Assembly (NCBI GenBank): GCA_017396545.1
Contig: JAFQLT010000134.1
Span: forward strand, 1-48,759
Length of the DNA stretch: 48,759 nucleotides
DNA from: Bacteroidaceae bacterium
GTDB lineage: Bacteria > Bacteroidota > Bacteroidia > Bacteroidales > Bacteroidaceae
Direction of reading: 5' to 3'
Part shown: positions 1 through 48,759 of the stretch, piece after piece
How positions within the stretch are numbered: position 1 is the stretch's first letter
Layout of the letters: the number at the start of each line of letters is the position of its first letter
Notes under the pieces: generated by a model
Seen by the model: only the letters and a program-made list of their open reading frames with translations
What the model was told of the DNA's origin: nothing
Database searches by the model: none
Translations under genes and position numbers: made by a program

Positions 1-46
1 GGAGCAGGAATATGCGCCTCTGAACGACGGAGCGCAGGGGCGTTCT

Positions 47-205
47 GCTGACCGGGAAGGTGCGGTGGCAGGGTCAGCCTCGGTCAGCCGGGGTTGACCT
101 TGCTAAATGTAAGATATTCAGCTGTATATGACCGACAAGGTCAGCCGGTCAGCCTGTTTCGGCAAAGTGCTTTTATGGGCAATGGACACTTGTCTCTGAC
201 CTCGG
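47..205. repeat. Array of the word GGTCAGCC in both orientations, in the non-coding region at the window start
   Basis: Exact GGTCAGCC occurs at 72-79, 82-89, 139-146 and 147-154. The variant GGTTGACC is at 92-99, so the first three copies have a 10-nt period. Reverse-complement fragments are GCTGACC 47-53, TGACC 129-133 and CTGACC 196-201. No credible ORF covers the region. Confidence 0.6.
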
Positions 206-312
206 ATTTCGCGGATGTTTTTTTTTATCTGTGGAATTTCGGTGTGATTCGGTGTAACCGGTTGTTTTGTCAAATTTCAATTCCCTTTTTTGCGTTTTCC
301 AAAAGATATATA

Positions 313-320
313 TATCTTTG
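313..320 (+). promoter_or_regulatory. Candidate Bacteroidetes -7 promoter box (TATCTTTG, consensus TAnnTTTG)
   Basis: Exact TAnnTTTG match about 67 nt upstream of ATG 387, in an AT-rich stretch. Confidence 0.45.
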
Positions 321-386
321 CACGGATTATGGGGTCATTGCCCACCTCGAAGGAAAGTATTACCGTATAAAAAACACGTCACGACC

Positions 387-3300
387 ATGACAACGAAGAA
401 CAATACCGTACACGCTACATCGATTGCCGCAGAGGCAAAGCATAACCCGTCTTGCTGGCGACGCATCGCCACGCTGCTGACACTCGCCATGACCTTCGCC
501 TGGGCGGGGGCGCAGACACCGACGACCCTGGCCGAAGGCGTGTATACGATACGCAATGTATACAACAGCCGTGGTACCATGTGCTATGGAAAGTACAGCG
601 GTACCGAGTATTTCGGTATGGCGGATATCACGTTGAGTGGACATCAGGGCAAGAGCCTGACGGTGGAGCAGGATGCCAACAAGCACTGGTATGTGCTTGC
701 TACCGACCAGGGTACCTATATCTACAACCTCGGCAAGGAGATGTTCCTGCAGGTGGCCGCTAATGATGTAGCTGCGGTATGTGATGCCAAGTGCGGTGGA
801 AGCTTTGCGCTGGAGAGCCGCACGATAGGTGGCACAGCGTATACGTTCGTCAAGAATGCCGACAAGTATCTCTCGTTCTGCTGCTATGTGCCCACTGCCG
901 GGGCGCAGCTCCGTTGGTTGGCTTATGAAGCCGAAGCAGCGGCACTGACGTTTGAGGCGGTGGCTGATGGAACGACCACCTATGCTACCGAGATTGCTGA
1001 GGCCAAGGCGGCAATCAATGAGTACGAGGGCCTCCGGATCAGTGTAGATGGCTGGTATGTGAGCATAACAGCGGAAGATGGTGCCACGATATACTATACG
1101 ACCGATGACACGGAGCCGACCGAGGCTTCTACCCCGTATGTGGCCCCATTCTCGCACGAAGGCTGCAAGGCCATCAAGGCCATTGCGGTGAAGGACGGCG
1201 AGAAATCCGAGGTTGTGACCTTTACGGCGAAATCGTCCAGTAATGTTACTTGTGCGGCTGGACAAAACCATGCCGAGGTGACCTTCACGGCAGGGGAGAA
1301 TGTCACCTACTACTATACTACCGACGGCTCTACGCCCGGTGAGGCATCGCAGTCCATCGCGGCAGGTAGCAGCCAGACACTCAGCGTGGCCGGAACGACA
1401 GTCAAGGTGGTGGCACTCGAGCAGGGCAAGCTGGCATCGGATGTGGTGACGGTGCACCCGGCCCTGGGCGTGGCACCGCAGGTGAGCGGCGCTACGCAGA
1501 CCTATACCTACCGTATCGTCAACACCCGTCTCCGTCTGGATGTCAATAACTCTAAGGTGCGCTACCTCTACCCCTTGGCCGAACAGGGCACCTACGGCCG
1601 TTGGCTGAAGCTGGCGGCTACGGGTGACGAGTCGGCCACGAGCGAGCAGTACTGGTACTTAGTGGATGCCGGGGACGGCTATCGCTATATCGTAAGCCGC
1701 CAGACGGGCGAATACCTGTATTACAATACCACTGCTGTAAGTGGGCAACTGCGTTTCGAGATGTCGCCATCGCACCGCACGAAGTTCAAGATAGTGCCCT
1801 CGCTGTTTCCGGGTAGTGACGGTGCCAAATACTGTTCGTACAATATCGTCCCGGCCGACAACCAAGGGGTGAGCTTCAACCCTCATGGCGGAGAGACGGG
1901 CTTTATCGCCTCGTATGGCAAGGGCGACGGCGGCTCGCACTGGTACTTCACCGACGAGGTGGAGGTGACCCGCTTGGCGACTCCCGAGATTACCCTGCAG
2001 GGGCAGAACGTGGTGATGACCCAGTCTGCCGGCGCTACCATACGCTATACCACCGACAGCACACGGCCTACGGAGGAGACGGGCACGGAGTATACGGGCG
2101 AGTTCCCGCACGAGCCCTTCGCGGCCGGCGACAGGATATTGGCGGCAGCGATAGCCCCCGAAGAGGTGGTGGAGGTGCCCGAAGGAGGAGTCATCGTGGA
2201 TACCGGGAACGAGGCGGCTGCCGGCGAGTCGCTGGCCATCGGCAGACGCGGCATCGCACGGAGCGGCAGCGTCGTCTACAGCTCGGCCGTGGCCATCAAG
2301 GTGCTGGAGGCTTCTGCAGTCCCCTTCACGACCATCAATGTCAACTATACCAAGGTGATGATTGCCAATGGTGTGGACGACGCTACCATCTACTATACCT
2401 TGGATGGGAATGACCCCACCTATACATCGGCATCGGCGGTAGGGAAGGCCGACCTGAACTATAGTGACTGTGAGGGCAATACCATCAAGGCATTTGCCTT
2501 GGTGGATGGCTATCTGCGGTCGGCCATCGTGGAAACCAGCATGGCATATACGGCTATTGACAGCCAGTTTTACTTCAGTACGTTCAACCCCGCAGGCCTG
2601 TATTATCTGACCGAAGACATCACGCTGCCCGATGCTATTGCCGCTACCTTCACCGGCGTACTCGACGGATGCCACCATACCATCAGCGGGCTCACGGCAC
2701 CGCTCTTCGGCAGTGCCGACGGCGCCACCATCAAGAACGTGGTGCTCAGCGGTGTCAACATCACAGGCGGCACAGGCAATGTGGGCGCTATCGTGGGGAC
2801 GGCTACGGGTGCCACGCGCATCTATAACTGCGGTGTGCAGAGCGGCTCGGTAGGCGGAGGCGACAACGTGGGCAGCATAGCCGGAAAGCTCGAAGGCAGC
2901 GCACGCGTAGTCAACTGCTACAGCTTTGCCGACATCACGGGCGGCACCACCGTGGCGGGTATCGTGGGCTACAACGGCGTGGCCTCCACGGCCAGCAACC
3001 TGCAGACCTTAGTGGTGAACTGCATGTACTATGGCGACATCACGGGCGGCACGAACGTGTATCCCATCTATGGCGGCGAGAAAATATCGAACTCGGGCGC
3101 CAACGGCATCAACAACTACAACTACTACCGCCACGAGGCACAGATCACGCCTACGGCCTACAACTGTGCACTGGCAGCCGAGGATAAGTATTTGACCCGC
3201 TTCGAGTTTTACCGCCATGTGCTCAACTCGCAGCGCAAGCTCTCGGCTTACTACGTTACAGGGAACGTCAACGACTATGAGCGGATAGCCAAGTGGGTGC

Positions 3301-5684
3301 TCGATACCGAGGTGGCCCAATATCCCATACTGAAGCCGTGGGGAGAGTATGCATCGCCCATCAACCGCAAGCCGGTGAACGTATTGGATACGCTGACGGT
3401 GAACATCCAGGGTGTGGACGCTGAGAACGGTACGCTGGCAGGGAAGGCGCTGTCGCTGCCCATCACCGATGTGGACCCCGCTACGCACGACTACAACTAT
3501 TATAAGGTGCAGTTGCCCTACTATAACGACCACTACACCGACAACTATACCAATAATAAGGTGGTGACGGGATGGAAGATTACCGCTATCACAGGCGGCA
3601 CCCCAGGCGAGCTCACCACCACGGGTGACAACCGCTACAACTTTGCCGACCGCAAGTGCACACAGAAGGACCTGTTCGACGTGTCGGACCGTGTGCTGGC
3701 CCAGGGCGGATTCTTCAATGTTCCCGAAGGGGTGACGGGCATCACCATCGAGCCTTATTGGGGCAAGGCGGTGTACCTCTCGGACCGCTACTACGACGTA
3801 CGCTATAGTGGTGCTACGGGGCATGGCCTTACCCAGCTGGGCGAGACACCGGACACCTATAACGGGCAGACGGTGTACAAGACGTTGGATGCCGTGTGGG
3901 AACAGCTCGGTTGGGAAACGACCCCGTTTGACAACGCCATCGTGTTGGTGGGCAACTATCACTCGTATGACGAGGCGTGGCATAATGGCGGCAACAAACA
4001 GTTTACCATCATGTCGGTGGACGACAACCGCGACGATGAGCCCGACTATAGCCTCTACTTCAAGACATCGGTGCGTGTGCCGGTCAATCCCGTGCGCTTC
4101 GACTTCATCAACCACGTCAACCTGGGTATGGCAGCCAAGGAGGATGGCAGGCAGGATATGGCCGGTGTGGCTATCTTCAAACCTAAAGGATGGTTTGAGG
4201 TGACGGAGACCGCCCTGGCACTCTACACGGAGTTTGAGTACGACATCAATGACTCGCACAAGGATGAGGCTCCGCTCATCCTCAATGGCGGTATCTACGA
4301 ACAGTTCTGCTCGGCCTTCTACGGTAGCTATGCCAACAAGACCTTGTATACCATTGTGGGCGGCAACTGCTACTTCAAGGCATATACGCCGGGATGCCAG
4401 AGTGGCGCTTCCGCCAAGACAAACTTCCCGCCGGTGTCTATCCTGGGCGGTGAGTACGAGGAGTTCTACCTGTCGGGTGTGAAAGCCGATGTGACCCCAG
4501 TGGAGAACTACAATGCCCTCTGCTACGGCAATGGAGGTAAGATAGGTGTGTTTGCCGGTGCCTATCAGGAGCAGATCAATGGCGATGTCATCGTCAAGGT
4601 AGACCACCTGATGGTAGATGAGTTCTACGGCGGAGGCATCAACGACAAGAAGCCTATACTGGGCAACATCAACATCACCATCGACAACAGCCATGTGGGT
4701 GTCTACTGCGGTGGCCCCAAGTTTGGCAATATGGCCGAAGGCAAGACGGTGACCACCCAGGCTACGGGCACCACGTTCGGGCAGTTCTATGGTGCCGGGT
4801 ATGGAGGTACCAGCCTGTATCGCCATAAGCATAACGACAGCAATGGTCAGACAACCTATAATACTGCTTGGTTTGATACCTATAGCAATAACCGAGGAAA
4901 GTACTATAATACGGACGGTAGCGACCGAGGTATTATGGTAGACTACGAGATGGAGCACTTCTGCTATGCCGGTGGCGGTAGCGTGAATGCCCGCTTCTAT
5001 ACCAACTATGCCTCACTCTCGGTGGCCGAGGTGCGCAACGTCACCACGACACTTACCCGCTGCACCATCAACGGCGACCTCTATGGCGGTGGCTGTCAGG
5101 GTAAGGCAACGGGAACGCTCGTCACCACGCTCACCGACTGTACGGTCAACGGAAGCGCCTTTGCCGGCGGCTACTCGGCTGCGGTGCCCACCTGTGCGGT
5201 GATGCCTGGAACCCCGCCCATCTCCTTCTCTACCTATAATACGAATACGGGTGTGTTCACCCCGCCGGTATATCCCGACCCCGTAGCCTATACCTGGGCG
5301 AAAGCTAATGCGGAATTGGTACACGATGGCGAATATATCAGCGATGAAGAGAAGAAGGAGATATATACCGAGGTAGACCTTACCGACCTGGGTACGGTAT
5401 ATGGCGCTACCCGCATGATTGTCAATGGCACCACGCACATCGCCGGTTCGGTGTTCGGCGGCGGTAACATGTCGAAGGTAAAGAACGGCCAGACCGAAAT
5501 CATCATCGACGGTGCCGGCGTAGTCATCGACGACTCGGTATTCGGCGGCGGCAATGAGGCACAGGTAGTTGGCAACACGCATGTGCACATCAAGAACGGT
5601 ACCGTGAACGGCAACGTCTATGGAGCCGGCAACAAGGCCGAGGTGACGGGCACCACGGATGTGGTGATCGGTGGAGGAGAGTGA
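387..5684 (+). CDS. Giant secreted surface protein (1765 aa) with lectin-like modules, Fn3-like repeats, a GLUG-like block and a beta-helix-like C-terminus
   Basis: The ORF is uninterrupted (track 267..5684). I place the start at ATG 387 (MTTKNN...), which gives a charged N-region followed by the hydrophobic signal-like segment IATLLTLAMTFAWAGAQ. Four copies of the (A/V)TI(Y/R)YT(T/L)D..P motif are present (GATIYYTTDDTEP, NVTYYYTTDGSTP, GATIRYTTDSTRP, DATIYYTLDGNDP), typical of chitobiase/hexosaminidase C-terminal Fn3-like domains. There is a GLUG-like glycine-rich block (NVGAIVGTATG, NVGSIAGKLEG, TVAGIVGYNG). The C-terminus carries repeated (F/Y)GGG(N/I/C) beta-helix-like units. The protein ends ...VVIGGGE with no T9SS tail. 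Confidence 0.85.
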   Translation: MTTKNNTVHATSIAAEAKHNPSCWRRIATLLTLAMTFAWAGAQTPTTLAEGVYTIRNVYNSRGTMCYGKYSGTEYFGMADITLSGHQGKSLTVEQDANKHWYVLATDQGTYIYNLGKEMFLQVAANDVAAVCDAKCGGSFALESRTIGGTAYTFVKNADKYLSFCCYVPTAGAQLRWLAYEAEAAALTFEAVADGTTTYATEIAEAKAAINEYEGLRISVDGWYVSITAEDGATIYYTTDDTEPTEASTPYVAPFSHEGCKAIKAIAVKDGEKSEVVTFTAKSSSNVTCAAGQNHAEVTFTAGENVTYYYTTDGSTPGEASQSIAAGSSQTLSVAGTTVKVVALEQGKLASDVVTVHPALGVAPQVSGATQTYTYRIVNTRLRLDVNNSKVRYLYPLAEQGTYGRWLKLAATGDESATSEQYWYLVDAGDGYRYIVSRQTGEYLYYNTTAVSGQLRFEMSPSHRTKFKIVPSLFPGSDGAKYCSYNIVPADNQGVSFNPHGGETGFIASYGKGDGGSHWYFTDEVEVTRLATPEITLQGQNVVMTQSAGATIRYTTDSTRPTEETGTEYTGEFPHEPFAAGDRILAAAIAPEEVVEVPEGGVIVDTGNEAAAGESLAIGRRGIARSGSVVYSSAVAIKVLEASAVPFTTINVNYTKVMIANGVDDATIYYTLDGNDPTYTSASAVGKADLNYSDCEGNTIKAFALVDGYLRSAIVETSMAYTAIDSQFYFSTFNPAGLYYLTEDITLPDAIAATFTGVLDGCHHTISGLTAPLFGSADGATIKNVVLSGVNITGGTGNVGAIVGTATGATRIYNCGVQSGSVGGGDNVGSIAGKLEGSARVVNCYSFADITGGTTVAGIVGYNGVASTASNLQTLVVNCMYYGDITGGTNVYPIYGGEKISNSGANGINNYNYYRHEAQITPTAYNCALAAEDKYLTRFEFYRHVLNSQRKLSAYYVTGNVNDYERIAKWVLDTEVAQYPILKPWGEYASPINRKPVNVLDTLTVNIQGVDAENGTLAGKALSLPITDVDPATHDYNYYKVQLPYYNDHYTDNYTNNKVVTGWKITAITGGTPGELTTTGDNRYNFADRKCTQKDLFDVSDRVLAQGGFFNVPEGVTGITIEPYWGKAVYLSDRYYDVRYSGATGHGLTQLGETPDTYNGQTVYKTLDAVWEQLGWETTPFDNAIVLVGNYHSYDEAWHNGGNKQFTIMSVDDNRDDEPDYSLYFKTSVRVPVNPVRFDFINHVNLGMAAKEDGRQDMAGVAIFKPKGWFEVTETALALYTEFEYDINDSHKDEAPLILNGGIYEQFCSAFYGSYANKTLYTIVGGNCYFKAYTPGCQSGASAKTNFPPVSILGGEYEEFYLSGVKADVTPVENYNALCYGNGGKIGVFAGAYQEQINGDVIVKVDHLMVDEFYGGGINDKKPILGNINITIDNSHVGVYCGGPKFGNMAEGKTVTTQATGTTFGQFYGAGYGGTSLYRHKHNDSNGQTTYNTAWFDTYSNNRGKYYNTDGSDRGIMVDYEMEHFCYAGGGSVNARFYTNYASLSVAEVRNVTTTLTRCTINGDLYGGGCQGKATGTLVTTLTDCTVNGSAFAGGYSAAVPTCAVMPGTPPISFSTYNTNTGVFTPPVYPDPVAYTWAKANAELVHDGEYISDEEKKEIYTEVDLTDLGTVYGATRMIVNGTTHIAGSVFGGGNMSKVKNGQTEIIIDGAGVVIDDSVFGGGNEAQVVGNTHVHIKNGTVNGNVYGAGNKAEVTGTTDVVIGGGE

Positions 5685-5690
5685 TGTCAA

Positions 5691-5739
5691 TTGACAGTTG
5701 AAAGTTGACAATGGACAATTGACAGTTGACAATGGACAA
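5691..5739 (+). repeat. Seven tandem heptamers: TTGACAG TTGAAAG TTGACAA TGGACAA TTGACAG TTGACAA TGGACAA
   Basis: Read directly from the sequence. The array begins 7 nt after the TGA stop (5682-5684). TGTCAA/TTGACA forms a 12-nt perfect palindrome at 5685-5696. Confidence 0.9.
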
Positions 5740-5747
5740 TAAAAACA

Positions 5748-5777
5748 AGCCCACAAGGTAGCGCTACCTTGTGGGCT
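5748..5777. terminator. Bidirectional intrinsic terminator hairpin between convergent genes
   Basis: Perfect palindrome AGCCCACAAGGTAGC/GCTACCTTGTGGGCT. The AAAAACA run on its left becomes a U-run for the minus-strand gene. Confidence 0.7.
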
Positions 5778-5805
5778 ATATTGTTGCCTTAATTACTACG
5801 ACCCG

Positions 5806-6909
5806 TCACTCCTCTACGCGGAGCAGGGCGCCGGTGGCGGGGTCGAGCAGCACCTTGGTGTCCTTACCTTTCTTTCGGGTGAGGAGGTCGCTCGAGAGCG
5901 TCTCGGTGTTGCCGAACTGGGCCAGGGTGAGGAGCTCTTCGGCCAGGATCTGCGTGTTGGTGTAGATGTTCACCTCCGCCTTGCCGGGGATGTTGTAGAC
6001 CAGGCCGTCCTGCAGGTTCTCGTCTTTTTTCTTGAGCTTCTTTGTGGGCTTTGTCTCTTCGGCTACGGGCCCTGGGGCAGGTACTGTCTGCTTGTTCTTG
6101 ACATCGATGTAGAGGGGTGCACCGGCCAGGTCGTCGCCATGGAGCAAGCCGAGCTTGCGCGAGAAGCGACCGAAGATGACACGCTCGGCACTGCCCGTGG
6201 GAATCACCTGATAGGTCTGTGTGGAGGTCTCCGTGGTGGTGGTGCCTGTGAAGAGTTGTGTGAGGGCCTCCTCCTGTTCTTGCAGGCCGGCGAGGATGAG
6301 GCGCAGGGCCTCGGCGTCCTTGGGCATGTGCTCGTTTTGGCCACGCATGATGAGGTTCTTGCTCTCGCGTATGCTGTATATCTCCTTGGCTACCAGCTCG
6401 GCCAGCTTGGCCTTGGAGCTCGTCATGAGCATCTCTTCGGTCATGTAGGAACGGACAGCAACCCCTTTCTTGGCTGTGGGGGCTGGGGCAGGAGCTGCCT
6501 TGGGGGTGGCTGCCGGCGTGTCCGGTACGGTGGTGTTGATGCCCAGCAGTATGCCTGACTCGGTGAGGCTGACAAGCGGGGCTACGCTGCCCGGAGCGAA
6601 GAGAATGTGGTATAGCTTCGTGTCATCGGGAAGCCCCTCGGTAGAGAGGGTCGCCGACAGGATGGTGTGGTAGGTGTCTGCCTTGTCAGAGATGCCCGTG
6701 ATGCGAAGGTAGCGGTCGGCATACTGGCACAGCTCGCCGGGCGTGTAGGTGGTCTGCTCGGTGGTGATGCTGACGTTGATAGCCGTCTTGGGCAGATAGT
6801 ATGCCGCCCCTTCGGTGGACACGCCGGGCCGGTAGGTGGTGATGGTGGTCTGGGCCATGGTGGCTATGCTGCACAGGAGCATGAACGTAGCGGTGAGTCT
6901 GTTTTTCAT
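5806..6909 (-). CDS. DUF4831-like secreted protein (367 aa)
   Basis: ORF track 5806..7038. I start it at ATG 6909 (MKNRLTATFMLLCSIATMAQ), a signal peptide. The YYLPKT...YTPGELCQYADRYL region resembles the Bacteroidales DUF4831 family; this is assigned from memory, not from a search. Confidence 0.7.
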   Translation of the reverse strand: MKNRLTATFMLLCSIATMAQTTITTYRPGVSTEGAAYYLPKTAINVSITTEQTTYTPGELCQYADRYLRITGISDKADTYHTILSATLSTEGLPDDTKLYHILFAPGSVAPLVSLTESGILLGINTTVPDTPAATPKAAPAPAPTAKKGVAVRSYMTEEMLMTSSKAKLAELVAKEIYSIRESKNLIMRGQNEHMPKDAEALRLILAGLQEQEEALTQLFTGTTTTETSTQTYQVIPTGSAERVIFGRFSRKLGLLHGDDLAGAPLYIDVKNKQTVPAPGPVAEETKPTKKLKKKDENLQDGLVYNIPGKAEVNIYTNTQILAEELLTLAQFGNTETLSSDLLTRKKGKDTKVLLDPATGALLRVEE

Positions 6910-7053
6910 ATTGGTGCGATTGATGTTGCTAATGAGTTGTAAAGGTAGTGCATTTTCTTGGATGTAGCTACTGTTTGGCTGTTTTTCGTCGTTTTTTTCT
7001 TTGTCGACGTAAAAAAGAGAGACTATATTGGCTGACAATCGGCGGAAAATACG

Positions 7054-7061
7054 TATTTTTG
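7054..7061 (+). promoter_or_regulatory. Candidate -7 box TATTTTTG upstream of adk
   Basis: Exact TAnnTTTG match about 65 nt upstream of ATG 7126. Confidence 0.45.
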
Positions 7062-7125
7062 TAGGACTTTCGCATAGTATGGCGATAAAGGGACGGCATA
7101 ATACATTTATATAATATAGTAACTT

Positions 7126-7704
7126 ATGTTGAACATTGTAATTTTTGGAGCTCCTGGCTCAGGAAAAGGGACATACAGTGCCCGTCTGGTAGACACATTC
7201 AAGTTGGACCACATCTCTACGGGCGACGTGCTCCGCAACGAGATCAAAAATGGCACCGAGCTGGGCAAGGTAGCCCAGTGCTACATTGATCGCGGTAACC
7301 TCATCCCCGATGAACTGATGATTGACATCCTTGCCAGCAAGTACGACACGTTCAAGGGCAGCAAGGGTGTGATCTTCGACGGATTCCCCCGCACCATCGC
7401 CCAGGCCGAGGCCCTGAAGGTGATGCTCGAGGAGCGTGGCGAGAAGATCTCGGCCATGATCAACCTCGAGGTGGACGAGGAGATCCTGATGGCCCGCCTG
7501 CTGCGTCGCGCTACGCTCGAAGGCCGCGCCGACGACAACGAGGTGACCATCAAGAAGCGTTTCTCGATATATCACCACCAGACCGCTCCGCTCATCGAGT
7601 GGTTCAAGGCAGAGGGCGTGTTCAAGGGATTCACCTATACCGACGAGATTGGCCTTGAGGGCATGGTGAAGAACATTACGGAATACGTCAATACGATAAT
7701 TTAA
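7126..7704 (+). CDS. adk: Adenylate kinase
   Basis: P-loop GAPGSGKGT. Other typical adenylate kinase segments are present: ISTGDVLR, the lid-less short form, and FDGFPRT. Confidence 0.95.
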   Translation: MLNIVIFGAPGSGKGTYSARLVDTFKLDHISTGDVLRNEIKNGTELGKVAQCYIDRGNLIPDELMIDILASKYDTFKGSKGVIFDGFPRTIAQAEALKVMLEERGEKISAMINLEVDEEILMARLLRRATLEGRADDNEVTIKKRFSIYHHQTAPLIEWFKAEGVFKGFTYTDEIGLEGMVKNITEYVNTII

Positions 7705-7715
7705 TCTTTTTAGAC

Positions 7716-7924
7716 TATAAAGGAGATAAATGGAGTTAAAGGCCAATAGCTCTTAGGAGTCAGGAGTTAAAGGGAGTTATCGCTTCGCTCTTGGGGAGAT
7801 AAAGGCCAATAGCTCTTTCGCGCGTAATAACTATTGGCATTTAACTCCATTTAACTCCTTCTATCTCCCTTTATCTCCTAAACATTTGGCCTTTATCTCC
7901 ATTTAACTCTCTTTATCTCCTATA
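7716..7924. repeat. Imperfect palindrome of about 209 nt built from 10-nt-period words, filling the adk-obg spacer
   Basis: The words are GGAGATAAA, GGAGTTAAA and GGCCAATAG with their complements. The left half (7716-7815) carries purine-rich words and the right half (7826-7924) their complements (TTTAACTCC, TTTATCTCC, CTATTGGC). Terminal pairing was checked by hand: 7722-7730 with 7912-7920, 7733-7740 with 7902-7909, and 7741-7746 with 7886-7891 after a 10-nt word-sized bulge. Confidence 0.8.
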
Positions 7925-7937
7925 AACAAGAAGAATT

Positions 7938-9119
7938 GTGGCAGAAACAAACTTCGTTGATTACGTAAAGATCTATTGTCGATCGGGCAAGGGGGGGCGT
8001 GGCAGCACGCACATGCGCCGTGTGAAGTATAATCCCAACGGTGGCCCTGACGGTGGTAACGGTGGACGTGGAGGGCACATCATCCTGCGCGGCAACCGCA
8101 ACTACTGGACCCTGCTGCACCTGCGCTACGACCGGCATGCCTTTGCCGGGCATGGCGGCAACGGCTCGAAGAACAAGAGCAGCGGCAAGGATGGCGAGGA
8201 CAAAATCATAGAGGTGCCCTGCGGAACGGTAGTGTACAATGCCGAGACGGGGGCTTACCTGTGCGACATCACCGAGCATGGGCAGGAGGTGATCCTGCTG
8301 CGGGGCGGACGTGGCGGTTTGGGTAACTTCAACTTCGCTACACCGACTCGCCAGGCACCGCGCTTTGCCCAACCGGGCGAACCCATGCAGGAACTCACCG
8401 TCATCATGGAGCTGAAGCTGCTGGCCGATGTGGGTCTGGTGGGCTTCCCCAATGCCGGCAAGTCGACGCTGCTCGCTGCCGTGTCGGCAGCCAAGCCCAA
8501 GATAGCCAACTACCCCTTCACCACGTTGGAGCCTAACCTCGGTATCGTGTCGTACCGCGACAGCAAGTCGTTCGTGATGGCCGATATCCCCGGTATCATT
8601 GAGGGTGCCAGTGCCGGAAAGGGACTCGGCCTACGCTTCCTGCGCCACATCGAGCGCAACTCACTGCTCCTCTTCATGGTACCCGGCGATGCCGAGGACA
8701 TACGCAAGGAGTACGACATCCTGCTCAACGAGTTGGCGACGTTCAACCCCGACATGCTCGACAAACAACGCGTGCTGGCCATCACCAAGTGTGACCTGCT
8801 CGATGAAGAACTCATCGAAATGCTGGAGGAAACATTGCCCGAGGGTATACCCCACGTGTTCATCTCCTCAGTGACAGGATTAGGCGTGTCGGTGCTGAAG
8901 GATATCCTGTGGAACGAACTGAACAAGGAGAGCATACATGCTGAACTCAGCAAGGATAGCCTCGTACACCGTGCCAAGGACATGACCAAGCTACAGGACG
9001 AGCTGCGTGCCATGGGGCAGGATGATGACATCACCGTAGAGTATGATGACATCGAGGAGATGGAGGACTTCGAGTATGAGTTTGACGATGGCTTTGAACT
9101 TGACGAAGGGGACGAATGA
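7938..9119 (+). CDS. obg: GTPase Obg/CgtA
   Basis: GTG start giving [23 protein letters not shown] (Obg fold). G-domain motifs [15 protein letters not shown] and TKCD are present, followed by an acidic C-terminal tail. Confidence 0.95.
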
Positions 9120-9128
9120 GGCTGTAGT

Positions 9129-9154
9129 GTCATCCTGAGCGAAGCGAAGGATCT
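9129..9154 (+). repeat. Single arm of the GTCATCCTGAGCGAAGCGAAGGATCT repeat family
   Basis: Lies directly after the obg stop. The same core (CTGAGCG..GAAGGATC) recurs as hairpin pairs at 23202-23299, 23688-23756 and 45566-45656. Confidence 0.6.
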
Positions 9155-9177
9155 CGTGCCATATTACTACCAAGATT

Positions 9178-9369
9178 ATGAACGGAGACGATATTTTCAC
9201 CAAAGGCATCATGTTCAAGAAGGTGGCCACGGACCAACCCAAGGAGGAGAAGGTGAAGACCAAGGCCAAGAAGAAAGCCTATATCACGGGACAGCACCAC
9301 TCGGCATCGGCCAAGATGAAGGCTGAGATACGGCGCAAGCGTGCCAATAGACATAAGAATAAGGGGTGA
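9178..9369 (+). CDS. Small lysine/arginine-rich hypothetical protein (63 aa)
   Basis: ATG-started ORF ending inside a strong terminator hairpin. I recognise no family, so coding status is uncertain. Confidence 0.35.
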   Translation: MNGDDIFTKGIMFKKVATDQPKEEKVKTKAKKKAYITGQHHSASAKMKAEIRRKRANRHKNKG

Positions 9370-9389
9370 GCGAGGCTCACCCCTTTATT
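9361..9389. terminator. Intrinsic terminator hairpin between convergent units
   Basis: GGGGTGAGC-gag-GCTCACCCC followed by TTTATT. Confidence 0.7.
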
Positions 9390-9408
9390 GATGGAAAGGT
9401 ACGGTCGT

Positions 9409-10263
9409 TTACCAGCGTCTCATCGACATGCCGTAGACCTTGCTGCGCAGCCACAGGCCAAACTCCTCTATGCTGTGTGTGGATAGGTACTCTTGCTGTT
9501 GCTCCACACTGATGAAGGGTGCTATGCTGAGACGTGCGGGACGGCCAGCCTTGTTGAACACCTCGGATGGTAGACGTAGTAGGCGGATGCGCCAGTCGAT
9601 GAGTCCGAGCAGGTAGTAGAACTGCGAGTTGCCGTCGAAGAAGCGCACCGGAAGGATGGGAACCTGTGCCTTGGCTATGAGGCGGATGATGGCAGGTTGC
9701 CACTCACGGTCGCGTATGCAGTGGTCGCGTAGGCTGAGGTCGCTGACTGCTCCTGAGGGGAAAAGGCCCAAGGCTCCGCCCGAACGCAACTGGGTGAGGG
9801 CACGGCGTATGCCAAGTATGCTTTCCGTGGTGGCGGCTGTGCGCTCCACACCGGTGGGAGTGACGGAGATGAAGGAAGGCGAAAGGGCCTCTATGCGGGA
9901 CAGGATCTTGTTTACCATGATTTTGTAGCTGGGGCAGAGGTGTCCGAAGAAGTCGGCCAGGATAATGCCGTCGATGCTCCCGTAGGGATGGTTGCTGATG
10001 GTGATGAAGGGCTGGCCATTGCGCAGTGTGCGCAGTTGGGACATTACTTCGGATGTCTCGGCAAACACATCATATTCGATGCCTAAATCCTGGAGTATGC
10101 TGTGGGCAAAGTCGGGACCACTGAGGTGGCTATGCCGGTCGTACAAGGCATTGAGCCGGTCGATGGATAGCAAGCGCATGGCTTTGCGACCCATGAAGCG
10201 CCCCGCTGTACCTCGAAAGAGCGGAGTCATCTGTTCTAATTCCTGTAGTGTGAGCAGTGGCAT
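9409..10263 (-). CDS. Lysophospholipid acyltransferase family protein (PlsC / 'hemolysin'-type), 284 aa
   Basis: I start it at ATG 10263 (MPLLTLQELE), 12 nt after the stop of the upstream GtrA gene. It carries the acyltransferase motif block ISNHPYGSIDG and a later FPSG block. Confidence 0.8.
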   Translation of the reverse strand: MPLLTLQELEQMTPLFRGTAGRFMGRKAMRLLSIDRLNALYDRHSHLSGPDFAHSILQDLGIEYDVFAETSEVMSQLRTLRNGQPFITISNHPYGSIDGIILADFFGHLCPSYKIMVNKILSRIEALSPSFISVTPTGVERTAATTESILGIRRALTQLRSGGALGLFPSGAVSDLSLRDHCIRDREWQPAIIRLIAKAQVPILPVRFFDGNSQFYYLLGLIDWRIRLLRLPSEVFNKAGRPARLSIAPFISVEQQQEYLSTHSIEEFGLWLRSKVYGMSMRRW

Positions 10264-10274
10264 GTTGTAAATGC

Positions 10275-10727
10275 TTATAGGGGTTGTTGCGTATTGTCTG
10301 GGACCGGTGCCTTGGGCTTCTTGAATATCACGCACTCGCCCATCAGGAAGTTCAGCATGCCCGACAGGCATAGGGCTGCGAGATTGCACACCACCACATT
10401 CCAGCCGAAGATGCGCTCGAAAAGTAGCAGGAAAGCCATCTTGACGAGGAAGGTGCCTGTAGACGAGAGGTTATAGTAGAAGTACCTTCGCCAGAAACGG
10501 GGGGAAGTATATTGCTTGACTCTGTCGTGCCAGATGTAGTGCCACGAACAGAGATAGTTGGTGAGTACGGCACACTCGAACGAGAAAAATGGCGAGAGCA
10601 GGTATTGTCCCGTGTATCCGTGGAACACGAAGTGAGAGAACACCCATAGGACAAGGGTATCGACCAGTGTGCCTAAGGAGTTGGAGAACACGAATCGGGA
10701 GATCTTGCGGATATGGCGTCTCAGCAC
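10275..10727 (-). CDS. GtrA-like family membrane protein (150 aa)
   Basis: Four predicted hydrophobic helices. The N-terminus RFVFSNSLGTLVDTLVLWVF and the later ECAVLTNYLCSWHYIW segment are typical of the GtrA family. GTG start. Confidence 0.75.
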   Translation of the reverse strand: MLRRHIRKISRFVFSNSLGTLVDTLVLWVFSHFVFHGYTGQYLLSPFFSFECAVLTNYLCSWHYIWHDRVKQYTSPRFWRRYFYYNLSSTGTFLVKMAFLLLFERIFGWNVVVCNLAALCLSGMLNFLMGECVIFKKPKAPVPDNTQQPL

Positions 10728-10738
10728 TTCTTTGTCTG

Positions 10739-11437
10739 TTAGAAGGGTTTTACGGGGTCAATTTTGGCGTACTCGTCGGCATCGTGCTTGAAGTTGTTCA
10801 GATGGATGAGGATGAGTACCACCAAGATGACGAGCCCTACAAAGTCGAATGCTCCGAATGTGACAGGAGTATTGGCAACGGTGAAATGCACTGCCCACTG
10901 GCGCAATGGCGCTATCGTGGCAAACAGCGTGTTCACCACAATCATGATGAGGCGAAATTCCGTGGGACCCATGCCTGCGTATGTCAGCTTGAACTCACCC
11001 TTGAGGTGGGCATTGATGTATACCGAGATGGAGAGCAGCAGGTATACCGCCAATACGCCCATGGCAATGTAGAGGTTGAGCATGTCGCTCAACCCGGCAC
11101 CGATACACATGATGGCCATGGTGATGCCGTCGATGTTGTGGTCGAGGTAGAAGCCATAGATGGGACGCTGTGTCTTGCGCACCCGGGCCAATGTGCCGTC
11201 AAGCGAGTCGCCATACCAGTTGATGGCAAACCCCAAGGAGGATAGCCACAACCACCCGATGTGGTAGTTGGAGAGAAAATAACCTAAGGCCACTACGATG
11301 GAGCCTACCACACCGATACCGGTGAGGATGTCCGAGGTCATCCATCGGGGCTGCCGTTCGGCAAGCCATACAAGCACACGCTTCTCTGCAGCGTTAAGAA
11401 TTGATGTCTGGATACGTTTCGATTGTTCCTGTTTCAT
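10739..11437 (-). CDS. CDP-alcohol phosphatidyltransferase family protein (232 aa)
   Basis: Signature GDSLDGTLAR...GFYLDHNID (the D-G-x2-A-R ... G-x3-D-x3-D type) in a polytopic membrane protein. ATG 11437 is preferred over the TTG at 11473. Confidence 0.85.
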   Translation of the reverse strand: MKQEQSKRIQTSILNAAEKRVLVWLAERQPRWMTSDILTGIGVVGSIVVALGYFLSNYHIGWLWLSSLGFAINWYGDSLDGTLARVRKTQRPIYGFYLDHNIDGITMAIMCIGAGLSDMLNLYIAMGVLAVYLLLSISVYINAHLKGEFKLTYAGMGPTEFRLIMIVVNTLFATIAPLRQWAVHFTVANTPVTFGAFDFVGLVILVVLILIHLNNFKHDADEYAKIDPVKPF

Positions 11438-11662
11438 ATTAAGGGAATGGTTAATGTTGGATAAATGTCGCAAAAGTCGGAAATATTATCCGTTACTTAA
11501 TAATAAAAATTAGCATAAAAATGTTCAAAAAGTCTGTTTTAAGAAAGTTTTGCAAAAAATGGATATCATTGTGCTGAAGATGAAGCTTTGCTGGCAAAAA
11601 AAAGAATTTGGGCAACATCACAGAAAATTGCATATAGACTTGCATTTTCATTCGCCTTGCAC

Positions 11663-11670
11663 TAAATTTG
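11663..11670 (+). promoter_or_regulatory. Candidate -7 box TAAATTTG upstream of tdh
   Basis: Exact TAnnTTTG match about 79 nt upstream of ATG 11749. Confidence 0.4.
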
Positions 11671-11748
11671 CACACTGAAAAGTGTAGGCATAGACGCAGA
11701 TGCAGCTATGACGAGAAACAGTTTCATTCACTTAATATATCTACAAAA

Positions 11749-12774
11749 ATGAAAGCGTTAGTAAAGAAACAGCCCGGTAAGGGCATTTGGATGGAAGAGG
11801 TTCCTATGCCCGCAGTGGGTGTGAACGATGTACTCATCAAAATCAAGAAGACCGCCATCTGCGGTACCGACCTGCACATCTACAAATGGGACGAGTGGAG
11901 TCAGAAGACCATCAAGACTCCCATGACCATCGGTCACGAGTATGTAGGCGTAGTAGCTGAGGTAGGCCCTGGTGTACGAAATATCAAGGTGGGCGACCGT
12001 GTGACCGGTGAGGGGCACATCGCTTGTGGACACTGCCGTAACTGCCGTCGTGGCCTCCAGCACATCTGTGAGAACAGTGTGGGTGTGGGTGTGAACCGTG
12101 ACGGTGCTTTTGCTGAGTATCTCAGCATCCCCGAGAGTAACGTGGTGAAGCTTGATGACCGTATCTCTGATGACATGGCAGCCATCATGGACCCCTTCGG
12201 TAACGCTACACATACCGCACTCTCATTCCCCCTGCTCGGTGAAGACGTGCTCATCACCGGTGCCGGACTCATCGGAACCATGGCTACCGCCATTGCCAAG
12301 TTTGCCGGTGCTAAGAACATTGTCGTTACCGACCTCAGTGACTATCGTCTCGACATCGCCAAGAAGATGGGTGCAACCTGCACCGTGAACGCATCGAAGG
12401 GGGAGACCGTACAGGGTGCTATGGAACAGCTCGGTATCCGCGGCTTCGACGTAGGTCTCGAGATGTCTGGTGCTCCCGTAGCTTTCCGTGAGATGGTAGC
12501 CAAGATGTACAACGGCTCAAAGATTGCCCAGCTCGGTATCCTGCCTCCGACCACAACCGTTGACTGGAGTGAAATCATCTTCAAGGCACTTACCATCAAG
12601 GGTATCTATGGCCGCGAGATGTGGGAGACATGGTACAAGATGGAGCAGATGCTTGTCTCGGGTCTCGACCTCTCACCCGTAATCACCCACCACTTCCCCA
12701 TAGCCGACTTCCAGAAAGGCTTCGATGTGATGGAGTCTGGTCAGTGTGGTAAGGTAATCCTCGACTGGGAATAA
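11749..12774 (+). CDS. tdh: L-threonine 3-dehydrogenase (zinc alcohol dehydrogenase family)
   Basis: MKALVKK...[14 protein letters not shown]...GHEYVG...GHCRNCRRG. The length (341 aa) and these motifs fit Tdh. Confidence 0.9.
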
Positions 12775-12797
12775 TCCTTTACATTTACATATATATA

Positions 12798-12829
12798 AGA
12801 GAGAGGGCGGCACCCTCTCTCTTTTTTTT
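12798..12829 (+). terminator. Intrinsic terminator after tdh
   Basis: AGAGAGAGGG-cggca-CCCTCTCTCT followed by T8. Confidence 0.8.
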
Positions 12830-12975
12830 CTTAATTTGTTTTGTGGTTTCATTTATTCGCTCTGTCTTTGTCACCTCGAAATAGCAAAAAGGCATGGATG
12901 GACATAGAAAAGTCCTGAAAATAGACCTTATTAGGGCATTTCGATAGAATATAGGTATTAACTTTAAGTATATTT

Positions 12976-14166
12976 ATGAAAAGGAAACATTTGCTGCTTG
13001 CGGCTTTGATGCTCGTGTCTGTAGGCATGTATGCGCAAGAAAAGATTACAATCAAAGGGCATGTGAAATTCATGGAAGAGGGTTTTAAGGTAACCGTATT
13101 CCAACGTAGCGGAACCTCGCGTAATGTGTTGGCCGAAACAGTGGTTAATGCTGACCACACATACTCGCTGGAAGTTCCTGTTGATATGCCTGGAGTAGCT
13201 GTGGTAGACTGCGGACGCTGGCAGTCGGTGAACGTGTGGTTGGAAGATGAGAACCTTGATATCGACTTCAGAGGACTTGATACTGCCAAGATAAAGATAA
13301 AGAATCCTCCTTATGTATATATTCGCGGTGGAAAAAATAACGAGTTGATGAATCTTATCAATTATGAGAATCACCGTGCTTACCAAAGGATGATCGCTAT
13401 CTCGCAAAATGCTTATCGGGTGAAATTCCAAGACGAAGCCGAGAAGAGCAAACTTAGCGTGTCGATGTACGGTATGAGCAGCGATAACGCTACCGCTTAC
13501 ATGCGCTATTTTGCCGAGCACTATACCGACCGCAATAGTGTGCTGGTAGCTATTGCCAGCTTGAACGAAGAGGAAGACAAAGCTCTTATTGAAGAATCAT
13601 TGTCAAAGTTGGAGCAATTGTCTCCCGTGTCAAAGACATTGGTTGACAATCTGAGAAAGGAGCGCGCTGAGCAGAAAGCACGTGTAGAGCGCATGAAGGT
13701 TGGCAATCCTGCACCGGCATTCACCTGCCAGAGCCCCAAGGGAAAGACTTTGTCGCCGGCAAAGTACAAGGGCAAGGTGCTCGTGCTCGACTTCTGGGCA
13801 TCGTGGTGTGGCCCCTGCCGTCAGGAAATCCCTAACATGAAGAAATTCTACGAAGAGTTCAAAGGGCAGGGAGTTGAGTTCCTCAGCGTATCAATAGATG
13901 CCAAAGAGGAGGCTTGGCGCAAGGCTTTGAAAGACGAGAATATGGCTTGGCCACAAGGATGGGTGAAGGATGCCGGGAAAGAGGTTATGGAACTTTACCA
14001 ATTTGGTGGAATCCCTTTTATCCTTGTGATAGATAGAGATGGCAACATCTACAAGAAACATGTCAGAGGAGAAGGTATAAGGACTGCTATCCAAGATTGC
14101 CTCGATGGCAAAAAAGCCTCAGCACCTAAGACTGTCAGTATGGGCATGATGGGAGCAGCAATGTAA
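12976..14166 (+). CDS. TlpA-like thiol:disulfide oxidoreductase (DUF4369-type N-domain plus thioredoxin fold), secreted
   Basis: Signal peptide MKRKHLLLAALMLVSVGMYAQ. C-terminal redoxin fold with active site WASWCGPC. Confidence 0.85.
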   Translation: MKRKHLLLAALMLVSVGMYAQEKITIKGHVKFMEEGFKVTVFQRSGTSRNVLAETVVNADHTYSLEVPVDMPGVAVVDCGRWQSVNVWLEDENLDIDFRGLDTAKIKIKNPPYVYIRGGKNNELMNLINYENHRAYQRMIAISQNAYRVKFQDEAEKSKLSVSMYGMSSDNATAYMRYFAEHYTDRNSVLVAIASLNEEEDKALIEESLSKLEQLSPVSKTLVDNLRKERAEQKARVERMKVGNPAPAFTCQSPKGKTLSPAKYKGKVLVLDFWASWCGPCRQEIPNMKKFYEEFKGQGVEFLSVSIDAKEEAWRKALKDENMAWPQGWVKDAGKEVMELYQFGGIPFILVIDRDGNIYKKHVRGEGIRTAIQDCLDGKKASAPKTVSMGMMGAAM

Positions 14167-14229
14167 AAGCTAAGGTAAAATCTTTTAGGAATTATTTATA
14201 TATGTTTAATTATAATTAAAATCAAGATT

Positions 14230-15747
14230 ATGAAAGTAAAATTTTCATGGATGTATTTGGCTGCTCTTGTTGCAGCATTTACTTGGACCTCATGTGAGAA
14301 GGAGGATTCCGTAGCTCCTGCAGTAGGTATCACAGAAATTAAGGTTACTCCCGAGGGTAGCGCAGTGAGTTACACTGCTGCAATCAATGGCTACGATGCT
14401 GTAGTGGCTGTTCCTGTGGACATGTTGGACGCTGCATTGGCTGCTGCCACAATAGAGGCAACACCCACAATGGGTTCGGAAGTACTCTACAACAATGAAA
14501 CTATTGGTGCAGGAGTTGTAGTAGACCTCACTTCACCTGTAACTTTGATTGCAAAGGGTGCTGATGGCAAGACTGTAGCCTATACCGTTACTGTTACTCG
14601 CGCTAGTGCAGCGGATGGCAATATGCTTGTGAAGTCTTCTAAGTTCATCGGTTTCCCCGCAGGCTTGATTGACTACGACGTAACTTACTTCAACAATAAG
14701 TTCTACGCTATCACGACAGCTGTTTCTGGTACAGGAACTGAAGAAGATCCTATGGTTGAGTACTATCAGTTGTTCTCTTCTACAGACGGTATCAACTGGT
14801 CTGAGGTTAAGTACAATGCCTCTACCGAAGGCGTAGTACTTCCTGAGGGCCAAGATGGTTATGTTATCGGTGGTGAAGGTGCACGCTTGGCTGTTTACAA
14901 CGGTCGCATGTATGTTCTTGGTGGTGCACGCACCAAGGGGGCAGACATCTATGGTAATGCTGCAGAAGCAGATGACTGGGGTTGGGGACCCTTGGCAAGA
15001 CTTGACTCATGGCGTTCATTCTCAACAGCTGACGGTGTAAACTTCGTATGCGATACAATTGGTGCTGTTTATACTAGAAATGAGGATGTCCGCTCTATTG
15101 ATGATATTGCCGCTGCACATGTGAATGTAGTTTCATTTGATGGTAAATTGTTTATGCAGGGCGGCTACTATCCTGCATTCGGTATGTGGCAGGGTGCTCG
15201 TCGCTACTTGTCTTCCACTGACGGAAAGAATTGGAACAATGTAACGCCTGCAAGCACAAGCGAAGAGAATGCCGTAGATGTTCACCAGCGCATGGGCAAT
15301 GCTTTCTTTGTATACAAAAACAAAATGTGGTGCTTGGGAGGTTACAAGAACTTTGTAGACCCCGGCATGATGGTAAATAGCGTATGGTCTTCTGAAGACG
15401 GAGTGAACTGGGCAATGGAGGTAGACTCTGTTAAGGGCTTCAGCAACATCTTCGATGCAGAGGTTCTTGCTACAGAAGAGGCTGTTTACTTGTTCGGTGG
15501 AAACATCTGCAATGCAGAGGGTGCTACAGTTTCTAACAAGATCTACCGCTCTACCGACTGTATCAACTGGGAAGAGGTTGAGGCACCTGAGACATTCACA
15601 GCTCGTCGTCACATCGCTGGTGTAGCACAGGGTAATTCAGCATGGTTGTTCGGTGGTATCGCAACTCCCTCAGGAGATACTTATGGCTACCCTGTAACGG
15701 ATACAGATGAATTTGCCACAGATACATGGGTTAGACTCATGAACTAA
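14230..15747 (+). CDS. Surface lipoprotein with an Ig-like N-domain and a six-blade Kelch-like beta-propeller
   Basis: Lipobox ...AAFTWTSCEKED. Six repeated blades end in the (L/M/F)GG signature: NKFYAITT, GRMYVLGG, GKLFMQGG, NKMWCLGG, EAVYLFGG, SAWLFGG. Confidence 0.8.
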   Translation: MKVKFSWMYLAALVAAFTWTSCEKEDSVAPAVGITEIKVTPEGSAVSYTAAINGYDAVVAVPVDMLDAALAAATIEATPTMGSEVLYNNETIGAGVVVDLTSPVTLIAKGADGKTVAYTVTVTRASAADGNMLVKSSKFIGFPAGLIDYDVTYFNNKFYAITTAVSGTGTEEDPMVEYYQLFSSTDGINWSEVKYNASTEGVVLPEGQDGYVIGGEGARLAVYNGRMYVLGGARTKGADIYGNAAEADDWGWGPLARLDSWRSFSTADGVNFVCDTIGAVYTRNEDVRSIDDIAAAHVNVVSFDGKLFMQGGYYPAFGMWQGARRYLSSTDGKNWNNVTPASTSEENAVDVHQRMGNAFFVYKNKMWCLGGYKNFVDPGMMVNSVWSSEDGVNWAMEVDSVKGFSNIFDAEVLATEEAVYLFGGNICNAEGATVSNKIYRSTDCINWEEVEAPETFTARRHIAGVAQGNSAWLFGGIATPSGDTYGYPVTDTDEFATDTWVRLMN

Positions 15748-15769
15748 GATTTATTTAACAACAAAAGGA

Positions 15770-15798
15770 GTGTGTCCTCATGGGCACACCCTTTTTTT
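15770..15798 (+). terminator. Hairpin plus T7 between the lipoprotein gene and susC (terminator or attenuator)
   Basis: GTGTGTCC-tcat-GGGCACAC gives 8 bp including one G-U pair, followed by TTTTTTT. Confidence 0.55.
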
Positions 15799-15812
15799 AT
15801 TTTTGACTCGGA

Positions 15813-18800
15813 ATGAAACTCAAATCACTTCTTATATCTTGCCTTTCATTGGTGGCAGTCGTAACTGTCGCACAGAACCAACAGGTAAGTGGTATCGTGG
15901 TGGACGAGCGAGGCCTGCCGATGGAGATGGTTAGCGTATACGTGAAAGGAACCTCCAATGTAGTGCCCACAGATACCTATGGTAAATATACAATAGAAGC
16001 GAGTCCTAAGGATACACTTCTCTTCACTTTTCTCGGCTATCTGAAGCAAGAAATTATAGTCGGGAAACGCAAGAATATAGACATTGCATTGAAACCAAAC
16101 AATGACTTCAAATTAACCGACTTGGTTGTTACCGGTTATGGTAAGCAGGAACGTAGAGACCTTACGGGTTCGGTGTCTTCAGTAAAGCTTGATGACCGGG
16201 TGGGGTTCCAGTCTGTGGACCAGCTGCTTCAGGGAAAGGCTCCGGGAGTATATATGACCAACTCATCGGGTGCTTTGGGCTCGGCCAATCTGCTTACCAT
16301 CCGAGGCGTAAGCTCTATCATGGGAGACAACACCCCTCTCTATGTCATTGACGGTGTGCCTGTGTATAGTACCGATCGCGAAGCCAACTCGATGGATGTA
16401 TCGGGCGGTTCTGTCCCTGGAATCGCTATGGGCGGAACCCAAATAGGGGGTGGCTCACTCAAGTATAACTATGATTTGAGGTATTCATTCGAGAAAAACC
16501 CTTTAGCAACACTCAACCCTAATGATATCGAGTCAATCGAAATCCTGAAGGATGCCTTTGCTACCGCCATCTATGGTTCGCGCGGTGCAGCGGGTGTTAT
16601 CCTCATCACCACAAAGAAAGGTAGTCGTGACCGAACACAGGTAAATGTGGGCTATACCATGTCTATAGATAACCCGATGGGCAAGCTTGAACTGCTCAAT
16701 GGTGACGAGTACTCAGACGTTTACAACAAGTACTACAAGATGGGTTATCCTCGTTATGCCAACACAGACTGGGTGGATGCCGTGACCCGTACGGCTGTAA
16801 GCCATTCTACGAATGCATCTGTGTCAGGAGGTACTGGGAAGACAACCTATTTTGCAAGCTTGTCGTATGATGACAATGAATCCTATGTAATAAACAACGA
16901 CATGCAGCGCTATGCCGCACGCATGAACTTGAATACGGCAATTACCGATCGTCTGAACATCGGCATGAATATGTCGTTGACCAAACTTTACAACAATGCC
17001 CTTTCTGCAAGCAGCATCTACGCATTGGCACTCAAGAAAGCTCCCAACCTCCCTATCTGGGACGATAAAACGGGGGACTACTACTATGGCTACTCACCCA
17101 ATGCGAAGGGAGACACAGAAGCCTTTAACCCGGTAGCAATGGCCTACATAAACGACGAAGGTCTTGAAGACACACGTATCGTAGGTAACGGTTTCCTTGA
17201 ATACAAGCCTGCAAACTGGATTTCTCTGCGAAGCGAGATTGGTATTGACAACTACAACTCTTTCACTTCAATCCGTAAAGGCGCTTTACCTGAGAGCCTA
17301 AGTGGTGCTATCGGCAATCAAGCCACCGAGTCAACGGCTCTCAAGAACAAAATGGTTATCAATAACCACATCAACATCAACAAGAGCTTTGGCAACCATT
17401 TTATACTGGGAGTCATCGGACAAAGCTATGAATATAGCCAGGAACGCTCCATGTCAGTCGCTGGAAGCGACTTCTTCAGTCCAGACCTCAACGGTGTGGG
17501 GGCTGCCCAAAGCAAGCGTGTGACAGGTGCGTCGATGCGACAATATGCACTGTTCTCTGCTTTTGCCCGTTTGAACTACCAATTGAAGCAACGCTACTTG
17601 GCTGGTGTTACCTATCGTCTCGACGGCTCTTCGCGCTTCAATAGAAATCACCGGTACCTCAGCACCCCCTCTTTCTCTTTGGGGTGGAGATTATCTGAGG
17701 AAGGCTTCATCAAAAACAATACCGATCTGTTCAGCGAATTGAAGCTTCGCGGCTCGGTAGGTCTCTCCAGCAAGGATGGCAACAACAGTTACTATGGCGC
17801 ACAGGCCGTATACAACCTCAATACACTGACCAGTTACGGAGGGTACAACTATCTGCAAATGTCACAACCCGGCAACGAGAACCTTGATTGGGAACGTACC
17901 ATTACTTATGATGCCGGTCTCGACATGGAAATGTGTGAGGGTCGTATCAAGATGACTCTTGACTATTACTATAAGAAGACCACAAATATGCTTTTCGCTT
18001 CTGACCTGCCACTCTATACCGGTTATACGAAAGAGAACCAGAACATTGCAGATATGATGAATCAGGGTATCGACTTGCAGTTCATCACCACTAATATCCA
18101 GACCAATGATTTCCAATGGCAAACCATTCTCAACCTGTCCAGATCTACAAACAAAATCCTCAAATTGAAATTTGAGGGTAATCAATTAGATAATGCCAAC
18201 AGCTCGTACAAGTATTATGCCGAAGGAGCACCTGTCGCACAATGGTATTTGCACGAATGGGTAGGCGTGGATCCTATGACAGGAGACCCTCTATGGAAAT
18301 ATGCAGATGGGACCATTTCCAATATTGCACCAGAGTCTAACTATGCAACATCACAAGCGAATAAGTTTGTTAAAGGAACTGCGTTGCCTGACCTTTATGG
18401 ATCAATGACAAATTCCTTGTTCTACAAAAACTTTGAATTAAACTTTATGTTCACCTTCGCCCTTGGAAGCAGAATGATGAACAGCACACGCGCCACTTTA
18501 TTGACCTATACGAATACCGATGCAAATAATCTCGGCAAAGAGATACTATCCATGTGGCAACTCCCAGGACAGAAAACCGATATTCCTAAACTGAACAATA
18601 GTTCGATTGTCAATGGCTACGACTACACCACCGCCATTACCACAACCCGCTTCCTGGAGGACAACTCATATTTGAGACTGAAGAATGTGACATTAACTTA
18701 CAATGTACCGCAACGTTTACTTATCAAGACCAAGACCTTTAGGCAATTGAGCCTGTTTGCCACATTTACGAACCTTCTCACTTTCACGAAGTATTCAGGC

Positions 18801-18911
18801 TTAGATCCCGAAGTCAGTGCTTTCGGCTCTTCTGCCATTGGTGCTGGTTATGATAACAGCACCATGCCGCAGTCGCGCAGTTATCAGTTCGGTGTCAGGG
18901 CAAGTTTCTAA
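15813..18911 (+). CDS. SusC/RagA-family TonB-dependent outer-membrane transporter
   Basis: Signal peptide, a carboxypeptidase-regulatory-like N-domain (VSGIVVDERGLPMEMVSVYVKGT), a plug region (DLVVTGYGKQERRDLTGSV) and a C-terminal ...YQFGVRASF beta-barrel terminus. Confidence 0.9.
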   Translation: MKLKSLLISCLSLVAVVTVAQNQQVSGIVVDERGLPMEMVSVYVKGTSNVVPTDTYGKYTIEASPKDTLLFTFLGYLKQEIIVGKRKNIDIALKPNNDFKLTDLVVTGYGKQERRDLTGSVSSVKLDDRVGFQSVDQLLQGKAPGVYMTNSSGALGSANLLTIRGVSSIMGDNTPLYVIDGVPVYSTDREANSMDVSGGSVPGIAMGGTQIGGGSLKYNYDLRYSFEKNPLATLNPNDIESIEILKDAFATAIYGSRGAAGVILITTKKGSRDRTQVNVGYTMSIDNPMGKLELLNGDEYSDVYNKYYKMGYPRYANTDWVDAVTRTAVSHSTNASVSGGTGKTTYFASLSYDDNESYVINNDMQRYAARMNLNTAITDRLNIGMNMSLTKLYNNALSASSIYALALKKAPNLPIWDDKTGDYYYGYSPNAKGDTEAFNPVAMAYINDEGLEDTRIVGNGFLEYKPANWISLRSEIGIDNYNSFTSIRKGALPESLSGAIGNQATESTALKNKMVINNHININKSFGNHFILGVIGQSYEYSQERSMSVAGSDFFSPDLNGVGAAQSKRVTGASMRQYALFSAFARLNYQLKQRYLAGVTYRLDGSSRFNRNHRYLSTPSFSLGWRLSEEGFIKNNTDLFSELKLRGSVGLSSKDGNNSYYGAQAVYNLNTLTSYGGYNYLQMSQPGNENLDWERTITYDAGLDMEMCEGRIKMTLDYYYKKTTNMLFASDLPLYTGYTKENQNIADMMNQGIDLQFITTNIQTNDFQWQTILNLSRSTNKILKLKFEGNQLDNANSSYKYYAEGAPVAQWYLHEWVGVDPMTGDPLWKYADGTISNIAPESNYATSQANKFVKGTALPDLYGSMTNSLFYKNFELNFMFTFALGSRMMNSTRATLLTYTNTDANNLGKEILSMWQLPGQKTDIPKLNNSSIVNGYDYTTAITTTRFLEDNSYLRLKNVTLTYNVPQRLLIKTKTFRQLSLFATFTNLLTFTKYSGLDPEVSAFGSSAIGAGYDNSTMPQSRSYQFGVRASF

Positions 18912-18933
18912 TTTTTTAATGCAACAGAAGAAT

Positions 18934-20445
18934 ATGGTTACAAAGAAAAATATTGCATGTTTGTTCGTATGTTCTCTTGTGATGCTCGTCTCTTGCGAAC
19001 TTGATTACGCACCGGAGAACACACTCGTAGATGAGAAAGTATACAAGAATGAGAAAACGGCAGAAGCAGCCTTGATGGGCAACTATGTACGCCTCAATGT
19101 CTTTATAGCCGGTGCACCCCAGGATCAGAACAACTACGCCAATACTGGCTATACCTATCAACTTGGTGATTTGACAACAGAGAATTTTGCTATCCGCGAA
19201 AACATGACTGGGTATCTTGCTATCGAGAAAGGTGAGTTTAGCAGTACAGAGCATGATGGCGTGCTAAAAAATATCTGGCATTGGGGATACAATGCCATTG
19301 ATTTCTCCAACAACATCATTTCCGGTATCAAGCGCTACGGTCAGTACAATGAGGCAATGGAGCGGCAGCATATAGCGGAAGCCAAGTTTATACGTGCCTA
19401 TGTATACTTCTATTTGCTTGCCGCATACGGAGACCAGGCACTCTTGGGCAACGACAGTGGTGATGGTGTGGTCCTCTGTCTTGAACCATATAACGGGTAC
19501 AACCCTGACAACGCCTTGGGACGTTCGTCCAATGCTGCGGTATGGGAGCAGATTATACAGGATCTTGAGGAGGCCATCACCGATTTGCCTGTCAGTGTGC
19601 CTGATGTGAAATCAAGAATACGCGCAAACAAGGCCGCTGCACAAGCACTTTTGAGTAGGGTTTACCTCTACAAGGGGACATTCACCAATGACCTTGCAGA
19701 ATTGGAATTGTCACGCGACTTGGCCTCTGCGGTGCTCAAGACGACTGGCTACACGTTTCCCACGTCCAGTACCGAATTCAGTACAGCATTGTTCCCCAGC
19801 AACGAGTATTCACAGTCCGGATCTTATCCTGACCCGACAACCCGCAGCAATGAGCTGATATTCTATCAGCCGAGCAGACTGTATGCCGACGATTATCCCA
19901 GCGGAATAAACTACTATCGCAAGAACACGCTGTATGTGCCTTCAACGATGAAAGACTTGTATGATGAGAACGATGTGCGTAGAAGCTATCTTATATGGCG
20001 TGGTTCACAAAATGACAATGTAAAGGACAGCACCACCATGAAGTATAGTGGTGGAGAGTACAACGACGTCATCTATATGAGGATGGCTGAGGTGAAACTT
20101 ACTTATGCCGAGACGCTCGTAAGAACCCAAAACTCGGTATCTGAAGAGGCTGTCGGTCACCTTAACGACGTTCACCAGCGGGCATATCCCGAAGGGATGA
20201 AGCCAGAGTTGTATACCACAGCCGATTTCCCCACTGTGGAGTCATTCCTGAAAGCGGTGCTCAAGGAACGCAACAGGGAGCTTGCGTACGAAGGGCATTA
20301 TCGTTGGGACCTCATGCGTACAAACAATCTTCTGGAAGATAAGAAACTGGGTGCGATAGAAAAGACCCGGTGGAACCTCCCCGTCTCTGATTTCGAGATC
20401 CGTATTTCGGATGGGAAGATAAAGCAGAACACTGGTTTTAACTAA
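18934..20445 (+). CDS. SusD/RagB-family nutrient-binding lipoprotein
   Basis: Immediately follows susC. The lipoprotein signal is MVTKKNIACLFVCSLVMLVSC. An alternative in-frame ATG lies at 18919. The TPR-like helical body includes RAYVYFYLLAAYG. Confidence 0.85.
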   Translation: MVTKKNIACLFVCSLVMLVSCELDYAPENTLVDEKVYKNEKTAEAALMGNYVRLNVFIAGAPQDQNNYANTGYTYQLGDLTTENFAIRENMTGYLAIEKGEFSSTEHDGVLKNIWHWGYNAIDFSNNIISGIKRYGQYNEAMERQHIAEAKFIRAYVYFYLLAAYGDQALLGNDSGDGVVLCLEPYNGYNPDNALGRSSNAAVWEQIIQDLEEAITDLPVSVPDVKSRIRANKAAAQALLSRVYLYKGTFTNDLAELELSRDLASAVLKTTGYTFPTSSTEFSTALFPSNEYSQSGSYPDPTTRSNELIFYQPSRLYADDYPSGINYYRKNTLYVPSTMKDLYDENDVRRSYLIWRGSQNDNVKDSTTMKYSGGEYNDVIYMRMAEVKLTYAETLVRTQNSVSEEAVGHLNDVHQRAYPEGMKPELYTTADFPTVESFLKAVLKERNRELAYEGHYRWDLMRTNNLLEDKKLGAIEKTRWNLPVSDFEIRISDGKIKQNTGFN

Positions 20446-20458
20446 TAACACTATTGGA

Positions 20459-21628
20459 ATGAGACAAATGAAAAGAACATTTCTGACATGCATCATCACT
20501 CTCGTGGGAACATGTTTGGCCAACTTGAGTGCACAAGAATATGAAGGCGTAGTCTTTTTGGAGGGGAAGACCTTTACAGAGGTTGTGGACTTGGCGAAAG
20601 AAAGCGGTAAGAAGGTATTTCTGGACTGTTACACCAGCTGGTGTGGCCCATGCAAAATGGTCGCCAGGGACATATTCCCACAGAAGATTGCGGGTGACTA
20701 CTTCAACCGTGAGTTTGTCAACATCAAGATAGACATGGAGAAGGGCGAAGGATCTGAATTGGCCAAGCGCTTTGGGGTGAAGGCCTACCCTACGTTTATC
20801 ATGTTTGATGGTGAAGGAAAGGAGATAGGACGTCTTGTCGGTGGCAAAAAGAATGCCGAAGAGTTTGTTGCGGCAGTGAAGGATGCAGTAGGCGAGAACA
20901 GTCTCTCGGCCATGACTCAAAGATATGACGACGGAGAGCGGAACCGTGAGTTCCTATACGACTATCTTGTAGTGTTGGGCAACGCTTACCAGAGTGAGAA
21001 GGCCGAAGCTGTGGCGGCAGAGATTCTCGATGGCAAGACTGAGGAGCTATTGGATGACGAACGGTTGTTCAACACTTTCCTTCGGTACAATTCGTCGCCC
21101 ATGTCACCAACCTTCCAGTATGTGCTACAGCATGAAGATGAATTCAAGAGCCAGTATCCCAATTCGAAATTAGACCGTATGATTGCTTCTGCCTGGATGA
21201 GCTATCCACGCACATTACTGAAGAGAAACGCTGATGGAACTGTAACTTTCGACCGTAAGGCCATGAAGGCTTACGCGGGGGAGATGAAGAAGTGGAATGT
21301 GGAGAATCGTGAAGAGATTATCCTATTGTCCGACATTAACGTGGCAGAGGCAACCCAGGATTGGCGGGAATATGCGAAGTTGTGTAGTAAGTACATCAAG
21401 AAGTTCGGCGAGAACGATATGTACATCTATAATTGGGCACTGCGCATGCAACGCGAATGTCAGGATGCCAAAGCCAAGAGAGTGGCTGTCGGTTGGATGC
21501 AGAAACGACTTGAAAGCATAAGGAAGGAGGAAGCAAGACTTGCTCCGCCGAAGGAGGGAGAAGTGCGTGCCTACGCTATGAACGGCTTTTCTAAAGCGTA
21601 TGAAGACCTTATAGAGAAGATGAGATAA
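20459..21628 (+). CDS. Secreted thioredoxin-fold protein with a helical C-terminal domain (389 aa)
   Basis: Starts 13 nt after the susD stop. It has a signal peptide and the active site CYTSWCGPCKMV. An alternative ATG lies at 20468. Confidence 0.8.
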   Translation: MRQMKRTFLTCIITLVGTCLANLSAQEYEGVVFLEGKTFTEVVDLAKESGKKVFLDCYTSWCGPCKMVARDIFPQKIAGDYFNREFVNIKIDMEKGEGSELAKRFGVKAYPTFIMFDGEGKEIGRLVGGKKNAEEFVAAVKDAVGENSLSAMTQRYDDGERNREFLYDYLVVLGNAYQSEKAEAVAAEILDGKTEELLDDERLFNTFLRYNSSPMSPTFQYVLQHEDEFKSQYPNSKLDRMIASAWMSYPRTLLKRNADGTVTFDRKAMKAYAGEMKKWNVENREEIILLSDINVAEATQDWREYAKLCSKYIKKFGENDMYIYNWALRMQRECQDAKAKRVAVGWMQKRLESIRKEEARLAPPKEGEVRAYAMNGFSKAYEDLIEKMR

Positions 21629-21657
21629 GAATAAGGGGAAGGCCTTCCCCCTTATTC
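21629..21657 (+). terminator. Intrinsic terminator after the thioredoxin-fold gene
   Basis: GAATAAGGGGAAGG/CCTTCCCCCTTATTC hairpin followed by a T-rich tail. Confidence 0.7.
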
Positions 21658-21717
21658 CTTTGTTTTATGTCCTCAATAGAGGCTGTATAATACAGCTAGT
21701 GGGTATATCGAAAAACT

Positions 21718-21747
21718 GATGGGCGCAGGCTAATGCCTGCGCCCATC
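21718..21747 (-). terminator. Intrinsic terminator for the minus-strand trxA-region unit
   Basis: GATGGGCGCAGGC-taat-GCCTGCGCCCATC. On the minus strand it is followed by AGTTTTTCG. Confidence 0.7.
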
Positions 21748-21787
21748 GCGTTTGTTGTTGCGAACAACAGTATGTGCAGGGACGAGG

Positions 21788-22117
21788 TCAGTCTACCTGA
21801 CCAAGACTGTTGCCATACTCCATCTCGGCCTGTACCACGAGTTCGATATCCTCAGGAAGCCATTCGCCAATATTGTCTTTCTTGGCCTCCTTGATGATGT
21901 AGGCTACAATCTTGTCGGTGTCAATCTCTACACAGCCGTCGGCATCGGGCTTGGCATCGAGCAATCCACTCGAGAAGTAGAAGTCGGCGATGACATCGAT
22001 GATATAGTACAAGTCGTCATCCGTGAACTTCTCCTTGAGTTCTACGGGCAAGAAATTGCGGATAAACTCGACGGTCTTGTCATCGTCAAGGTCGTCCATG
22101 AGGAATTCGTCGTTCAT
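21788..22117 (-). CDS. Small highly acidic hypothetical protein (109 aa)
   Basis: ATG start and a clean ORF downstream of trxA on the same strand. I recognise no family motif. Confidence 0.65.
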   Translation of the reverse strand: MNDEFLMDDLDDDKTVEFIRNFLPVELKEKFTDDDLYYIIDVIADFYFSSGLLDAKPDADGCVEIDTDKIVAYIIKEAKKDNIGEWLPEDIELVVQAEMEYGNSLGQVD

Positions 22118-22215
22118 ACGTTGTGAGTTTTTTAGTTTATGAGGATTATGAGTTTTTAAGCTCAGTCATTCGTCTTATCCAGCAACTAACCAACTTAGAA
22201 ACTAAAAAACCTAAA

Positions 22216-22530
22216 TCAGAGCAATGCCTCGATCTTCTCAGCAAATGCAGCCTTGGTAGCGGCGCCCACGGTCTTGTCCACCACTTCACCGTTCTTGAGG
22301 AAGATGACGGTGGGGATGTTGCGTACGCCGAACTTGGAGGTAAGCTCATCATTGTCGTCTACATCGCACTTGCCGATGATGACACGGCCTTCGTACTCCT
22401 CGGCCAAAGCTTCGATATCGGGAGCAATCTTCTTGCAGGGACCGCACCAGGTGGCCCAGAAGTCTACTACTACAGGCTTACCCTGTGCTACGAGTTCGTC
22501 AAAGTTGCTGTCTGTGATTTGTATAGCCAT
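22216..22530 (-). CDS. trxA: Thioredoxin
   Basis: 104 aa with the WATWCGPCK active site and canonical thioredoxin length. Confidence 0.95.
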   Translation of the reverse strand: MAIQITDSNFDELVAQGKPVVVDFWATWCGPCKKIAPDIEALAEEYEGRVIIGKCDVDDNDELTSKFGVRNIPTVIFLKNGEVVDKTVGAATKAAFAEKIEALL

Positions 22531-22565
22531 TTTTATTCAAGATTTAATCCGTGTTTGTTACTCAA

Positions 22566-23102
22566 TCAATAGTTCTCGGGCTTGAGCTGGAAGTGTGCCT
22601 GCGGGTGATCGCATACGGGGCATACTTCGGGAGCCTCTTTTCCTACGCAGATGTGTCCGCAGTTACGGCACTGCCATACACAGTCACCGTCGCGTGAGAA
22701 TACGAGTTTGCCCTGTACGTTGGCCAATAGCTTCAGGTAGCGCTCTTCGTGCTCTTTCTCGATGGCTGCTACGCCCTCGAACTGCTCGGCAATGGCGATG
22801 AATCCCTCCTCGCGGGCCTCCTTGGCCATCTGAGCATACATTTCGGTCCATTCCTCGTGCTCACCAGCTGCAGCAGCGATGAGGTTCTCGGCAGTGCAGC
22901 CGATGCCGCCCAAATGCTTGAACCACAGCTTGGCGTGCTCCTTCTCGTTGTCCGCAGTCTCCTGGAAGATGGCAGCTATCTGCTCGTAGCCCTCTTTTTT
23001 TGCTTTCGAAGCGAAGTAGGTATACTTATTACGTGCTTGTGACTCGCCTGCAAATGCCATCTGCAGGTTCTTCTCGGTTTTTGTTCCTTTCAGTTCTTTC
23101 AT
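22566..23102 (-). CDS. rbr: Rubrerythrin
   Basis: Ferritin-like diiron motifs (E..EKEH appears twice) plus a C-terminal rubredoxin-like CRNCG...CPVC. Confidence 0.95.
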   Translation of the reverse strand: MKELKGTKTEKNLQMAFAGESQARNKYTYFASKAKKEGYEQIAAIFQETADNEKEHAKLWFKHLGGIGCTAENLIAAAAGEHEEWTEMYAQMAKEAREEGFIAIAEQFEGVAAIEKEHEERYLKLLANVQGKLVFSRDGDCVWQCRNCGHICVGKEAPEVCPVCDHPQAHFQLKPENY

Positions 23103-23139
23103 AATTGTATTATTTTTATAGGTGTAGAAATCTTCTCTG

Positions 23140-23147
23140 CAAAGTTA
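23140..23147 (-). promoter_or_regulatory. Candidate -7 box (TAACTTTG on the minus strand) upstream of rbr
   Basis: The reverse complement of CAAAGTTA matches TAnnTTTG, about 38 nt upstream of the rbr ATG. Confidence 0.45.
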
Positions 23148-23201
23148 AGCGATATTTGTTTTATTACAAATAGTCAGTTGTATTTTTCACTCTGTTTCTC
23201 T

Positions 23202-23299
23202 GTCATCCCGAGCAGGGTTAGGTACTTTGTACGGAGATTTGGCGTTCTTCGTAGCGTTCATTGCGGGATTCTTCCTTCGCCTTGCTTTGTCTGAATGAC
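23202..23299. repeat. Degenerate hairpin copy of the GTCATCC...GGATGAC element family
   Basis: The left arm is GTCATCCCGAGCAGGG. The right arm is CGGGATTCTTCCTTCGCCTTGCTTTGTCTGAATGAC. The arms pair imperfectly. Confidence 0.5.
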
Positions 23300-23326
23300 A
23301 CCCTTCGCGATGACTTCACTTTCTTC

Positions 23327-23641
23327 TTACGCCTCGCCCTTGAAGTCGCTCAGGCGGGGGATGTATGTCCCTTTGCCTTGCTCGGGCAAGCGGATGGGAC
23401 CGAAGGTCTGCTCGTACTTCTTGAGGTTGTCCTGCAGAGTGAGCATCAGGCGCATGGCATGTTCGGGGGTGAGGATGGCTCGTGCCTGTACCTGGGCTTT
23501 GGGCATACCGGGAAGCACACGGATGAGATCCATGATAAACTCTGACGAGGAGTGCGATATGATGGCCAAGTTGCAGTAGATGCCTTGGGCCACGTCTTCT
23601 TTCAGCTCTATCTGAAGTTGGTTTTCGGGTTTCTTTTCCAT
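23327..23641 (-). CDS. DUF3467 family protein (104 aa)
   Basis: The segment GIYCNLAIISHSSSEFIMDLIRVLPGMPKAQVQARAILTPEHAMRL matches my recollection of the DUF3467 core. Confidence 0.8.
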   Translation of the reverse strand: MEKKPENQLQIELKEDVAQGIYCNLAIISHSSSEFIMDLIRVLPGMPKAQVQARAILTPEHAMRLMLTLQDNLKKYEQTFGPIRLPEQGKGTYIPRLSDFKGEA

Positions 23642-23687
23642 TGATTGTATAAAGTAAAGTGCCTAAATTGTTAATATCGTTAAGTTG

Positions 23688-23756
23688 TTGTCCTGAGCGA
23701 CGCGAAGGACCTAACGCAATGCTATGAGGAGATTCTTCGTGTCGCTCAGAATGATA
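23688..23756. repeat. Hairpin copy of the CTGAGCGAC(G/A)CGAAG(G/A)A(C/T)C element
   Basis: The left arm TCCTGAGCGACGCGAAGGAC (23691-23710) pairs with the right arm GATTCTTCGTGTCGCTCAGAATGA (23731-23754). About 18 of 21 core positions are complementary. Confidence 0.6.
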
Positions 23757-23765
23757 GGGAATTGT

Positions 23766-25031
23766 TTATTTACGTTTACATTCCAAGTCGTTGAGGTCCT
23801 GCTTGGTGCGGGCATAGGTGGGCAGCGCATCAAGGGCATCGATGAGGTCGTCGTTGAAGAGGTCGTTGCCCTCCATCACGAAGGAGTGGATGGTGCGCTT
23901 GGTAGCGAGATTATTGTCACCATAGTACTTGGATATCATCTCCTTGTCCTTCTCCTCCTGCTGTTGGCGCTCGGCTCTCTCCTCGGGGGTCTCCTCATGC
24001 TCCTCCTTAGGGGTATTGTTCACCTCGATGGTCGTATTCATGCCAGGAATGTTACTCACACCAAAGCCTGTAGCGAGAATGGTGATTTTCACCTCCTCGT
24101 CGAGTGACTCGTCGGTAGCCATACCCCAGATGACCTCGATGTCCTTGCTGAGGAACTTGTCGGTAAAGCGGCCAATCTCCTCCATTTCTTCGACTACCAG
24201 CGGATGCTTGGGGCTGTCGTAGATGTTGAAGAGTATCTTCTTAGAGTTATAGATGTCGTTGTCATTGAGCAGGGGCGAGTGTAGGGCGTTCTCGATGGCC
24301 TCGGCCAAGCGCTTCTCACCCTTACCGGTACCGTAGCTCATGATGGCCACACCACCATTGCGCAGCACCTTGCTCACATCACGGAAGTCGAGATTGATGG
24401 TTCCCTCTGTGGTGATAATCTCGGAGATACTCTTCACGGCAATGGTCAGTGTGTCGTCAACACGGCGGAAGCCTTCGCTCACCTTGAGGTTGGGGTATAT
24501 CTCGAAGAGGCGCTCATTGTTGATGACAAGCAGTGCATCGACATGCTTGGAGATGGCATCTACACCCTTGAGTGCCTGCACAATCTTGGGGCGCAACTCA
24601 AACTTGAAGGGTATGGTGACCACACCCACGGTGAGTACGCCCGACTCCTTGGCCACACGTGCCACGACGGGAGCGGCTCCGGTGCCCGTACCACCGCCCA
24701 TGCCGGCAGTGATAAATACCATCTCCGTGCCGTCCTGAAACTGTTTGCGGATATCCTCAATGTTTTCCTCTGCAGCCTGACGGGCTACATCGGGGTCGTT
24801 GCCGGCACCCAGTCCCTTGGTCGTATTGTGGCCGATCTGCAGCTTGACGGGAATCTCTGACTTGGCTAATGCTTGGTTGTCGGTATTGCACAAGACGAAT
24901 GACACGTCCTGGATACCTGTGCGGTACATGTTCTTTACGGCATTGCCTCCACCGCCGCCCACACCGATTACCTTGATTATCTTTCGCTCCTCGGTAGGGA
25001 GATCGAAGGGCATAATATCATTGTCGCTCAT
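23766..25031 (-). CDS. ftsZ: Cell division protein FtsZ
   Basis: GVGGGGGNAV and GGGTGTGAAPV tubulin-signature motifs, followed by a variable C-terminal linker. Confidence 0.97.
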   Translation of the reverse strand: MSDNDIMPFDLPTEERKIIKVIGVGGGGGNAVKNMYRTGIQDVSFVLCNTDNQALAKSEIPVKLQIGHNTTKGLGAGNDPDVARQAAEENIEDIRKQFQDGTEMVFITAGMGGGTGTGAAPVVARVAKESGVLTVGVVTIPFKFELRPKIVQALKGVDAISKHVDALLVINNERLFEIYPNLKVSEGFRRVDDTLTIAVKSISEIITTEGTINLDFRDVSKVLRNGGVAIMSYGTGKGEKRLAEAIENALHSPLLNDNDIYNSKKILFNIYDSPKHPLVVEEMEEIGRFTDKFLSKDIEVIWGMATDESLDEEVKITILATGFGVSNIPGMNTTIEVNNTPKEEHEETPEERAERQQQEEKDKEMISKYYGDNNLATKRTIHSFVMEGNDLFNDDLIDALDALPTYARTKQDLNDLECKRK

Positions 25032-25040
25032 AGTGCTCTG

Positions 25041-26456
25041 CTATTTATTGGTATCTTTTTCTTCATCGGCAAGGAAGTCTCCCACCTTGTCTTCAAAATC
25101 GTCGGTCAGTGATTTTATACGCTTCATGATGCCCGAGAGGAATCCTTTTTGCTTTTCTTTTCTCTGCTGGGCTCTCAGCTCGGCCTGTGCGCGCTTTTGC
25201 GCCAGTTCCTCCTCGCGCTTGCGGTCGCGTTCGGCCTGTGCGCTTTCGCCGTCATTGGTGAAGAGTTCGCCAGGTACGGCTTTGGCCTCGTCTTCGGGCT
25301 TTATTTCGGGCATATATTCTGAACAACATGGCTCCTCGCCCGCCATAAGCAGGCCTACGAGTACGCCCTGCATACCGGGGCCGGGGCATTCGGCTGTCTG
25401 CCACTCTACCTGCGGCGCTACGTTGCGGGCTATCCTCACCTTACCTAGTAGGGGCTTCTGTGCCAAGGCTGATTCTATTTCCTTGAGGTTGATGCCACCA
25501 CCGCAGCATACCACACCGGCGTGTAGCTTGTCGGCATAGCCCGATGCCTCTATCTGATGACATACGTTGGTCAGTATCTCCTCGATGCGGGCTTCGATGG
25601 CTTCGTGCATCAAACGCAGCTCCACTGAGCGGTCATCATCGAGTTGTATGCGGCCGTCGGCAGTCTCTGGCAGAGTGAGTCCGTACTCGCATTTCAGTTG
25701 CTCGGCCTCCTGTTCGTCGACCTTCAGTGAGCAGAGGTCACGCGTGATGCTCTGTCCGCCCAAGGGTATCACCGTGAGGAAACGCAGGGCACCGCCCTTA
25801 TATACCGATACTGTAGTGGTGTCGGCACCGAAGTCCACCAAGGCGCACCCCTGCCTACGCTCGTTTTCGGTAAGTAGCACGTTGGCAGCCACCAATGGTG
25901 CGATGTAATCATCGATGATGTTCACTTTGGCAATCTCGAAACTTTTCGCAGTGTTGTCCATTACCGAGGTGCGGGCAAGGATGTTGAGGTAGTTGCCTTC
26001 GATGCGTGTGCAGTTGACGCCTACAGGCTCGCTCAGCAGGTTGTTGCCGATCTTGTATTCCTGCGATATCATCTTCAGTGTGTCTTGCCCGGCATATTGC
26101 TTGGCGGCGTTCTCCTCCTCCATGGCTGTGACGATGTCATCGGTTACGCGCGTCTCTTCCTCAAAGGTTCGCTCCACGATGTTTGGTTCTGAATGTAGCG
26201 TATATCCGCCTACACCGGCATACACCTGGTCTATGGTCTTTCCGCCCAACTCCGGCTCCAGACGGTTGATGAGGTTCGACAGGCATTGCGCCGTCTTGTC
26301 AATGTTGTATACCACGCCACGGCGTACGAACCCTGCTGCCGGTTCGTCGGCATAGGCGATTACCAGCAGACTGCCGTCGGCACGCTTGCGTCCCACGGCA
26401 CCAGCTATCTTCGAAGAGCCTATCTCGATGGCTACGATCAAGTCATTTGTTGCCAT
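25041..26456 (-). CDS. ftsA: Cell division protein FtsA
   Basis: Actin-like ATPase fold (AIEIGSSKIAG, DFGADTTTVSVY) with a long charged C-terminal tail. It lies 9 nt upstream of ftsZ. Confidence 0.95.
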   Translation of the reverse strand: MATNDLIVAIEIGSSKIAGAVGRKRADGSLLVIAYADEPAAGFVRRGVVYNIDKTAQCLSNLINRLEPELGGKTIDQVYAGVGGYTLHSEPNIVERTFEEETRVTDDIVTAMEEENAAKQYAGQDTLKMISQEYKIGNNLLSEPVGVNCTRIEGNYLNILARTSVMDNTAKSFEIAKVNIIDDYIAPLVAANVLLTENERRQGCALVDFGADTTTVSVYKGGALRFLTVIPLGGQSITRDLCSLKVDEQEAEQLKCEYGLTLPETADGRIQLDDDRSVELRLMHEAIEARIEEILTNVCHQIEASGYADKLHAGVVCCGGGINLKEIESALAQKPLLGKVRIARNVAPQVEWQTAECPGPGMQGVLVGLLMAGEEPCCSEYMPEIKPEDEAKAVPGELFTNDGESAQAERDRKREEELAQKRAQAELRAQQRKEKQKGFLSGIMKRIKSLTDDFEDKVGDFLADEEKDTNK

Positions 26457-26502
26457 ATATATGTTTTTTTGTGCTGTGATTTGCTATTTTACGAATTTCC
26501 TA

Positions 26503-26510
26503 CAAAAGTA
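26503..26510 (-). promoter_or_regulatory. Candidate -7 box (TACTTTTG on the minus strand) upstream of ftsA
   Basis: The reverse complement of CAAAAGTA matches TAnnTTTG, about 47 nt upstream of the ftsA ATG. Confidence 0.4.
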
Positions 26511-26554
26511 AGCAATCTTTTTATATTCGGCAACTCGGAGGGGAGGGATATTCT

Positions 26555-27628
26555 TCAATTTTCAGTACGTCCTTCTACATAGGTGTGCCAACGGTTAATC
26601 AAATCCGTCATGTCGGCTGGGAGTTCGGAGGTGAAGAACATCTCCTTACCAGTACGTGGATGTACAAAACCGAGTGTACGGGCATGTAGCGCTTGGCGCG
26701 GACAGGTGTCGAAGCAATTGGCTACGAATTTGCGGTACGAACCGGAGGTGGTGCCTTTGAGAATTTCATTGCCTCCATAGCGTTCGTCATTGAAAAGAGG
26801 ATGTCCGAGATGCTTCATATGTACACGTATCTGGTGAGTGCGTCCTGTTTCGAGGATACATTCCACGAGGGTGACATAGCCTATGCGTTCAATCACACGG
26901 TAGTGTGTGACGGCGTGCTTGCCTATGGCCGGGTCGGTGAAGACGGCCATCTGTAGTCGATCGTGCGGGTTACGGGCTATCTGGCTGCGTATGGTGCCGG
27001 TATCTTCCTTGAGTGCACCCCATACGAGTGCGTTGTAGTGGCGTTTAGTGGTCTTGTTGAAGAATTGTATGCCCAGCGAGGTCTTGGCATCGGGGGTCTT
27101 GGCCACCACGAGCAGTCCTGAAGTGTCTTTGTCGATGCGGTGTACGAGTCCTACGCCCGGGTCGTTGGGGTCATAGTCGGGGTTGTCGCGCAAATGCCAT
27201 GCTATAGCGTTGACAAGTGTACCGCTGTAGTTGCCACAGCCTGGGTGCACGACTAAGCCTGCCGGTTTGTTGATGACCATGATGTCATCGTCTTCGTATA
27301 CCACATCCAGAGGAATGTCTTCGGGTACGATGTCGGTATTGTGCCTCGGGCGGTCCATCATCAAAGTGACGATGTCATGAGGCTTTACGCGGTAGTTGCT
27401 CTTTACGGGCTTGCCACCTACGTGCAGGAATCCTGCTTCAGCAGCTTTCTGTATGCGGTTGCGGGAGGCATGGGGCAGATGGTCGATAAGAAACTTGTCT
27501 ATGCGTACCAGTTCCTGACCTTTGTCGGCTACTATGCGGAAATGCTCGTAGAGCGAGGTCCCCTCATCGATGGGGGAGTAGAGGTCAAGGTCTTCGTTGA
27601 GGAGGTCTTCTATGTTGTCGGTAATCAT
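26555..27628 (-). CDS. rluD: RluD/RluA-family 23S rRNA pseudouridine synthase
   Basis: An S4-like N-domain (RIDKFL...SRNRIQK) and the catalytic HRIDKDTSGLLV motif. ATG 27628 (MITDNIED) is preferred; an upstream in-frame ATG at 27697 is possible. Confidence 0.85.
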   Translation of the reverse strand: MITDNIEDLLNEDLDLYSPIDEGTSLYEHFRIVADKGQELVRIDKFLIDHLPHASRNRIQKAAEAGFLHVGGKPVKSNYRVKPHDIVTLMMDRPRHNTDIVPEDIPLDVVYEDDDIMVINKPAGLVVHPGCGNYSGTLVNAIAWHLRDNPDYDPNDPGVGLVHRIDKDTSGLLVVAKTPDAKTSLGIQFFNKTTKRHYNALVWGALKEDTGTIRSQIARNPHDRLQMAVFTDPAIGKHAVTHYRVIERIGYVTLVECILETGRTHQIRVHMKHLGHPLFNDERYGGNEILKGTTSGSYRKFVANCFDTCPRQALHARTLGFVHPRTGKEMFFTSELPADMTDLINRWHTYVEGRTEN

Positions 27629-27702
27629 TATGTTTCGTTTGCCCAAAACGTTCAGCTTCTCTTTTTCTGTTATATGTGCTCTATGCGATTGAATCATCAG
27701 GG

Positions 27703-28317
27703 CTAAAACCAACCGTCTTCTACGATTGAGGGCTCGCTCAAGGTTTCCCTTTCTGTCTTGTCGCCTCCTCCAATGATGAGTGTTAGTTCGGCTCCTTCGG
27801 GTATAAGCTCTTCGCCTTTTAGCTCGCGGCCGTTGTAGCGTATGCCGTATACCCAATCGAGTTCACCCGGAATGGTATCGTTGGGGGTCAGTTTGAAACC
27901 AGCAGCCCGTAGGCGTGACTCGGCTTGGCGCAACGAACTGTTGTCGGCAATGTCTGGGACGGTAATCATGGGATGGTTGCCCGAACTCACGGTGAGGTAT
28001 ACTTTGCGACCACGCTTTACCTTTGCATGGGCTATAGGGCGCTGAGAGGTTATTTCTCCAGCCGGTACTCCTTTGATGAATATGTGATCGCTAGCTACGC
28101 CTATCAGATGGTGCTCAGCGAGCTTGTTGATGGCGTCCTTTTCTTGCATACCTGTGATGTCGGGAACCGTGATGGCTACACCGTGTTCGGTATAGCTGTC
28201 AATCCAGTGGAATGTGATAAATATGGCTGCTATCACTACGGTTGTCATGGCGGCCAGATTGGTGATGATGAAGCGAAGTGTATGCTTCTTTTCTGGTTTG
28301 TTGTAGGTTTTGCTCAT
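27703..28317 (-). CDS. Membrane-anchored PASTA-domain protein (204 aa)
   Basis: One transmembrane helix (FIITNLAAMTTVVIAAIFITF) followed by two PASTA-like repeats (VPDITGMQEKDAINKL..., VPDIADNSSLRQAESRL...). The start is placed at ATG 28317. Confidence 0.8.
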   Translation of the reverse strand: MSKTYNKPEKKHTLRFIITNLAAMTTVVIAAIFITFHWIDSYTEHGVAITVPDITGMQEKDAINKLAEHHLIGVASDHIFIKGVPAGEITSQRPIAHAKVKRGRKVYLTVSSGNHPMITVPDIADNSSLRQAESRLRAAGFKLTPNDTIPGELDWVYGIRYNGRELKGEELIPEGAELTLIIGGGDKTERETLSEPSIVEDGWF

Positions 28318-28347
28318 AGCTGTTCCCTTAAACGATAAAGTGCACTG

Positions 28348-28355
28348 CAAAAATA
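28348..28355 (-). promoter_or_regulatory. Candidate -7 box (TATTTTTG on the minus strand) upstream of the PASTA gene
   Basis: The reverse complement of CAAAAATA matches TAnnTTTG, about 31 nt upstream of ATG 28317. Confidence 0.4.
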
Positions 28356-28426
28356 ACTATAATATCCTGCATGGACAACGGTTTAACTAAGAAAATCGGG
28401 TGATTCATAGGATATATCCTATTTTG

Positions 28427-29149
28427 TCATGCATGTTTGAGGAATTCACGTAGATGGGGGTTGCTGGCCTGGTTTATATTGTGACTTGTGCCAGTCCATT
28501 CGGCACGTCCCTCATGGATGAAAAGGATTTGTTCGCCTATGCCTCGTACTGATCCCATGTCGTGTGTGTTGACGATAGTGGTGATGCTGTACTCATGTGT
28601 GATATCGCTGATGAGGCGGTCAATGATGCGTGACGATATGGGGTCGAGACCAGAGTTAGGCTCGTCACAAAAAAGGTATCGTGGTTCTAAAGCTATAGCT
28701 CGGGCTATAGCTACACGTTTCTGCATGCCTCCGCTGAGTTCAGATGGCATCTTGCTTTCTGCATCGCTGAGTCCTACGCGGTCAAGGCAGAAACGGGCGC
28801 GTTGCAGTTGCTCCTGATAGGTCTTTGATGAAAACATTTCGAGTGGAAAAAGAACGTTATGGAGCACATCCATGGAGTCGAACAGGGCGGCTCCTTGAAA
28901 AAGCATGCCTATCTCTTGACGCAGAAATGTAGTTTCACGCTTAGTAAGGTGGTGTATGTCTCGCCCATCGAAAAGTACCTCTCCTCGCTCGGGGGTGAGC
29001 AGCCCTACAATACATCGCAGCAGTACGGTTTTCCCAGAGCCGCTGCGGCCGATGACAAGATTGGTCTTTCCTGCATCGAACGTAGCGCTGATACCATGAA
29101 GTATCTCTTGATGCTCGAAATTTTTGTGTATGTCGGTAATGGTAATCAT
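28427..29149 (-). CDS. mlaF: ABC transporter ATP-binding protein, MlaF-like
   Basis: Walker A GRSGSGKT, signature LSGGMQKR and Walker B LFCDEP. It overlaps the upstream permease gene by 4 nt. Confidence 0.85.
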   Translation of the reverse strand: MITITDIHKNFEHQEILHGISATFDAGKTNLVIGRSGSGKTVLLRCIVGLLTPERGEVLFDGRDIHHLTKRETTFLRQEIGMLFQGAALFDSMDVLHNVLFPLEMFSSKTYQEQLQRARFCLDRVGLSDAESKMPSELSGGMQKRVAIARAIALEPRYLFCDEPNSGLDPISSRIIDRLISDITHEYSITTIVNTHDMGSVRGIGEQILFIHEGRAEWTGTSHNINQASNPHLREFLKHA

Positions 29150-29892
29150 GCCATCAGCAGATTCGTTAGTAATAGGTCTGTAAACAATATCAGTACGCTA
29201 CTTACTACTACCGAGTTGGTTCCGGCTTTGCCTACCTCAATGCTCCCTCCCCGTACGGTGTAGCCAAAATAACAGCTCACACTAGCAATGATGAATGCGA
29301 ACACAAGCGATTTGATATATCCCGACCATAAGTGCCAGCTCTCGAAACTGTGCTGTAACCCATAGGTGAGATCTGACAATGAGAGGAAACCACCGAACCA
29401 ACACGTCACGTAGGCTCCGATAAATCCTGAAGCGATGCTGAACGTGACGAGTAGGGGAATGGCACTGGTCATGGCCAATATTTTGGGTAGCATAATGTGG
29501 TTAGCAGAATTGACCCCCATGACATCAAGTGCATCTATTTGCTGGGTGACACGCATGGTGCCTATTTCTGAAGCAATGTTTGAACCAACCTTGCCCGCCA
29601 GTATAATGCAGATGATACTCGATGCAAACTCAAGCAAGATGACCTCGCGCATGGCATAGCCGATGGTAAAGCGAGGCATCCAAGGTGACCAAATGTTGAT
29701 TTTAATTTGGACGCACAATAATGCACCGATAAAGAATGACATCAGGATGACGATGAATAACGAGTTGTAGCCTAACTGGTAGAATTCGTGCACATACTGT
29801 CTCCAAAATACGCTGCCTCGTTGTGGGCGCGTAAATGTTTGGCGCATTAGTATTAAGTAGCTGCCTATGGTATGTAGCAGTTTACATAACAT
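29146..29892 (-). CDS. mlaE: MlaE-family ABC permease
   Basis: Polytopic 248-aa protein with the typical MlaE segment (QIDALDVMGVNS...). Confidence 0.85.
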   Translation of the reverse strand: MLCKLLHTIGSYLILMRQTFTRPQRGSVFWRQYVHEFYQLGYNSLFIVILMSFFIGALLCVQIKINIWSPWMPRFTIGYAMREVILLEFASSIICIILAGKVGSNIASEIGTMRVTQQIDALDVMGVNSANHIMLPKILAMTSAIPLLVTFSIASGFIGAYVTCWFGGFLSLSDLTYGLQHSFESWHLWSGYIKSLVFAFIIASVSCYFGYTVRGGSIEVGKAGTNSVVVSSVLILFTDLLLTNLLMA

Positions 29893-29904
29893 GGGTCAGG
29901 GGGC

Positions 29905-31203
29905 TTAGTCCAGTTCCTGGTCGGCTTCATAGCCTCCAAGTTCGCGCACCTTGTTCTTTAGCATGACAAATTGCTTGAAGAGGTCGTGCACGGGTTTCTC
30001 GTCATCCTTGTGCATGGGTGCCTTGCAGTAGAACGATAACCAGTCCTGTATGCCTGAGAGCCCGGCGCGTAGGGCTACATCGGCGAAGAGCACGAGATCC
30101 AGTGCTAAGGGAGCGGCGAGGATGGAGTCGCGGCAGAGGAAGTTGACCTTTATGGTCATGGGGTAGCCCATCCATCCGAAGAGGTCAATGTTGTCCCATG
30201 CCTCCTTCTCATCGCCACGGGGCGGATAGTAGTTGATGCGCACCTTGTGGTAGATGTCGCTATAGAGTTCGGGGTAGATGTCTGCATCAAGGATATTTTC
30301 CACGGCGCTCATCTTGCTGCGGCGCTTGGTTTCGAAGTTCTCGGGGTTGTCGAGCACGATACCATCACGATTGCCGAGGATGTTGGTCGAGAACCACCCG
30401 TTTACCCCCAATTGTCGAGTGAAGAAGGCGGGTGCAAGCACCGTTTTCATCATTGTTTGTCCGCTCTTGAAGTCCTTCCCTGCAATGGGCACCTTACACT
30501 CCTCGGCCAGTTGCCACATGGCGGGTATGTCAACGCAGAGGTTCGGAGCGCCCATGACGAAGGGGCATCCCTCGCGCATGGCGGCATAGGCGTAGCACAT
30601 CGAGGGGGCTATTACGCTGGTGTCGCCACGCTCCAATGCTGCTTCGAATCCGGTGAGTGTGTCATGTGCCTCGGTGTTGCGTGCTACGTATTTCTCTGTG
30701 CTGGCTATCCAGATCACAACCACGCGGTCGCAGTGGTTTTCGGCCTTGAATCGCCGTATGTCTTCGCGCAGAGCTTCGGTGCGTTCTTTCAGCGTGCCGC
30801 TCTTGACGTTGGGACCGTCAATGTTGGTAGCGTACGCTTTCTCGTATAGTGCCGTGTAAGGCTTAATGGCGTGGAGCTCGTCAGCCACGGGGTCGATGTC
30901 ACGTTGTTTTAGTACATCTGCTTTGATGGCGGCCTCGTAGGCATCGTCTTCGTAGATGTCCCATGCGCCGAACACCATATCGTCGAGATGTGCTACGGGG
31001 ATGATGTCTTTCACCTCTTTGTATACCTTGTCGCTGCCGGTGCCCAAACGCATGATACCATTGCACGCAAAGGAACCTATAGGACGGGAAAGCCCCTTGC
31101 GGGCCATGAGGGTTCCGATAATGGTGGTCGTGGTTACTGCACCAAGACCCACACACATCACACCAAGTCTTCCGGTTGCCGGCTCTACTTTCGTCTTGCT
31201 CAT
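29905..31203 (-). CDS. ino1: myo-Inositol-3-phosphate synthase
   Basis: 432 aa. The N-terminal Rossmann segment is GVMCVGLGAVTTT. The overall pattern fits the bacterial/archaeal MIPS family. Its stop lies 12 nt upstream of the mlaE start. Confidence 0.85.
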   Translation of the reverse strand: MSKTKVEPATGRLGVMCVGLGAVTTTTIIGTLMARKGLSRPIGSFACNGIMRLGTGSDKVYKEVKDIIPVAHLDDMVFGAWDIYEDDAYEAAIKADVLKQRDIDPVADELHAIKPYTALYEKAYATNIDGPNVKSGTLKERTEALREDIRRFKAENHCDRVVVIWIASTEKYVARNTEAHDTLTGFEAALERGDTSVIAPSMCYAYAAMREGCPFVMGAPNLCVDIPAMWQLAEECKVPIAGKDFKSGQTMMKTVLAPAFFTRQLGVNGWFSTNILGNRDGIVLDNPENFETKRRSKMSAVENILDADIYPELYSDIYHKVRINYYPPRGDEKEAWDNIDLFGWMGYPMTIKVNFLCRDSILAAPLALDLVLFADVALRAGLSGIQDWLSFYCKAPMHKDDEKPVHDLFKQFVMLKNKVRELGGYEADQELD

Positions 31204-31287
31204 TTCGGATGTACTAATGATTGTTTTTATTATGGTGCAAAGTAACGGCTTTTTTCTAACATGGAGTAATTTTTGCCGATTTTTTTC

Positions 31288-32646
31288 TTAAATTAAGCAC
31301 TCCTTCACAATTTCCGCCACTGTGGGGTGAGGGAAAACCACCCGTTCCAGTTCGCCGGCAGTCATACCTCGTTCTATGGCGATGCATGCGCTGCTGATAA
31401 TCTCACTACAGGGGTTTCCTATCATGTGTACGCCCAATACGCGATCTGATGCTTTGTCGGTGATAACCTTGCATAGTCCTTCGCCACCCTCGTTCTCGGC
31501 CACGAAGCGTCCCGAGTAGGCCATAGGTAGCTTGCGACATTCGTATTCGATGCCCTGTTGCTGTGCCTGAGCCTCGGTGAGGCCTGTGCCAGCCACTTCT
31601 GGGTTGGTGTATACGATACCGGGGATGGCATCGTAGCGCATGGTATCCTCGATGCCACAGATGGTATTGATGGCTACTTCGGCTTCACGGCTTGCCGTGT
31701 GGGCGAGCAGGGAGTATCCAGTGATATCGCCGGCGGCATATACTCCCTCGGCATTGGTGCGCATCTGGCTATCTACCTTCACGCCTCCGCGCTCAAGTTC
31801 TATGTCCAGTGTCTCCAACCCAAGACCTCGGGTGATGGGGCGACGTCCTACGCTGAGCAGTATCTTGTCGCCCTCGATGGTGTATTCGGCTCCTTCAACA
31901 TCGGTGAAGGTCACGCTATGCCTCTCTATATGGGTTACCTTGCAGGAGAGATGAAAGTGTATGCCCTTCTTTGTGTATTGTGAGCGTAGCATGGCGCTGA
32001 TCTCATGATCCATGACGCCCAATATCTCGGGCATCATCTCCACTACGTGTACTTCGGCTCCGATGCTGTTGTACAGTGAGGCAAACTCCATGCCTATGAC
32101 TCCGCCTCCAATGATGACGAGACTAGTGGGTGCCTCCTTTAGGGCAAGCAGCTCACGGTTGGTGACGATAGCCTCGTTTGTCGCCATGTCAAGTCCGGGT
32201 ATGGGCGGAACAAATGTCTCTGATCCTGTACAGAGGAGTAGGTTCTTGGCCTCGTAGGTCTCACCATTGGCGATGATGCATATAGCGCCACAGTCGGTAC
32301 GTCCGCTGATGGTGGCTTCAGCCTTCACCACCTCTACGCCCGCATTCTTCATCCTTAGTCCTATGCCGGCCACGAGTTTGCGCATCACCTTCGTTTTGCG
32401 GTCGGTCATCTTCTTGTAGTCGAGTGTGGCCTCCTCTACGCGGACACCATACTTCTCGCTCTTTCGGGCGTAGTCGTACAGCTTGGCGCTGTAGAGCAAT
32501 GTCTTGGTCGGTATGCACCCTTCGTTGAGGCATACGCCCCCCAGGTCTTTCTTCTCAAACAAAATTGTCTTCAAGCCTTTCTTGCCGGCTTTCTCTGCGG
32601 CTACGTATCCACCCGGACCTCCGCCAATGATTGCAATGTCGTACAT
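31288..32646 (-). CDS. lpdA: Dihydrolipoyl dehydrogenase
   Basis: FAD motif IIGGGPGGY, redox-active disulfide GGVCLNEGCIPTK, an NAD motif GGGVIGMEF, and a C-terminal dimerisation HPT motif. Confidence 0.9.
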   Translation of the reverse strand: MYDIAIIGGGPGGYVAAEKAGKKGLKTILFEKKDLGGVCLNEGCIPTKTLLYSAKLYDYARKSEKYGVRVEEATLDYKKMTDRKTKVMRKLVAGIGLRMKNAGVEVVKAEATISGRTDCGAICIIANGETYEAKNLLLCTGSETFVPPIPGLDMATNEAIVTNRELLALKEAPTSLVIIGGGVIGMEFASLYNSIGAEVHVVEMMPEILGVMDHEISAMLRSQYTKKGIHFHLSCKVTHIERHSVTFTDVEGAEYTIEGDKILLSVGRRPITRGLGLETLDIELERGGVKVDSQMRTNAEGVYAAGDITGYSLLAHTASREAEVAINTICGIEDTMRYDAIPGIVYTNPEVAGTGLTEAQAQQQGIEYECRKLPMAYSGRFVAENEGGEGLCKVITDKASDRVLGVHMIGNPCSEIISSACIAIERGMTAGELERVVFPHPTVAEIVKECLI

Positions 32647-32772
32647 GGTATATTGTTTTGAGTTTAGAGTGCAGAGTTTTCAGCTAATTGTTTTCTCCCG
32701 ACAAATATACATAAAACTATTGAGAGATGTTATCAAAAATCTATTGAATTTGGAAGCATATGGAGAATTTTT

Positions 32773-32780
32773 TACATTTG
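32773..32780 (+). promoter_or_regulatory. Candidate -7 box TACATTTG
   Basis: Exact TAnnTTTG match about 35 nt upstream of ATG 32815. Confidence 0.4.
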
Positions 32781-32814
32781 CACTGTAATTGTAGATGGTC
32801 AATCGATCTTTACT

Positions 32815-33723
32815 ATGAAAAGACTCCCATTCGCCCGATATGTCTGCTGTTTACTTTTAGTGCTGTTCCCCTTGATGGCTCGTGCTACGGGGCAGATTGC
32901 GGATGATGTCGTAATAGATGGTGAGGTGTGGCGGCTCTTGGCCTCTCCATTGAGTGACAACGATTCTATATGTAATCGGATTGACAAAATTCTCCCCAAA
33001 GAAAAGAATTGGAGTACTGGCAATTGGGATGGTTTCGTTGGTTCTTGGGAGGTTGTGGATAGTTGCCTCTATCTGAAGGAGGTGATTGTGGCTATGTGGG
33101 ACGAGCATAAGAGAGAATCCTATGAATTGGTGTTCGATGCCGATACCTTGAAGACTGTGTTGAAGGAGTACCACACCGAGCACGGCATCCTCGCAGGATG
33201 GTTCAGCCGTGAAAAACTGATTATCGGCAGGGGCGAACTCGTTACCTATGTTCATGGCGGATACCTCCGAAACCACGAGGAGGAGTTGGTGACAACCATC
33301 AAAAATGGTAGGATTATCCACCAGGAGCATTGGCGCAACAGGAAGGTGATGGAGGGATGGAGCCTTAGCGAAGCGGGCCTTTCAAAAACGTGTATTGAAA
33401 TCATCAACCAGTTTCCATTTGACCTGTTCCCCGAACTCGACACGGTGCGCGTCATAGTACATGTAAGAAACGTCTCACTGACGCCCGATGGCCATTTTGA
33501 AGATTGCGACATTTTTTTTACTTGGATGAACACCAAACAGAGAGAAGAAGATCCCAACCACCCCATTATCGTTGCGTTGAAGGAGACAATGCGCAAGATG
33601 TACCCTTGGGAAGTAGTCTGCCTCCATGGCAAGTATACTGTCTGTGCTCCTACAGGAGGACGGGGAGTCGCGTTTACTCTCCTTTTGGACAAGAAGAGGC
33701 GACAGAAAGCGCAGGAGGGGTAG
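32815..33723 (+). CDS. Secreted hypothetical protein (302 aa), no recognised family
   Basis: Signal-like N-terminus MKRLPFARYVCCLLLVLFPLMARATG. The ORF is clean and has its own promoter box. Confidence 0.65.
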   Translation: MKRLPFARYVCCLLLVLFPLMARATGQIADDVVIDGEVWRLLASPLSDNDSICNRIDKILPKEKNWSTGNWDGFVGSWEVVDSCLYLKEVIVAMWDEHKRESYELVFDADTLKTVLKEYHTEHGILAGWFSREKLIIGRGELVTYVHGGYLRNHEEELVTTIKNGRIIHQEHWRNRKVMEGWSLSEAGLSKTCIEIINQFPFDLFPELDTVRVIVHVRNVSLTPDGHFEDCDIFFTWMNTKQREEDPNHPIIVALKETMRKMYPWEVVCLHGKYTVCAPTGGRGVAFTLLLDKKRRQKAQEG

Positions 33724-33755
33724 TAGGGTTGGAGGCGAGCGCTCTATCGGATGGA

Positions 33756-33825
33756 CGTACTTTGCCGTAAGTACTCGAGTACCTGCACACAAGTACCGTA
33801 TACTTAGCTGTAAGTACCGACTTAG
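33756..33825. repeat. Cluster of AAGTAC/GTACTT words around GTAC cores
   Basis: The words are CGTACTTTG, CGTAAGTACTCGAGTACC, CAAGTACCGTATACTTAG and CTGTAAGTACCGACTTAG. They are followed by a GCGTCATCCTG fragment of the GTCATCC family. Confidence 0.45.
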
Positions 33826-33952
33826 CCTGCGTCATCCTGTAATAAGCAGACAAAGCATCTGCACGTCCGTGCCGAGAGGTTTACGATAGAGATTGACTTT
33901 TTTATAATAAAACAATAGCGACAACTGATTACTATCAACTGTCGCTATTTTG

Positions 33953-34025
33953 TCGGAAAGAGGCGACTCGAACGCCCGACCCCTACGTCCCGAACGTAGT
34001 GCGCTACCAACTGCGCTACTTTCCG
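33953..34025 (-). tRNA. tRNA-Pro (anticodon CGG)
   Basis: Hand-folded cloverleaf. Acceptor CGGAAAG/CTTTCCG, D-arm GCGC-AGTTGGTA-GCGC, anticodon arm CTACG-TTCGGGA-CGTAG, T-arm GGGCG-TTCGAGT-CGCCT. No CCA is encoded. Confidence 0.9.
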
Positions 34026-34076
34026 ATAGTGGCAGAGGAATCCTCTGCCTTTATGTAACCGTATGGTATACGGATA

Positions 34077-34268
34077 TTACTCTTCGTTCTGACGCAAGCT
34101 CTGAACGTAGATGGCGCGCTCCATCTTGAGGCGCTTGATTTCAGAAGGCTTGTTGAACTGCTGACGACGACGGAGTTCTTTTACTACGCCGGTCTTCTCA
34201 AATTTTCTCTTGAATTTCTTGAGGGCTCTTTCGATGTTCTCGCCCTCTTTTACGGGTACTACAATCAT
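34077..34268 (-). CDS. rpsU: 30S ribosomal protein S21
   Basis: 63 aa, MIVVPVKEGENIERALKKFKRKFEKTGV... This is the canonical bS21 sequence pattern. Confidence 0.95.
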   Translation of the reverse strand: MIVVPVKEGENIERALKKFKRKFEKTGVVKELRRRQQFNKPSEIKRLKMERAIYVQSLRQNEE

Positions 34269-34401
34269 TTTGCTTTATTTAATAATTATTATTCTATTCT
34301 TTTATATAAAATAGGCTGTGCGCGGTTGCGTACAATGTGCCTTGTTATGTCAGTTTTCTTTTTTAGTGGTCTTTAGCCTCCTTTGTCTTCATTTTGGGCT
34401 G

Positions 34402-34409
34402 CAAAGATA
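34402..34409 (-). promoter_or_regulatory. Candidate -7 box (TATCTTTG on the minus strand) for rpsU
   Basis: The reverse complement of CAAAGATA matches TAnnTTTG. It implies a 5' leader of about 130 nt. Confidence 0.45.
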
Positions 34410-34554
34410 ATGTAAACCAAACAAAGTACCAAATTTTAATAGGTGAATGTGGATAAAACAGCTTTTTTTAAGGCTAAACGTGTGAAACCTCGGTGAAATT
34501 AAGTTTGTTCGTTAAAAAAAATGATTAAAGATGGTAGAATGAAAAAATATCAGT

Positions 34555-34562
34555 TATCTTTG
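34555..34562 (+). promoter_or_regulatory. Candidate -7 box TATCTTTG for the small OMP gene
   Basis: Exact TAnnTTTG match 30 nt upstream of ATG 34592. Confidence 0.45.
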
Positions 34563-34591
34563 TGCCGAAATTATTAAATAGTTATACAATT

Positions 34592-35029
34592 ATGAAAAAG
34601 TTCTTGGTAATGGTAACCTTGTTGGTTGCTACTTTGACAGTTAGTGCTCAGGAGTACAACTGGGCTGTGGGTTTACGCGGTGGTGGCTTCAGCGGCTTGA
34701 CCGCTAAGCAGAATATGGGTGCAAATGCCATCGAAGCAGGTCTGTCGCTCTACAGTGGCGGTTTCGCCATTGATGGAGTTTACGAGTGGCAGGAACCCGT
34801 TATCGGTGATGGCTTCCATATCTATTATGGTGCTGGTGCATATGCTCAAATTGCAGGTAGCTTCTTCGGTTTGGGTCTTGAGGGTGTCCTCGGTCTTGAG
34901 TACCGTCTTCCCATCAACTTCCCCTTGGCCATTTCGCTTGACTATCGTCCCGGCATCAACGTTCTTGGCGATGCAGGTGTTCACTTCTGGGGTGGCAACT
35001 TCGGCCTTGGCGTCAAGTACTGTTTCTAA
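34592..35029 (+). CDS. Small outer-membrane beta-barrel protein (145 aa)
   Basis: Signal peptide MKKFLVMVTLLVATLTVSAQ, alternating glycine/aromatic beta-strand pattern, and a C-terminal ...GVKYCF (terminal Phe). Confidence 0.75.
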   Translation: MKKFLVMVTLLVATLTVSAQEYNWAVGLRGGGFSGLTAKQNMGANAIEAGLSLYSGGFAIDGVYEWQEPVIGDGFHIYYGAGAYAQIAGSFFGLGLEGVLGLEYRLPINFPLAISLDYRPGINVLGDAGVHFWGGNFGLGVKYCF

Positions 35030-35046
35030 ACAGTGTAATTATGCAA

Positions 35047-35078
35047 GAGAGGGGAGATGCGGTTGCGTCTCCCCTCTC
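35047..35078 (+). terminator. 14-bp hairpin after the OMP gene
   Basis: GAGAGGGGAGATGC-ggtt-GCGTCTCCCCTCTC. The tail is only weakly U-rich. Confidence 0.55.
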
Positions 35079-35309
35079 CTTATATATAATATAAAGGTGT
35101 AACTATATATAAAGGTATAGCCTGGAGGAGAAGTCCTCGCCATCCTGTCGCAACTCGGAAAAGATGGGAGCTGTGAATCGCAAAAAACAAGTGGGTGGGG
35201 CAATGTGTTCTTGTTGTAACTCGTGCCGGGGAGCAGTGGTTTGGATGGAAAACGTTGTGCCATGAGAAAGTTTTATATAAAAATACGTGGTAAAATGAAT
35301 AAAATGTTG

Positions 35310-35317
35310 TACCTTTG
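35310..35317 (+). promoter_or_regulatory. Candidate -7 box TACCTTTG for yceD-rpmF
   Basis: Exact TAnnTTTG match about 52 nt upstream of ATG 35369. Confidence 0.45.
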
Positions 35318-35368
35318 TCGCCCGATTGGCTACATCCACTCGGATGCGACCAAAAAAATGGAAAGAAA

Positions 35369-35935
35369 ATGGGTAAGTTTGACAGTTATAAGATAGACCT
35401 GCGAGGGATGAAAGAGGTGGATGCCTCTTACGACTTGAGTGTCGATAACGAGTTCTTTGCCCATATTGACGGCCCCGAGGTGCAGAAGGGCAAGGTGCAG
35501 GTGGCGCTCGACGTACACCGCAGTGTCGATACCTACGAGATGAATTTCGTGCTCGACGGTGTGGTAGTGGTTAGTTGCGACCGTTGTCTCGACGAGATGG
35601 ACCTTGACATACACACTACGGGCAAGTTGCAGGTAAAGCTGGGTGCCGACTATGGTGAGCAGGGCGATGTGGTGATTATCCCCGAGGCTGAGGGAGTCAT
35701 CAATGTGGCTTGGTACATCTACGAGTTCGTGGCGCTGGCAATCCCGATGAAGCACGTACATGCTCCAGGCAAATGCAACAAAGAGATGTCCGGCAAGCTG
35801 AGCAAGCATTTGCTGCGCTCGACCGATGATGAAGACTTCGGCGGAGAGGCAATCACGTTCGGCAATGAGACGGACGAAGCGGAAACCCCAGTGGATCCGC
35901 GTTGGGAAGGTTTAAAGAAAATAATTAATAATTAA
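35369..35935 (+). CDS. YceD/DUF177 family protein (188 aa)
   Basis: It holds the conserved position directly upstream of rpmF and carries the C-x2-C motif (SCDRCLDEM). The start is placed at ATG 35369 (MGKFDSYKIDL). Confidence 0.85.
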   Translation: MGKFDSYKIDLRGMKEVDASYDLSVDNEFFAHIDGPEVQKGKVQVALDVHRSVDTYEMNFVLDGVVVVSCDRCLDEMDLDIHTTGKLQVKLGADYGEQGDVVIIPEAEGVINVAWYIYEFVALAIPMKHVHAPGKCNKEMSGKLSKHLLRSTDDEDFGGEAITFGNETDEAETPVDPRWEGLKKIINN

Positions 35936-35946
35936 AACTAACAGAA

Positions 35947-36132
35947 ATGGCACATCCTAAAAGAAGACAATCGAAGACCAGAACTGCCAAGAGAAGAACT
36001 CACGACAAGGCAGTAGCTCCTACATTGGCCATCTGCCCCAACTGTGGCGAGTGGCATGTATTCCACACTGTATGCGGCGCTTGCGGCTACTATCGTGGAA
36101 AGTTGGCTATCGAGAAAGAGGCTGCAGTATAA
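35947..36132 (+). CDS. rpmF: 50S ribosomal protein L32
   Basis: MAHPKRRQSKTRTAKRRTHDK..CPNCGEWHVFHTVCGACGYY. This is canonical bL32 with a zinc ribbon. Confidence 0.95.
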   Translation: MAHPKRRQSKTRTAKRRTHDKAVAPTLAICPNCGEWHVFHTVCGACGYYRGKLAIEKEAAV

Positions 36133-36151
36133 TCTGCGGCACGTTCGATTT

Positions 36152-36292
36152 AGTTGGGAGTTAGGAATTAGGAGTTAGGAGTTACATGCTCCGTCAAACC
36201 TAAATTCCTAACTCCTAACTTTATTTTAATTCTTGGATACAGTTGAGGGGGCTCCTAACTCCTCATTCCTAACTCCTAACTCCTAATTATTA
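36152..36292. repeat. Heptamer-word inverted array (GTTAGGA/ATTAGGA and complements) filling the rpmF-era spacer
   Basis: The left array is GTTGGGA GTTAGGA ATTAGGA GTTAGGA GTTAC at 36153-36185. Complementary arrays lie at 36199-36220 and 36252-36290. Hand-checked perfect pairings are 36166-36184 with 36270-36288 (19 bp) and 36173-36184 with 36209-36220 (12 bp). Confidence 0.85.
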
Positions 36293-36297
36293 AACCC

Positions 36298-37179
36298 GTG
36301 CACAAAGCAGGATTCGTAAATATCGTGGGCAACCCCAATGTGGGTAAGTCGACACTGATGAACAAGTTTGTCGGTGAACGCATATCCATTGCCACCTTCA
36401 AGGCGCAGACTACGCGTCACCGCATCATGGGAATCGTGAATACGGACGACATGCAGATCGTATTCTCCGACACGCCCGGCGTACTCAAGCCTAACTATAA
36501 GTTGCAGGAGTCAATGCTGCAGTTCTCCGAGTCGGCGTTGCAGGATGCCGATGTTCTCGTCTACGTCACCGACGTGGTGGAGAAGATCGACAAGAACCAG
36601 GACTTCTTGCAGAAGGTGCAGCGCATGGACGTTCCCATCCTGTTGCTCATCAACAAGATTGACATGAGCAATCAGAAGGAGCTTACCGCCCTCGTTGAGG
36701 AGTGGCACGAACTGTTGCCGCAGGCGGAGATTATTCCCATCTCGGCATCGAACAACTTCAATGTTGATGTAGTGCTACGCCGCATCAAGGATCTGTTGCC
36801 CGACAGTCCGCCCTTTTTCGACAAGGACCAGCTGACGGACAAACCCGCCCGTTTCTTCGTCACCGAGATTATCCGTGAAAAGATTCTCCTCTACTACGAT
36901 AAGGAGATACCTTACTCCTGTGAGGTGAGCGTGGAGCAGTTCAAGGAGACGGAGAAGAACATCCACATCAATGCAGTGATTTATGTGGAGCGCGAGTCGC
37001 AGAAGGGCATCATCATTGGCAACCAGGGCAAGGCGCTGAAGAAGGTGATGACCGAGGCACGCCGCTCTTTGGAGCAGTTCTTCGGCAAGAGCATATACCT
37101 CGAAACCTTTGTGAAAGTAGATAAGGATTGGCGCAACTCGGACAAGGAGCTGCGTAGCTTTGGATATAACCTTGAATAA
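36298..37179 (+). CDS. era: GTPase Era
   Basis: GTG start (VHKAGFVNIVGNPNVGKST). G motifs DTPG and NKID are present, with a C-terminal KH domain (VERESQKGIIIGNQGKALK). Confidence 0.95.
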   Translation: MHKAGFVNIVGNPNVGKSTLMNKFVGERISIATFKAQTTRHRIMGIVNTDDMQIVFSDTPGVLKPNYKLQESMLQFSESALQDADVLVYVTDVVEKIDKNQDFLQKVQRMDVPILLLINKIDMSNQKELTALVEEWHELLPQAEIIPISASNNFNVDVVLRRIKDLLPDSPPFFDKDQLTDKPARFFVTEIIREKILLYYDKEIPYSCEVSVEQFKETEKNIHINAVIYVERESQKGIIIGNQGKALKKVMTEARRSLEQFFGKSIYLETFVKVDKDWRNSDKELRSFGYNLE

Positions 37180-37263
37180 AATTAGGAGTTAGGAATTAGG
37201 AGTTGAAACTCCACGAAGCCCACCGCGGCACTAAAAATTCCTAACTCCTAATTCCTAATTTAG
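37178..37263. repeat. Second heptamer-word hairpin (AATTAGG AGTTAGG ...) filling the era-der spacer
   Basis: It starts at the era stop codon. A perfect 18-bp stem pairs 37180-37197 (AATTAGGAGTTAGGAATT) with 37236-37253. An inner 6-bp mini-hairpin is GGAGTT-gaa-AACTCC. The 18-mer differs by 1 nt from the one at 36166-36183. Confidence 0.85.
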
Positions 37264-37269
37264 TAAGAA

Positions 37270-38583
37270 ATGGGAAACTTAGTAGCTATCGTAGGACGCC
37301 CCAATGTGGGCAAGTCCACACTGTTTAACCGCTTCACACAGACGCGCCATGCTATCGTGGCTGATGAAGCTGGCACTACGCGCGACCGCCAGTACGGCAA
37401 GTGCGAATGGACGGGGCGCGAGTTCTCAATCGTCGACACTGGCGGTTGGGTAGTCAACTCCGATGACATCTTCGAAGAGGAAATCCGCAAGCAGGTGCTC
37501 ATCGCCGTGGAGGAGGCCGATGTGGTGCTCTTTCTCGTCGACGTGCAGAACGGTGTCACTGACCTCGACATGCAGGTGGCCTCCATCCTGCGCCGTTCGA
37601 AGACGCCCGTCATCCTCGTGTCCAACAAGACCGACAACTACGATCTGCAGTACAATGCCGCCGAGTTCTATTCGCTCGGTCTGGGCGACCCCTTCTGCGT
37701 ATCGGCACTTACGGGTAGCGGCACGGGTGACCTGCTCGACATGGTCGTCGAGAAACTGCCTGCACCTACCCCCGACGAAGCCGAAGAGGAGATCCCCCGC
37801 TTTGCTGTCGTGGGTCGTCCGAATGTGGGCAAGAGCTCTATCGTGAATGCCTTCATCGGCGAGGACCGCAACATCGTGACCAATATCGCCGGCACTACGC
37901 GCGACTCTATCTATACACGCTATACGAAGTTCGGCTTCGACTTCTACCTCGTCGATACCGCCGGTATCCGCAAGAAGGGCAAGGTGAACGAGGACCTTGA
38001 ATTCTACTCCGTGATGCGCTCTATCCGCGCCATCGAGAATGCCGACGTATGTATACTCATGCTCGATGCCACACGCGGACTCGAGAGTCAGGACCTCAAC
38101 ATCTACTCCCTTGTGCAGCGCAACCAGAAGGGCCTTGTGGTAGTTATCAATAAGTGGGACCTCGTGGAGGACAAGAGCACCAAGGCGATGAAGTACTTCG
38201 AAGACACCATCCGTGAGCGCTTTGCCCCCTTCACCGACTTCCCCATCGTGTTTGCCTCGGCACTCACCAAGCAGCGCATCTTCAAGGTGCTCGAGCTGGC
38301 CAAGGAGACCTACCTCAACCGCAACAACAAGGTGTCTACTGCGAAGCTCAACGAGGAGATGCTGCCCATCATCGAGGCCACGCCGCCCCCATCAAACAAG
38401 GGTAAGTATATCAAGATTAAGTATTGCATGCAGCTGCCTGGCACACGAGTGCCCTCATTCGTGTTCTTCGCCAACCTGCCGCAGTATGTGAAGGAACCCT
38501 ACAAGCGCTTCCTCGAAAACAAGATTCGCGAGCGCTGGAACTTCACGGGTACTCCGATTAATATATATATACGTCAGAAGTGA
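37270..38583 (+). CDS. der: GTPase Der/EngA (double G-domain)
   Basis: Two G-domains (GRPNVGKST appears twice; DTGG and DTAG; NKTD and NKWD) plus a KH-like C-terminus. Confidence 0.95.
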
Positions 38584-38599
38584 TATGAATCTACAATAA

Positions 38600-38640
38600 A
38601 AGGGGAGGGGGTGACTTTGCAAAGTCAGCCCCTCCCTTTC
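38600..38640 (+). terminator. Intrinsic terminator after der
   Basis: AAAGGGGAGGGGGTGACTTT-gc-AAAGTCAGCCCCTCCCTTT with one mismatch, followed by a T-rich tail. Confidence 0.7.
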
Positions 38641-38761
38641 TTTGCCTTTCCGGTTAACGATTTTATGGGCAATGACCCTCGGTTTTCCATGAATGAATGT
38701 TAAAATAGCTTCAGTTTGCCGAAAAACAGATTGTTTTTATTGTTCTTCAATAAATTGTTTA

Positions 38762-38769
38762 TATCTTTG
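38762..38769 (+). promoter_or_regulatory. Candidate -7 box TATCTTTG for the DUF2975 gene
   Basis: Exact TAnnTTTG match about 31 nt upstream of ATG 38800. Confidence 0.45.
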
Positions 38770-38799
38770 CATCGTTAAACGATAAAAACTTATTGAATT

Positions 38800-39270
38800 A
38801 TGAGAACTAATCTTTCAAAACGAATGTCGGTAGTTACCGGTTTTGTGATCTTTTTCGGAGTGTTGAACATATTGTTATTATTGGCGAAAGCAGAGAATGC
38901 GGTGGGCATTTGGAGTAATCCTTTGGGCAAATGGAATGAAGAGTGGTATGCTTGGAAAGTACTTATTCTCGCAGGGTATGTTATCTTTGGCCTTATAGTA
39001 AACATACTCACCATGGTGTTTATGCTCAACTCCATCAAGCTAATCAAATGCGGCGAGTTTTTCTCAAAGCGTAACGCTAATATTATATGGTGGTCGGCAC
39101 CTGTATATTTTCTTTCAGGTCTATGCGCCAATAATTTCCCCATAATTTATGGCGCTCCACTCTTTATGGTCTATCCCAACACATTCTTTACTCCCCTTCT
39201 GCTCATCGGTGTTGCGATAATCTATTCAGCAGGTGTCCGTCTGAGCGAAGAGAACCGCTTGACGGTGTAA
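38800..39270 (+). CDS. DUF2975-like four-helix membrane protein (156 aa)
   Basis: Four hydrophobic helices and the classic position directly upstream of a small YozG-like HTH gene. Confidence 0.7.
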   Translation: MRTNLSKRMSVVTGFVIFFGVLNILLLLAKAENAVGIWSNPLGKWNEEWYAWKVLILAGYVIFGLIVNILTMVFMLNSIKLIKCGEFFSKRNANIIWWSAPVYFLSGLCANNFPIIYGAPLFMVYPNTFFTPLLLIGVAIIYSAGVRLSEENRLTV

Positions 39271-39305
39271 TGTCTGCATTGTATCACCATTAAAAGAATA
39301 TCGAT

Positions 39306-39515
39306 ATGTCAATTATAGTAAATGTAGATGTGATGCTCGCCAAGCGCAAGATGACCTCGGGCGAGCTGGCCGAGAAGGTAGGCATTACCGCCGCCAACCT
39401 CTCCATCCTCAAGACGGGCAAGGCGCGTGCCATCCGCTTCTCTACCCTCGATGCTATATGCAAGGCGCTCGACTGCCAGCCGGGCGATATACTCGAGTAT
39501 CGCAGCGGGAAATAA
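39306..39515 (+). CDS. Small XRE/Cro-family HTH transcriptional regulator (YozG-like, 69 aa)
   Basis: The segment MLAKRKMTSGELAEKVGITAANLSILKTGKARAIRFSTLDAICKALDCQPGDILEY is the typical short HTH_26-type sequence. Confidence 0.85.
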   Translation: MSIIVNVDVMLAKRKMTSGELAEKVGITAANLSILKTGKARAIRFSTLDAICKALDCQPGDILEYRSGK

Positions 39516-39679
39516 TCTCCCCGATATAGTAGAGTCAATTAATTTTCATTGCAAATCGGGTATACCCTCGAAGTAAATTGAGTATACCCAACAGAGAAAA
39601 AGGGTCTGCCCAATAAAAAAATCGGGTAGGCCCATTTGGGGTGTTAGGGATGCATTTTATGCGGTATGTACAGGTGACA

Positions 39680-39838
39680 GGAGTAATAAAAGTTTATTTT
39701 TGGGCTGGCATTGGCACGAGGAAAATCATACATAGGGTGGATTATTGTACATCTGTTCAGGCAAACGTGTACGATTTTGAACCTCGTTCGGCGAATATCG
39801 CAGTGCCAATGCCAGCCCAAAAATAAACTTTTTACTCC
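39680..39838. repeat. Long inverted repeat with 30 bp perfect (36 bp with a 2-nt bulge) around an 85-nt core
   Basis: Arm 1 at 39688-39717 is AAAAGTTTATTTTTGGGCTGGCATTGGCAC. Arm 2 at 39803-39832 is its exact reverse complement. An outer GGAGTA/TACTCC extension adds to the stem. An inner CGAGG/CCTCG pairing lies at 39717-39721 with 39782-39786. Confidence 0.9.
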
Positions 39839-39904
39839 TGGATGGAGTCTCTGCAGTCTACTCAGGGGGCTTTGCTTTTCGGTGTTTGGTTCTCTCTGTA
39901 TGAG

Positions 39905-39967
39905 GAATCGGACAAAGAGATTTCTCCTCGTCTCTTTGTCCGATTCAAAAAAACTCTTTGTCCGATT
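39905..39967. repeat. 16-bp perfect hairpin plus a third direct copy of its 3' arm
   Basis: GAATCGGACAAAGAGA (39905-39920) pairs with TCTCTTTGTCCGATTC (39931-39946). An A7 run follows, then CTCTTTGTCCGATT again at 39954-39967, followed by TTTC. Confidence 0.7.
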
Positions 39968-39996
39968 TTCTTGCCAGACGGCTCCGTTCTGAAGTC

Positions 39997-40815
39997 TTAA
40001 TATTGTTCCTTCTCGTTGGGGAAGTCGCCGCTCTTCACGTCCTCCACATAGTGCCCTACGGCATCGGTGACTACGGTGAAGAGGTCGGCATAACGGCGCA
40101 GGAAACGGGGGCTGAAGTCGTTGGTCATACCCAGCATGTCTGTCACCACCAGCACTTGTCCGTCGACACCGCCGCCGGCTCCGATACCGATGATGGGGAT
40201 GGTGAGTTCACGGGCCACACGCTCGGCGAGAGTCGCGGGAATCTTCTCCAACACGATGGCGAAGCAACCTGCCTCTTCGAGTAGGTGGGCATCGTGGATG
40301 AGCTTCTCGGCCTCGGCATCCTCCTTGGCGCGCACGGCATAGGTGCCGAACTTGTTTATCGACTGGGGCATCAAGCCCAGATGTCCCATCACGGGGATGC
40401 CGGCTGCCAGGATACGCTTCACCGAAGGAAGTATCTCTTCACCGCCTTCGAGCTTGAGGGCATCGGCGTGGGTGATCTTCATCATGTGGATGGCATTGTT
40501 CACCGCCTCGATATCGCTGGCCTGATAGGTCCCGAAGGGCATGTCCACTACCACGAGGGCGCGCTGTACGGCTTTCACTACCGACTTGCCATGATAGATC
40601 ATCTGGTCGAGGGTGATGGGGAGGGTGGTGACGTTGCCTGCCATGACGTTCGATGCCGAGTCGCCTACGAGGATAACGTCGACGCCTGCGCGGTCTACGA
40701 GTGAGGCCATGGTGTAGTCGTATGAGGTGAGCATGGAAATCTTCTCTCCGCGCTGTTTCATCTCGGATAGTCGGTGGGTAGTCACCTTGCGTTTGTCATC
40801 GCTGATGTATGCCAT
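39997..40815 (-). CDS. panB: 3-methyl-2-oxobutanoate hydroxymethyltransferase
   Basis: 272 aa. Motifs include MLTSYDY, VGDS, LKLEGG and GHLGLMPQS, typical of PanB. Confidence 0.95.
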
Positions 40816-40837
40816 AATATGTGGTTGTTAGTCCTGT

Positions 40838-40877
40838 AAAAATGAAAAAGGAAACACTTGATGTGTCTCCTTTTTTT
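40838..40877 (-). terminator. Terminator downstream of tRNA-Phe
   Basis: On the minus strand: AAAGGAGACAC-atcaa-GTGTTTCCTTT followed by TTCATTTTT. Confidence 0.6.
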
Positions 40878-40880
40878 AAG

Positions 40881-40953
40881 TGGTGCCACCAGGAATCGAA
40901 CCGGGGACACAAGGATTTTCAGTCCTTTGCTCTACCAACTGAGCTATGGCACC
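40881..40953 (-). tRNA. tRNA-Phe (anticodon GAA)
   Basis: Hand-folded cloverleaf. Acceptor GGTGCCA/TGGCACC, D-arm GCTC-AGTTGGTA-GAGC, anticodon arm AAGGA-CTGAAAA-TCCTT, T-arm CCCGG-TTCGATT-CCTGG. The T-stem has one C-U mismatch as read. Confidence 0.9.
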
Positions 40954-40970
40954 TCCTTGATTTCGCGTGC

Positions 40971-40978
40971 AAAGGTAG
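40971..40978 (-). promoter_or_regulatory. Candidate -7 box (TACCTTTG on the minus strand) for tRNA-Phe
   Basis: The reverse complement of CAAAGGTA lies about 18 nt upstream of the tRNA 5' end. Confidence 0.5.
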
Positions 40979-41056
40979 TGCTTATTTTGGAATCTACAAA
41001 GGGAAAAACGAAAAAAATGCGAAATTTCAGTGTATTTTGTCTATGGAGAATAGAAA

Positions 41057-41086
41057 GACAGGTCTGCCAATGCTGGCAGACCTGTC
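41057..41086 (-). terminator. Terminator downstream of the sialidase gene
   Basis: Perfect 13-bp stem GACAGGTCTGCCA-atgc-TGGCAGACCTGTC. On the minus strand it is followed by TTTCTATTCT. Confidence 0.7.
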
Positions 41087-41104
41087 TGTGTAGTTGTTAT
41101 CGCT

Positions 41105-44100
41105 TTACTTGACCCATACCTTGCGGCCGTCCGAGGTGATGTAGATGCCCGATATGGGGTGGGCAACACGATTGCCTCGCAGGTCGTAGAAGATGATGGG
41201 CTTGGCGGGCCCGGCGACATTGTCGATGCCTGCAGGCACATCGATATGGAATGTCAAGGCTGATGCACTGCTCTCGCTCGTGTAGTAGGCGCTGTTTGCC
41301 GGAATGGTGCCGGAGGTGGCAGTACGTTTCTTGAAGGCAGACTCACCGTTGGGGAGGTAGATGTTGCTTCCACTGACGTTGCGTGGTCGCAGTACGCCCT
41401 GCAGGTGGTTAGTATAGTCGTAGTTGACACTCTTCTCAGTAGCTGTGAGGCTATAGTTGCCCTTTTCGCCGATGAGGATAGAGGCACTGTTGGCGGGTAC
41501 AAGGTTGCCGGCATAGGGATGGATGACCATGCACTCAACGCCTTCGAGCACGGCTACGGTGTCGGCGTAGTAGCCGGTGAGCCCCTCAGGAAGGGTGACG
41601 CTGAAGGGGAGGTTGATGGTAGTGTAGGCATTGTCGCCGATGGTCACGCCGTACTCGGCGGGTTCGATGTACCAGAGCGATGCGGCTGCATCGGCGGTCC
41701 AGGGTACGAGACGGACGTTGTCGCCAGCGAGGTGGAGGCCTACGTTGCCGCCCGTCTTGTTGGTGCAGACGATGGAACTCTTACCGTTGGAGCGGGCAGT
41801 GACGGTCCAGATACCTGCAGCAGTAGTGTCGGTGGTCACGACAGGTTGTGTCTCATTGGCTCCGAGCGGGCCGAGGTAGTACTCGAAGTTGCCGTTATAG
41901 AGGAAGTACTTGCCCTCATGGGCTGTGGGGGCGAAAGAGAAGTACTGGTCGGCATTGGTAGTGCTCGATGCGGTGGCCTTTACGCGCTCGGCTTCGGGCT
42001 GCAGGTAGAGCGTGGCGTTGGAACGCTCGGTGTTGCGGATGCGGTACCATGCGCCAGGAACCAATTTGATGGCAGGGGCATTGATGATGGCATCGTTGAT
42101 GTCTTCGTAGGTCTCTTGTGAGGGCGATGCGGTGTAGGCGGAAAGGGCGGCATTGATTTGTTCCTCGGCCTCGGGGTAGAGGCAGCCTACGTAGTTGCCT
42201 GCACCCAACTCCACAGTAGAAAGCTTGGCGTCGACACCTTCGGTGATGAAGGCACGGCTGTCGAGTTCGGGATAGTAGGTGTAGGCGCTGTCGGTAATCT
42301 GCTCCAAAGAGTAGTTCTTGTATACGATGGTGTATCCGCCGCCGTTGGTACCGTAGGTGTCCTCCTCGTAGAGGAAGGCAAGAGTACTGTCGGCTTGCCA
42401 GCAGAGGGTAGAGTATGCCGAGCTGAGGTAGCTGGCTTGATGGCGGCCGTCCCAATCCTTGGCAAGGTTGGCAGGAGTGACGAAGTCGGCCAGGCTCTCC
42501 AACTCCTTATAATAGATGCCTACATTGGCGCGTCCTGAGCCGAAGGGTACGGACTGGAGTTGCAGGTATACGGGCTTGCCGTCGGCTACACGCTTGGCCG
42601 GCACGTTGATGATCTCACCGTTGGTGGAGTTGCTGATGGCAGTGGTACCGTTGTTGGAGTTGCCCGAGAAGCTGTGCGTGCCCCAGCTTCCCTCGGCTTT
42701 CTTGCTGTCGGTGTAGGAGAAGATGTTGTAGTAGCGTCCGCCGCTGACACGGGAGCTCACGAGTACCGAGCCGTCGGGGAGTTCGTCGGCCTTGGGCTCA
42801 TCGGCGCCACTGGGGATGGGGGCCACGTTGGGGTCGCCGAGGATGGTCCATTTCTCACCGAAGTCATCGGAGTAGAGCACGAAGTTGACGTGTGTGCCGT
42901 TGACATCCTTCACCAGTACGGAGCAGTAGATGCGGTAGTAGTCGCCTACCTTGATGTATTTGCTCTGTGAAATCTTGCCTGAACCGACGAACATGGCGCG
43001 AACGGGACCGTAAGGGGTGTTGTCGAGCTGTGAGTAGATGCTCTCGGAGCGGTCTACAGGCTCGCTCCAGGTCTTGCCATAGTCGTTGCTGTAGAAGTGG
43101 GCGATACCCTGATGGTTGTTGCGCTGGCCGTTGGGGAAGGAGACGTTGCCCGAGCAGCTGATGACGAGTACGCGGCTGCTCTCGCGGTCGGCCACGATGC
43201 AGGGGTCGCCAAAACCGACGTACATCTGACCCGGGGTGGAGACGCCTGCGGCTCCCCGTCCTTCGACGATGGGGAAGATGTCGCCCCAGGTCTTGCCGTT
43301 GTCGTGGCTGATGCGGGCATGGAGGTCGATGCGTCCGTTGTTGGCCATACCGATGTCGGCACGGCTGTGGCGGTAGTCGGCAACAGCGATGAGGTCACCG
43401 TTGGATGCGGTGGCGATGGCGGGGATACGGTAGGGGATAGCTGCCGAGGTGGGGGTGGGGAATACCTCGAACTGCGGTTCGGGAGTGATGGAGGCCCGCT
43501 TGAGCATGACGGTGAAGTTGGTGAAGGTAATGCCCTTGTTGGCTCCTGACTGGGTGAAGGTGGCCACGCGTTCTTCGAGCTCAGTTACCTCGATGTGCTG
43601 TACGGTTGCTGATGAGGTATAGCTCTTGCCTTTCACGTTGAGGGTGAGCGAGTAGCTGGTGTCACCGTCGGTATTGGCAAAGTCGAAGCTGTAGCCCGCT
43701 ACGATGAAGTCCTCGGGAGCTGTGAGGGTGTAGGTTGAGCTTCCTGATGTGCCCGAGTAGCCTGCGATGTTGTCGCCCGAGGAGGTCATGTTGTTGACGC
43801 CGGTACTGATGCTGAAGCCCTGGACCTGTGAGCTCTCCCATTTGGAGTGCCATGTGCCGCCGGAGTTGCTGGCGGTGAATGTTCCTGTCGATAGCAGTAC
43901 CTGCAGTGAAGTCTCGGCGAGGGCTATCTGCAGGGTGGAACCGGCATCGGCACCGCCTGTCCAGAAGGCCAGCTTGCCGTTGCCGCCAAAGTTGTTCACC
44001 TTATGGGTGGTGCCATGAAGCTGCATGAAGTATCCCTCTACGTTACTGATCTTGTCGGATGCGAGGAAGTCCCATGCAGCGATGTGCCCTGCGGGGAGCG

Positions 44101-44461
44101 TGGCTACGTCGCAGAGGACAGGGTAGGTGTTGGCACCCTGTGCATCCATCGTTGATGGAGAGGCTAACACTTTGCCTGGGCCGGCTTGCTTATTATAAAT
44201 GGTGTAGCCGCTGGTCTCGTTGCCCACAAAGCACCAGAGGTCTTTGGCTTCATACTGTGTGGTGGCGCGGCCTATGCTGATGTATGCAGCGCCTGCATTG
44301 TCGGCCAGCACGGCACCACCCACGCCAAGGCGCATTGTATACCAGGAGGTGTTGGCGGCAAACTGGCCGTCAGTAACTGTTGTTGTCACGAAAGGGGTTG
44401 CCCATAAAGTTGCAGTAGCAAAGAAAGTGAGCAATGCGGTAAGGAGTCTTTCTCTTTTCAT
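41105..44461 (-). CDS. Multidomain exo-alpha-sialidase (GH33-type) with a T9SS C-terminal sorting domain (1118 aa)
   Basis: Signal peptide MKRERLLTALLTFFATATLWA, then an N-terminal carbohydrate-binding-like region. The catalytic motif is YRIPAIATASNGDLIAVADYR. Asp-boxes are SHDNGKTW, SNDYGKTW and SDDFGEKW. A post-catalytic lectin-like module follows. The C-terminal tail ...IIFYDLRGNRVAHPISGIYITSDGRKVWVK is typical of T9SS type-A CTDs. Confidence 0.9.
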   Translation of the reverse strand: MKRERLLTALLTFFATATLWATPFVTTTVTDGQFAANTSWYTMRLGVGGAVLADNAGAAYISIGRATTQYEAKDLWCFVGNETSGYTIYNKQAGPGKVLASPSTMDAQGANTYPVLCDVATLPAGHIAAWDFLASDKISNVEGYFMQLHGTTHKVNNFGGNGKLAFWTGGADAGSTLQIALAETSLQVLLSTGTFTASNSGGTWHSKWESSQVQGFSISTGVNNMTSSGDNIAGYSGTSGSSTYTLTAPEDFIVAGYSFDFANTDGDTSYSLTLNVKGKSYTSSATVQHIEVTELEERVATFTQSGANKGITFTNFTVMLKRASITPEPQFEVFPTPTSAAIPYRIPAIATASNGDLIAVADYRHSRADIGMANNGRIDLHARISHDNGKTWGDIFPIVEGRGAAGVSTPGQMYVGFGDPCIVADRESSRVLVISCSGNVSFPNGQRNNHQGIAHFYSNDYGKTWSEPVDRSESIYSQLDNTPYGPVRAMFVGSGKISQSKYIKVGDYYRIYCSVLVKDVNGTHVNFVLYSDDFGEKWTILGDPNVAPIPSGADEPKADELPDGSVLVSSRVSGGRYYNIFSYTDSKKAEGSWGTHSFSGNSNNGTTAISNSTNGEIINVPAKRVADGKPVYLQLQSVPFGSGRANVGIYYKELESLADFVTPANLAKDWDGRHQASYLSSAYSTLCWQADSTLAFLYEEDTYGTNGGGYTIVYKNYSLEQITDSAYTYYPELDSRAFITEGVDAKLSTVELGAGNYVGCLYPEAEEQINAALSAYTASPSQETYEDINDAIINAPAIKLVPGAWYRIRNTERSNATLYLQPEAERVKATASSTTNADQYFSFAPTAHEGKYFLYNGNFEYYLGPLGANETQPVVTTDTTAAGIWTVTARSNGKSSIVCTNKTGGNVGLHLAGDNVRLVPWTADAAASLWYIEPAEYGVTIGDNAYTTINLPFSVTLPEGLTGYYADTVAVLEGVECMVIHPYAGNLVPANSASILIGEKGNYSLTATEKSVNYDYTNHLQGVLRPRNVSGSNIYLPNGESAFKKRTATSGTIPANSAYYTSESSASALTFHIDVPAGIDNVAGPAKPIIFYDLRGNRVAHPISGIYITSDGRKVWVK

Positions 44462-44503
44462 GTGTGTAATGTAATGGATTAAATAAAATAATTAGGGTTG
44501 TCT

Positions 44504-45544
44504 CTATTCGGTCAGCGCCTGCCATCCTTGGGCCTTCAACTCCATTTCTCCGCCATCACGGGTGATGAGCATACAGCCGAGTTCGGGCTTGGTGATGTGT
44601 CCGATGAGGCGCACGTCCTTAAGCTTGCTCACCTTGTCGTAGTCGGTCAAGGGAACAGTGAACAGCAGTTCATAGTCTTCACCTCCGTTGAGGGCACAGG
44701 TGCTGACGTTCATGTTGAACTCTTCGGCCATGACGGCTGTCTGATAGTCGAGCGGGATGTGCTCCTCGTAGACACGGCAGCCTGTGCCGCTCTGCTTACA
44801 GATGTGCATCAGCTCTGAGGAGAGACCGTCAGAGATGTCCATCATAGCAGTGGGGCGGATGCCGGCATCGGCCAAAGCGGAAATGATGTCGCGACGTGCC
44901 TCGGGCTTGAGCTGGCGCTCAAGCAGGTATTCCTTGCCTGCGAAGTCGGGCTGTACGCCATCACTCTCGCCCATGAAGACATTCTTTTCACGCTCAAGCA
45001 GTTGCAGACCCATATAGGCTGCACCGAGATTACCCGATACGCAGATGAGGTCGGTCTCGTGAGCGCCATTGCGGTAGACTACCTGATCCTTGGCGGCGTC
45101 GCCTATGGCGGTGATACTGATGGCAAGACCGGTGAGCGAGGAGGTGGTGTCGCCACCGACAATATCTACATGGTGTGCCTCGCAGGCCAGACGCATACCG
45201 GCATACAGCTCCTCCATGTCTTCCACGCCGAAGCGCTTGCTGATGGCCAGCGATACGGTAATCTGGCGGGGCGTGCCGTTCATGGCATAGATGTCGGAGA
45301 GGTTCACCATCACGGCCTTGTAGCCGAGATGCTTGAGAGGTACATAGGTGAGGTCAAAGTGTACGCCCTCCATGAGCAGGTCAGTGGTTACAAGTACTTG
45401 CTTGTCGGGGTACTCCAATACGGCGCAGTCATCGCCGATACCATACTTGGAGGAGGCGTTCTCTAACTTGATGCTCTCTGTGAGGTGGCGGATGAGGCCA
45501 AACTCACCGAGGGTGGATATGGGGGTCTTTTTCTCTGTGTCCAT
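44504..45544 (-). CDS. thiL: Thiamine-monophosphate kinase
   Basis: AIR-synthase-like fold. Motifs are GEFGLIRHL, GIGDDCAVL and DLLMEGVHF. Length 346 aa. Confidence 0.9.
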   Translation of the reverse strand: MDTEKKTPISTLGEFGLIRHLTESIKLENASSKYGIGDDCAVLEYPDKQVLVTTDLLMEGVHFDLTYVPLKHLGYKAVMVNLSDIYAMNGTPRQITVSLAISKRFGVEDMEELYAGMRLACEAHHVDIVGGDTTSSLTGLAISITAIGDAAKDQVVYRNGAHETDLICVSGNLGAAYMGLQLLEREKNVFMGESDGVQPDFAGKEYLLERQLKPEARRDIISALADAGIRPTAMMDISDGLSSELMHICKQSGTGCRVYEEHIPLDYQTAVMAEEFNMNVSTCALNGGEDYELLFTVPLTDYDKVSKLKDVRLIGHITKPELGCMLITRDGGEMELKAQGWQALTE

Positions 45545-45565
45545 GTTGCTGTTTCTTTTTCATGT

Positions 45566-45656
45566 GTCATTCTGAACGTAGTGAAGAATCTCGCAAAGTT
45601 TCTTGCAGTATAAATCTCTGTCCTTGCGCGGGATCCTTCGTTGCACTCAGGATGAC
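45566..45656. repeat. Hairpin copy of the GTCAT(C/T)CTGA...GAAG(G/A)ATC element between the PNP gene and thiL
   Basis: The left arm GTCATTCTGAACGTAGTGAAGAATC (45566-45590) pairs with the right arm GGATCCTTCGTTGCACTCAGGATGAC (45631-45656). The arms are imperfectly complementary. Confidence 0.65.
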
Positions 45657-45668
45657 ATGAACGGAACT

Positions 45669-46481
45669 TTAGTTTGCTCTGTTAATCAACTCACGCATAA
45701 TCTCAGTCATGAGAGGCTGTGCCTTATCGGCTGCGGCCTGTACCTCTTCATGGGTAACCTCGACAATCTTACCCTCTACGCCAAGGTCGGTGATTACGGA
45801 CATGCCGAACACCTGGATGCCGCAATGCTTGGCCACGATGACCTCAGGTACGGTACTCATGCCTACGGCGTCGCCACCGATGGTGCGGTAGTAGCGGTAT
45901 TCGGCGGGGGTCTCGAAAGTAGGGCCGCTGACACCGACGTATACGCCCTCGACTATGCGAATATTCTTTTCTTTGGCTACCTCCTTGGCCTTGGCAATAA
46001 GCTGGCGGCAGTAAGGCTCGCTCATGTCTGGGAAGCGAGGGCCGTAGTCGATGTTTCTGCCGCGGAGCGGATGCTCGGGGAAGGTGTTGATATGGTCGGT
46101 GATGATCATCAGGTCGCCGATCTCGAAGTCAGGGTTCATGCCGCCGGCTGCATTGGATACGAAGAGAGTCTTGATGCCTAACTCACGCATTACACGGACG
46201 GGGAAGGTGACCTCCTTCATGGAGTAGCCCTCGTAATAGTGGAAGCGGCCCTGCATGGCCATGATTTCCTTGCCTCCAAGTTTGCCGAAAATGAGTTTGC
46301 CGCAATGGCCTTCCACGGTAGAAACAGGGAAGTGGGGGATGTCTTCATATTTGATTTCGTACTTGTCGGTAATCTCACCGACAAGGCTGCCCAATCCCGT
46401 GCCGAGGATGATGGCGGTCTTAGGACTTGTGTGTATCCGTTTTCTGATGAACGATGCGGTTTCTTGAATTTTTGCTAACAT
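45669..46481 (-). CDS. Purine nucleoside phosphorylase (trimeric PNP/MTAP family)
   Basis: Motifs are [22 protein letters not shown] and GPTFETPAE. Length 270 aa. Confidence 0.9.
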
Positions 46482-47541
46482 AGTCAGTGATGTAGTTGTC
46501 GAATGATTCCTGTTGGTCTTGTAGGAACTCTACTTTGATGGGGAGGATATATAGGTTGTTCGTTATGGTCTTGTCAAGTGAGTAGGTACTCAGTCGGGCA
46601 GCATCTTTTTCGGTGGTGATGATGAGTTTGCTCTCTGCCTCTATAGAAGCGAACGTATTGCTGATAGCTTTCAATTCGGATTGCGAGAAGCTATGGTGGT
46701 CGCCATACTCCATGTGGATGATGTGTCCGGTGCGTTCACGCAACTTTTCTACCAATGGCATAGCCGAGGCAATGCCTGTAACTAAAAGGATATGTGTCTG
46801 CCCAGACAGCGAAGAGAGCGCCTTTTGTTTGTGTGGTGCGTTGAAAGCTCTCAGATCGCCATAGCTGAACGTGGTGAAGAACAGTCGTTGGTAGGGACGT
46901 AGGTCCAGGTTCTTGGTGACGATGCGGAAATCGATGGGCTTGATGTCTGTCGGACATTTGGTGACAATGATGACGTGGGCGCGGTGGAGGCTTGAAGCCG
47001 GTTCGCGTAGCATACCCGTAGGCAGCAGCGCATCCTCGTATATGGGGCGGTTATAGTCCATCAACACAATGTTGATGCCTGGTCTCACATAACGATGTTG
47101 GAAGGCATCGTCAAGCAGGATCACTTCTACGTCTCTCGAGACTTTCTCTTTGCATAGCTTGTGTATGCCGTGCCGTCGGTCGGCATCGACGGCCACATGT
47201 ATGTCGGGGTATTTTGTCTTTATCTGATAGGGCTCGTCACCAATTTCCTTGGCTGAGCTGTTGGATGTTGCCAGATGGAACCCTTTGCTTTTGCGCTTGT
47301 AGCCACGGCTCAGCAGAGCCACCTTGTATTTCTCCTTGAGCAGGCCGATGAGGTATTCGGAGTGTGGGGTTTTGCCCGTTCCGCCTACAGTCAGGTTGCC
47401 TACAGAGATAACTGGTATATCAAACTCTTCGGAGGGGAGAATCTTCCAGTCGAAAAGTCTGTTGCGCACTCCCGTTGCCATCCTATATATAAAGGTAAGG
47501 GGAGCCAATGACCAATGTCGCCTGACAGGGCTTTCGTTCAT
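46420..47541 (-). CDS. lpxK: Tetraacyldisaccharide 4'-kinase
   Basis: P-loop [13 protein letters not shown] and the LSRGY motif. Length 373 aa. Its 3' end overlaps the PNP start by 62 nt. Confidence 0.9.
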
Positions 47542-47567
47542 AAGCGCTTTAGCTGACTATACTTCTG

Positions 47568-47575
47568 CAAAGGTA
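47568..47575 (-). promoter_or_regulatory. Candidate -7 box (TACCTTTG on the minus strand) for lpxK
   Basis: The reverse complement of CAAAGGTA lies about 27 nt upstream of ATG 47541. Confidence 0.45.
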
Positions 47576-47723
47576 TGTTTTTGGATTGAATTCTCCTACG
47601 ATACCCGTGATTATTTTGTTATAAAATGTTATAGACGGTCGGGATGACTTTGCCTTGAACCATAAAAAATAATTTTTTTTGAAGAATAATTGCGTTTTTT
47701 ATGGTTGCAAAGAAAAAAAACAA

Positions 47724-47731
47724 TACTTTTG
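47724..47731 (+). promoter_or_regulatory. Candidate -7 box TACTTTTG upstream of tRNA-Ser
   Basis: Exact TAnnTTTG match about 80 nt upstream of the tRNA 5' end. That distance is long, hence the low confidence. Confidence 0.3.
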
Positions 47732-47811
47732 TGCTGAAAATGGCGCGGAATAGAGAATTTATTCGTATTTTGTGCCCGTTTCCCAAGAATGTGTCGCGGT
47801 GCGATACCATT

Positions 47812-47899
47812 GGAAAGGTGCTCGAGTGGTTGAAGAGGCACGCCTGGAAAGCGTGTATACGTCAAAAGCGTATCAGGGGTTCGAATCCCCTTCTTTCCG
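47812..47899 (+). tRNA. tRNA-Ser (anticodon GGA), class II with a long variable arm
   Basis: Hand-folded cloverleaf. Acceptor GGAAAGG/TCTTTCC (one G-U pair), anticodon arm CACGC-CTGGAAA-GCGTG, variable arm ATACG..CGTAT, T-arm AGGGG-TTCGAAT-CCCCT. Confidence 0.9.
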
Positions 47900-47957
47900 C
47901 AGTTGAGAATTTTTAGTAACAAATAATAATAATAGTATTAATTAAAAGTAACACACA

Positions 47958-48759
47958 ATGAAAAAGTTTTTTGCAGTATTTGCAATGTTCGGAATCCTTT
48001 CATTTGGATTGTCACAGAATGTAGTTGCTCAGAATGAGGTAGCTGCACAGACAGAAACAGTTGACACAGCAGCCGTTGACACAGCTGCCGTAGATTCGGC
48101 TGCCGTAGAAGCTCCCGCCGAGGTTGTTCCCGTTGAGGAAGAGACCGTAGGTATGCACAAGGCTCTTAAGACAAAGTTTATTGAGGGTGATGCAAGCTTC
48201 ATGTCATTGGTTGCTATCGCATTGGTACTTGGTTTGGCTTTCTGTATCGAGCGTATTATCTATCTGAGCCTTGCTGAGGTGAACACAAAGAAGCTCATGG
48301 CAGCTATCGAGGCAGCTTTGGCTAAGGGTGATGTAGAAGGTGCTAAGGATATTTGCCGCAACACTCGCGGTCCTGTAGCTTCTATCTGCTACCAGGGCCT
48401 GTTGCGCATCGATGAAGGTCTTGATGTTGTTGAGCGTTCGGTCGTTTCTTACGGTGGCGTTCAGTCTGCTGCTCTTGAGAAGAACTGCTCATGGGTGACT
48501 CTCTTCATCGCTATGGCTCCCTCACTCGGATTCTTGGGTACTGTGATTGGTATGGTTATGGCGTTCGACGACATCCAGAAGGCTGGTGATATTAGCCCGA
48601 CCGTTGTTGCCGGTGGTATGAAGGTGGCCTTGATCACCACTATCTTCGGTATTATCGTTGCTCTTGTGCTTCAGGTATTCTACAACTTCATACTTTCTAC
48701 GATTGAGGCTCTTACCACTTATATGGAAGACTCTTCTATCACACTCTTGGATTTGATCA
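47958..48759 (+). CDS. MotA/TolQ/ExbB proton-channel family protein (partial, runs off the window end)
   Basis: I translated this open frame by hand; it is not in the ORF track because it has no stop. It gives MKKFFAVFAMFGILSFGLSQNVVAQ..., then transmembrane helices and the conserved LGFLGTVIGMVMAF...GGMKVALITTIFG segment. Confidence 0.85.
   Translation, partial: MKKFFAVFAMFGILSFGLSQNVVAQNEVAAQTETVDTAAVDTAAVDSAAVEAPAEVVPVEEETVGMHKALKTKFIEGDASFMSLVAIALVLGLAFCIERIIYLSLAEVNTKKLMAAIEAALAKGDVEGAKDICRNTRGPVASICYQGLLRIDEGLDVVERSVVSYGGVQSAALEKNCSWVTLFIAMAPSLGFLGTVIGMVMAFDDIQKAGDISPTVVAGGMKVALITTIFGIIVALVLQVFYNFILSTIEALTTYMEDSSITLLDLI

Follow-up and report, generated by a model that had tools for sequence, protein, structure and literature searches.

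A strain-variable word palindrome between adk and obg in a Bacteroidaceae bacterium belongs to a low-copy dispersed family and may act as an intercistronic RNA stem-loop

The spacer between adk and obg in this Bacteroidaceae genome is occupied by an imperfect palindrome (positions 7716–7924) built from tandem 10-nt words, which belongs to a low-copy dispersed family and varies in length between strains. Its identity as a member of that family is well supported. What the element does we infer, and the reading we prefer, held tentatively and as not quite an even call, is that this fast-evolving repeat between cistrons is transcribed as part of an adk–obg operon and works as an RNA stem-loop that attenuates or stabilises. 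The window referred to throughout is the whole stretch of DNA analysed (48,759 nt, or 48.7 kb), and its closest genomes are MAGs of uncultured Bacteroidaceae from the guts of ruminants and other animals.

Inverted repeats, folding and word counts bear out the first-pass annotation of a 209-nt imperfect palindrome between adk and obg. Its end does lie 13 nt before the obg GTG, and the words of the left half do face their complements in mirror order in the right half: GGAGWTAAA occurs four times on the + strand of the left half and five times on the − strand of the right. All nine copies of this word in the 48.7-kb window fall within the adk–obg spacer, compared with 0.5 copies expected by chance, and none of 100 shuffles reached nine. 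Both arms have a 10-nt period (Tandem Repeats Finder) and are joined by inverted repeats of 36 nt (89%), 24 nt (92%), 27 nt and 23 nt (range 87–92%). The decamer GGAG(A/T)TAAAN equals the heptamer GGAGTTA followed by AAN. The core runs in the order GGCCAATAG, loop CTCTTTCGCGCGT and CTATTGGC, with decamer words on both sides; pairing of GCCAATAG (7805–7812) with CTATTGGC (7831–7838) closes the loop, and the complement of the apical loop contains the conserved core of the family, ACGCGCGAAAG. The termini GGAGATAAA (7722–7730) and TTTATCTCC (7912–7920) are exact complements, and the sequence 3′ of the stem is TATAAACAAGAAGAATT. Feature coordinates are collected in Table 1.

Table 1. Positions of the adk–obg element, its parts and associated features in the window
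Feature	Position	Strand	Remarks
TATTTTTG, TAnnTTTG match, candidate adk–obg operon promoter	7054–7061	+	pattern scan
adk, adenylate kinase, 192 aa	7126–7704	+	PF00406
Complete adk–obg spacer, 233 nt	7705–7937	+	single long imperfect hairpin
Left (5′) arm: GGAG(A/T)TAAAN words and GGCCAATAG blocks	7716–7812	+	G-rich, C-poor
63-nt left-arm module	7755–7817	+	twice in 264- and 348-nt types (L114, L117, L119, L120)
GAGCGAAGCGAT, 11-nt exact match to REP-like 22-mer core	7779–7790	−	
Apical loop CTCTTTCGCGCGTAATAA	7813–7830	+	fold
Right (3′) arm: NTTTA(A/T)CTCC words and AAACATTTGGCC	7831–7924	+	C-rich, G-poor
52-nt right-arm module	7840–7891	+	doubled in L119, L116
32-nt deletion segment	7869–7900	+	missing in L114, L117, L120
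obg, GTPase Obg, 393 aa, GTG start	7938–9119	+	PF01018
GTCATCCTGAGCGAAGCGAAGG, REP-like hairpin repeat, GTAG in front	9129–9150	+	10 nt past obg stop codon
GC-rich hairpin, 3′ end of 63-aa ORF (ORF63)	9361–9385		
rpmF–era hairpin, 7-nt words GGAGTTA/GGAATTA and complements	36151–36289	+	
era–der hairpin, 7-nt words TTAGGAG/TTAGGAA	37179–37261	+	

Folding the spacer as RNA, a check proposed at the outset, yields one long imperfect hairpin, whose stem begins 0 nt past the stop codon of adk and ends 3 nt short of the obg start codon. Its minimum free energy (MFE) for the + strand is −80.2 kcal/mol (z = −7.5), a value that 0 of 200 shuffles matched. The − strand RNA reaches −87.0 kcal/mol (z = −7.4), and the spacer as DNA −44.3 kcal/mol (z = −8.05). 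For the element itself (7716–7924) the MFE is −77.3 kcal/mol, compared with −55.3 ± 5.0 kcal/mol when 10-nt blocks are shuffled across the whole element and −55.2 ± 5.4 kcal/mol when they are shuffled within each arm. Under either scheme 0 of 300 shuffles reached −77.3 kcal/mol, and this gain of about 22 kcal/mol over word shuffles demonstrates that the mirror order counts, beyond word composition. The first-pass annotation had set a neutral low-complexity spacer against the palindrome; folding and the word-shuffle control do not uphold that reading and establish a genuine structured palindrome. Two pairings quoted at that stage, 7733–7740 with 7902–7909 and 7741–7746 with 7886–7891, are exact complements. 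The right-arm word at 7892–7901 does lie between them as the suggested 10-nt bulge, but this is one possible register among several, and the MFE register pairs 7723–7746 with 7886–7909 free of any bulge. The 233-nt spacer is identical base for base in four independent metagenome contigs, which also have an identical Obg, and an assembly accident is thereby excluded.

Homologous copies of the element occur at other loci. In L010, a congener, positions 6376–6524 match the element in reverse orientation at 78% identity across 157 nt (E = 6e-28), its neighbours there being adk and a gene for an hpt-like phosphoribosyltransferase. The match extends to parts that are not words, namely GGCCAAATGTTT, ACGCGCGAAAG, TATTGGC and, exactly 14 nt beyond, GAGCGAAGCGATA. 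Scanning metagenomes with the 18-base core brought up 26 matches, two of them genuine members that have core and words in common with the element: one in L100, flanked by an AAA-ATPase gene on one side and an unknown gene on the other, and one in L093, after an endonuclease/exonuclease/phosphatase-family gene. The other 24 are chance matches from unrelated soil or marine contigs. Searching about 1.5 Mb of Bacteroidaceae loci and 123 kb from closer relatives with a four-member profile (nhmmer) added only a weak copy in L051, a Mediterranea species, where it lies immediately 3′ of adk, and the family core had no matches in IMG/VR viral contigs. The 48.7-kb window has a single copy, and a further 220 kb or so of genus-level sequence contributed one other. 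Relative to transcription, the family core is sense in three copies and antisense at adk–obg. The family is real yet low-copy, dispersed in both orientations, and is not a product of the adk–obg locus alone.

TATAAA at 7716–7721 and again at 7921–7926 is a possible 6-bp direct repeat, present in the window copy only; a direct repeat at L010 is doubtful, none comparable exists at L100, and AT-rich flanks give short repeats by chance. No consistent target-site duplication was found across the window, L010 and L100 copies, and no transposase or parent IS lies beside any copy. Terminal inverted repeats are the one feature of a MITE that the element clearly has, and a high-copy MITE is not supported, the profile search adding just the weak L051 copy. 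At 209 nt and with no GTAG/CGTC tag at its ends, the element also falls outside the definition of a REP/REPIN unit. It does include a REP-like fragment: ATCGCTTCGCTC at 7779–7790, noticed earlier as complementary to the core of a 22-mer family, matches that core through an exact 11-mer, GAGCGAAGCGA. This 11-mer has two matches in the window against 0.01 expected, the sole other site being the 22-mer at 9129, and the GTAG-tagged REP-like repeat stands at 9129, 23687 (an inverted doublet) and 45635. The fragment is unpaired in the fold and is kept in three of the four family members, at an equal offset in L010 and L093.

Across the Bacteroidaceae the synteny of adk and obg is kept, but the sequence of the spacer is not. 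Seven congeneric species, with Obg 94–96% identical (compared with about 80% in Bacteroides and Phocaeicola), have adk–obg spacers of 28–114 nt with other content and lack the element. Among 76 Bacteroidaceae spacers, 27 are at most 40 nt long and the element is therefore dispensable; 38 distinct ones measure 60–350 nt, and 33 of these 38 fold with z < −2 (median −4.25). The 33 well-folding spacers are mutually unrelated in sequence and comprise about six classical GC hairpins with a T-run as well as several word hairpins, such as those in L005 (TTAGGAA/CTCCTAA), L037 (GGAGTTAAAG/AAGTTAAAG) and L063 (TTGAGAA/TTCTCAA). The comparison of related genomes thus gives a divided answer to the question of conservation raised by the first-pass annotation: the 233-nt spacer itself is unconserved and the element is species-specific, but a hairpin of some kind recurs at the adk–obg junction.

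Among strains whose Adk is identical, the spacer measures 233, 264 or 348 nt, and in two further scaffolds N-gaps fall inside the element. The 233-nt reference form was found in five places, in one of them with a SNP. In the 264-nt type (L114, L117) the left 63-nt module is doubled and 32 nt of the right arm are lost between two TATCTCC words, such that a left duplication is paired with a right deletion. The 348-nt type (L119) has both the left 63-nt and the right 52-nt modules doubled, with an MFE of −126 kcal/mol, and the two N-gapped scaffolds, of 363 and 364 nt (L116, L120), contain the same modules. These variants come from assemblies of short reads; each module fits within a single read, and the modules are seen again in independent samples. 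The lineages diverge by about 1% in their flanking sequence, and one of them is marked by the 264-nt type. The asymmetric core has one orientation throughout, in 10 of 10 strain assemblies. Within word hairpins, assemblies are interrupted by N-gaps or stop at contig ends.

These variants bear on the earlier proposal that the palindrome evolves by word slippage while its hairpin potential is retained. Indel endpoints fall within repeated words, repeat units are gained and lost, and MFE per nucleotide stays between −0.34 and −0.36 kcal/mol across variants, in agreement with that proposal; the arms vary independently, however, and their symmetry is not strict. The predicted length steps of 10 nt did not appear, and the changes involve instead multi-word modules of 63, 52 and 32 nt. 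Nested self-insertion, considered as a source of symmetric arm growth, is out because the arms change independently in strains.

Related word hairpins lie elsewhere in the window, between rpmF and era and between era and der; with the adk–obg element this makes one hairpin before each of the three genes for ribosome-assembly GTPases (obg, era and der). A survey of Bacteroidaceae loci totalling 1.4 Mb placed 124 of 185 short-period arrays between genes, though 86% of the sequence is coding. Read on the sense strand, arrays just past stop codons are G-rich and C-poor, and arrays just before start codons are G-poor. Hairpins made of such word arrays have a marked polarity: among 25 intergenic examples, 21 are G-first (5′ arm poor in C, 3′ arm poor in G) and three are C-first (binomial p = 2.8e-4), compared with 43 versus 38 and no polarity bias among 91 other hairpins. 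G-first polarity is a property unchanged by inversion of the element, and it also holds in six of six convergent-gene contexts. Word hairpins occupy 25 of 712 spacers of at least 40 nt (about 3.5%), roughly in proportion to context type, and a comparison of co-directional with divergent spacers found no significant enrichment by gene context.

The two arms of these sister hairpins also evolve together. At rpmF–era the words differ between four lineages (GGAGTTA, AGAGTTA/AGAGTGA, AGAGGGA and AATTAGG), and in each the 3′ arm complements the 5′ words of its own lineage; concerted arm pairs include GGAGTTA:TAACTCC, AGAGTGA:TCACTCT and GGAATTA:TAATTCC. Thirteen of 26 rpmF–era pairs are compensatory, compared with 6.8 ± 1.5 in shuffles (0 of 500 reach 13), and 91% of cells are paired, compared with 40–56% with slid partners. 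L165 has a canonical GC-rich hairpin with a T-run at the rpmF–era position, and the era–der spacer in relatives measures 3–45 nt. The decamer family itself shows weak covariation: 3 of 20 pairs are compensatory, among few sequences that were ascertained by the search pattern. Arm co-variation could stem from gene conversion between the arms rather than from selection.

It is possible, though on balance doubtful, that the word hairpins form an undescribed and selected polar class in Bacteroidaceae. Such a class would consist of an A/G/T 5′ array and a complementary A/C/T 3′ array of 7–10-nt words, spanning stop to start at operon junctions and replacing canonical terminators there, with arms that evolve in concert, a length that varies between strains and a fixed G-first polarity that implies a directional RNA-level mechanism. 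Polarity that is independent of the orientation of the flanking genes would point to a mechanism of this kind, and the arrangement may hold C-rich RNA paired against Rho loading or may supply a G-free leader. Bacteroidota are an SD-independent and Rho-rich phylum with distinct promoters and few classical terminators. In the literature on Bacteroides MITEs, REPs and heptamer hairpins we found no account of paired, polarised word hairpins from Bacteroidaceae.

The adk–obg element probably lies within a transcript. TAnnTTTG is the consensus of the Bacteroides-type −7 promoter box, and a pattern scan of positions 6900–8100 found a single match, at 7054, 5′ of adk. Within the adk–obg spacer, a motif scan found no TAnnTTTG or Bacteroides −7/−33 motif on either strand, a promoter scan of 7705–7937 found no sigma-70-like promoter, and an intrinsic-terminator scan of the same interval found no hairpin with a T-tract. 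The first terminator-like hairpin 3′ of the spacer is the one at 9361–9385, the candidate terminus of an adk–obg–ORF63 transcription unit. Because the sole −7 box near the element lies at 7054, neither a promoter nor a terminator consensus occurs in the spacer and the next strong hairpin is at 9361–9385, adk, obg and the 63-aa ORF are probably one transcript with a promoter 5′ of adk. The coding potential of the spacer amounts to just an 8-codon ORF on the + strand plus spurious antisense ORFs. At the gathering threshold, Rfam identified three tRNAs and nothing else in the 48.7-kb window; at permissive E-values it returned a sub-threshold plant miRNA-precursor match (22.5 bits; threshold 85), attributable to generic long-hairpin structure.

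On the stem-loop reading that we prefer, a member of the palindromic family would have been inserted into, or expanded within, the adk–obg spacer of this species, and slippage or unequal recombination among the repeated words would lengthen and shorten its arms to give the length differences between strains. Once transcribed, the element would form a stem-loop of about 100 bp reaching from the adk stop codon to 3 nt before the obg start codon. This stem-loop may serve as a leaky terminator or attenuator, and also as a 3′ exonuclease barrier or processing site, and would thereby let a low-abundance GTPase gene be expressed independently of the highly expressed gene upstream of it. Both adk and rpmF are typically expressed far above GTPase genes, and it is from this excess and from the terminators at equivalent junctions in relatives that we propose a leaky-terminator or mRNA-stability role, by analogy with REP, ERIC and Correia elements of other bacteria. 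The missing T-tract after the stem argues against a terminator. Variable core orientation and dispensability stand against a stem-loop role. Sense folding is not better than antisense, either for the spacer (−80.2 versus −87.0 kcal/mol) or among 16 word hairpins (10 versus 6, p = 0.10), and RNA is therefore not singled out over DNA as the level of selection.

A less likely alternative is that the element is a selfish or neutral MITE-like mobile palindrome with no host function, tolerated in spacers and subject to slippage that is mutational noise. Such an origin would be consistent with homologous copies at non-orthologous loci in both orientations, with an element that is present in this species, missing from congeners and hypervariable between strains, with folding that has no strand bias, and with the possible 6-bp direct repeat TATAAA around the GGAGATAAA...TTTATCTCC termini. 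The copies themselves fit it less well, since L010 and L100 show no consistent target-site duplication, neither transposase nor parent IS lies beside them, and copy number is very low, at two in about 270 kb of genus-level sequence. Also against mobility are the recurrence of unrelated hairpins at identical junctions, the co-variation of rpmF–era arms across species, and a polarity of 21 G-first to 3 C-first, which is unexpected of neutral palindromes.

Translational coupling or insulation is an improbable explanation. Here the G-free 3′ arm would be an unstructured leader for obg that the 5′ arm sequesters, and the hairpin would bring the adk stop codon beside the obg start codon and make obg translation dependent on ribosomes terminating at adk. 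Translation initiation in Bacteroidetes proceeds with no SD pairing and from A/U-rich, unstructured leaders, which counts in favour of such a role, as do a stem whose base directly follows the stop codon (0 nt) and lies 3 nt short of the start codon, with a similar arrangement at the era and der hairpins, the mostly G-poor arrays within 40 nt 5′ of start codons and the G-rich, C-poor arrays after stops, and solitary G-free heptamer arrays directly 5′ of obg in L019, L020 and L022. G-first polarity is nevertheless found in all six convergent-gene hairpins, which have no start codon next to them; a terminating ribosome could come nowhere near opening a stem of about 100 bp; and the stop/start geometry is automatic when an insert fills a short spacer.

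Very unlikely is a role at the level of DNA, as a protein-binding array, a phased A-tract bend, a cruciform or an invertible promoter segment. The 10-nt period equals the helical repeat, each word has an AAA or TTT run, the DNA hairpin has a z of about −8, neither RNA strand folds preferentially, and invertible promoters lying between inverted repeats are plentiful in Bacteroides. By contrast, the sister hairpins have periods of 7 and 8 nt that are not helically phased, the Bacteroides −7 box is missing from both strands of the spacer, no regulator or recombinase gene adjoins the adk–obg element, and none of the ten strain assemblies shows an inversion of the core. An inverton, and with it an internal promoter, is rejected on two of these grounds, as no TAnnTTTG occurs in the spacer and the core has a single orientation in all ten assemblies. 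Neutral low-complexity sequence or an assembly artefact, which the AT-rich simple words and the two assemblies N-gapped inside the element might suggest, is scarcely credible and already refuted by a fold 22 kcal/mol better than word shuffles (0 of 300), by identity in independent assemblies and by non-word core sequences kept at other loci.

In its mode of working the element would be most like Correia, ERIC or BOX elements. Correia/NEMIS of Neisseria, ERIC/IRU of enterobacteria, and BOX and RUP of pneumococcus are imperfect intergenic palindromes of 100–200 bp that are often co-transcribed; elements of the Correia/ERIC/BOX type form long RNA hairpins that alter mRNA stability or processing, their presence varies among strains and species, and BOX is modular, with a variable copy number of boxB. 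The adk–obg element is likewise an imperfect intergenic palindrome, modular and variable among strains and species. Unlike those elements, with which it has no sequence similarity, it has arms made of tandem 10-nt words and polarised (C-poor 5′, G-poor 3′), is seemingly low-copy, has no consistent TA or other target duplication, and is hosted by the phylum Bacteroidota. It resembles intrinsic terminators in placing a stable hairpin just past a stop codon, at junctions where relatives have canonical terminators, but its stem of about 100 bp is AT-rich and imperfect and has no T/U-tract, which sets it outside that definition. No curated Rfam family matches the element at or above the gathering threshold.

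REP, BIME and REPIN sequences are extragenic palindromes located between genes that are co-directional or convergent, with a proposed part in stabilising mRNA or terminating transcription (PMC3733652, PMC3116915). The element is also palindromic and extragenic, and it includes the 11-nt GAGCGAAGCGA of the GTAG-tagged REP-like repeat; in contrast to REPs, which are of 20–40 nt, carry a GTAG/CGTC tag and occur in high copy, it measures about 210 nt, starts with GGAG, has untagged ends and is low-copy. Heptamer direct repeats of the TAACTGA type are known from Beggiatoaceae, Cyanobacteria and some Bacteroidetes (MacGregor 2015, PMC4679880). They are sporadically distributed, nearly all intergenic and sense, and end a few nucleotides before start codons; translational regulation has been proposed for them, and just one inverted set was reported (PMC4679880). 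The right arm of the element has the similar word TAACTCC, and the solitary arrays before obg in relatives use TCACTAA, TAATCAC and TTCTAAC. Whereas the TAACTGA-type repeats are direct and unpartnered, the word arrays described here come in complementary pairs that form long hairpins, and the adk–obg element, with its 10-nt period and conserved non-repeat core, lies outside the definition of that class. The array at 36252–36286, CTCCTAA repeated five times, fits TAACTGA-type heptamer repeats better than the adk–obg element does.

The G-first polarity of word hairpins and the concerted evolution of their arms are the findings most worth pursuing. In practical terms, word hairpins break short-read assemblies, and their length variation provides strain markers. 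If they are merely selfish repeats, they extend the list of palindromic elements known in bacteria only modestly. If they are functional, length variation between strains would be a fast-evolving form of expression tuning. And if word hairpins stand in for terminators or attenuators, they would supply a missing piece of how expression ratios are set within operons of gut Bacteroidaceae, and the operons concerned would include those of the essential GTPases Obg, Era and Der.

In addition to the imperfect palindrome of 10-nt words in the adk–obg spacer, the rpmF–era and era–der spacers are each filled by a hairpin of 7-nt words (GGAGTTA/GGAATTA and complements), demonstrating that all three word hairpins in the window precede genes for ribosome-assembly GTPases (obg, era and der). 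No length polymorphism was observed at either 7-nt-word hairpin among ten strain contigs, although the hairpin that precedes era marks the end of several contigs. Word hairpins also occupy the orthologous rpmF–era spacers of relatives, where the words differ but the arms co-vary (compensatory pairs, 13 of 26); one relative, L165, carries a classical terminator at the same position in place of the word hairpin.

Across 78 Bacteroidaceae loci (L005–L084) and the window, word-array hairpins exhibit a strong G-first polarity, in which C is scarce in the 5′ arm and G in the 3′ arm (21 versus 3, p = 2.8e-4). The bias extends to word-array hairpins between convergent genes and is absent from other intergenic hairpins in the same set. 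In several Bacteroides species, the obg start codon is immediately preceded by G-poor heptamer arrays (TTCTAAC, TAATCAC, TCACTAA and others) that are solitary, lacking a complementary arm, and resemble TAACTGA-type repeats (PMC4679880).

Positions of repeats, word hairpins and the conserved small ORF in the window and in compared loci
Feature	Locus	Position
Hairpin of 7-nt words, rpmF–era spacer	window	36151-36289
Hairpin of 7-nt words, era–der spacer	window	37179-37261
REP-like hairpin repeat GTCATCCTGAGCGAAGCGAAGG	window	9129-9150; 23687-23749; 45635-45656 (-)
Lysine-rich 63-aa ORF, after obg	window	9178-9369
Orthologous rpmF–era spacers of relatives	L159	9871-10000
	L160	9865-10000
	L161	9867-10000
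	L165	9925-10000
Solitary heptamer arrays upstream of obg	L019	9963-9996
	L020	9965-9996
	L022	9962-9995
	L014	9972-9998
	L083	9931-9976

The window also contains a REP-like hairpin repeat, the first copy of which is preceded by GTAG and the second of which is an inverted doublet similar to a REPIN arrangement. An exact 23-mer, CATCCTGAGCGAAGCGAAGGATC, is present in 28 IMG/VR contigs with GC contents of 47–69%, indicating that the REP-like repeat is very widely distributed, and in some of these contigs (for example, L138) it forms inverted doublets. The lysine-rich ORF is conserved behind obg in every strain contig, has no Pfam match and ends in a hairpin (9361-9385). Elsewhere, 7-nt words (GACAATT/GACAGTT/GACAATG, 5688-5740) are repeated in direct orientation, without a complementary arm, just past the stop codon of a 1805-aa gene; these words contain TTGACA, and a GC-rich terminator-like hairpin follows (5750-5780). 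Directly past der, a 40-nt palindrome, AAGGGGAGGGGGTGACTTTGCAAAGTCAGCCCCTCCCTTT (38600-38639), probably terminates transcription in both directions. At 39688-39832, AAAAGTTTATTTTTGGGCTGGCATTGGCAC and its complement form a perfect inverted repeat of 30 nt with 85 nt between the two copies; together with a second set of perfect 16–18-nt inverted repeats (39905-39967), it may represent a different mobile or regulatory element.

The repeats of the adk–obg element break short-read assembly, and two strain assemblies (L116 and L120) contain scaffolding N-runs inside the element. On the minus strand of the metagenome contig L093 (about 215-440), a member of the element's family is enclosed by a second, outer hairpin (ACTCAAC...GTTGAG) and adjoined by the palindrome CTTTCGCATGCGAAAG. 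Immediately 3′ of the element, L093 shares TTGCGAAAC with the congener L010 (6525-6545), and this common sequence suggests that the homologous unit of the family may be larger than the word arms.

Follow-up and report, generated by a model that had tools for sequence, protein, structure and literature searches.

The genes yceD, rpmF, era and der lie in this order in a 48,759-nt stretch of DNA from a Prevotella-like rumen member of the Bacteroidaceae (contig JAFQLT010000134.1; this whole stretch is referred to here as the window). The rpmF stop codon and the era start codon, a GTG in the window allele where relatives use ATG at the same codon position, enclose a spacer of 165 nt (36133-36297), as originally described. 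The features discussed below, all on the + strand, are:

7705-7937, + strand: adk-obg element of the same architecture, filling the spacer between adk (PF00406) and obg (PF01018)
35310-35317, + strand: promoter-like -7 box TACCTTTG of the TAnnTTTG type, upstream of yceD
35947-36132, + strand: rpmF, ribosomal protein L32 (PF01783 on the identical gene in locus L001), TAA stop at 36130-36132
36134-36143, + strand: 5' strand (CUGCGGCACG) of a predicted outer helix, pairing with 36297-36310 including the era GUG
36151-36197, + strand: G-rich 5' arm, consisting of the heptamer array (GGAGTTA/GGAATTA)n at 36152-36184 and a non-repeat extension, CATGCTCCGTCAA
36199-36220, + strand: proximal C-rich block (AAATTCCTAACTCCTAACT), partner of 36152-36172 in the predicted co-transcriptional hairpin
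36221-36232, + strand: T-rich tract TTTATTTTAATT, directly 3' of the proximal hairpin, a terminator-like tail
36243-36289, + strand: distal C-rich 3' arm, with the array (CTCCTAA)n at 36252-36286, ending 8 nt before the era start
36298-37179, + strand: era, GTPase Era, GTG start at 36298-36300, TAA stop at 37177-37179
37180-37204, + strand: G-rich 5' arm of the era-der hairpin (AATTAGGAGTTAGGAATTAGGAGTT), made of the same words and beginning on the base after the era stop
37236-37261, + strand: C-rich 3' arm of the era-der hairpin (AATTCCTAACTCCTAATTCCTAATTT), ending 8 nt before the der ATG at 37270
38598-38643, + strand: canonical G+C-rich intrinsic terminator (AAAAGGGGAGGGGG...CCCCTCCCTTTCTTT), 3' of der

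The rpmF-era spacer is indeed built from 7-nt words and their complement: 4.7 copies of the unit on the left (36152-36184) are followed by two complement blocks on the right (36203-36220 and 36252-36289). Repeats of the STRR/LSSR type consist of a tandem unit of 5-11 nt, typically 7 nt, in at least 3 copies and longer than expected by chance. The arrays in the spacer have a period of 7 with 4.7, 2.1 and 5.0 copies and are wholly extragenic, lying between the rpmF stop at 36132 and the era start at 36298, and the 14-mer word pair (up to 2 mismatches) has 13 matches in the window against 0.21 expected. Judged by these features of its sequence, the element belongs to the intergenic heptamer-repeat class.

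Both of the pairings that had been claimed are present, and both are larger than first described. For the distal pairing, 36166-36184 and 36270-36288 are complementary without mismatch over 19 nt, the latter segment ending 9 nt before the GTG, and the pairing extends to arms of 47 nt (36151-36197 with 36243-36289; 79% complementary). In the proximal pairing, 36173-36184 matches 36209-36220 perfectly over 12 nt, followed by TTTATTTTAATT, and an extended stem of 21 bp is formed by 36152-36172 with 36199-36220. Folding of the spacer, which the original prediction had proposed as a check, gave -64.6 kcal/mol compared with -35.1 +/- 3.9 kcal/mol for shuffled sequences (z = -7.5; 0 of 200 shuffles as good), and in the minimum-energy structure the distal arm 36243-36289 is the partner of 36151-36197. 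In a partial transcript (36130-36232), the left array is predicted to pair with the proximal block (-39.1 kcal/mol for the segment), directly followed by UUUAUUUUAAUU. Once the spacer is complete, the distal fold reaches -73.0 kcal/mol versus -48.6 kcal/mol for the proximal fold, and the probability of the distal pairing at equilibrium exceeds 0.97. The proposed alternative-structure layout thus holds in that two competing stems exist, but they do not form a balanced switch, the distal stem being favoured by about 24 kcal/mol. The predicted outer helix lies outside these stems, and its 5' strand (36134-36143) is within reach of a ribosome halted at the rpmF stop codon. Several predicted folds also contain a closing helix in which the rpmF-proximal GCGG pairs with era codons 4-5; as a conserved feature it proved unreliable, with only 4 bp outside the window allele and no compensatory change. 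Energies of sense and antisense folds were also compared: the sense fold is 7-8 kcal/mol more stable in the window spacer and in two related spacers (L215 and L217), whereas the gap is absent or reversed in the era-der hairpin, L218 and the 10-mer elements. Because the results are mixed across elements, this comparison was given up as a test of RNA-level selection and is used as a hint only.

The element between rpmF and era is not specific to era: the same words make up the era-der hairpin, and a relative made of 10-nt words fills the adk-obg spacer. In the latter, the left side is made of G-rich words (GGAGATAAAT/GGAGTTAAAG) and the right side of their complements, the core between them carries a palindrome of its own (GGCCAATAG...CTATTGGC), and the length ranges from 233 to 364 nt between strains as module copy number varies. 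Copies homologous to it, core included, are found in the rpmF-era spacer (81% over 127 nt) and, in the opposite orientation, in the era-der spacer (88% over 98 nt) of L211; L212 also carries a copy. Going by these matches, the 10-mer-word relatives behave like dispersed and possibly mobile copies. For the two heptamer elements, comparison of the cores (36185-36251 and 37205-37235) with 228 loci found homologues only at the same site in the same species. In L131, L216 and L217, the C-rich arm alone precedes der, in a 27-nt spacer, so a hairpin is not required before this gene.

The same architecture is found well beyond this species. A Nostoc locus (L013) carries (AGTTAGG)7.6 ... (TAACTCC)10.7, further paired arrays are present in L031, L098, L068, L066, L021 and the Prevotella locus L028, and pairs of this kind span Bacteroidales, Nostocales, Verrucomicrobia, Firmicutes and candidate phyla and are often made of one and the same word, TTAGGAG. 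Array words vary widely between elements and strains. The G-rich arm comes first in 32 of the 33 pairs that could be scored, a strong polarity that slippage alone does not explain. Most arrays of the same word elsewhere (130 of 143) have no exact 12-nt partner. Arrays next to start codons are G-poor when read in the sense direction, and those behind stop codons are G-rich, with L067, in which the G-rich form precedes a start codon, as an exception; many of the C-type words have TAAC(T) in common. Among Prevotella-group loci, tandem arrays with at least 2.8 copies are mostly intergenic and period 7 is the commonest unit (29 arrays; period 6 accounts for 15 and period 8 for 12). Hairpin elements of this kind also break metagenome assemblies, as seen from runs of N inside them in L224 and L228.

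Several known families of repeats resemble the spacer element in part. Pneumococcal BOX, REP/BIME and Correia-type elements are extragenic, form stable stem-loops in mRNA, contain variable modules and can alter the expression of neighbouring genes; these families have a conserved sequence and many copies per genome. The elements described here are likewise extragenic stem-loops, with a variable number of modules in the case of the adk-obg element, but the heptamer hairpins have a word in common and no core, and they are not known to be associated with a transposase. REP/REPIN sequences go together with a RAYT transposase gene and have a conserved short palindrome in hundreds of copies. Foldback transposons of Drosophila and other eukaryotes have inverted terminal arms of tandem short subrepeats, variable in length, around a middle that is variable or absent. 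The arms of the heptamer element are also inverted arrays of short subrepeats, whereas kilobase size, a eukaryotic host and demonstrated mobility belong to the foldback transposons. As in MITEs, terminal inverted repeats are present (the 47-nt arms, 79% complementary); copies with a common internal sequence were found for the 10-mer-word element and not for the heptamer elements, and neither a target-site duplication nor a clean empty site was seen against the 'empty' allele of L213, relative to which the terminator and all sequence down to the start codon have been replaced. Rfam at gathering thresholds detects three tRNAs only in the window, and a permissive scan of 35200-38700 gave nothing beyond similarities, far below threshold, to microRNA precursors of plants and animals, that is, generic hairpins. 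The spacer also differs from riboswitches and attenuators, in that no Rfam family matches at threshold, the alternative folds are unequal (-73.0 versus -48.6 kcal/mol) and are not conserved, and the content of orthologous spacers is unrelated.

Heptamer repeats have been studied in heterocystous cyanobacteria and some other bacteria. In Nostocales, STRR heptamer hairpins lie between the co-transcribed genes hupS and hupL, where roles in transcript stability, translational coupling or termination have been proposed (PMC2670836), and STRR are highly variable between close relatives according to the title of a paper cited there. The spacer element shares with STRR the tandem 7-nt units and the intergenic position, here between genes that are putatively co-transcribed, and it is predicted to fold as a hairpin, and Nostoc loci even have the same word pair, (AGTTAGG)n...(TAACTCC)n. 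It differs from STRR in belonging to another phylum (Bacteroidales) and in the split of its complement into two blocks, from which the competing stems result; it also takes the place of a canonical terminator, and only 8 nt separate it from the start codon that follows. TAACTGA repeats (MacGregor 2015, PMC4679880) are also intergenic heptamers and are known from cyanobacteria and some Bacteroidetes; heptamer repeats adjoin start codons in these two groups and in Beggiatoaceae (PMC4679880). Immediately ahead of start codons the TAACTGA repeats have the G-poor form in the sense direction, and behind stop codons the reverse form; their word has TAACT in common with TAACTCC, and neighbouring species lack arrays at the same site. 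In contrast to the spacer element, they have a different word, are not reported from Prevotella and are almost all direct, without a complementary partner, the one inverted case being in a Beggiatoa genome (PMC4679880). Long simple sequence repeats (Mrazek et al. 2007, summarised in PMC4679880) count, along with the TAACTGA repeats, among the known elements most like the one in the spacer. The original prediction knew of no such class in Bacteroidetes; this has to be narrowed, since heptamer direct repeats have been reported in five Bacteroidetes (PMC4679880), whereas we found no description of hairpin-forming heptamer repeats in Prevotella in the literature. Full-text searches for the words GGAGTTAGGAG, TCCTAACTCCTAAC and similar returned unrelated primer sequences only.

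Comparison of orthologous spacers reveals a quick turnover. Among relatives with 95-97% Era identity, L213, L214 and L216 have only a terminator, GGAAACCGCATC..GATGCGGTTTC, at the site, the complete rpmF-era spacers of L213 and L214 being 73 nt long. L211 and L212 (99% identity) have this terminator plus the 10-mer-word element; L215, L217 and L131 (92-97%) have hairpins of GAGTTAA/GAGTGAA words; L218 (87%) has TTAGGAA words; and relatives with 80-85% identity have fabH and a canonical terminator. The rpmF-era and era-der spacers thus have at least five different contents among close relatives, and the arrays show the sporadic distribution known from STRR/LSSR repeats. The original prediction had offered a regulatory reading that would fail if the arrays were absent from the orthologous spacers of close relatives and scattered elsewhere, and it is on this ground that the reading falls: L213, L214 and L216 lack the arrays, the orthologous spacers of other relatives hold unrelated words or elements, and similar arrays occur in other spacers of the window and in many phyla. 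It had also proposed a test for polymorphism in word copy number, which was not seen at this spacer among contigs with identical Era (10 of 10 have 165 nt), although length does vary at 99% Era identity. These ten contigs fall into two haplotypes, five substitutions apart, and haplotype divergence in the spacer (3.0%, versus 1.6-5.0% at third codon positions of the flanking genes) points to near-neutral sequence evolution. The three polymorphisms that fall on paired positions are each C/U facing a G, and therefore pairing is kept only in the sense RNA; with n = 3 the statistics are weak, and such one-sidedness is expected in about 1 in 8 cases by chance. Taken from these sequence comparisons, the spacer of this Prevotella-like bacterium is a fast-evolving heptamer hairpin and no conserved regulatory switch.

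How the element might act depends on how the genes around it are transcribed. TAnnTTTG is the -7 consensus of Bacteroidetes, and yceD-rpmF-era-der is likely transcribed from the box at 35310-35317. A separate promoter for era was considered and dropped because no further TAnnTTTG occurs on the + strand between 35381 and 37155 and no sigma-70-like site is found in the rpmF-era spacer. A canonical terminator appears only after der (38598-38643) and likely marks the end of the operon. From the gene order, the motif-free spacer and the der terminator, we tentatively read the genes as one transcription unit that contains a predicted hairpin (z = -7.5) between rpmF and era. Intrinsic terminators have a G+C-rich stem of about 5-11 bp, a short loop and a run of U. 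The proximal hairpin resembles intrinsic or partial operon terminators in being followed by a U-rich tract (9 of 12 bases) at the end of a highly expressed gene and in occupying the site of the siblings' canonical terminator. It differs from them in that its stem is A+U-rich, 21 bp long and interrupted by an internal loop, with an inner stem-loop, its tail is broken by A residues, a stronger second pairing competes and a consensus terminator scan of the spacer gave no match. A terminator-like role is nevertheless plausible, because the hairpin is followed by UUUAUUUUAAUU and siblings have a canonical terminator at the same position; the proximal hairpin and U-tract may stand in for the lost rpmF terminator.

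We propose, with moderate confidence in the explanation as a whole, that the spacer holds a palindromic simple-sequence element with quick turnover and an RNA-level effect on yceD-rpmF-era-der. The element most likely arose through replication slippage in the arrays, together with copying of one arm from the other in a folded-back strand, and would have taken the place of the canonical rpmF terminator that is still present in sibling strains. Its effect, where there is any, would be exerted on the transcript. When the polymerase reaches the U-rich tract (36221-36232), the left array would be paired with the proximal block, and this long hairpin with its U-tract probably causes pausing or termination in a fraction of the transcripts, or provides a protected 3' end. 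In RNA that is read through, the distal block would displace the proximal block, giving a far more stable stem with a 3' arm that ends 8 nt before era, while the predicted outer helix would pair the era GUG itself. Such occlusion should strongly depress independent initiation, both at era and at der, which lies behind the second hairpin, because Prevotella ribosomes work without Shine-Dalgarno pairing and respond very sensitively to structure around the start codon; initiation should depend on the stems being opened by the ribosome that finishes the upstream gene. The predicted probability of being unpaired over positions -18 to +6 is 0.34 for era and 0.35 for der, compared with 0.79 in the 'empty' allele of L213. 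In P. bryantii, structures of -5.2 and -11.1 kcal/mol in the start region reduce protein to 12% and 0.7% but hardly change the mRNA (relative levels 0.72 and 1.0), a hairpin that ends at -21 has no ill effect and there is no functional Shine-Dalgarno interaction (PMC3155529); Bacteroidia ribosomes sequester the anti-Shine-Dalgarno sequence (PMC7797042, PMC13000453). For these two reasons, a reading of the GGAG words as Shine-Dalgarno sites, or of the CUCC words as mimics of the 16S 3' end, was set aside (PMC3155529, PMC7797042, PMC13000453).

Other explanations have to be weighed against this one. A dedicated switch for era, in which the left array chooses between hairpin and long-range stem in response to a signal, would account for the two pairings, the U-rich tract after the proximal stem and the siblings' canonical terminator at the same position. 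We consider it quite improbable: the equilibrium is one-sided, with the distal stem ahead by 24 kcal/mol (P > 0.97), a conserved sensor or ligand- or protein-binding region is lacking, no Rfam family matches, and the layout is absent or different in the orthologous spacers of strains with 87-99% Era identity. The long, nearly perfect predicted stems of more than 20 bp in both spacers could instead mark sites of RNase III processing, with one cut separating rpmF from era and another separating era from der in the polycistronic RNA, so that the stability of each part would become independent; RNase III acts on double-stranded stems of about 20 bp or more, and the predicted stems are long enough. 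There is a precedent in E. coli, where era lies in the rnc operon and the operon leader is cut by RNase III; relatives have era-der spacers of 3 nt or 27 nt without a stem, and such cleavage seems very unlikely to be what the elements are for. It is highly improbable that the heptamer arrays are binding sites for a protein of the S1 or cold-shock type that recognises single-stranded RNA or DNA, the C-rich array serving as a ribosome landing pad in a phylum whose ribosomes do without Shine-Dalgarno pairing, with the G-rich array acting against it. This would fit the placement of G-poor arrays at starts and G-rich arrays after stops, a rule that also applies to TAACTGA repeats (PMC4679880), the TAAC(T) in many C-type words and the S1 binding to unstructured leaders proposed for Bacteroidetes (PMC3155529); against it, the words differ widely between elements and strains, L067 has the G-rich form before a start codon and no heptamer-reading protein is known.

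Mobility raises a different set of arguments. The spacer could hold a non-autonomous foldback-type mobile element that has tandem arrays of short words as its terminal inverted repeats and inserts into intergenic hairpins or terminators. We regard this as a tentative and rather unlikely alternative: the core-containing homologues of the 10-mer-word element at other loci (L211, L212), the multiple contents of the same two spacers among close relatives, the module copy number that differs between strains and the constant G-first polarity, as expected of defined element ends, all favour it, whereas the heptamer cores lack homologues outside the same species, the terminator has been replaced rather than interrupted, with no target-site duplication or clean boundary against the empty allele, and the great majority of same-word arrays elsewhere are unpaired. 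A broader version, in which paired 5'-G-arm...C-arm-3' arrays form a cross-phylum class that is self-propagating or mobile, foldback-like, and made or read by dedicated machinery, is distinctly unlikely. If it were true, the machinery could be an enzyme that extends a DNA segment at both 3' ends with one and the same repeat or, alternatively, a heptamer-reading RNA-binding protein that sets translation in bacteria without Shine-Dalgarno pairing.

Returning to the palindromic simple-sequence element as the preferred explanation, the locus is a cautionary case, in which a striking alternative-structure layout before an essential GTPase gene is transient, strain-specific filler and not conserved control. 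The G-arm-first polarity (32/33) and the identical heptamer word in unrelated phyla could be of interest for work on bacterial repeats and on gene expression in Bacteroidales. For the biology of the group, strains with 92-100% Era identity differ in the hairpin elements that they carry in the spacers upstream of era, der and obg. Since structure at the start codon weighs very heavily on translation in Prevotella, such elements may offer a rapid means of adjusting the output of low-abundance genes placed after highly expressed ones.

The 165-nt gap between rpmF and era is filled by a palindrome made of heptamer words, and both the word arrays and the predicted fold are well beyond what chance would give. 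The original prediction described two perfect pairings, of 19 nt (36166-36184 with 36270-36288) and of 12 nt (36173-36184 with 36209-36220), and both are indeed present, each as a portion of a longer one; the 19-nt pairing belongs to one whose 47-nt arms (36151-36197 and 36243-36289) show 79% complementarity. For the heptamer word pair, 13 occurrences were counted in the window where 0.21 would be expected, and in a folding check the spacer reached -64.6 kcal/mol, compared with -35.1 +/- 3.9 for shuffled sequences (z = -7.5). The features needed for what follows are listed here.

Features of the rpmF-era region and sister elements in the window
7705-7937: adk-obg element, 10-nt words, same architecture, between same-strand genes
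35310-35317, + strand: promoter-like TACCTTTG, upstream of yceD
35947-36132, + strand: rpmF
36152-36184: left array, period 7, 4.7 copies of AGTTAGG (Tandem Repeats Finder)
36206-36220: proximal array, period 7, 2.1 copies of TCCTAAC (Tandem Repeats Finder)
36252-36286: distal array, period 7, 5.0 copies of CTCCTAA (Tandem Repeats Finder)
36298-37179, + strand: era
37180-37261: era-der hairpin, GGAGTTA/GGAATTA words as in rpmF-era, between same-strand genes
38598-38643: canonical G+C-rich terminator, downstream of der

The era-der spacer has the same layout (AATTAGGAGTTAGGAATTAGGAGTT, a 31-nt core and AATTCCTAACTCCTAATTCCTAATTT); its hairpin begins with the first base 3' of the era stop codon and leaves 8 nt free up to the der ATG. 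In the adk-obg element, GGAGATAAAT/GGAGTTAAAG words form the left side and their complements the right. In all three elements the flanking genes are co-oriented, with the G-rich array after the upstream stop and the C-rich array before the downstream start. Each lies immediately 5' of a gene for a ribosome-assembly GTPase (obg, era and der, starting at 7938, 36298 and 37270), and each has upstream of it a gene for which higher expression is expected (adk, rpmF); the arrangement may be fortuitous, or these GTPase genes may need throttling. Other repeats in the window include a period-21 tandem array of the 7-nt words GACAATG, GACAGTT and GAAAGTT (5688-5740), which lies immediately 3' of the stop of a 1805-aa ORF and lacks a complementary array; a G+C-rich hairpin comes next, at about 5748-5778. 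Further small intergenic elements may be represented by AAAAGTTTATTTTTGGGCTGGCATTGGCAC, an inverted repeat perfect over 30 nt with arms 85 nt apart (39688-39832), and by a palindrome unit of the GAATCGGACAAAGAGA type that is present three times downstream of it (39905-39967).

In many bacteria, long simple-sequence repeats most often have a 7-nt unit, a pattern for which polymerase slippage has been suggested as the cause (Mrazek et al. 2007, as cited in PMC4679880). Direct repeats of TAACTGA, which has TAACT in common with the window word TAACTCC, are found in Beggiatoaceae, cyanobacteria and five Bacteroidetes, where they lie in 'forward' orientation a few nucleotides from start codons (another set, in reverse orientation, follows a stop codon) and are missing at the same sites in close relatives (MacGregor, PMC4679880). 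The hupS-hupL gap of filamentous cyanobacteria likewise holds hairpin-forming STRR sequences with 7-bp units, which have been suggested to act in translational coupling, in termination or on transcript stability (PMC2670836). The original view that Bacteroidetes have no described class of this kind is correct in part; for Prevotella, our literature search found no report of heptamer-repeat hairpins. Among tandem arrays of at least 2.8 copies in Prevotella-group loci totalling about 0.76 Mb, a period of 7 was the most frequent (29 arrays, versus 15 of period 6 and 12 of period 8); the arrays are mainly intergenic, and many form complementary pairs with quite different words (TAGTGGT with CACTAAC, CACAGAGGA with CCTCTGTGT, TGCTACAG with ACTGTAGC, TTAAGAG with CTCTTAA). 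A scan of one genome per species returned at least 120 stretches of (TTAGGAR)3, against about 4 exact matches expected by chance on our estimate, a count for this word alone, which need not mean that it is favoured over other heptamers. Among the 80 matches listed for which taxa were counted, 37 are cyanobacterial (mostly Nostocales) and 22 from Bacteroidota, with the remainder from Verrucomicrobia, Firmicutes, Planctomycetes, candidate phyla and others. Most of these arrays are unpaired, an exact 12-nt partner lying within 300 nt for 13 of 143 among the matches listed; a repeat-based search gave at least 37 distinct array pairs including that of the window, for example (AGTTAGG)7.6 and (TAACTCC)10.7, 73 nt apart, in Nostoc. 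Where a pair has a G/C bias, the G-rich arm is 5' in 32 of 33 cases (binomial p = 8e-9), a polarity common to different words and phyla; this order is identical on either strand, so the G-poor array faces outward to the neighbouring gene. Bacteroidota loci have (CTCCTAA)n on the sense strand immediately before start codons and the G-rich form after stop codons, with L067 as the one clear exception. In two Bacteroidales loci besides the window (L022, 3361-3400; L028, 3092-3135), a (CTCCTAA)n array runs directly into CTTTTTAnTACCTTTGC, a -7 promoter-like TAnnTTTG motif, and such arrays can thus also lie just 5' of promoters. On every feature that could be tested, the rpmF-era element fits this intergenic heptamer-repeat class.

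Within the species, the rpmF-era spacer is 165 nt long in all 10 metagenome contigs with identical Era, from ruminant samples; the two haplotypes differ at five positions by substitution only, and the suggested word-copy-number polymorphism is not seen among them. The haplotypes diverge by 3.0% in the spacer, similar to the 1.6-5.0% seen at third codon positions in the genes on either side. Close relatives keep the yceD-rpmF-era-der order, and the content of their rpmF-era spacer is wholly different.

The rpmF-era spacer in close relatives (comparison loci, with Era identity)
L213, L214, L216 (95-97%): canonical terminator only, GGAAACCGCATC-loop-GATGCGGTTTC, then TTTG, about 20 nt from the era ATG; spacer 73 nt in L213 and L214, ending at the contig end in L216
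L211, L212 (99%): 209 and 322 nt; L213-type terminator, then a 10-mer-word element homologous to the adk-obg element 7705-7937
L215, L217, L131 (92-97%): 130-136 nt; GAGTTAA/GAGTGAA/GAGGGAA-word hairpins with complements, without terminator
L218 (87%): 134 nt; TTAGGAA words, without canonical terminator

At 80-85% Era identity, almost every relative carries a 334-aa gene (FabH) between rpmF and era, with a canonical terminator after it, about 30 nt upstream of era. As rpmF adjoins era directly in the window lineage, L131, L134 and L211-L218, and fabH is present in most of the 80-85% relatives (L132-L210), fabH has been lost from, or moved out of, the site. The era-der spacer is just as unstable: in most relatives it is 33-49 nt long and contains a small hairpin, CGGCTGTGACAGCCG, that is conserved; elsewhere it measures 3, 27, 79, 90, 125, 176 or 224 nt, with five kinds of content. 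With orthologous spacers of close relatives holding other content, a dedicated era regulator fails on the original prediction's own terms. G+C-rich palindromes of the GGGGAGG...CCTCCCC type recur in era-der spacers (224 nt in L213 and L214, 196 nt in L202), and the plain terminator after der in the window is of the same type, which suggests a second hairpin-element family in these genomes.

That arrays grow and shrink is explained by slippage. In strains and contigs with identical Adk (L219-L228), the length of the adk-obg element is 233, 264, 348, 363 or 364 nt, owing to modules gained by duplication or lost in both arms; the element contains runs of N in two scaffolds. Homologous copies of this 10-mer-word element, including its core, occupy three different spacers in both orientations, so its behaviour is that of a dispersed family that may be mobile. 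The main rival explanation is that the heptamer hairpins too are foldback-type mobile elements; however, they have words in common and nothing else, and compared with the 'empty' allele (the L213 spacer) they appear as replacements rather than insertions, so that, on sequence comparison, their local generation is favoured. The G-first polarity is explained by neither local generation nor mobility, unless selection allows just G-poor leaders before start codons.

Whether the RNA is under selection is answered differently by different observations. The three polymorphisms at paired positions (36134, 36195, 36282), a tiny sample, are all C/U opposite G and keep pairing in the sense RNA only, and the sense fold is 7-8 kcal/mol better than the antisense fold in the window spacer, L215 and L217, which hints at selection; against this, other elements have no such asymmetry, some relatives retain one arm only, and overall spacer divergence looks neutral.

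The promoter-like TACCTTTG before yceD, a spacer in which no + strand TAnnTTTG motif was found and the terminator after der together point to a single yceD-rpmF-era-der transcription unit. Another promoter-like sequence, TAGCTTTG, lies within the era 3' end (37155-37162, 108 nt before der); motifs of this type number 30 in the window against 21 expected, and it may be due to chance, but if it were active the entire era-der hairpin would fall in the der leader. During transcription the left array could pair first with the proximal block only, and a transcript ending at 36232 is predicted to form a 21-bp stem (36152-36172 with 36199-36220) with an inner 5-bp stem-loop, followed directly by UUUAUUUUAAUU. 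Because a real terminator stands here in sibling strains and has been lost from the word-hairpin alleles, the proximal hairpin could reasonably take its place downstream of the highly expressed rpmF, terminating part of the transcripts or protecting their 3' ends. A simple terminator scanner did not call it, since its stem is A+U-rich and the loop rule is unmet. Once transcribed, the distal block would outcompete the proximal block for the left array (-73.0 kcal/mol, against -48.6 when the distal block is excluded; distal-pairing probability of left-arm bases > 0.97). Both stems of the proposed terminator-versus-long-stem layout thus exist, but the distal one wins outright, which makes them a kinetic succession and not a balanced switch.

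In the predicted final structure, positions -18 to +6 are 34% unpaired for era and 35% for der, compared with 79% for the 'empty' allele. Structures of -5.2 and -11.1 kcal/mol before a start codon in P. bryantii reduced protein to 12% and 0.7% with mRNA little altered (0.72 and 1.0 relative), and a hairpin ending at -21 was harmless (PMC3155529); the stems in the window end at about -9. The 5' arm of the era-der hairpin abuts the era stop, so a terminating ribosome would have to open much of the stem, which would couple der to era; for era itself, only the predicted outer helix 36134-36143/36297-36310, including the GUG, is within reach of a ribosome at the rpmF stop. This transcript-level model is built throughout on anatomy and published reporter data, and the regulatory reading is only partly supported. 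The rpmF-era element is a Bacteroidales addition to the known class of hypervariable intergenic heptamer-repeat hairpins, and it may plausibly stand in for a terminator and throttle the translation of era and der.

Follow-up and report, generated by a model that had tools for sequence, protein, structure and literature searches.

What is the long hairpin that fills the spacer between era and der in the Bacteroidota DNA analysed here (a stretch of 48,759 nucleotides, or 48.7 kb, hereafter the window), where does it come from, and does it matter for the two genes that it separates? The host appears to be a rumen Prevotella-like member of the Bacteroidota, the metagenome samples concerned seemingly coming from the ruminant gut, and its relatives carry the database labels Bacteroidaceae or Prevotella. 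The locus is laid out as follows:

35315-35935, + strand: yceD-like ORF
35947-36132, + strand: rpmF ORF
36298-37179, + strand: era ORF, encoding the GTPase Era (NF000908, E = 4.6e-109)
37177-37179, + strand: era stop codon TAA, the next base being the first base of the hairpin
37270-38583, + strand: der, with its ATG at 37270
38602-38643 (approximately), + strand: GC-rich intrinsic terminator with a U tract, 3' of der, canonical in form and placed at the end of the operon

A terminator scan over 36133-37270 detected no terminator-like site in either of the spacers that flank era. Because both spacers are free of such sites and a canonical terminator follows der, the hairpins described below would be internal to a yceD-rpmF-era-der operon, whose co-transcription is suggested by the terminator positions. 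Among the 28 intergenic gaps that measure 40 nt or more, the three with the strongest structure are rpmF-era (z = -10.5), adk-obg (z = -8.9), and era-der (z = -7.0).

The era-der hairpin is real and lies far beyond chance. The spacer measures 90 nt, and the hairpin (37180-37260) consists of AGGAGTT/AGGAATT words in tandem together with the complementary words, arranged in this way:

37180-37204, + strand: 5' arm of G-rich words, AATT followed by AGGAGTT AGGAATT AGGAGTT, with TAG stops in all three frames
37199-37212, + strand: inner mini-hairpin (GGAGT-TGAA-ACTCC), able to form in place of the shifted register
37205-37235, + strand: loop of unique sequence, with no relation to the loop of the rpmF-era element
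37236-37260, + strand: 3' arm of C-rich words, AATTCCT AACTCCT AATTCCT AATT, with TAA stops in all frames
37261-37269, + strand: A-rich unpaired leader adjoining the der ATG (unpaired probability of 0.61 at -9..-1)

The loop that separates the two arms is 31 nt long, TAGTAAGAA stands between the 3' arm and the ATG, and the arms start with AATTAGG and end with CCTAATT. An earlier reading of this DNA, made without database searches (the sequence-only reading), had described the spacer as one hairpin with a perfect 18-bp stem, and this description holds: AATTAGGAGTTAGGAATT (37180-37197) pairs with 37236-37253 over 18 bp without any mismatch, 38 nt lying between the two, and the stem ends 16 nt 5' of the ATG. 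A small correction is that the stem has two registers. In the second one, shifted by one word, 37180-37204 pairs with 37236-37260 over 24 bp, with one mismatch and G-U pairs, and ends 9 nt 5' of the ATG. The enclosed mini-hairpin is also present, but its pairing is not the one that had been claimed; it is GGAGT-UGAA-ACUCC, i.e., 5 bp with a 4-nt loop. Folded as RNA, the spacer reaches -36.6 kcal/mol (z = -5.8), a value equalled in 0 of 200 shuffles. TRF reports period-7 arrays at 37182-37204 (3.3 copies) and 37236-37260 (3.6 copies), and, when at most one mismatch is allowed, AGGARTTAGGARTT has 12 occurrences in the window where chance would give 0.06, 11 of these 12 falling in the two era-flanking spacers. 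With its 18-24 bp, the stem has a length compatible with an RNase III site (a dsRNA stem of about 20 bp or more). In Rfam, the matches did not rise above chance level (miRNA models, 27.7 bits for a gathering score of 102), and a literal search of the literature for the sequence returned nothing relevant.

The spacer on the other side of era, between rpmF and era, carries a sister element, whose arms were delimited by an inverted-pair search:

36151-36289, + strand: whole sister element (-69.8 kcal/mol, z = -9.0)
36152-36184, + strand: 5' arm, GGGAGTT AGGAATT AGGAGTT AGGAGTT
36203-36220, + strand: near 3' arm, followed by TTTATTTTAATT
36252-36288, + strand: far 3' arm

Its first base lies about 19 nt past the rpmF stop codon, and TRF detects period-7 arrays of 4.7 and 5.0 copies upstream of era. 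The 18-mer of the era-der stem had been said to differ at one position from the stem 18-mer at 36166-36183, which we confirmed: the latter reads AATTAGGAGTTAGGAGTT and shows one mismatch with 37180-37197. Hence, the idea that homologous elements bracket era stands as far as the shared heptamer words are concerned, and falls for the loops, which are unrelated. The words could have spread locally between the two spacers. The 5' arm of the sister element can pair either with the near arm, which with TTTATTTTAATT behind it has a terminator-like look, or with the far arm, giving an attenuator-like layout. Its loop also contains a 5-codon mini-ORF, the ATG of which (36186) is located four bases past an AGGAG. 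As for the junction itself, most relatives (L253-L335) have fabH between rpmF and era, and their era start codon has a canonical terminator 25-30 nt upstream of it; the clade of the window has no fabH at that place, and the word hairpin sits at the new rpmF-era junction.

A stable stem between two genes could be a partial intrinsic terminator or attenuator that cuts read-through from era to der and from rpmF to era. The stability of the stem, the bases that follow the near arm upstream of era, and the canonical terminator found before era in most relatives go in this direction. However, the true terminators of this genome combine a GC-rich stem with a U tract, and the era-der hairpin has neither: its stem is AT-rich, the downstream bases are CCUAAUUUAG or UAGUAAGAA, and no U tract follows 37253 or 37260, in line with the negative terminator scan of both spacers. 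The same is true for hairpins of this type in general, since in 122 heptamer-word hairpins the 10 nt past the 3' arm contain on average 2.8 T, and TTTT in 4% of cases. We therefore regard a termination role as quite unlikely.

We collected about 90 era loci encoding Era proteins 80-99% identical to that of the window. About 90 relatives retain the gene order rpmF/fabH-era-der, irrespective of what the spacers contain, and the cassette boundary that had been envisaged for this place is not supported. The content of the era-der spacer, on the contrary, is extremely variable:

L372 (Era 99% identical): identical 90-nt hairpin
L252 (Era 97%): 3 nt
L368-L371 (Era 97%): unrelated GC-rich palindrome of 224 nt, -110 kcal/mol
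L251 and L256 (Era 92%): 27 nt, with AACTCTT words only
Most other relatives (Era 80-86%): 30-50 nt, containing the small stem-loop described below
L319 and L321 (Era 81%): 176-nt hairpins of TTAAGAG/TTAAGAA words
L320, L322, L323, L327, L330, L333, and L334 (Era 80-81%): further unrelated structured fillers

Within its own species, the era-der hairpin is identical in 10 out of 10 independent metagenome contigs with an identical Era protein, and it is also present in one NCBI MAG, which excludes an artefact of assembly; it is fixed across the 10 samples with a constant copy number. The assembly GCA_054275255.1 contains the same hairpin, and GCA_045654565.1 has a 3-nt spacer. Beyond the species, the comparison goes, as far as sequence is concerned, against the sequence-only reading by that reading's own standard, as era and der stay adjacent with a spacer that is nearly absent (3 nt, L252), a 224-nt palindrome (L368-L371), or, in most others, a small stem-loop. 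Since the closest relative, L252, has a spacer of only 3 nt, the element is not needed. The TTAAGAG-word hairpins of L319 and L321, which belong to two other lineages, represent independent gains at the same spot. The palindrome of L368 (1142-1365, also in L369-L371) and that of the era-der spacer of L327 (196 nt, -118 kcal/mol) are both long and GC-rich, and may be MITE-like elements.

The small stem-loop deserves more attention. In most relatives (L253-L335), a stem-loop of the form CGRCU-GUGA(N)-AGYCG, with a GNRA-type loop, is found 3-12 nt past the era stop. It covaries: 93.6% of the alignment cells are paired, three of its five pairs have changed on both sides, including compensatory A-U to G-C changes, and an equally good result was obtained in 0 of 500 shuffles. 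The mini-hairpin of the window (37199-37212) resembles this small stem-loop (GACT-GTGA-AGTC). Considering all distinct era-der spacers, 40 out of 53 have a stem-loop that starts at most 15 nt past the era stop. A stem-loop behind the era stop is thus the common state, of which the heptamer hairpin would be the version of one lineage, not a required one.

These comparisons also bear on the possibility that a dispersed mobile palindrome, either a RAYT-mobilised REP/BIME or a MITE, was inserted both upstream and downstream of era. The copies have words in common, a single gene lies between them, presence or absence varies between close relatives, as for MITEs, and other palindromic fillers, such as the 224-nt one of L368-L371, occupy the same spacer in other lineages. 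The sequence-only reading had spoken of REP/BIME-like intercistronic stabilisers. Since both elements lie in one operon, "intercistronic structure" is fair as a functional analogy; the REP/BIME of Enterobacteria and Pseudomonas are likewise extragenic palindromes within operons, with, in their case, an action on mRNA. Membership of that family, on the other hand, finds no support: in the 48.7-kb window there are only two sites, 1 kb apart, instead of many dispersed copies with a conserved core of 20-40 nt, neither GTAG nor CGTC is present at the end of the palindrome, and the arms are tandem 7-mers. A comparison with the 3-nt spacer of L252 and the 27-nt spacer of L251 reveals neither a clean insertion nor a target-site duplication. 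Unlike MITEs, the elements share no internal sequence, their arms being repeats of varying unit number. A mobile element with a shared core was rejected, as the loops are unrelated not only in the window but also among 17 hairpins from other genomes. The variation observed goes in 7-nt steps, as for a simple-sequence repeat, and we consider a mobile palindrome very unlikely.

How the words change is best seen in the rpmF-era hairpin, which L251, L252, and L256 keep in a form alignable with that of the window. In these sister species, the 5'-arm words are all AAGAGTT/AAGAGTG where the window has AGGAGTT/AGGAATT, and the 3'-arm words are all AACTCTT/CACTCTT where the window has AACTCCT. The compensatory word changes in both arms that the sequence-only reading had suggested seeking in the era-der spacer do exist, then, but at the other side of era (AGGAGTT/AACTCCT vs AAGAGTT/AACTCTT). 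Moreover, the era-der spacer of L251 uses the same genome-specific word as its rpmF-era hairpin, and L372 (1343-1500) shows a 7-nt deletion corresponding to exactly one AACTCCT word. The word change is the concerted evolution of a simple-sequence repeat in which the complementarity of the arms is preserved. The element probably originated by a slippage-type expansion of 7-nt units, and the arms may have stayed complementary through exchange with each other or because pairing was selected for. At a shorter time scale, a comparison of L001-L010 with the window shows two strain groups, separated by five substitutions between rpmF and era and by one between era and der, T37258C, which is polymorphic (4 of 10 contigs); one of the substitutions between strain groups turns a G-C pair into G-U in the sense RNA. 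The spacers diverge within the species by 1.1-3.0%, compared with 2-5% at third codon positions.

Such turnover is characteristic of a class of repeats that is already known. Heptanucleotide repeats are the most abundant class of long repeats in most of the prokaryotic genomes examined by Mrazek 2007, in the account given in PMC4679880. Intergenic arrays of TAACTGA were reported by MacGregor 2015 (PMC4679880) from Beggiatoaceae, Cyanobacteria, and some Bacteroidetes. In filamentous cyanobacteria, 7-bp STRR hairpins are located between hupS and hupL and elsewhere, where they have been suggested to stabilise the transcript or to couple translation (PMC2670836). The era-der element, which shows every testable defining feature of this kind of repeat, is best filed, judging from its sequence, as a heptamer simple-sequence-repeat hairpin of the STRR/LSSR kind. 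Indeed, TRF finds tandem 7-nt units in at least three copies, the array is intergenic, its words and copy number vary between close relatives in 7-nt steps, and inverted arrays form a hairpin between genes whose co-transcription is suggested by the terminators.

The likeness to the cyanobacterial STRR (hupS-hupL; Nostoc, Anabaena, Lyngbya) is close, as these also are 7-bp inverted arrays that form a hairpin between co-transcribed genes, in spacers that are highly variable yet structured among close relatives. Among the matches listed, the words AGGAGTT/AGGAATT are themselves abundant in Nostocales. However, the classical STRR1-3 words differ from these, the host of the era-der element is a Prevotella-like rumen Bacteroidota, its arrays are short (3-5 words), and its words are found in only two neighbouring spacers per 48.7 kb, where the Nostocales matches suggest a much wider occurrence. 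The TAACTGA arrays and the Mrazek repeats are, like the era-der arrays, intergenic heptamers near start or stop codons, scattered over phyla and showing 7-nt indels between strains. Because each heptamer word includes a stop codon, in TAACTGA as in the era-der element, the arrays cannot be read through. They differ in that the TAACTGA arrays are direct repeats without predicted structure (169 direct sets and one inverted), while the era-der element is an inverted pair that forms a hairpin. The era-der element is a new Bacteroidota example of known heptamer-repeat hairpins.

Is there anything special about its words? (AGGARTT)x3 is present at no fewer than 120 loci of the genome collection, in Nostocales, many Bacteroidota, Firmicutes, Verrucomicrobiota, CPR bacteria, and others, where our own arithmetic gives about 2 by chance in 596 Gb. 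It is present in at least 120 viral contigs as well. The 120 genome loci listed include none that is close to era, der, rpmF, or yceD, and an association of the word with era was rejected on this ground. Five-copy arrays in viral contigs number six loci for AGGAGTT, seven and five for two permutations of the same bases, and 20 for TAACTGA. As AGGAGTT arrays are no commoner than their permutations, the word is not special, its breadth reflecting the general abundance of heptamer repeats. A universally conserved special word was thereby discarded, the permuted controls being equally common and TAACTGA commoner.

This result also weighs on a more specific proposal, in which the hairpin is a feedback site. 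The KH domain of Era binds the 3' end of 16S rRNA. The CUCCU arm might then mimic this end, or the AGGAG arm might titrate the anti-Shine-Dalgarno, so that era and der would be autoregulated. The words do contain AGGAG/CUCCU, and words of the ARGARTK type recur by era or der in the window, in L251/L252/L256, in L319/L321, in L330, and in L331. But the words of the sister species, AAGAGTT/AACTCTT, have neither AGGAG nor CUCCU, which led us to reject mimicry of a Shine-Dalgarno or of the Era-KH site; the listed genome matches (120) include no locus with the same word near era; and the word is no commoner than its permuted controls. Moreover, both arms are paired and thus not free for binding. 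We judge such a feedback extremely improbable.

What, then, could the era-der hairpin do? We propose, with slightly better than even confidence, that it is a lineage-specific STRR/LSSR hairpin born by slippage, with a modulatory and dispensable effect on Era output or on the coupling of der. On the polycistronic mRNA, it would be an enlarged and replaceable version of the stem-loop that relatives carry behind the era stop. In E. coli, REP hairpins stall the ribosome and so lower the translation of the gene in front of them, but only if its stop codon is less than 16 nt away (Liang et al. 2015, in the terms in which PMC12306157 cites it). The era-der hairpin starts 1 nt past the era stop, unlike the rpmF-era hairpin with its distance of about 19 nt from the rpmF stop, and in a host that belongs to the Bacteroidota and not to the group for which this rule was established. 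Since a ribosome that terminates on era would still cover the start of the stem, the stem should hinder termination, and might thereby lower Era output as the E. coli REP hairpins do. On the other side, the 3' arm is predicted to mask positions -18..-10 of der, whose unpaired probability is 0.12 with the hairpin and 0.53 after its removal in silico. The initiation of der could then depend in part on ribosomes that finish era and melt the base of the stem, i.e., on translational coupling. Either way, the effect expected at the RNA level is modest, a lower Era output or a coupling of der translation to era. The frequency of stem-loops near the era stop among the 53 distinct spacers and the occlusion of the der leader argue for this explanation. 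The near-neutral divergence of the spacer within the species, the 3-nt spacer of the closest relative, and the parity of the sense and antisense folds argue against it. Indeed, the hairpin folds with -33.6 kcal/mol in sense and -34.9 kcal/mol in antisense, and it is not among the five of eight word hairpins for which the sense strand is the better folder, as would be expected if G-U pairs had been selected in the sense RNA. As sense and antisense RNA fold equally well, the sense transcript is not singled out as the selected form.

This parity, together with dispensability, makes neutrality a serious rival. The hairpin could be a selfish or accidental by-product of template switching and slippage of heptamers in a spacer that tolerates such changes, without selectable effect on era or der, a reading that we hold to be possible but doubtful. 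Its absence or replacement in the closest relatives, the near-neutral divergence, the fact that arrays of arbitrary words are equally common, and the abundance of long heptanucleotide repeats in most of the prokaryotic genomes covered by Mrazek 2007 (via PMC4679880) are all consistent with it. Against it, three quarters of the distinct spacers (40/53) keep a stem-loop after the era stop and the small version covaries, the complementarity of the rpmF-era hairpin has outlived a complete replacement of its words, and the era-der element is fixed with constant copy number across 10 samples. To return to the slippage-born modulatory hairpin that we favour, its membership of a known fast-evolving repeat class and its absence from the closest relatives make it at most a dispensable tuning element. 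Being dispensable and specific to one lineage, it matters little for era and der themselves.

Its interest lies elsewhere. Within one clade, the same spacer contains nothing, a 5-bp stem-loop, a heptamer hairpin, or a 224-nt palindrome, which makes a clean natural series. Such a series could show the effect of a stem-loop placed right behind a stop codon on the neighbouring genes in Bacteroidota. In addition, STRR-like hairpins, so far mainly described in cyanobacteria, are found here in gut Bacteroidota and in phages.

A further property concerns the orientation of the arms. We took all the period-7 arrays of about 370 fetched loci (L011-L372) and of the window, from bacteria and phages, and removed duplicates. 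Of the 120 heptamer-word hairpins left, 112 have the G-rich array as 5' arm, 6 have the C-rich one there, and 2 are ties. Where a strict AGGARTT run has a complementary partner within 300 nt, this partner is downstream in 50 cases and upstream in none, and the bias extends to words outside the AGGARTT family (76 vs 5). A hairpin of this polarity looks alike whichever strand is read, so that the rule does not depend on the direction of transcription, and U tracts do not explain it. It also holds in the cyanobacterial loci among these hairpins; cyanobacteria are not known to have Rho. The long palindrome of L368-L371 has its C-rich arm first, opposite to the heptamer hairpins. This G-rich-arm-first rule, strong and unexplained, may hint at the origin of such repeats. 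It could come from a dedicated generating mechanism, e.g., synthesis that folds back from 3' ends rich in G and T, or the joining of extended ends head to head, or, alternatively, from a common co-transcriptional function. A broader view, which we find unlikely, is that heptamer-word hairpins form a distinct cross-phylum class and not random repeat debris, recruited in this Prevotella lineage before obg, era, and der, perhaps as adjustable valves of translational coupling.

Other repeats of the window are worth recording. The adk-obg spacer (7705-7937) contains a 233-nt hairpin (-80 kcal/mol, z = -8.9) made of the 10-nt words GGAGATAAAG/GGAGTTAAAG and their complements, so that a word hairpin is present directly 5' of all three ribosome-assembly GTPase genes of the window (obg, era, and der). 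Directly past the stop codon of a 1805-aa ORF (267-5684), seven tandem heptamers, TGACAGT/TGAAAGT/TGACAAT/GGACAAT, occupy 5685-5740. They constitute a second heptamer word family of this genome. A GC-rich hairpin comes next, at about 5748-5779; a similar heptamer array, of AATTGAC words, is found in L256 at 3997-4028.
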